17,659 nt of DNA from Planctomycetota bacterium (lineage in GTDB: Bacteria; Planctomycetota; UBA1135; UBA2386): assembly GCA_947501605.1 (NCBI GenBank), contig CANMWZ010000054.1:1-17659 (forward strand). Direction: 5' to 3'. The notes under the pieces were generated by a model that saw only the letters and a program-made list of their open reading frames with translations, ran no database searches and was not told where the DNA came from. Within the stretch, counting starts at the first letter, position 1, and the number at the start of each line of letters is the position of its first letter. Made by a program: the position numbers and the translations under genes. Positions 1-17,659 of this stretch are shown here, one piece after another.

Positions 1-87
1 TCGCCTGCGAGCTGTGGACGCTACGGTGCGCGCATCGATGCCGTCGCGCTTGACGAGCTGGCCATCGCGCCGCGGCGGGCCAAGTAG
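1..87 (+). CDS. Possible 3' end of a gene entering from the left edge (...RYGARIDAVALDELAIAPRRAK*)
   Basis: Frame 1 is open from base 1 to TAG at 85-87 with mostly G/C third positions. It is too short to assign. Confidence 0.3.
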   Translation, partial: SPASCGRYGARIDAVALDELAIAPRRAK

Positions 88-496
88 TCGTGGCCAAGTC
101 CGATTTCACGAATGGCGCCCGGCTCGATTGCCGTGGCTCAGACTCCTAGCCGGATGTCTACGCCTCACCGGTTGGTGGACCCTTGCAGCTGTGTTCACCA
201 TGGTGGCGCGCAGGTCTCACAGGCGATGGGTGGTGGCGGATCCTTCGCCTAGTTGGTTTCGAGGCCTTCCGTTGTTGCTAGGCGGCGGCATCGCTGCAGC
301 AAGCGCCGCCGGAGTTGCGTGGTTCATCATGGAGCGGCCCTTCATGTGACCCGCCAGGGCAGGCTACGATGGCGGGTCAACTACACGCAGCAGCTGACGA
401 GCCGCGACCAACCAAGCCGCGAGACCAATCCCCTCGCACGCGGCTCGCAACTGAGCGTGAGAGACGTTGCCCGGCATGTCCCCGGATCCTCGAAGC

Positions 497-1318
497 ATGA
501 GTCACCAAGAGTGGGTCTCGACATCCCTGCCGCGCCGGGTCCTGGCACTCCGCATGTGGACCGTGGACGATCTGCAACTCCCCACACTCAGAGCACCATT
601 CGGCGTGCTCCCCTTGGCCTTCGATCCTGCTCAGAGCCGAGCAGCCGTCGCGCGACTCAAAGCGGCTCTGGCCGATGCCGGTGCCGCTCCCGTCATGGGC
701 TTCGGCGGACCGGGGGCCGACCTTTGGGAGGAGGGCATCCTGTCGGCGATGGAATCCTCCCGTTCCCCGAAGCAGGCAATCGACTTCTACTTCGATGGAA
801 CCACGCTCGGGATGGGCGTCGGGGTCACCGACTTCGCCGTGCTCAGCCTCGACGGGGACGACTCGGATTGGCGAGAGGTGCTCGGGGCAACGCGCGACTT
901 CTTGGCGAGGCGCGTGGACTGGCGCCTGCACGCAGCAGCAGATGCAGGACGCGAGGACGAAGTGCGACAGGCGATCGCGGATGGTTGGCCCATCGACGAC
1001 TTCGACGACGACTTGGCGGAGACGCCGCTCCACATGGCTGCTCGCAACGGCCATATCACTATTCTCCGCATGCTGCTCGCAGCGGGAGCCGACGTGAACC
1101 GTCACTGTGTAGACCGCATCGGGGAGACGCCACTCTCTCTCGTCGCCGACTCGTGTTCTCCTGAGGTGGCGAGCCTGCTCATCGGTGCCGGCGCGGATCC
1201 GACCATTCGAGGTTGGATGGGGTTGAACGCGATCGACCGTGCCGCGCGGCGCACCGACGAGGCTGGCAGCGTGGTCTTGGCGCTACTCGAGAAACGCGCG
1301 TCGCGCCCGGGTCCGTGA
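497..1318 (+). CDS. Ankyrin-repeat protein with an N-terminal domain of unknown function
   Basis: ANK motifs LHAAADAG, ETPLHMAARNGH..ILRMLLAAGADVN, GETPLSLVA..LLIGAGADP and GLNAIDRA. ATG 497 is preferred; the ORF track starts at 467. Confidence 0.85.
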   Translation: MSHQEWVSTSLPRRVLALRMWTVDDLQLPTLRAPFGVLPLAFDPAQSRAAVARLKAALADAGAAPVMGFGGPGADLWEEGILSAMESSRSPKQAIDFYFDGTTLGMGVGVTDFAVLSLDGDDSDWREVLGATRDFLARRVDWRLHAAADAGREDEVRQAIADGWPIDDFDDDLAETPLHMAARNGHITILRMLLAAGADVNRHCVDRIGETPLSLVADSCSPEVASLLIGAGADPTIRGWMGLNAIDRAARRTDEAGSVVLALLEKRASRPGP

Positions 1319-1567
1319 GCCCATCGTGTTCGGGCCTCTGCGATGCGGCCCGCCCAATCCCAGCGTCCTGACCCCGTCGGTCCAGTGCTCGATGCCCGGC
1401 ATCCGGTCATGCGACTCGGTCCGACCACGCAGAGCGAGTGTCCCCCATGTGCCCGGGTTGGAGCCATCGCCCCGATTCTCCCCGCCCGCCCCAGACCCCC
1501 TTTCGACTACTCTCCCGCCCGCCCCCGTTGACTCCTTCGGGCTGCGACCACGCGGCCTTCCCCACTC

Positions 1568-3784
1568 ATGCTGAAACGACTCCTCCCCCTGGCGTTCCTC
1601 GCAACACCAGTTCTCGCGCAGGCCAACGCCGTCCCCGGGCTCGACATCCGCATGTACGACCTGACGGACATCAACTTCAACGGCAGCCGCGGCACCGGTC
1701 CCAGCAGCGAAGCCGGCTTCTCGATCGGCCACTCCTGGTGCAACACCGGCACCGTCAACCTGCCGTGGCAGTCGCAGAGCGGCGGCGTCATGGTCGACCA
1801 GTATCCGCGCATCACCTTCCTGCTCGCGCGCGAGAACGGCGGCCGCTTCGTGCAGGTCTGCGGGCGCAGCTACTGCAAGCACTCGCCGACGGCGTTCAAT
1901 TTCTCGTCCGGCCCGTGCGCGCCGTGCACCGCGTCCGGCGGTGCGTTCTTCTATGTCGGTTGCTCGGACACCTATGGCAGCGGCATCAACGCGAGCCAGT
2001 TCTACCTCGGTCCGACCGAGGAGATCGATCCGTGGCTCGGCACCTGGCCGCCCGCCGGTAGCTACTTCGACCGCGGAGATCCCCCGGTCGCCGGCGCTGC
2101 CGCCGTCGACTCGGTCCGATCCCTGAACACCACCGGCTTCGACCAGGTCAAGAACCGCATCACCGTGCGCGAGAGCGAACTGCTCGCCGGCTCCAACTAC
2201 TACGCGCAGGTCTACGCGTGCGTTCAGGGCGAGCCGGGCACGGCGCGCGGCAACAACGCGGCCAGCCGTCGCGTGGCGATCTCCGGCGTGCCCGGCAATT
2301 GGGCCGCCTCGGCTACTGGGACCTCGAACATCGGCCCGATCGTCGCGCAATGGCCTGGTGCCACGTCGCACAGCGGCGGCAATGGCAACAATGACGGTCA
2401 GTTCGCGGTCGCGGTCAAGGTCACCGGCCCGGTCGCGGGTATGTGGCACTACGAGTACGCGGTCCAGAACCTCGACAACAACCGCGGCGGTGCCACCTTC
2501 CGCATCCCCGTCGCTCCGGGTGCTGTGGTGCAGAGCGCGGGCTTCCGCGATATCGACACCGACCCGCTCAATGACTGGACCTTCGCTCGCACGCCGAGCG
2601 AAATCGCGTTCAGCGCCAGCGGCACGAACTCCCTCGACTGGAACACCATCTACAACTGCTGGTTCGACTGCTCGGTCGCGCCCGGCGCCGGATCGATGAC
2701 CATCGACCAGGCTCGGCCCGGCACAGGTGCCACCAACGTGCAGGTGCAGGCGGACTCGCCGAGCGGCCTGAGCTACGCCCAGAAGTTTGCCATCGGCGCT
2801 TCGTGCGGCACGTGCCAGGGGTCGTTCTACCAGCTGTTCCCGACCAGCGGTCTGTTCGACCTCGGCGGTCGGTCTATGACGTTGACCCCGTCGACCAACG
2901 CCTACACGGTGACGGGCTCGACAGTCGCGTTCGTGCCGGCGGCCGGGACCAATCTCGGTCTCACGTTCAACTCGCAGACGAACGTCACGCTTCCCTTCGC
3001 CCTCTCGTACCCCGGCGGCTCGACCACGTCGCTGCAGGTCAACCCCTGCGGTTACGTGACGGCACAGAACGCCCCGGTGCAGCTGCTGCCGACGGCGACT
3101 GCGCTGCTGCAGGGCGGACCGCGCTGGGCCGCGGCGTGGACGCTGCTGCAGCCGCAAGCGGGCAGTGCCAACGTCTGGTTCGATGCGACTCCGGCTCGCG
3201 CGATCCTCACCTGGAACGCGATGCCGATGATCGGCGGCACGAGCCCGAGCACGTTCCAACTGCAGTTCTTCCCCAACGGCGTGGTCCACGTCGTCTGGCA
3301 GAACGTTGCGACCTCGAGCTTCGCGGCGATGACGGGTTGGACCCCAGGTGGCGGCCATCGCGACCCCGGCTCGATCGACCTGTCGACCTCGCTGTCGTCG
3401 CCGCTCGTGCTGTGCGGTCCGTCGTTCGACGGTCTTTCGCTCGGGGCCGATGCCAATCCGGTGCTCGGCACGACGCTGAACTGGCAGATCGGTGGCATGC
3501 CAACGGGGACGACCGCTGGTCTGCTGTTCCGCTCGGTGCAGCAGGCGACGCCGCCGATCGACCTCACGTCGGCCGGCATGCCGGGGTGCTTCCAGTACCT
3601 CGTTGCGCCGGATGCGGCGTTCTTCACGACCTCGGGTGCGACGGCGCAGGTGCCGCAGTTCGTGCCCAACTCGGTCGCGCTGGTGGGCGTGTCGCTGGTC
3701 GGTCAATCGGCCATCTACTTGCCGCAGTTGACGCCGCTCGGGTTCGTTGCGTCGAACGGGTATGTGCTCACCGTCGGTCTCTGA
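1568..3784 (+). CDS. Large secreted multidomain protein (signal peptide, Cys-rich N-terminal domain, NIDO-like module, conserved CTD)
   Basis: 738-aa ORF with strong GC3 bias, Sec signal MLKRLLPLAFLATPVLA|Q, and a G/S/T/N-rich extracellular composition. Confidence 0.92.
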   Translation: MLKRLLPLAFLATPVLAQANAVPGLDIRMYDLTDINFNGSRGTGPSSEAGFSIGHSWCNTGTVNLPWQSQSGGVMVDQYPRITFLLARENGGRFVQVCGRSYCKHSPTAFNFSSGPCAPCTASGGAFFYVGCSDTYGSGINASQFYLGPTEEIDPWLGTWPPAGSYFDRGDPPVAGAAAVDSVRSLNTTGFDQVKNRITVRESELLAGSNYYAQVYACVQGEPGTARGNNAASRRVAISGVPGNWAASATGTSNIGPIVAQWPGATSHSGGNGNNDGQFAVAVKVTGPVAGMWHYEYAVQNLDNNRGGATFRIPVAPGAVVQSAGFRDIDTDPLNDWTFARTPSEIAFSASGTNSLDWNTIYNCWFDCSVAPGAGSMTIDQARPGTGATNVQVQADSPSGLSYAQKFAIGASCGTCQGSFYQLFPTSGLFDLGGRSMTLTPSTNAYTVTGSTVAFVPAAGTNLGLTFNSQTNVTLPFALSYPGGSTTSLQVNPCGYVTAQNAPVQLLPTATALLQGGPRWAAAWTLLQPQAGSANVWFDATPARAILTWNAMPMIGGTSPSTFQLQFFPNGVVHVVWQNVATSSFAAMTGWTPGGGHRDPGSIDLSTSLSSPLVLCGPSFDGLSLGADANPVLGTTLNWQIGGMPTGTTAGLLFRSVQQATPPIDLTSAGMPGCFQYLVAPDAAFFTTSGATAQVPQFVPNSVALVGVSLVGQSAIYLPQLTPLGFVASNGYVLTVGL

Positions 3785-3932
3785 GAAGGGACTGCGGTTG
3801 TGAGCCGCTGGCTGCGGGGCACGGACCTGCAGCCGGCGGGCACTTGGTCGATGCCGACGCGCGCCTCGTAGTCTCTACGGACACGAGGCTCATGAAACCG
3901 AGCTTGACGAACTTCCAAGAAGGAGCAGAGCC

Positions 3933-4271
3933 ATGGCCGCCCCCGCAGTGTTCGCGAGTCTGATCCCGCTCTTCGTCGTCGCCGCGATCCGGCGAGCCGA
4001 GGAACGCATTCATCGACAACTCGTCGAGGGGAAGGCGTTGGCGGCGGAGACTGCGATTTCGGTGACCCTCGGCCGTTCGTTCGACGCGAGACGTCTCCAA
4101 GCCTTGGTGGAAGGCGGGGCGGTACGAAGGACCGCGACTGGCCTGCACTTCCTCGATGCCGATGGGTGGAACGCGCATGAGAGCCGTCGCCGCCGCCGGG
4201 TAGTGATCGCACTGTGCGTCGTACTGGGGCTGATCGTCGTCGGCGCGGTGGTGTTCTTCACCACGCGGTGA
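3933..4271 (+). CDS. Small membrane protein, hypothetical
   Basis: AGGAG at 3921-3925 lies 7 nt before the ATG. The N-terminus is hydrophobic and a C-terminal TM helix follows RRRRR. Confidence 0.75.
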   Translation: MAAPAVFASLIPLFVVAAIRRAEERIHRQLVEGKALAAETAISVTLGRSFDARRLQALVEGGAVRRTATGLHFLDADGWNAHESRRRRRVVIALCVVLGLIVVGAVVFFTTR

Positions 4272-4376
4272 GTGCCCTTCTCGGCACACGATTCGACGCG
4301 CCGTGAAGCTCTGTCGTTCTGTTCGAGTCCACGAGCTTCGCCTCGTCGCGAAGCCGAGCTGGACCCCATCTCGAGC

Positions 4377-4835
4377 ATGACCAAAGCCCAACACCCCGAC
4401 TCCGCACCGCGCAGCTACGAAGCGCACGCAGCTTCGACTGCGATCTTCGGCCGAGTTGCAGCCGCCGTGCGCAGCCATCGTCTCACTGTCGACGGCCCGG
4501 TGCGCAATGGCGCGCCCGGCGAGGCGCCGACGCCGGGCGAACTCGTTCTGGTCGCGGTTGCGAGTTGCGCGGCCGAGGTGTTGCAGGTGCTCGCGCACGA
4601 TGGCGCGGTGCCCTTCGCCGGTGCGGCGGTGACGGCGCGCGGCGTCATCGATCTCGCAGCGCAGCCGCGGGCGGACGTCACGGTGTTCAGCTCGGTCGAG
4701 CTCGACATCGTGCTGCGCGGACCTTCGGCCGAACAGGCTGCGGGGCTCGTGGCGGGATTCCAGCGGCGGTGTCCGGTGTATGGGTCGCTGGCGGTCGCCA
4801 GCGGACGGATGGCCGTGCGGCACTGCGTGGAGTAG
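4377..4835 (+). CDS. OsmC/Ohr family protein
   Basis: DGP..G..PTPGEL..AVASC and RRCPVY supply the two family cysteines. ATG 4377 is in frame with ORF 4272..4835. Confidence 0.88.
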   Translation: MTKAQHPDSAPRSYEAHAASTAIFGRVAAAVRSHRLTVDGPVRNGAPGEAPTPGELVLVAVASCAAEVLQVLAHDGAVPFAGAAVTARGVIDLAAQPRADVTVFSSVELDIVLRGPSAEQAAGLVAGFQRRCPVYGSLAVASGRMAVRHCVE

Positions 4836-5127
4836 GACGAAGGGCTGCGCGAGGGTGGGCCGGCCGATCACGTCGTCCCGCTGATGGCGAGCGGCATACT
4901 CAGCCGGTCGTAGACCGACAGTCTCTTCGAGTTCCAGCTCTTCGTGTTCCAGATGCGAGCGGGTGGGGGTGCGGGGAGCACGAAGTAGTCGTCTAGGCTG
5001 CTGCCCTGCGAACGCGCACCCGACTGCTCGCAGAAGGCGACGGACTCGCGGCACGCGAGTGCCTTCGCGCCTTCCACGCTCGCTGTCGTGACGCCGCGCC
5101 ATTCCCCCGGCATCCTGCCTCTCCGCC

Positions 5128-6045
5128 ATGAACCTCCGCCTCACCGCCCTCCTCGCCGCCCTCGCCCTGCCGCTCTGCGCGCAGACCACACCGCCGCCCG
5201 CCGACCCCAAACCCCAGCGCGCGGTCCTCGTCACCGGCGCGAGCACCGGCATCGGCCGCAAGACCACCGAACTGCTCGCCCAGAACGGCTTCTTCGTCTA
5301 CGCCACCGCGCGCAAGGACGACGACCTGAAGGCCCTCGCCGCGATCGAGAACGTGCAGGCCGTTCGCCTCGACGTCACGAAGCAGGACCAGATCGACGCC
5401 GCCGTGAAGACCGTCGAAGAAGGCGGCCGCGGGCTGTTCGCGCTGATCAACAACGCCGGCGTAGCGGTGCTCGCGCCGCTGATCGAAGTGAGCGAGAAGG
5501 ACCTCGCGTTCCAGATGGACGCCAACGTCTACGGGCCCTACCGCATGACCAAGGCCTTCGCGGCGATGCTGATCGCGAGCAAGGGTCGCGTCATGACGAC
5601 GGGTTCGATCTCGGGCATCGTCACGTGGCCGATGGGTGGGCCGTACACGATGAGCAAGCACGCGGTCGAGGCCTTCACCGACTCGCTCGCAGCCGAGTTG
5701 CAGCCGTTCGGCGTGCAGGTCAGCGTCGTCGAGCCGGGCAACTACCGCTCCGAGATCATGGCCAACATGAAGGAGCGGCTCGCGCAGGGCGGCTACGGCG
5801 GTGAGGGCTCGCGCTATCAGAAGCAGCTCGATCGCCTGATGACGCAGCCGGAAGAGCGCGAGCAGTTCAAGGAGCCCGACGACGTCGCGGCTGCGTTCCT
5901 GTCGGCGTTGAACGACGAGACGCCGAAGCGCCGCTACCTGGTGGTGCCCAACCAGCGCGAGGCGGAGGTGACGATCCGCGCGGCGATCGCGCGCCGCCGA
6001 GAACTCAGAACAGCTTCATGTACATCCGCAGGCCGTTCGTGGTGA
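5128..6045 (+). CDS. Classical SDR oxidoreductase with an N-terminal signal peptide; the 3' end overlaps the convergent gene
   Basis: TGASTGIG, LDVT, NNAG and YTMSK (YxxxK) motifs; signal MNLRLTALLAALALPLCA|Q. Confidence 0.93.
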   Translation: MNLRLTALLAALALPLCAQTTPPPADPKPQRAVLVTGASTGIGRKTTELLAQNGFFVYATARKDDDLKALAAIENVQAVRLDVTKQDQIDAAVKTVEEGGRGLFALINNAGVAVLAPLIEVSEKDLAFQMDANVYGPYRMTKAFAAMLIASKGRVMTTGSISGIVTWPMGGPYTMSKHAVEAFTDSLAAELQPFGVQVSVVEPGNYRSEIMANMKERLAQGGYGGEGSRYQKQLDRLMTQPEEREQFKEPDDVAAAFLSALNDETPKRRYLVVPNQREAEVTIRAAIARRRELRTASCTSAGRSW

Positions 6046-7420
6046 CCCAGTCGTTGTTCACGTCGAGACCGACGGCTTGGCCGAAGACCGTCACGCCCGA
6101 GAAGAACGGATCGAGCGGGAACGTCAGCGGCAGCGTGTCGGTCGGCGCGCCGCCCGAGAAGTTGAGGAACGTGACGTCCAGCGTGGCTAGGTAGGCCGTG
6201 CACGTGAACGGCTGGATCGGCAGCGTGACGCCGCCGGGGAACTCGGAGAAGCCCAGCGCGTACACCGTGATCGGCATCGTCGGCAGCAGGTTGGCGGTGT
6301 TGAGATTGATCGTCGTGCCGAGCACCGGACGAGCCGAGGCCGCGAGCGACAGCGCCGGCGCGCCGCAGCCGACGCCGAAGGCCGTGGCGCGGGCCGGCTT
6401 GTCGATCGTTACGTTGAAGGCCTGGATGCCCTGGTTGCTGCTCATCGCGTAGAGCGTCGCGGTGTTGCCGCTGATCGCGGCCCACTGGACCGAACCGACG
6501 CCGTTGCTGTTGCCCGTCAGCACACCGCTCGTCAGGTTGCCCGAAGCAAGCGTCAGCGGCGCGCTCGGCACCGTGATGTCGTAGATCACGACGAGCGACG
6601 AGTTGGAGTCGATCACCGCGAGGCACGGCACGCCGTCGATCACGGCGTAGCTGAGCGGACGCTGCGCTGCCGACAGCGGGATCGTCGCGTCGACCGTGGC
6701 CGAGACGCCGAACGACGTGATGCGGCCGTTCGCGCCCTGGTTGCCGATGATCGTGTCCTGGTCGATGAACGTGATGCCCAGGCGGTAGTCGTTGCTCGTG
6801 GTGAGCGTGCCCGCGATACCGGTGTAGGCCGTGGCGAGGTTGGTCGGAACGGCGTCGAGTTGGCCGGTCAGGAACGAGCTGTTCAAGGGGCCCGAGGCAA
6901 CCGTGCCCGCCGCGGCGAAGCGGATCGGATTGCCGCCGCTGCCGCCCGTGATGGCGAACGAGTCACCCGTGCGGGCGATGACCGACGTGTTGTTGTAGGC
7001 GACCGTGGGCGCGGTGGTGAGGCCGAGCGCCTCGCTGTCCCACTTGTAGACCTTGAACGCCGTGGCGGCCGACGTGCTGAGGTTGGCCACGTAGATCGAG
7101 CCGTCGTCGGCGACGCCGGCCTGGTTGACCGCGAACGTGCCGCCCGTAATGCCCGTCGCCACGAGCGTGCCGAGGTCGGCACCGGTCAGGCCGTTGAGGA
7201 CCTTGATGTTGATGCCGCCCGTGCGGCTGACGAGCACGAGATTGCCCGTCACGGGGTTGTAGGCGAAGCCGCGCTCGTTGTTGGCCGAGCCGAGGTACGT
7301 CGCGCTACCGGGCGCGAGCCAACCGCCGACGCCGAAGGTCGCGAGCGGGGTCATCGTCGACTGCGCGAGCAGCGAGCTGGCGGCGACCATCGCCGCGAGC
7401 GGAAGAAGAAGCTTGTTCAT
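6005..7420 (-). CDS. Secreted beta-rich protein (DUF4623-like, probable beta-propeller) with conserved CTD
   Basis: ATG 7420 gives signal MNKLLLPLAAMVAASSLLA|Q. RGFAYNPVTGNLVLVSR..GTFAVN..VADDGSIYVANL resembles DUF4623 as I recall it. The extension to 7621 does not look protein-like. Confidence 0.88.
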   Translation of the reverse strand: MNKLLLPLAAMVAASSLLAQSTMTPLATFGVGGWLAPGSATYLGSANNERGFAYNPVTGNLVLVSRTGGINIKVLNGLTGADLGTLVATGITGGTFAVNQAGVADDGSIYVANLSTSAATAFKVYKWDSEALGLTTAPTVAYNNTSVIARTGDSFAITGGSGGNPIRFAAAGTVASGPLNSSFLTGQLDAVPTNLATAYTGIAGTLTTSNDYRLGITFIDQDTIIGNQGANGRITSFGVSATVDATIPLSAAQRPLSYAVIDGVPCLAVIDSNSSLVVIYDITVPSAPLTLASGNLTSGVLTGNSNGVGSVQWAAISGNTATLYAMSSNQGIQAFNVTIDKPARATAFGVGCGAPALSLAASARPVLGTTINLNTANLLPTMPITVYALGFSEFPGGVTLPIQPFTCTAYLATLDVTFLNFSGGAPTDTLPLTFPLDPFFSGVTVFGQAVGLDVNNDWVTTNGLRMYMKLF

Positions 7421-7473
7421 AGGGATCTGGAGTGCTGAGACGAAACGTGCGGGGAAGGGAGTCGCGGTCGCGC

Positions 7474-7497
7474 CGCGCGAACGCTGTCGTTCGCGCG
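7474..7497. other. Perfect 10-bp inverted repeat (hairpin) upstream of the DUF4623-like gene
   Basis: CGCGCGAACG-ctgt-CGTTCGCGCG. Confidence 0.6.
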
Positions 7498-7712
7498 ACT
7501 CGGATCGGGCTGCGACATCGCTGGGACGCCGCAGTCGAGCCGAACGGTGAGGTCGAGCGACGATGCCCGAGCCTTCTGACCACGCGGCGGGACGGTAACT
7601 GCCCCATGCGAACGCGTCCATGCCGTCCGGCGCACCCGGGGCGGCGTGTTGCCCGATCGGTCCATTACCGGCAGCAGTACGGCTCGACCCGCTGCGAGCA
7701 GCAGGTCGCGCT

Positions 7713-7990
7713 TCCGTCGACGCGGAGCGCGAGCCCGTAGGTGAACACGCAGCCGAGCGGGTTCGCCGTTGGTGCCGAGGCCGCGCCTTGCGCAGCGCAG
7801 GAATGACCGGGATCGGAGCCGTCTGCGACAGAGCCCTCGACGCACCGAACGGTCCCGAGATGACGATGGCGATACCGGTCTGGAGTCCGCACTCCGGTGC
7901 CCCGATCGCAGCCAGGTCGATGGGCAGCCTGCGATCCGCAGCATCAGGCCCAATGTGCCCACGAGTCGCAGGCGCATGGGCAGCCTGTTC
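7713..7990 (-). pseudogene. Frameshifted relic of a secreted-protein CTD
   Basis: The minus strand reads LPIDLAAIGAPECGLQT..PIPVIPAL, then in another frame QGAASAPTANPLGCVFTYGLALRVD. This is colinear with the C-terminus of 1568..3784. Confidence 0.65.
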
Positions 7991-8151
7991 GCTGTCGACG
8001 CCTTCGTGTTGGTACGTGCTGCGAAGCGCGTAGGGCCGCGCCGCTCGCGGGCGAGTGGCTCCGCGGCGAAACGGTGGACCCGCGCACGGCCTATGCGCTG
8101 TTGCTTCCTCGCGCGGGCGTTGGGGTCGGGAATGGCTAGGATCTCGCGGCC

Positions 8152-9564
8152 ATGCGGGATGCGCGTTCGATCGGTCCGCTAGTTCTCGTCCTCGCCGTTG
8201 CGCTCCCGGCGCAATCCGCGCGCGACGTGAAGATCGCCGACTACCACAAACAGGTCACTCGGCACCATGCCGATGCGGCCCAGGGCTACATCGACATCGC
8301 GACCTGGGCGCGCAAGGTCGGGCTCGTGCCGCAGTCGACCACGTTGTTCCTCCGCGCCAAGGCCGTGTCACAGGGCAAGCACCCTGCTGCCGACCAACTG
8401 GTCTCGCTGATGCAGACCTACGGCGACGCGTTCTGGCGCAAGAAGCACCAGAAGCCCGTGCGCGCCCTCGTCAGCGATTGCGACCGCCGCGTGCGCACCG
8501 CGGATGAACGGACGCGGCGGAGCCATGTGCGCATCGCCCAGCTCGCACTCGGCATCGAGAACGAGACCGACGCGCGCGAACATTGTCGCGCCGCGATGGC
8601 TCTCGGCGCCGAAGTCACCGTCGATGCCGACGGCAACTACAAGCTCGACCGGTTGTCGTTGCCCGAAGAGTTCGCAGCGATCTTGAAGTCCGAGACCGTC
8701 GCCGACAACAAGGGTCGCCGTCGCTTCGAGCCCGCTGCGGCCGGCGGTGCGGCGTTGCAGCTCGACGGGTTCCACTCGCACGAGGACGAGAAGCTGCTCG
8801 TTCGCACCGACCTCGGTTCGGAACGCGCGCAGAAGCTGCACGAACTCGGTTCGGCGCTGCTGCCGCACATCGAGAACCGCATCGACGGCGCGCCGTCGCG
8901 ACAACTCGTGCTGCTCGTGTTCGCGAAGCGCGTTGGCTACGACGACTATCTGCGCGCGCGCAAGCTGGAGAACCATGCCGCCGGCCTCGCCGACTACGGC
9001 GGGTTCCAGACCCTGGTCTGCGCCGAAGGCAAAGGCGACGACGAGCTGCACGCTCTGGTGCTGCACGAACTCAGCCACCTGTTCTTCTGGGGCACGGCAC
9101 CGGCCGTGTTGCCGGACTGGTATGCCGAAGGCTTCGCCGAGTCCTTCGGTGGTCAGGGCACGTTCGCCTACGACGGCAAGACGCTCGCGGTCGGTGGCCC
9201 GATGGCAGAGCACCGGCTGCTGGCACTGAAGCAATCGCCGATCGCGATCCGCGACCTGCTCGCCCTCGATGCGCATTCGCTGTGGCACGACGAGCCCGAG
9301 AAGGCTCTGCGCTCGTACACCGCGGCCTGGGCGTTCCAGCGGATGCTGCTGCGCGACGGCTCGAAGTGGCGCGAGGACTTCCTCGCGTGGGAACGCCAAT
9401 GCCGCTCGGCGGTGCTCGGTGCCGTGGTGTTCTCGCCGATGGGCCTAGCCGGCGCGCCGCGGCCGGGCAGCGCCGCCGCCGCCACGCAGAAGTTCGAGGT
9501 CTTGTTCGGCAAACACCTCGACGCGATCGACAAGGAGTTCCAAGCCTACGTGCAGGGGCTCTAG
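8152..9564 (+). CDS. Secreted DUF1570/gluzincin-like putative zinc metallopeptidase
   Basis: HELSH (HExxH) followed by PDWYAEGFAE (candidate third-ligand Glu); signal ..LVLVLAVALPA|Q. Confidence 0.85.
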   Translation: MRDARSIGPLVLVLAVALPAQSARDVKIADYHKQVTRHHADAAQGYIDIATWARKVGLVPQSTTLFLRAKAVSQGKHPAADQLVSLMQTYGDAFWRKKHQKPVRALVSDCDRRVRTADERTRRSHVRIAQLALGIENETDAREHCRAAMALGAEVTVDADGNYKLDRLSLPEEFAAILKSETVADNKGRRRFEPAAAGGAALQLDGFHSHEDEKLLVRTDLGSERAQKLHELGSALLPHIENRIDGAPSRQLVLLVFAKRVGYDDYLRARKLENHAAGLADYGGFQTLVCAEGKGDDELHALVLHELSHLFFWGTAPAVLPDWYAEGFAESFGGQGTFAYDGKTLAVGGPMAEHRLLALKQSPIAIRDLLALDAHSLWHDEPEKALRSYTAAWAFQRMLLRDGSKWREDFLAWERQCRSAVLGAVVFSPMGLAGAPRPGSAAAATQKFEVLFGKHLDAIDKEFQAYVQGL

Positions 9565-9579
9565 GCTACGCGCCCTCTG

Positions 9580-11106
9580 ATGCCCGCTGCCGTTTCCGAT
9601 TCGTTCCGCGCGTCGTGGCGCGCCCTCTCGGTGCTGGCTGCGATCGCGCTGCTGGTCACGTTCGGTCTGATCGCGCTGCGCATCGGCTATCCGTGCGAGC
9701 TCGAGTGGATGGAAGGCGCGATGGTCGACGAGGCTTCGCGCGTCCGCCAAGGGCTCCCGAGCTACCACGCGCCGACGACCCAGCACGTGCCGTTCCTCTA
9801 CACGCCGCTGTTCTATCAACTCGGTGCGCTCGCGAGTCTCGTCTGCGGCGAAGGGTTCTTCGCGGTGCGGTTGGTGTCGGTGCTGTCGACGATCGGTTGC
9901 CTAGTGCTCATCGCAGCGCTCGTGCTCGAGGCGACCGGCAAACGGCGCGCGGCGCTCGGCGCGGCGGGACTGTTCGCGGCGGGCTACGGCTGGCTGCAGA
10001 GCTGGTACGACCTCGGTCGCAACGACATGCTGTTCTTGGCCCTGATCCTCGCGGTCTGGCGACTCCTTCGCGGCACGTGCTGGAAGACGGCGCTCGCGGC
10101 CGCCGCGGTGGCGACGCTCGCGTTCCTGGCGAAGCAGACGGCGTTGATGTGGTTGCCGGCTCTGGCGATCGCCGCGATCCTCGAACGGCCGCGCCGCGGC
10201 GTGGTGTTCTTGCTCGCGAGTGCAGTCGGCATCGCCACGACGACGTTTGCCTACGATTCGGCGAGCGACGGGTGGTTCTCGTTCTACGTGTTTGCGATGC
10301 CGCGCGCGCACCACTGGCAAGGCGACCGACTGGTGGGGTTCTTGACCGAAGACCTAGTGCCGGTGATGCCGCTCCTGCTGCTCTCGACGCTGACCTTCGT
10401 CGAACGGTGGCGGCAGCAGGGTGCGCGGAACGCGTTGGCGTTGGGTGCCGCAGCCGGTGGCGGCCTGGTCGCCAGTTGGGTCTCGCGCCTGCACGTCGGC
10501 GGCTTCGACAACGTGCTGGTCTACGGCTTCGCGGCGCTGTGCGTCGCGGGTCCGCAGGCCGCGATCGCGGCGTCCAACTCCAGGCTGCGTCGCGCGGCGC
10601 TGGCGCTGCTGCTCGTGCAGTTCGTCATGTTGGTCGTCGACGTGCGCGCGCTCGGCTCGCGACCGCTGCTCTACGACCCGGCTTCGCGGCTGCCGCGCGC
10701 TGGTCACGAACACGCCTGCAGCGAACTGCGCGCCTTCGCGGCTTCCCAAGTGGGGCCGGTTTGGCTGCCGTTCCAGGGCTTCGTCGCGGTCGAGGCGGGC
10801 AAGGAGCCGGCGGCGCACGGCCAAGCGGTGGTCGATCTTCTGGCGTGGATCGAGAAGCCCGGGCTGCCGCCGGAAGATCGCGCGGCGGTGGCGTTCGTGC
10901 AGAGCGTGAAGTCGGACCTCGAGGGCAGGCGGTACGCGGCGATCGTGCTGCAGGAGCCGCAGGGGGCGAAGTTCACGGGCTCGTTCGGGCCGTTCCTCGC
11001 GGGCTATCGGCTGCGTGAGGGGGCGGTGCTGTCGGACCCGATGGCGATCCAGCCGCTGGTCGGGATGGTGACGCACTCGCCGTTCGTGTTGGAGCGGCGG
11101 CCGTGA
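9580..11106 (+). CDS. Polytopic membrane glycosyltransferase, GT-C fold (ArnT/PMT_2-like)
   Basis: Many TM segments, an acidic first loop (ELEWMEG), YTPLFY, R.VS..S, GRNDML and AFLAKQ motifs, and a C-terminal soluble domain. Confidence 0.82.
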   Translation: MPAAVSDSFRASWRALSVLAAIALLVTFGLIALRIGYPCELEWMEGAMVDEASRVRQGLPSYHAPTTQHVPFLYTPLFYQLGALASLVCGEGFFAVRLVSVLSTIGCLVLIAALVLEATGKRRAALGAAGLFAAGYGWLQSWYDLGRNDMLFLALILAVWRLLRGTCWKTALAAAAVATLAFLAKQTALMWLPALAIAAILERPRRGVVFLLASAVGIATTTFAYDSASDGWFSFYVFAMPRAHHWQGDRLVGFLTEDLVPVMPLLLLSTLTFVERWRQQGARNALALGAAAGGGLVASWVSRLHVGGFDNVLVYGFAALCVAGPQAAIAASNSRLRRAALALLLVQFVMLVVDVRALGSRPLLYDPASRLPRAGHEHACSELRAFAASQVGPVWLPFQGFVAVEAGKEPAAHGQAVVDLLAWIEKPGLPPEDRAAVAFVQSVKSDLEGRRYAAIVLQEPQGAKFTGSFGPFLAGYRLREGAVLSDPMAIQPLVGMVTHSPFVLERRP

Positions 11107-11114
11107 ACTGGGGC

Positions 11115-11143
11115 TTGCACTCTCCACCCCCTGTCCCTACTGT
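11115..11143 (+). promoter_or_regulatory. Sigma70-type promoter for pth-rpsF-rpsR-rplI
   Basis: TTGCAC (11115-11120), 17-nt spacer, TACTGT (11138-11143), ending 20 nt upstream of the pth ATG. Confidence 0.65.
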
Positions 11144-11163
11144 CCTCGCCCCCTGACACCGTC

Positions 11164-11874
11164 ATGGGTTGGCACCGCATCGTTCTGGGCATCGGCAATC
11201 CGGGTCCGGAGTACGACGGGACCCGGCACAACGCCGGGTTCATGGTGCTCGACCACCTGGCGCAACGTCTTGGGTTGGAGTTCTCCCGCCTCGAGCGGCA
11301 CGCGGACGATGGTTCGCGGGCCTTCTCCGGCAAGGTGAAAGCCAAGGTCTGCGAGGGTCGCCGGAAGGGACGCGAGTTCCTGCTGGTGAAGCCGCAAACC
11401 TACGTCAACCTGTCCGGTGACGTCGCCGCGCCGCTCTTGCGGGCCGCGGGGCGCACGCCGGACGCGCTCTTTGTCATTGTCGATGACCTGAACCTACCGC
11501 TGGGCCGGATTCGACTCCGGCCGTCGGGGTCCGCAGGAGGTCACAACGGCCTCAAGTCCATCCAGGAGCGTCTTGGATCGGATGCGTATCCCCGTCTCCG
11601 TCTCGGTATCGGACCGCTCGCTCCCACAGGCTCTGCAGAATCGCAGGGCAAGAAGAGCGGCGGGTCCGAAGGTATGCACCCGGCCAACTGGTCTGGGTTC
11701 GTCCTGGCTCCCTTCCTCAGAGAGGAACGTGAGGTTCTCGGTCGAGTCCTGGCTCTTGCCGCCGACTGCATCCAGCAGTGGTTGGACGGACAGAGCCTCG
11801 AAACCCTGATGGGAACCTACAACGGCGCAGACGCCGGCTCCGACGCGGAGCCGAAGCAGAAGCCCAAGTCGTAG
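11164..11874 (+). CDS. pth: Peptidyl-tRNA hydrolase
   Basis: GIGNPG.EY..TRHNAGF, KPQTYVNLSG, DDLNLPLG, GSAGGHNGLKS and RLRLGIG motifs. Confidence 0.97.
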   Translation: MGWHRIVLGIGNPGPEYDGTRHNAGFMVLDHLAQRLGLEFSRLERHADDGSRAFSGKVKAKVCEGRRKGREFLLVKPQTYVNLSGDVAAPLLRAAGRTPDALFVIVDDLNLPLGRIRLRPSGSAGGHNGLKSIQERLGSDAYPRLRLGIGPLAPTGSAESQGKKSGGSEGMHPANWSGFVLAPFLREEREVLGRVLALAADCIQQWLDGQSLETLMGTYNGADAGSDAEPKQKPKS

Positions 11875-11913
11875 GCTCCCGTCGCCAACCGATGGGCCCC
11901 GCGCCCCTGGAGT
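11875..11913 (+). promoter_or_regulatory. Candidate S6:S18 ribosomal-protein leader RNA
   Basis: CUCC (11876-79) can pair with the SD GGAG (11909-12). Inner hairpin CGUCG/CGAUG, with an unpaired CCG at 11899-11901. Confidence 0.5.
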
Positions 11914-11919
11914 TCTGTT

Positions 11920-12384
11920 TTGCAACGCACCCGCACCTACGAATGCATGTGCCTCTTGGACAACCGAGAGGTGCGCAAAGGCTGGCAGCCGCTGAAGGAC
12001 AGCGTCGCCGCCTTGTTCAACAAGCATGGCGCTCAAGTTTTGAGTGCCCGCCGCTGGGACGAGCGCCGTCTCGCCTATCCCATCAAGGGCCAGCAGCGCG
12101 CCACGTTCATGCTCGCCTACCTCAAGGCGGACACGCAGGCTCTGTCGGCGATCCGCCGCGATCTGCAGTTCAGCGACACCGTGTTGCGCAGCCAGATCCT
12201 GAACTGCGAAGAGGTGCCGCCCTCGGCTTACGAGCCCGAAGCAGAGTTCGACATCAACGCCATCCCCGTCGATGACAGCCCGATGGCCTCGTCGAACGTT
12301 GTTCCGGCGGAGGAAATCGCTGAGGACGTTGCGGTGGCGGATATCGCGCCCATGGATGACCCCGTGAAGGAGGATGGACAATGA
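11920..12384 (+). CDS. rpsF: 30S ribosomal protein S6 with an acidic C-terminal tail
   Basis: RTYECMCLL..WDERRLAYPIK..VLRSQI; TTG start 7 nt after GGAG; operon context. Confidence 0.95.
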   Translation: MQRTRTYECMCLLDNREVRKGWQPLKDSVAALFNKHGAQVLSARRWDERRLAYPIKGQQRATFMLAYLKADTQALSAIRRDLQFSDTVLRSQILNCEEVPPSAYEPEAEFDINAIPVDDSPMASSNVVPAEEIAEDVAVADIAPMDDPVKEDGQ

Positions 12385-12812
12385 GCGGCAATAGCTCGTA
12401 CGGCGGCGGTGGTGGCGGTGGCGGTGGCGGTGGCTATGGCGGCGGTGGCGGCGGCTACGGCGGCGGCGGTGGTGGCGGCGGTTACGGCGGCGGTGGCGGC
12501 GGCTACGGCGGCGGTGGCGGCGGTTACGGCGGCGGCGGCGGTGGCGGCGGTTACGGCAGCGGTGGTGGCAACGGTGGTCCGCGTCGCAGCGGTGGCAAGT
12601 TCGGTCGCTTCGGTCAGAAGCGCGCCGAGGTCCTGCCGACTGAGCCGCTCAACTACAAGAACCTGCCCTACCTGTCCAAGTACCTGATGCCCAACGGCAA
12701 GATGCAGTCGCGCAAGCGCACCGGCTTTGGTGGTCAGCACCAGCGCCAGCTGGCCGAGGCAATCAAGCAAGCTCGCTTCCTCGGCCTCTTGGCCTTCGTC
12801 GGGAGGCAATGA
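12381..12812 (+). CDS. rpsR: 30S ribosomal protein S18 (Cys-free) with a Gly/Tyr-rich N-terminal extension
   Basis: LNYKN..L.KY...GKMQSRKRTG....QRQLAEAIKQARFLGLL; ATGA overlap with rpsF. Confidence 0.95.
   Translation: MSGNSSYGGGGGGGGGGGYGGGGGGYGGGGGGGGYGGGGGGYGGGGGGYGGGGGGGGYGSGGGNGGPRRSGGKFGRFGQKRAEVLPTEPLNYKNLPYLSKYLMPNGKMQSRKRTGFGGQHQRQLAEAIKQARFLGLLAFVGRQ
12399..12554 (+). repeat. Coding GGY-codon tandem repeat: Y-G11-Y-G6-Y-G8-Y-G6-Y-G6-Y-G8-Y
   Basis: Runs of GGC/GGT codons punctuated by TAC/TAT. Confidence 0.95.
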
Positions 12813-12814
12813 CC

Positions 12815-13267
12815 ATGGAACTCCTACTCAAGCAGACGATCCAGCACCTTGGTCGCGTCGGCGATGTGGTCAAGGTCAAGAACGGCTACGGCCGCAACTA
12901 CCTGCTGCCCCTTGGTCTTGCCGTCACGGTGAGCAAGGCCAACGTCGCTGAGATCGAGCGCGCTCGGGCTCTGGCTCTGGCCGAAGAAGAGGCTCGTGTC
13001 AGCACGCTCAAGGAGATGGCGCAGCGTCTCTCCGAGACCTCGATCACGATCGAGAGTCGCGCCAACGCCGAGGGTCACTTGTTCGGTTCGGTGAGCACGG
13101 CGCAGATCGCCGCGGTTCTCCGCGACAAGGGCCACGCGATCGAGGAGCGTCAGATTCGCCTCGCGGCGCCGCTCAAGGAGATCGGCGTCGTCGACGTTGT
13201 GGTGCACCTGCACGCCAGCGTCGAAGCGACGGTCAAGGTCTGGGTCGTCCAGCAGAAGCCTCAGTGA
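12815..13267 (+). CDS. rplI: 50S ribosomal protein L9
   Basis: LGRVGDVVKVKNGYGRNYLLP, GHLFGSVS and LKEIG motifs. GGAGG at 12802-06 favours ATG 12815 over 12809. Confidence 0.97.
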   Translation: MELLLKQTIQHLGRVGDVVKVKNGYGRNYLLPLGLAVTVSKANVAEIERARALALAEEEARVSTLKEMAQRLSETSITIESRANAEGHLFGSVSTAQIAAVLRDKGHAIEERQIRLAAPLKEIGVVDVVVHLHASVEATVKVWVVQQKPQ

Positions 13268-13296
13268 TCGAATCGGGCCGGGTCAGACCTGCCCCC

Positions 13297-13340
13297 TGCC
13301 CGCGGCGGCTTAGGCCAAGCCGCGGGCACAGCCCCTTTTT
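13297..13340 (+). terminator. Possible intrinsic terminator after rplI
   Basis: 10-bp stem TGCCCGCGGC/GCCGCGGGCA with T5 at 13336-40. The T-run is 7 nt from the stem, which is atypical. Confidence 0.45.
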
Positions 13341-13346
13341 CCGCGC

Positions 13347-14708
13347 ATGAACGAAGGCATCCGTGTCGCGATGATCAGCCTCGGCTGCGCGCGCAACCTC
13401 GTGGACTCCGAGGTGCTGCTCGGTCATGTCGTCGAAGAAGGGCTCCAGGTCGTTCGTGAGCCCGAGGACGCCGACGTCGTCGTCGTCAACACGTGTGGTT
13501 TCATCGACTCTGCCAAGCAGGAGTCGATCGACACGATCCTCTCGGTCGCGCGGCTCAAAGAGGACGGAACGCTGAAGGGCGTCATCGCCGTTGGCTGCCT
13601 CGCCCAGCGCTACGGCGACGATCTGCGGAAGAACATTCCCGAGCTCGATGCCGTGTTCGGCATCAGCGACTACTCGGGAGTGCCCGCCGTCGTGCGGCGC
13701 ATCATGAATGGCAGTGATCGGCGCTGGGTCGCGACCGTCGATGGCGGTAAGCCCAAGGGGCCGAAGAGCGATCGCAAGCGAATGCTCCTCACGCCGAAGA
13801 GCTTTGCCTACCTGCGCATCAGCGAAGGCTGTGACCACAAGTGCACCTTCTGCGCGATCCCAAGCATGCGCGGCCGCAACCGCAGCAAGCCGATGGAAGT
13901 GCTGATCGATGAGGCGAAGGACCTCGCCGCTGCCGGCGTCAAGGAGCTGGTCATCGTTGCTGAGGACACGACCGCTTACGGCCTCGATATCGACCGCAAG
14001 CGCCACATCCACACACTGCTGGAGAAGCTTGGCGAAGTCGACGGCATCCAGTGGATCCGCTTGATGTACGCGTATCCGCACACCGTGCTGCCAGAGCTGA
14101 CGACGTTTCTGCGCGAGCATCCCAAGGCGGTGAAGTACCTCGACATCCCGATCCAGCACATCAGCTCGCCGCTGCTCCGCTCGATGAAGCGGGCCGTCAG
14201 CAAGGAGCAGGTCGAAGGGATCCTATGGCGCCTGCGCGACGAGGTTCCGGGCATCGCCGTCCGCAGCACGCTGATCACCGGCTTCCCCGGCGAGACCGAC
14301 AAGGACTTCGCCGAAGTGCTCGAGTTCTGCACTCGGTTCCGCTTCGAGCGCCTCGGCGTGTTCACCTACTCGCGCGAAGAGACCACGCCGGCGCACGACA
14401 TGCCGGACCAGGTGCCGGAGGACCTCGCTTTGGAGCGTCAGCGACTGCTGATGACGCAACAGAAAGGCATCCTCGACCAGTTTCAGCAGAGTCTCGTCGG
14501 CAAGACGTTGCCGGTGGTGGTCGATGGCTTTGACTCGGCGTCGGGGGTGCTCATTGGTCGCACCTTTGCCGATGCGCCCGAGGTCGACTGTCGCGTCCTG
14601 ATGACCGACGGCACCGCAGAACCCGGCCAGATCGTGGACGCGAAGATCACCGCAGCCCACGATTACGATCTGCGCGCCGAGCCCATCGGCGCCCGCCGTC
14701 GGTCGTGA
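13347..14708 (+). CDS. rimO: Ribosomal protein S12 methylthiotransferase
   Basis: SLGCARNLVDSE, NTCGFI..AKQES, GCLAQRY, radical-SAM CDHKCTFC and C-terminal TRAM GR..DAPEVD. Confidence 0.97.
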   Translation: MNEGIRVAMISLGCARNLVDSEVLLGHVVEEGLQVVREPEDADVVVVNTCGFIDSAKQESIDTILSVARLKEDGTLKGVIAVGCLAQRYGDDLRKNIPELDAVFGISDYSGVPAVVRRIMNGSDRRWVATVDGGKPKGPKSDRKRMLLTPKSFAYLRISEGCDHKCTFCAIPSMRGRNRSKPMEVLIDEAKDLAAAGVKELVIVAEDTTAYGLDIDRKRHIHTLLEKLGEVDGIQWIRLMYAYPHTVLPELTTFLREHPKAVKYLDIPIQHISSPLLRSMKRAVSKEQVEGILWRLRDEVPGIAVRSTLITGFPGETDKDFAEVLEFCTRFRFERLGVFTYSREETTPAHDMPDQVPEDLALERQRLLMTQQKGILDQFQQSLVGKTLPVVVDGFDSASGVLIGRTFADAPEVDCRVLMTDGTAEPGQIVDAKITAAHDYDLRAEPIGARRRS

Positions 14709-15271
14709 ACGTCCCGAACGCCATCACCCTCTCGCGCCTCGTCGTCACCGCGGCGACTTTCGTCTGTCTCGAGCTGGTGGCCGACCCAGCTCGACCGGAC
14801 CCGACGCTGATCTGGTTGTCGTTTGCCCTGTTCTTGGGCGCGGCGCTCACCGACTTCCTCGACGGCTACCTGGCGCGCAAGTGGAACATGGTCACTGCGT
14901 TCGGCCGCGTCGCCGATCCGTTTGCCGACAAGGTGCTGATCGCCGGTTCGTTGGTGCTGCTGCTCAAGTTCCCAGCGGCTAGGTCGGTGATGCCATTCTG
15001 GTATGTCGTCGTGGTGATCGCGCGCGAGTTTCTCGTCACTGCGATCCGCGGCGTCGTCGAGGCCTCGGGTCGCCCGTTCCCGGCCGACAGGCTCGGCAAG
15101 TGGAAGATGGTGACGCAATGCTGGACAGCGGCGTCGCTGATGATGCTGATCGCCGGTGTCGACTCGTGGCATACGCTGACGGTGACAGGGCTCTGGCTCA
15201 GTTTTGCGCTGACCGTGGTCAGTGGCGTCAATTACGCATTCAAGGCCCGGGGCGTGCTGTTCGCACGCTGA
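14705..15271 (+). CDS. pgsA: CDP-diacylglycerol--glycerol-3-phosphate 3-phosphatidyltransferase
   Basis: NVPNAIT.SR, TDFLDGYLARK....T.FG...DP.ADK and GKWKM..Q motifs; GTGA overlap with rimO. Confidence 0.92.
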   Translation: MNVPNAITLSRLVVTAATFVCLELVADPARPDPTLIWLSFALFLGAALTDFLDGYLARKWNMVTAFGRVADPFADKVLIAGSLVLLLKFPAARSVMPFWYVVVVIAREFLVTAIRGVVEASGRPFPADRLGKWKMVTQCWTAASLMMLIAGVDSWHTLTVTGLWLSFALTVVSGVNYAFKARGVLFAR

Positions 15272-15283
15272 AGGACGAACCGC

Positions 15284-15778
15284 ATGAGCCTCGCTGACCG
15301 CCTCCGCTTCTTGCTCGTGACGAGCTGCGGCCTCGGCTTGTCGCCGATTGCGCCCGGCACCGTCGGGACGCTCGGCGGCATCGTGATCGCGGTCGTGCTG
15401 CAGGCGACCTTGGCTTCGTCTGCGATCGTGACGACGTGGTGGATCGTTGCGGCGGTGTTGTTCGTGCTCGGTTGTATGCAGACTGCGTTCGTCAAGCGGA
15501 CGTTTCCAAACGAGGATCCGGGCGCGTTCGTGCTCGACGAAGTCGTGGGCTATCTCGTCACCGTCGCGACCTACGCGGTGCTGTCGCAGAAGCTGCCGGA
15601 TGCCGCTGGTCACGCCGCTGCCTTCTTCGCCTTCCGTTTGTTCGACGTGTGGAAGCCGCAGCCCGCGCGCAAACTCGAAGACCTGCCCGGTGCACTCGGC
15701 ATCATGGCCGACGACCAGATGGCGGGCATCTACGCCGGTTTGTCGATGTTCCTCGTCTTGCCGCGACTCGGTTGGTGA
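15284..15778 (+). CDS. pgpA: Phosphatidylglycerophosphatase A
   Basis: G.SP.APGT.GT, DPG..VLDEVVG, FRLFDVWKP and GIMADD..AG motifs. Confidence 0.95.
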   Translation: MSLADRLRFLLVTSCGLGLSPIAPGTVGTLGGIVIAVVLQATLASSAIVTTWWIVAAVLFVLGCMQTAFVKRTFPNEDPGAFVLDEVVGYLVTVATYAVLSQKLPDAAGHAAAFFAFRLFDVWKPQPARKLEDLPGALGIMADDQMAGIYAGLSMFLVLPRLGW

Positions 15779-15781
15779 TCC

Positions 15782-16900
15782 ATGGCACGCAAGGGCAGCA
15801 AATCGTCCGGCAAGCTTGGCCTCAAGATTGCTCTCGCCTGCGGCGGCTCCGCGTTGTTGGCAGGGCTCGCCGGCGCCTTGGTTGTGCTGATGAATCTGTC
15901 GGGTTCGATCCCGTCTTCGCACGAAGACGTGTTGCAGCGAGGCAAGCTTGCGGCGCTCGCCGTTCCGTTCGTGCTCGGCATCGTCGGCGGTATCGCTGGC
16001 TGGTTTGTCGGTGGTCGGTTGGCATCGCGCCTCACGGACCTGGCCTTGGCCGTCTCCAAGCTCGGCCGCGGTGGTACCGAGGTCAAAGTTCGGGTGACTG
16101 GCGATGATGAAGTCGCGGCACTCGGTCGATCGCTGCAGTACCTAGCCAATGACCTGACCGAAGTGCTCAAGCAAGACGACGGCAAGGGCGGTGGCGCACT
16201 GGCGACGATGGACCCGCAGGTCCGTCAACTGCGTGACAAGGCACTGCCGCCGTCGATGCCCGACTGCCCTGGTTTCGAATTGGACGGTGCGCTCGCGGCT
16301 GGCTCGCGCGGCGGCCTCGACTACTACGGCGCCCACTCGGTCGAAGGCTCCATGGTCGTGTATCTCGTGAGTGGCGAGGGTCATTCGGCGCTCGCCGTCG
16401 TCGCTTGCCGCATGGCCCGCGACGAACTGCAGCGCGCCCTCGCGCAGGGCGCAAACCCACGCAAAGCCCTCAGCCATACGAACCGCGTGCTGCAGCAGGC
16501 CTTGCCCGCTGGCGTCTGCGCCAAAGCCACGCTGCTGCAACTGAGTGTCGACGGCGCCAAGCTCTACCAAGCAGGAGCTCGCTCGCCGTTGCTCGTCTGT
16601 CAGCGTGGCGAGTTGCGCGAATTGGCCGCCGAAGGCCTGGCACTCGGACTCGACGACGGGCCGGTGTTCGAGAAGTCGCTGCGCCCGCAGGAGTTCGCGT
16701 TGACGCCTGGTACTCGCCTGCTGCTGGTCAACGAGGCCGCACTGCGCACGCAGTCGTTCCAAGAACGCGTGCTCGAGCACACCAGTCGCCACACTGCGAT
16801 GTTCATGAACATGCTGCTCGGCGGTATCGAAGAAGACGCGGGCAGCGACGGTTTGCGCGAGGACGTGCTGGTGATCACGGCGAAGCGCACCGGCCAGTAG
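15782..16900 (+). CDS. Membrane HAMP + SpoIIE/PP2C-like domain protein, catalytically degenerate
   Basis: Two TM helices, a HAMP domain (DDEVAALGRSL), then LP..P...G, GGLDYYG, N..L, AG..P and G.ALG motifs of the RsbU type. Confidence 0.8.
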   Translation: MARKGSKSSGKLGLKIALACGGSALLAGLAGALVVLMNLSGSIPSSHEDVLQRGKLAALAVPFVLGIVGGIAGWFVGGRLASRLTDLALAVSKLGRGGTEVKVRVTGDDEVAALGRSLQYLANDLTEVLKQDDGKGGGALATMDPQVRQLRDKALPPSMPDCPGFELDGALAAGSRGGLDYYGAHSVEGSMVVYLVSGEGHSALAVVACRMARDELQRALAQGANPRKALSHTNRVLQQALPAGVCAKATLLQLSVDGAKLYQAGARSPLLVCQRGELRELAAEGLALGLDDGPVFEKSLRPQEFALTPGTRLLLVNEAALRTQSFQERVLEHTSRHTAMFMNMLLGGIEEDAGSDGLREDVLVITAKRTGQ

Positions 16901-17083
16901 GCCTCTGGCGGTCGCCGCCCCGCGGACGGCATTTGGCGGGTGCTGGCGTGGGCAAGAGAACCTGACCCGCGACGATGAGGTTGCCCCGCGTCGTTGACGA
17001 CGGCGCGTCGAGTTGGTCACCTGCGCCGCCCGATGTGCTCGCCAAGAGCGCGTCGTACTCGACGAGCCGAGGCCGGTCACCCC

Positions 17084-17380
17084 ATGACGACGTTTCAGCA
17101 ACGCATTGAAGAGATCTATCTCGAACGCGATCGCGCTCGTGGCACACAAGGAACGTTGCTGTGGTTCGTCGAGGAGGTCGGCGAGTTGGTCCGAGCGATC
17201 CGCCGCGGGGAACGCAACAACCTCGAAGAGGAGTTCGCCGACGTCTATGCGTGGCTGGCGACGCTGGCGTCGCTGCACGGGCTCGATCTCGACGAGATCG
17301 GGCGCAAGAAGTACGCGGCTGGATGTCCGCGGTGTCGCGCGGTGCCGTGCGCGTGTCCGCATCCGAAGCCTGTGACCTGA
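17084..17380 (+). CDS. MazG-like nucleotide pyrophosphohydrolase with a C-terminal Cys cluster
   Basis: EEVGEL..EEEFADV..WL..LA and KY..GCPRC...PC.C; ATG 17084. Confidence 0.9.
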   Translation: MTTFQQRIEEIYLERDRARGTQGTLLWFVEEVGELVRAIRRGERNNLEEEFADVYAWLATLASLHGLDLDEIGRKKYAAGCPRCRAVPCACPHPKPVT

Positions 17381-17390
17381 CGGAGCGACG

Positions 17391-17659
17391 ATGGACTGGG
17401 CCCCGACCGTTGCCACCGGCCTCGTGCTCGCGCTCGTGTTCGGCACGATCGCGCGACGCCTGGGCCAATCGCCGTTGCTGGGCTATCTGCTCGCGGGCGT
17501 GCTGATCGGTCCGCACACGCCTGGCTTCGTCGGCAGCGCCGACCTCGCGGGCCAGCTCGCGGACGTCGGCGTGATCCTGCTGATGTTCGGCGTCGGGCTC
17601 GGCTTCTCGTTCCAGGACCTGTGGTCGGTGCGAAGGCTCGCCGTGCCGGGCGCACTCGC
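17391..17659 (+). CDS. CPA2 cation:proton antiporter (YbaL/RosB-like), 5' part only
   Basis: Not in the ORF track because there is no stop in the window. Reads MDWAPTVATGLVLALVFG..SPLLGYLLAGVLIGPHTPGFV..LADVGVILLMFGVGL; GGAG upstream. Confidence 0.92.
   Translation, partial: MDWAPTVATGLVLALVFGTIARRLGQSPLLGYLLAGVLIGPHTPGFVGSADLAGQLADVGVILLMFGVGLGFSFQDLWSVRRLAVPGAL

Follow-up and report, generated by a model that had tools for sequence, protein, structure and literature searches.

A predicted Ig-like terminal domain shared by exported planctomycete proteins as a candidate surface-docking module

Two unrelated proteins with one C-terminal domain

The window (the whole stretch of DNA that was analysed, 17,659 nucleotides from a Planctomycetota bacterium) encodes two proteins, here called A and B, whose C-terminal ends resemble each other, which raises the question of whether these ends are one domain and what such a domain would do on exported proteins. 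An initial annotation had described two secreted proteins with different passengers and a common tail, and this description has been borne out, as both have Sec signals by sequence and heuristic scan, neither has a transmembrane helix, and their bodies are unrelated. The features are the following.

1568..3784, plus strand: protein A, 738 aa (ORF and gene call), consisting of a signal peptide, a lysyl-oxidase-like domain, an Ig-like domain, a middle region and the tail domain
1568..1618, plus strand: predicted Sec/SPI signal peptide of protein A, residues 1-17, with cleavage before Gln (sequence and heuristic scan)
1634..2356, plus strand: lysyl-oxidase-like cargo domain of protein A, residues ~23-263 (AlphaFold model and structural match)
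3410..3784, plus strand: tail domain of protein A, residues ~615-738 (leave-out HMM, 66 bits; AlphaFold model)
6005..7420, minus strand: protein B, 471 aa (gene call), consisting of a signal peptide, a DUF4623-like body and the tail domain
7364..7420, minus strand: predicted Sec/SPI signal peptide of protein B, residues 1-19 (sequence and heuristic scan)
6389..6433, minus strand: cargo/tail junction of protein B, residues 330-344 (start site of PEP-CTERM in 13 homologues)
6005..6388, minus strand: tail domain of protein B, residues ~345-471 (leave-out HMM, 66 bits)

The two tails share modest pairwise similarity (BLASTP E 5e-4; 26% identity in the family alignment). A leave-out HMM built from 92 other paralogues of the same genome, each less than 33% identical to either tail, scores both at 66 bits (E 6e-19 and 7e-19), against 8.2 bits for the best of 400 shuffles, and a single family of ~125 residues covers both C-terminal ends. 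The C-terminal stretches first marked are correct, with starts lying slightly earlier than drawn, at ~3410 in protein A, which takes in Cys616, and at ~6388 in protein B, where the LSLAASARPVLG motif begins 9 codons inside 6379..6005. The tail of protein A holds Cys616, Cys674, the near-invariant Gln713 and an SNG at 729-731, and that of protein B holds Cys352, Cys407, Gln448 and a TNG at 461-463. A longer start for protein B at 7621, present in the ORF list, is probably not the true one.

The cargo domain of protein A is predicted to fold like a lysyl oxidase catalytic domain, its AlphaFold model (pLDDT 91) having human LOXL2 as top structural match (5ze3; Z 10.3, 168 aligned, rmsd 4.1), and Lys104, His105 and GCxDxY136 are invariant among its homologues. 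The body of protein B matches Pfam PF15416 at residues 59-169 (E 1.6e-7).

Family size, position and fold

The signal, variable cargo and conserved tail logic proposed for the locus extends to ~133 paralogues in this genome, which is 91% complete. Among these copies, 121 are found at or near the C-terminus, 6 are N-terminal and none is internal; two copies never occur in one protein. Eight are extended C-terminally by 13-50 residues, 6 are near-solo, proteins made up of signal peptide and domain only occur, and a transmembrane segment is predicted in 1 of the 133 carrier proteins. In public data the domain is C-terminal in 149 of the best 150 matches and forms 23,944 clusters at 50% identity, with tail genes constituting 3-4% of the genes in host genomes.

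A family model could already have existed, as the initial annotation acknowledged. Neither the two tails nor the 42 paralogues compared with Pfam and NCBIfam matched a family at a useful score, the best match being that of one member to NF007330 (E 6e-4), and a PDB sequence search gave no family either. A weak YbhB/YbcL-like resemblance (PDB 1fux, E 0.12; the NF007330 match) has been discarded, with no such fold among the listed structure matches. The family is very large and absent from the model libraries searched. A description of the domain was not found in the literature searched, which left subscription papers mostly outside its coverage. None of the three observations named in advance as speaking against the sorting-signal idea was made: paralogues are numerous, internal copies are lacking in the own genome and known families do not match.

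The AlphaFold model of the protein A tail is all-beta (pLDDT 89.8), and its structural matches are Ig, FN3 and macroglobulin domains of a generic kind (the best with Z 8.8 and an rmsd of 2.7, 88 aligned), pointing to a predicted Ig-like beta-sandwich. A type IX secretion system (T9SS) CTD structure is not among the listed matches of the fold searches and may stand among the unlisted ones. The tail is hydrophobic (GRAVY 0.45 vs 0.06 for cargo), contains 0.3% Lys, and has an insertion hairpin with conserved hydrophobic positions. Its final residue is unconserved, with F, Y or W in 20/116, and the C-terminal residues are not basic. The Gln is retained in 301 of 308 tail domains, including 59 without the second Cys; it is therefore more likely to be structural, judging by conservation, and a Cys-Gln thioester has been rejected on the same count. 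A homodimer prediction for two copies of the tail scored 0.00, which is uninformative either way.

Distribution among exported proteins and exchange of tails

Signal peptides were called across the genome by sequence and our own heuristic. Among 109 signal-peptide proteins whose composition is of the extracellular type, 91 carry the tail, a count that is partly circular because the composition cut-offs were derived from tail cargo. It is present on 1 of 12 comparable lipoproteins (Fisher p 3e-7) and on only 6 of 474 others. Lys and Glu together make up 2.8% of tail-bearing exported proteins, as opposed to 9.1% of other signal-peptide proteins. In the distant carrier genome G179, a detectable copy occurs on 19/40 such proteins and on 0/4 lipoproteins, a difference that is not significant (p 0.12). 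Tail and lipid anchor appear, from these sequence counts, to be near-exclusive of each other.

In the 84 relatives that were scanned, the cargo types comprise, among others, kelch, FG-GAP, BNR and RCC1 propellers, PKD domains, lectins and a beta-helix. The tail terminates 117/120 homologues of the N-terminal part of protein A, and a homologue of this cargo in G015 has a C-terminal dockerin instead (31% identity over 407 aa, E 2e-40). Of 120 homologues of the protein B cargo, 106 carry the tail, and in 13 its place at this junction is taken by PEP-CTERM. Of 120 homologues of a third cargo, 34 end in the tail domain, 44 in a sibling tail and no fewer than 24 in one that is dockerin-like. Across these 360 homologues, precomputed Pfam lists and inspected tails revealed PEP-CTERM and dockerin as replacements and no T9SS CTD.

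One tail type is dominant per genome wherever tested. G015, from the same order and the sole genome sampled there without the tail domain, has 0 tail domains and 24 dockerin matches, compared with 0-2 dockerin matches in each of 29 tail-carrier genomes, and the own genome has no PF00404 match. G024 and G089 each have at least 82 matches to the sibling 'W-R-D' tail, of which the own genome has 0. This sibling, found in other Planctomycetota, resembles the tail in position, approximate length, cargo, conserved Gln and a final SN/SD strand; nonetheless, the two have separate HMMs with little cross-match, and their profile match varies with the alignments used (prob 87%, E 4e-6 with 103 vs 44 rows; prob 24%, E 8e-4 with smaller ones). 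A third tail type, in G179, matches the tail domain at a profile prob of 5.5% only. Taking these exchanges together, the tail is likely to behave as a swappable surface tag.

Comparison with known terminal modules

Dockerin type I modules (PF00404) occupy the C-terminus of proteins in other Planctomycetota, for which one study proposes a 'planctosome' (PMC6461901). Like the tail, they are terminal modules that numerous proteins with signal peptides and otherwise unrelated cargo have in common, they take the same position on homologous cargo, and they are abundant in the tail-less G015. Dockerins are short, calcium-binding duplicated repeats. The tail, in contrast, has ~125 aa and a predicted all-beta, Ig-like sandwich fold, PF00404 is matched by none of 42 members, and cohesin (PF00963) is matched in 0/5 carrier genomes with a control that did match. 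Pfam cohesins are also lacking in the dockerin-rich genomes G015 and G032, and the dockerin analogy is therefore likewise without a demonstrated partner.

T9SS type A CTDs (TIGR04183 / PF18962 / Por_Secre_tail) share with the tail a Sec signal, variable cargo, a C-terminal Ig-like beta-sandwich, high copy number and no transmembrane helix. PEP-CTERM / exosortase (TIGR02595, PF07589, PF09721) belongs to the tripartite C-terminal sorting signals, for which eight hallmarks are listed in one source (10.1101/2023.06.07.544157); by that list the tail agrees with five, being C-terminal, multi-copy, accompanied by a signal peptide, attached to unrelated cargo and replaced by a different signal on homologues. 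The original statement that the tail matches neither motif has been borne out. The 42 members match neither TIGR04183 nor PF18962, and the tail differs from T9SS CTDs in its insertion hairpin, two cysteines, near-invariant Gln and occasional N-terminal position; compared to PEP-CTERM it lacks the short signature motif, transmembrane helix and basic cluster. It also differs from autotransporter or beta-barrel C-terminal signals, since it has no aromatic final residue rule and its model is a sandwich rather than a barrel.

Proposed role and alternative explanations

There is about an even chance that the tail is an uncleaved docking or anchoring module which keeps exported proteins on the cell surface. 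Following Sec export and signal-peptidase I cleavage, the protein would become soluble in the periplasm and fold, the tail often with a disulfide between its two cysteines. The folded cargo would then cross the outer membrane, most simply via one of six secretin channels (type II), and the tail would bind a lineage-specific envelope partner non-covalently, large Ig-repeat lipoproteins being candidates. A partner of this kind would explain why each lineage has its own tail type on the same cargo. The N-terminal, extended and near-solo copies, whose positional flexibility is consistent with a binding module, and the lack of conservation at the last residue are easier to reconcile with a module that folds and stays uncleaved than with a cleaved signal. 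Of the export or surface-anchoring signal originally suggested, the lineage-specific anchoring part is strongly supported by the number of paralogues, the swaps and the near-exclusion from lipid anchors, and the part in which a translocon reads an export signal has gained no dedicated machine.

That the tail is instead an outer-membrane export signal with T9SS CTD logic, read in its folded state in the periplasm by an unrecognised translocon or a specialised type II system, with optional cleavage and with surface retention secondary, is rather unlikely. The position of the sandwich in 121/133 copies and 149 of the best 150 public matches would suit it, its near-obligatory presence on extracellular-type proteins suits export as well as docking, a single tail type per genome would suit a cognate machine, and T9SS type A CTDs are likewise Ig-like beta-sandwiches according to PMC12618676. 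Against it stand the N-terminal and extended copies, the lack of T9SS CTDs among the replacements in the 360 cargo homologues, and the machinery. TIGR04183, SprA and GldM gave no match in the own genome, with positive controls equally silent; PorV passed the cut-off in 0/50 genomes with a control that matched, a weak PorV match in the own genome having proved to be a TraF_2 protein. A PorU-type protease was not found in the own genome, peptidase C25 being absent from it as well as from G161 and G129 and present in G113 and G052, and a crude scan revealed no SprA-sized barrel there.

Anchoring without a dedicated protein partner, in which a hydrophobic insertion hairpin binds outer-membrane lipid, LPS or a surface glycan or the tails pack into a coat, is improbable. 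It accords with the hydrophobicity of the tail and its hairpin, with the near-solo proteins, with a partner gene not having been found, and with weak top Foldseek matches to the sterol-binding protein NPC2 (E 3e-3, TM 0.33-0.40); however, NPC2 is absent from the 50 best structural alignments, and a lipid binder should serve any host, yet the same cargo has lineage-specific tails. A common structural Ig domain, expanded in the lineage as a spacer, folding aid or generic adhesion element on possibly periplasmic proteins, seems very improbable, even with the generic fold matches and the few N-terminal copies. Spacer Ig domains are usually internal and tandem, and this family has 0/133 internal copies, no protein with two, one-for-one replacement by PEP-CTERM or dockerin, and is avoided by lipoproteins.

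A broader reading, less likely than not, would make the tail the address label of an undescribed export-and-display system in several lineages of Planctomycetota. Almost all of the non-lipoprotein exoproteome would then be recognised through it by a receptor or translocon specific to the lineage, and lineages would change wholesale between tail, sibling tails and dockerins. If the tail is a surface tag, its HMM would predict much of the surface proteome of widespread, mostly uncultured Planctomycetota. Protein display outside the planctomycete outer membrane becomes a directly testable question through it, and three tail types exchanged wholesale within one order offer comparative genomics a rare natural experiment in which to look for the cognate partner.

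Candidate machinery and partners

The own genome contains six secretin channels and a GspD/E/F-like locus. Secretins also occur in the tail-less G015, and their role is therefore an assumption. It further encodes a single PEP-CTERM protein and a single exosortase. Of 29 carrier genomes, 13 (86-95% complete) gave no exosortase match, and the enzyme has been rejected as the one that processes the tail. Comparison with G179 yielded 164 common exported or barrel-like proteins (BLAST E 1e-5, which a fast-evolving partner would escape), of which ~125 were scanned against Pfam and the rest set aside on visual inspection because they looked like housekeeping, amidohydrolase or pilin-like proteins or fragments. 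No tail partner was identified by this route, and ~23 shared exported proteins without a Pfam family include none that is translocon-like. Tail-gene neighbours conserved between the two genomes do not represent a general machine. As a scaffold candidate, the Big_5 lipoprotein family was detected with a 6-row model in 10/29 carriers and 0/21 non-carriers.

The tail domain and its family in the host genome

The genome that holds the window (4.65 Mb, 66% G+C, 91% complete; the window is its contig C54) lies, we presume, near the OM190/UBA1135 'Saltatorellota' group, and homologues of proteins A and B are labelled Planctomycetota.

1568-3784 (+): protein A, 738 aa
1634-2356 (+): N-terminal cargo of protein A, residues ~23-263, with a predicted fold
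7420-6005 (-): protein B, 471 aa

Translations of both reading frames agree with the initial annotation, which had taken the tail common to these unrelated secreted proteins for a candidate C-terminal sorting signal. The two tails are only 26% identical; nonetheless, a profile built from 92 other paralogues recovers each at 66 bits, against 8.2 for the best shuffle. At E<=0.01, iterated HMMs detected the domain in 130 of the 3,559 genes called; no reversed decoy was picked up and no protein bore two copies. The count rose to 133 with a broader model and to 136 when the models were pooled. The C-terminal placement proposed from two proteins held for most copies in the genome: 113 of the 133 are C-terminal, and in 8 another 13-50 residues come after the domain. 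Of the rest, 6 are N-terminal, none is internal and 6 are near-solo, a class that takes in truncated or mis-started gene calls. Three proteins of 135-141 aa are clearly signal plus domain, and three of the four N-terminal-tail proteins scanned with Pfam have kelch or FGE-sulfatase bodies. By a heuristic, signal peptides occur in 104 of 128 tail genes vs 939 of 3,398 others. Of the 26 tail genes without a called signal, 5 are truncated at a contig end, 17 gain a signal from an upstream start (a rescue run without a control) and 4 remain. Single-linkage clustering sorts the 119 cargo regions into 64 families.

The domain is real and uncatalogued. Pfam and NCBIfam, where the initial annotation had allowed for an existing model, hold no family for any of 42 members; a PDB sequence search returned nothing below E 0.12, no single Pfam family unites the 30 nearest atlas clusters, and none of the papers listed in literature searches describes it (the passages of 10.1101/817700 consulted mention neither secretion nor a C-terminal domain). 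A confident AlphaFold model (pLDDT 89.8, pTM 0.83) is all-beta with an inserted hairpin. The structures that it matches are Ig, FN3 and macroglobulin domains of a generic kind, the best at Z 8.8 with rmsd 2.7 over 88 aligned. Across 308 domains, conservation is highest for a Gln (97%), then in the motif IPxDPxLxG for its Pro (95%) and Gly (86%), in PxLG for its Gly (83%) and in PGC for its Cys (78%). The two Cys may be joined by a disulfide; about a dozen copies in the host genome have a single Cys in the segment.

The N-terminal cargo of protein A has a predicted fold matching the catalytic domain of the human lysyl oxidase LOXL2 (Z 10.3, rmsd 4.1 over 168 aligned), and Lys104, His105 and GCxDxY136 are invariant in 56 aligned sequences. 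We take the invariant Lys and Tyr to be possible counterparts of the cofactor-forming pair of lysyl oxidase. No canonical copper His cluster stands out in this domain, and Pfam has no match to the domain. Several paralogues were recognised by eye in the host genome, all with the tail. Lysyl oxidase homologues have been reported in prokaryotes (PMC4448552, PMC6452851).

Distribution and cargo

In public data, 23,944 clusters at 50% identity match the tail profile (E<=0.001), and in 149 of the best 150 matches the domain lies within 12 residues of the C-terminal end. It occurs in 20 of 21 genomes of an order-level sample (the host counted) and in 41 of 201 from the phylum, largely all-or-none by family. 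A distant carrier, G179, has 38-40 copies in 1,939 genes (2.31 Mb read), with the same layout. In a named-genome scan, the three matches labelled as other phyla and one from Dadabacteria were to cargo only. A Pfam scan of 84 relatives of at least 300 aa gave kelch (33), PKD (12), RCC1 (3), BNR, FG-GAP, Rax2/DUF5122 and C-type lectin (2 each) and single others (4), with 24 unmatched.

Cargo is poor in Lys+Glu (median 2.8%, n=95) and rich in Thr+Ser+Asn+Gly (33.5%), vs 9.1% and 20.7% in 249 other signal-peptide proteins (p about 1e-40). By cut-offs drawn from the cargo itself, and so partly circular, the tail is found in the host on 91 of 109 extracellular-type non-lipoproteins vs 1 of 12 extracellular-type lipoproteins (Fisher p 3e-7), and on 6 of 474 other exported proteins. 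In G179 it is on 19 of 40 vs 0 of 4 in the first two classes (p 0.12) and on 2 of 249 in the third. On these counts, lipid anchor and tail tend to be alternatives in a protein. Eight of the 21 tail-less extracellular-type G179 proteins have another terminal domain in common.

Exchange of terminal tags on the same cargo

Among the 120 best homologues of the protein B body, 106 end in the tail, 13 in PEP-CTERM and one in a divergent tail; in the 13, PEP-CTERM begins at the junction where the tail starts in protein B. Protein A keeps its tail in 117 of its 120 best homologues, the other three looking partial or frameshifted. In both the host and G179, a tail-bearing protein heads a TonB-dependent-receptor operon.

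L248, host contig C6:37393-49836: conserved TonB operon (G179 counterpart, L149)

The order is tail-bearing protein, unknown protein, TonB-dependent receptor, ExbB/ExbD-like genes, TonB and TPR protein, and the two receptors are 54% identical. Since its gene adjoins that of an outer-membrane receptor, the tail protein is suggested to be surface-exposed. Its 120 homologues end in the tail (34), the 'W-R-D' sibling tail (44), a dockerin-like end (24 by pattern, with three more among 16 'other') or W-x-x-Y (2). This very short motif, which takes the place of the tail on that cargo in P0397 and P0399 (also P0393), is possibly another undescribed sorting signal.

Within a panel of 29 carriers and 21 non-carriers, which are kin and not independent samples, the genomes compared have one dominant tail type each. 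In G015, the sole same-order genome without the tail, dockerins match 24 times; among the carriers, 22 lack any dockerin match, 6 have a single one and 1 has two. From 19 G015 stretches, 13 open reading frames with a near-terminal dockerin (own pattern) were recovered, none with the tail; six have a best match in G179, tail-bearing in five, and one is homologous to the protein A body (E 2e-40). A conserved segment of ~40 residues or longer stands immediately ahead of the dockerin in these proteins (L211-L229). G024 and G089 combine few tail copies with at least 82 sibling tails, and other carriers have 0-2. In hhalign the sibling is probably homologous to the tail (E 4e-6 at prob 87%, against 0.1% for a reversed control; smaller alignments prob 24%, E 8e-4).

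Proposed role of the tail

Among the published hallmarks of sorting signals is that homologues from other lineages end in another such signal (10.1101/2023.06.07.544157). PEP-CTERM, dockerin and lipid anchor differ in chemistry and share an outcome, retention at the envelope. The tail resembles T9SS CTDs, PEP-CTERM and dockerins in position and exchange, although it fails the defining tests of all three; the initial annotation had set it outside the first two, and this stands, with the TIGR04183 control silent. With the T9SS component set of PMC12618676, TIGR04183, SprA and GldM gave no match and their controls were silent too; PorV, with a positive control, was below cut-off in 50 of 50 panel genomes, and peptidase C25 was absent from the host and found in two carriers. 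PEP-CTERM copies number 0-4 per carrier, and 13 of the 29 carriers gave no exosortase match. Cohesin, the partner presumed in the 'planctosome' model (PMC6461901), was not found in five carriers, nor Pfam cohesin in dockerin-rich G015 and G032.

Of the earlier proposal of an export or anchoring signal with an unknown machine, exchange with PEP-CTERM and dockerin on the same cargo speaks for the anchoring; a comparison of the exported proteins common to the host and G179 yielded no translocon. A T9SS-like export signal is rather unlikely in our estimate. We favour, at about even chances, a docking module that stays uncleaved and has a partner specific to the lineage, because N-terminal, extended and solo copies occur and no terminus is conserved. 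Direct lipid binding or self-assembly by the tail is less probable than export, and a mere spacer is very improbable. For a docking module, cargo would be exported via Sec, as predicted, cross the outer membrane by an assumed type II system and be held at the surface by putative binding of the tail. GlyGly-CTERM proteins reach the surface only with a type II system (10.1101/2023.06.07.544157). The host has six secretins, one in a GspD/E/F-like cluster common to G179 (gene names by eye); secretins also occur in tail-less G015.

Large Big_5 lipoproteins, a lead only, were found in 10 of the 29 carriers and in none of the 21 non-carriers, with 4-12 matches per genome in the family.

L240, C1:174950-188411: Big_5 cluster
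L241, C20:9214-14594: Big_5 cluster
L256, C4:164611-165579: 322-aa signal-peptide protein with a barrel-like C-terminus

The L240/L241 proteins, a candidate surface scaffold, are of 850-1300 aa. Most are predicted to be lipoproteins, and several contain Big_5 domains and glycine-rich stretches; they have a C-terminal region in common, and apparent prepilin peptidase and OmpA-like genes adjoin (by eye). L256, without a Pfam match, lies directly downstream of a tail-bearing gene; the host has several such small proteins, either barrel-like or lipoproteins.

Other observations

A third terminal domain of ~120 aa occurs on nine G179 and two host proteins.

G179: L204:17371-18438, L193:9287-10384, L140:17551-18477, and others
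Host: C43:13160-15763; C9, reading frame ending at 14997
Window 12381-12812 (+): ribosomal protein S18-like gene (by eye)

The S18-like gene is flanked by S6-like and L9-like genes, and its product has a long Gly/Tyr-rich low-complexity N-terminal extension.
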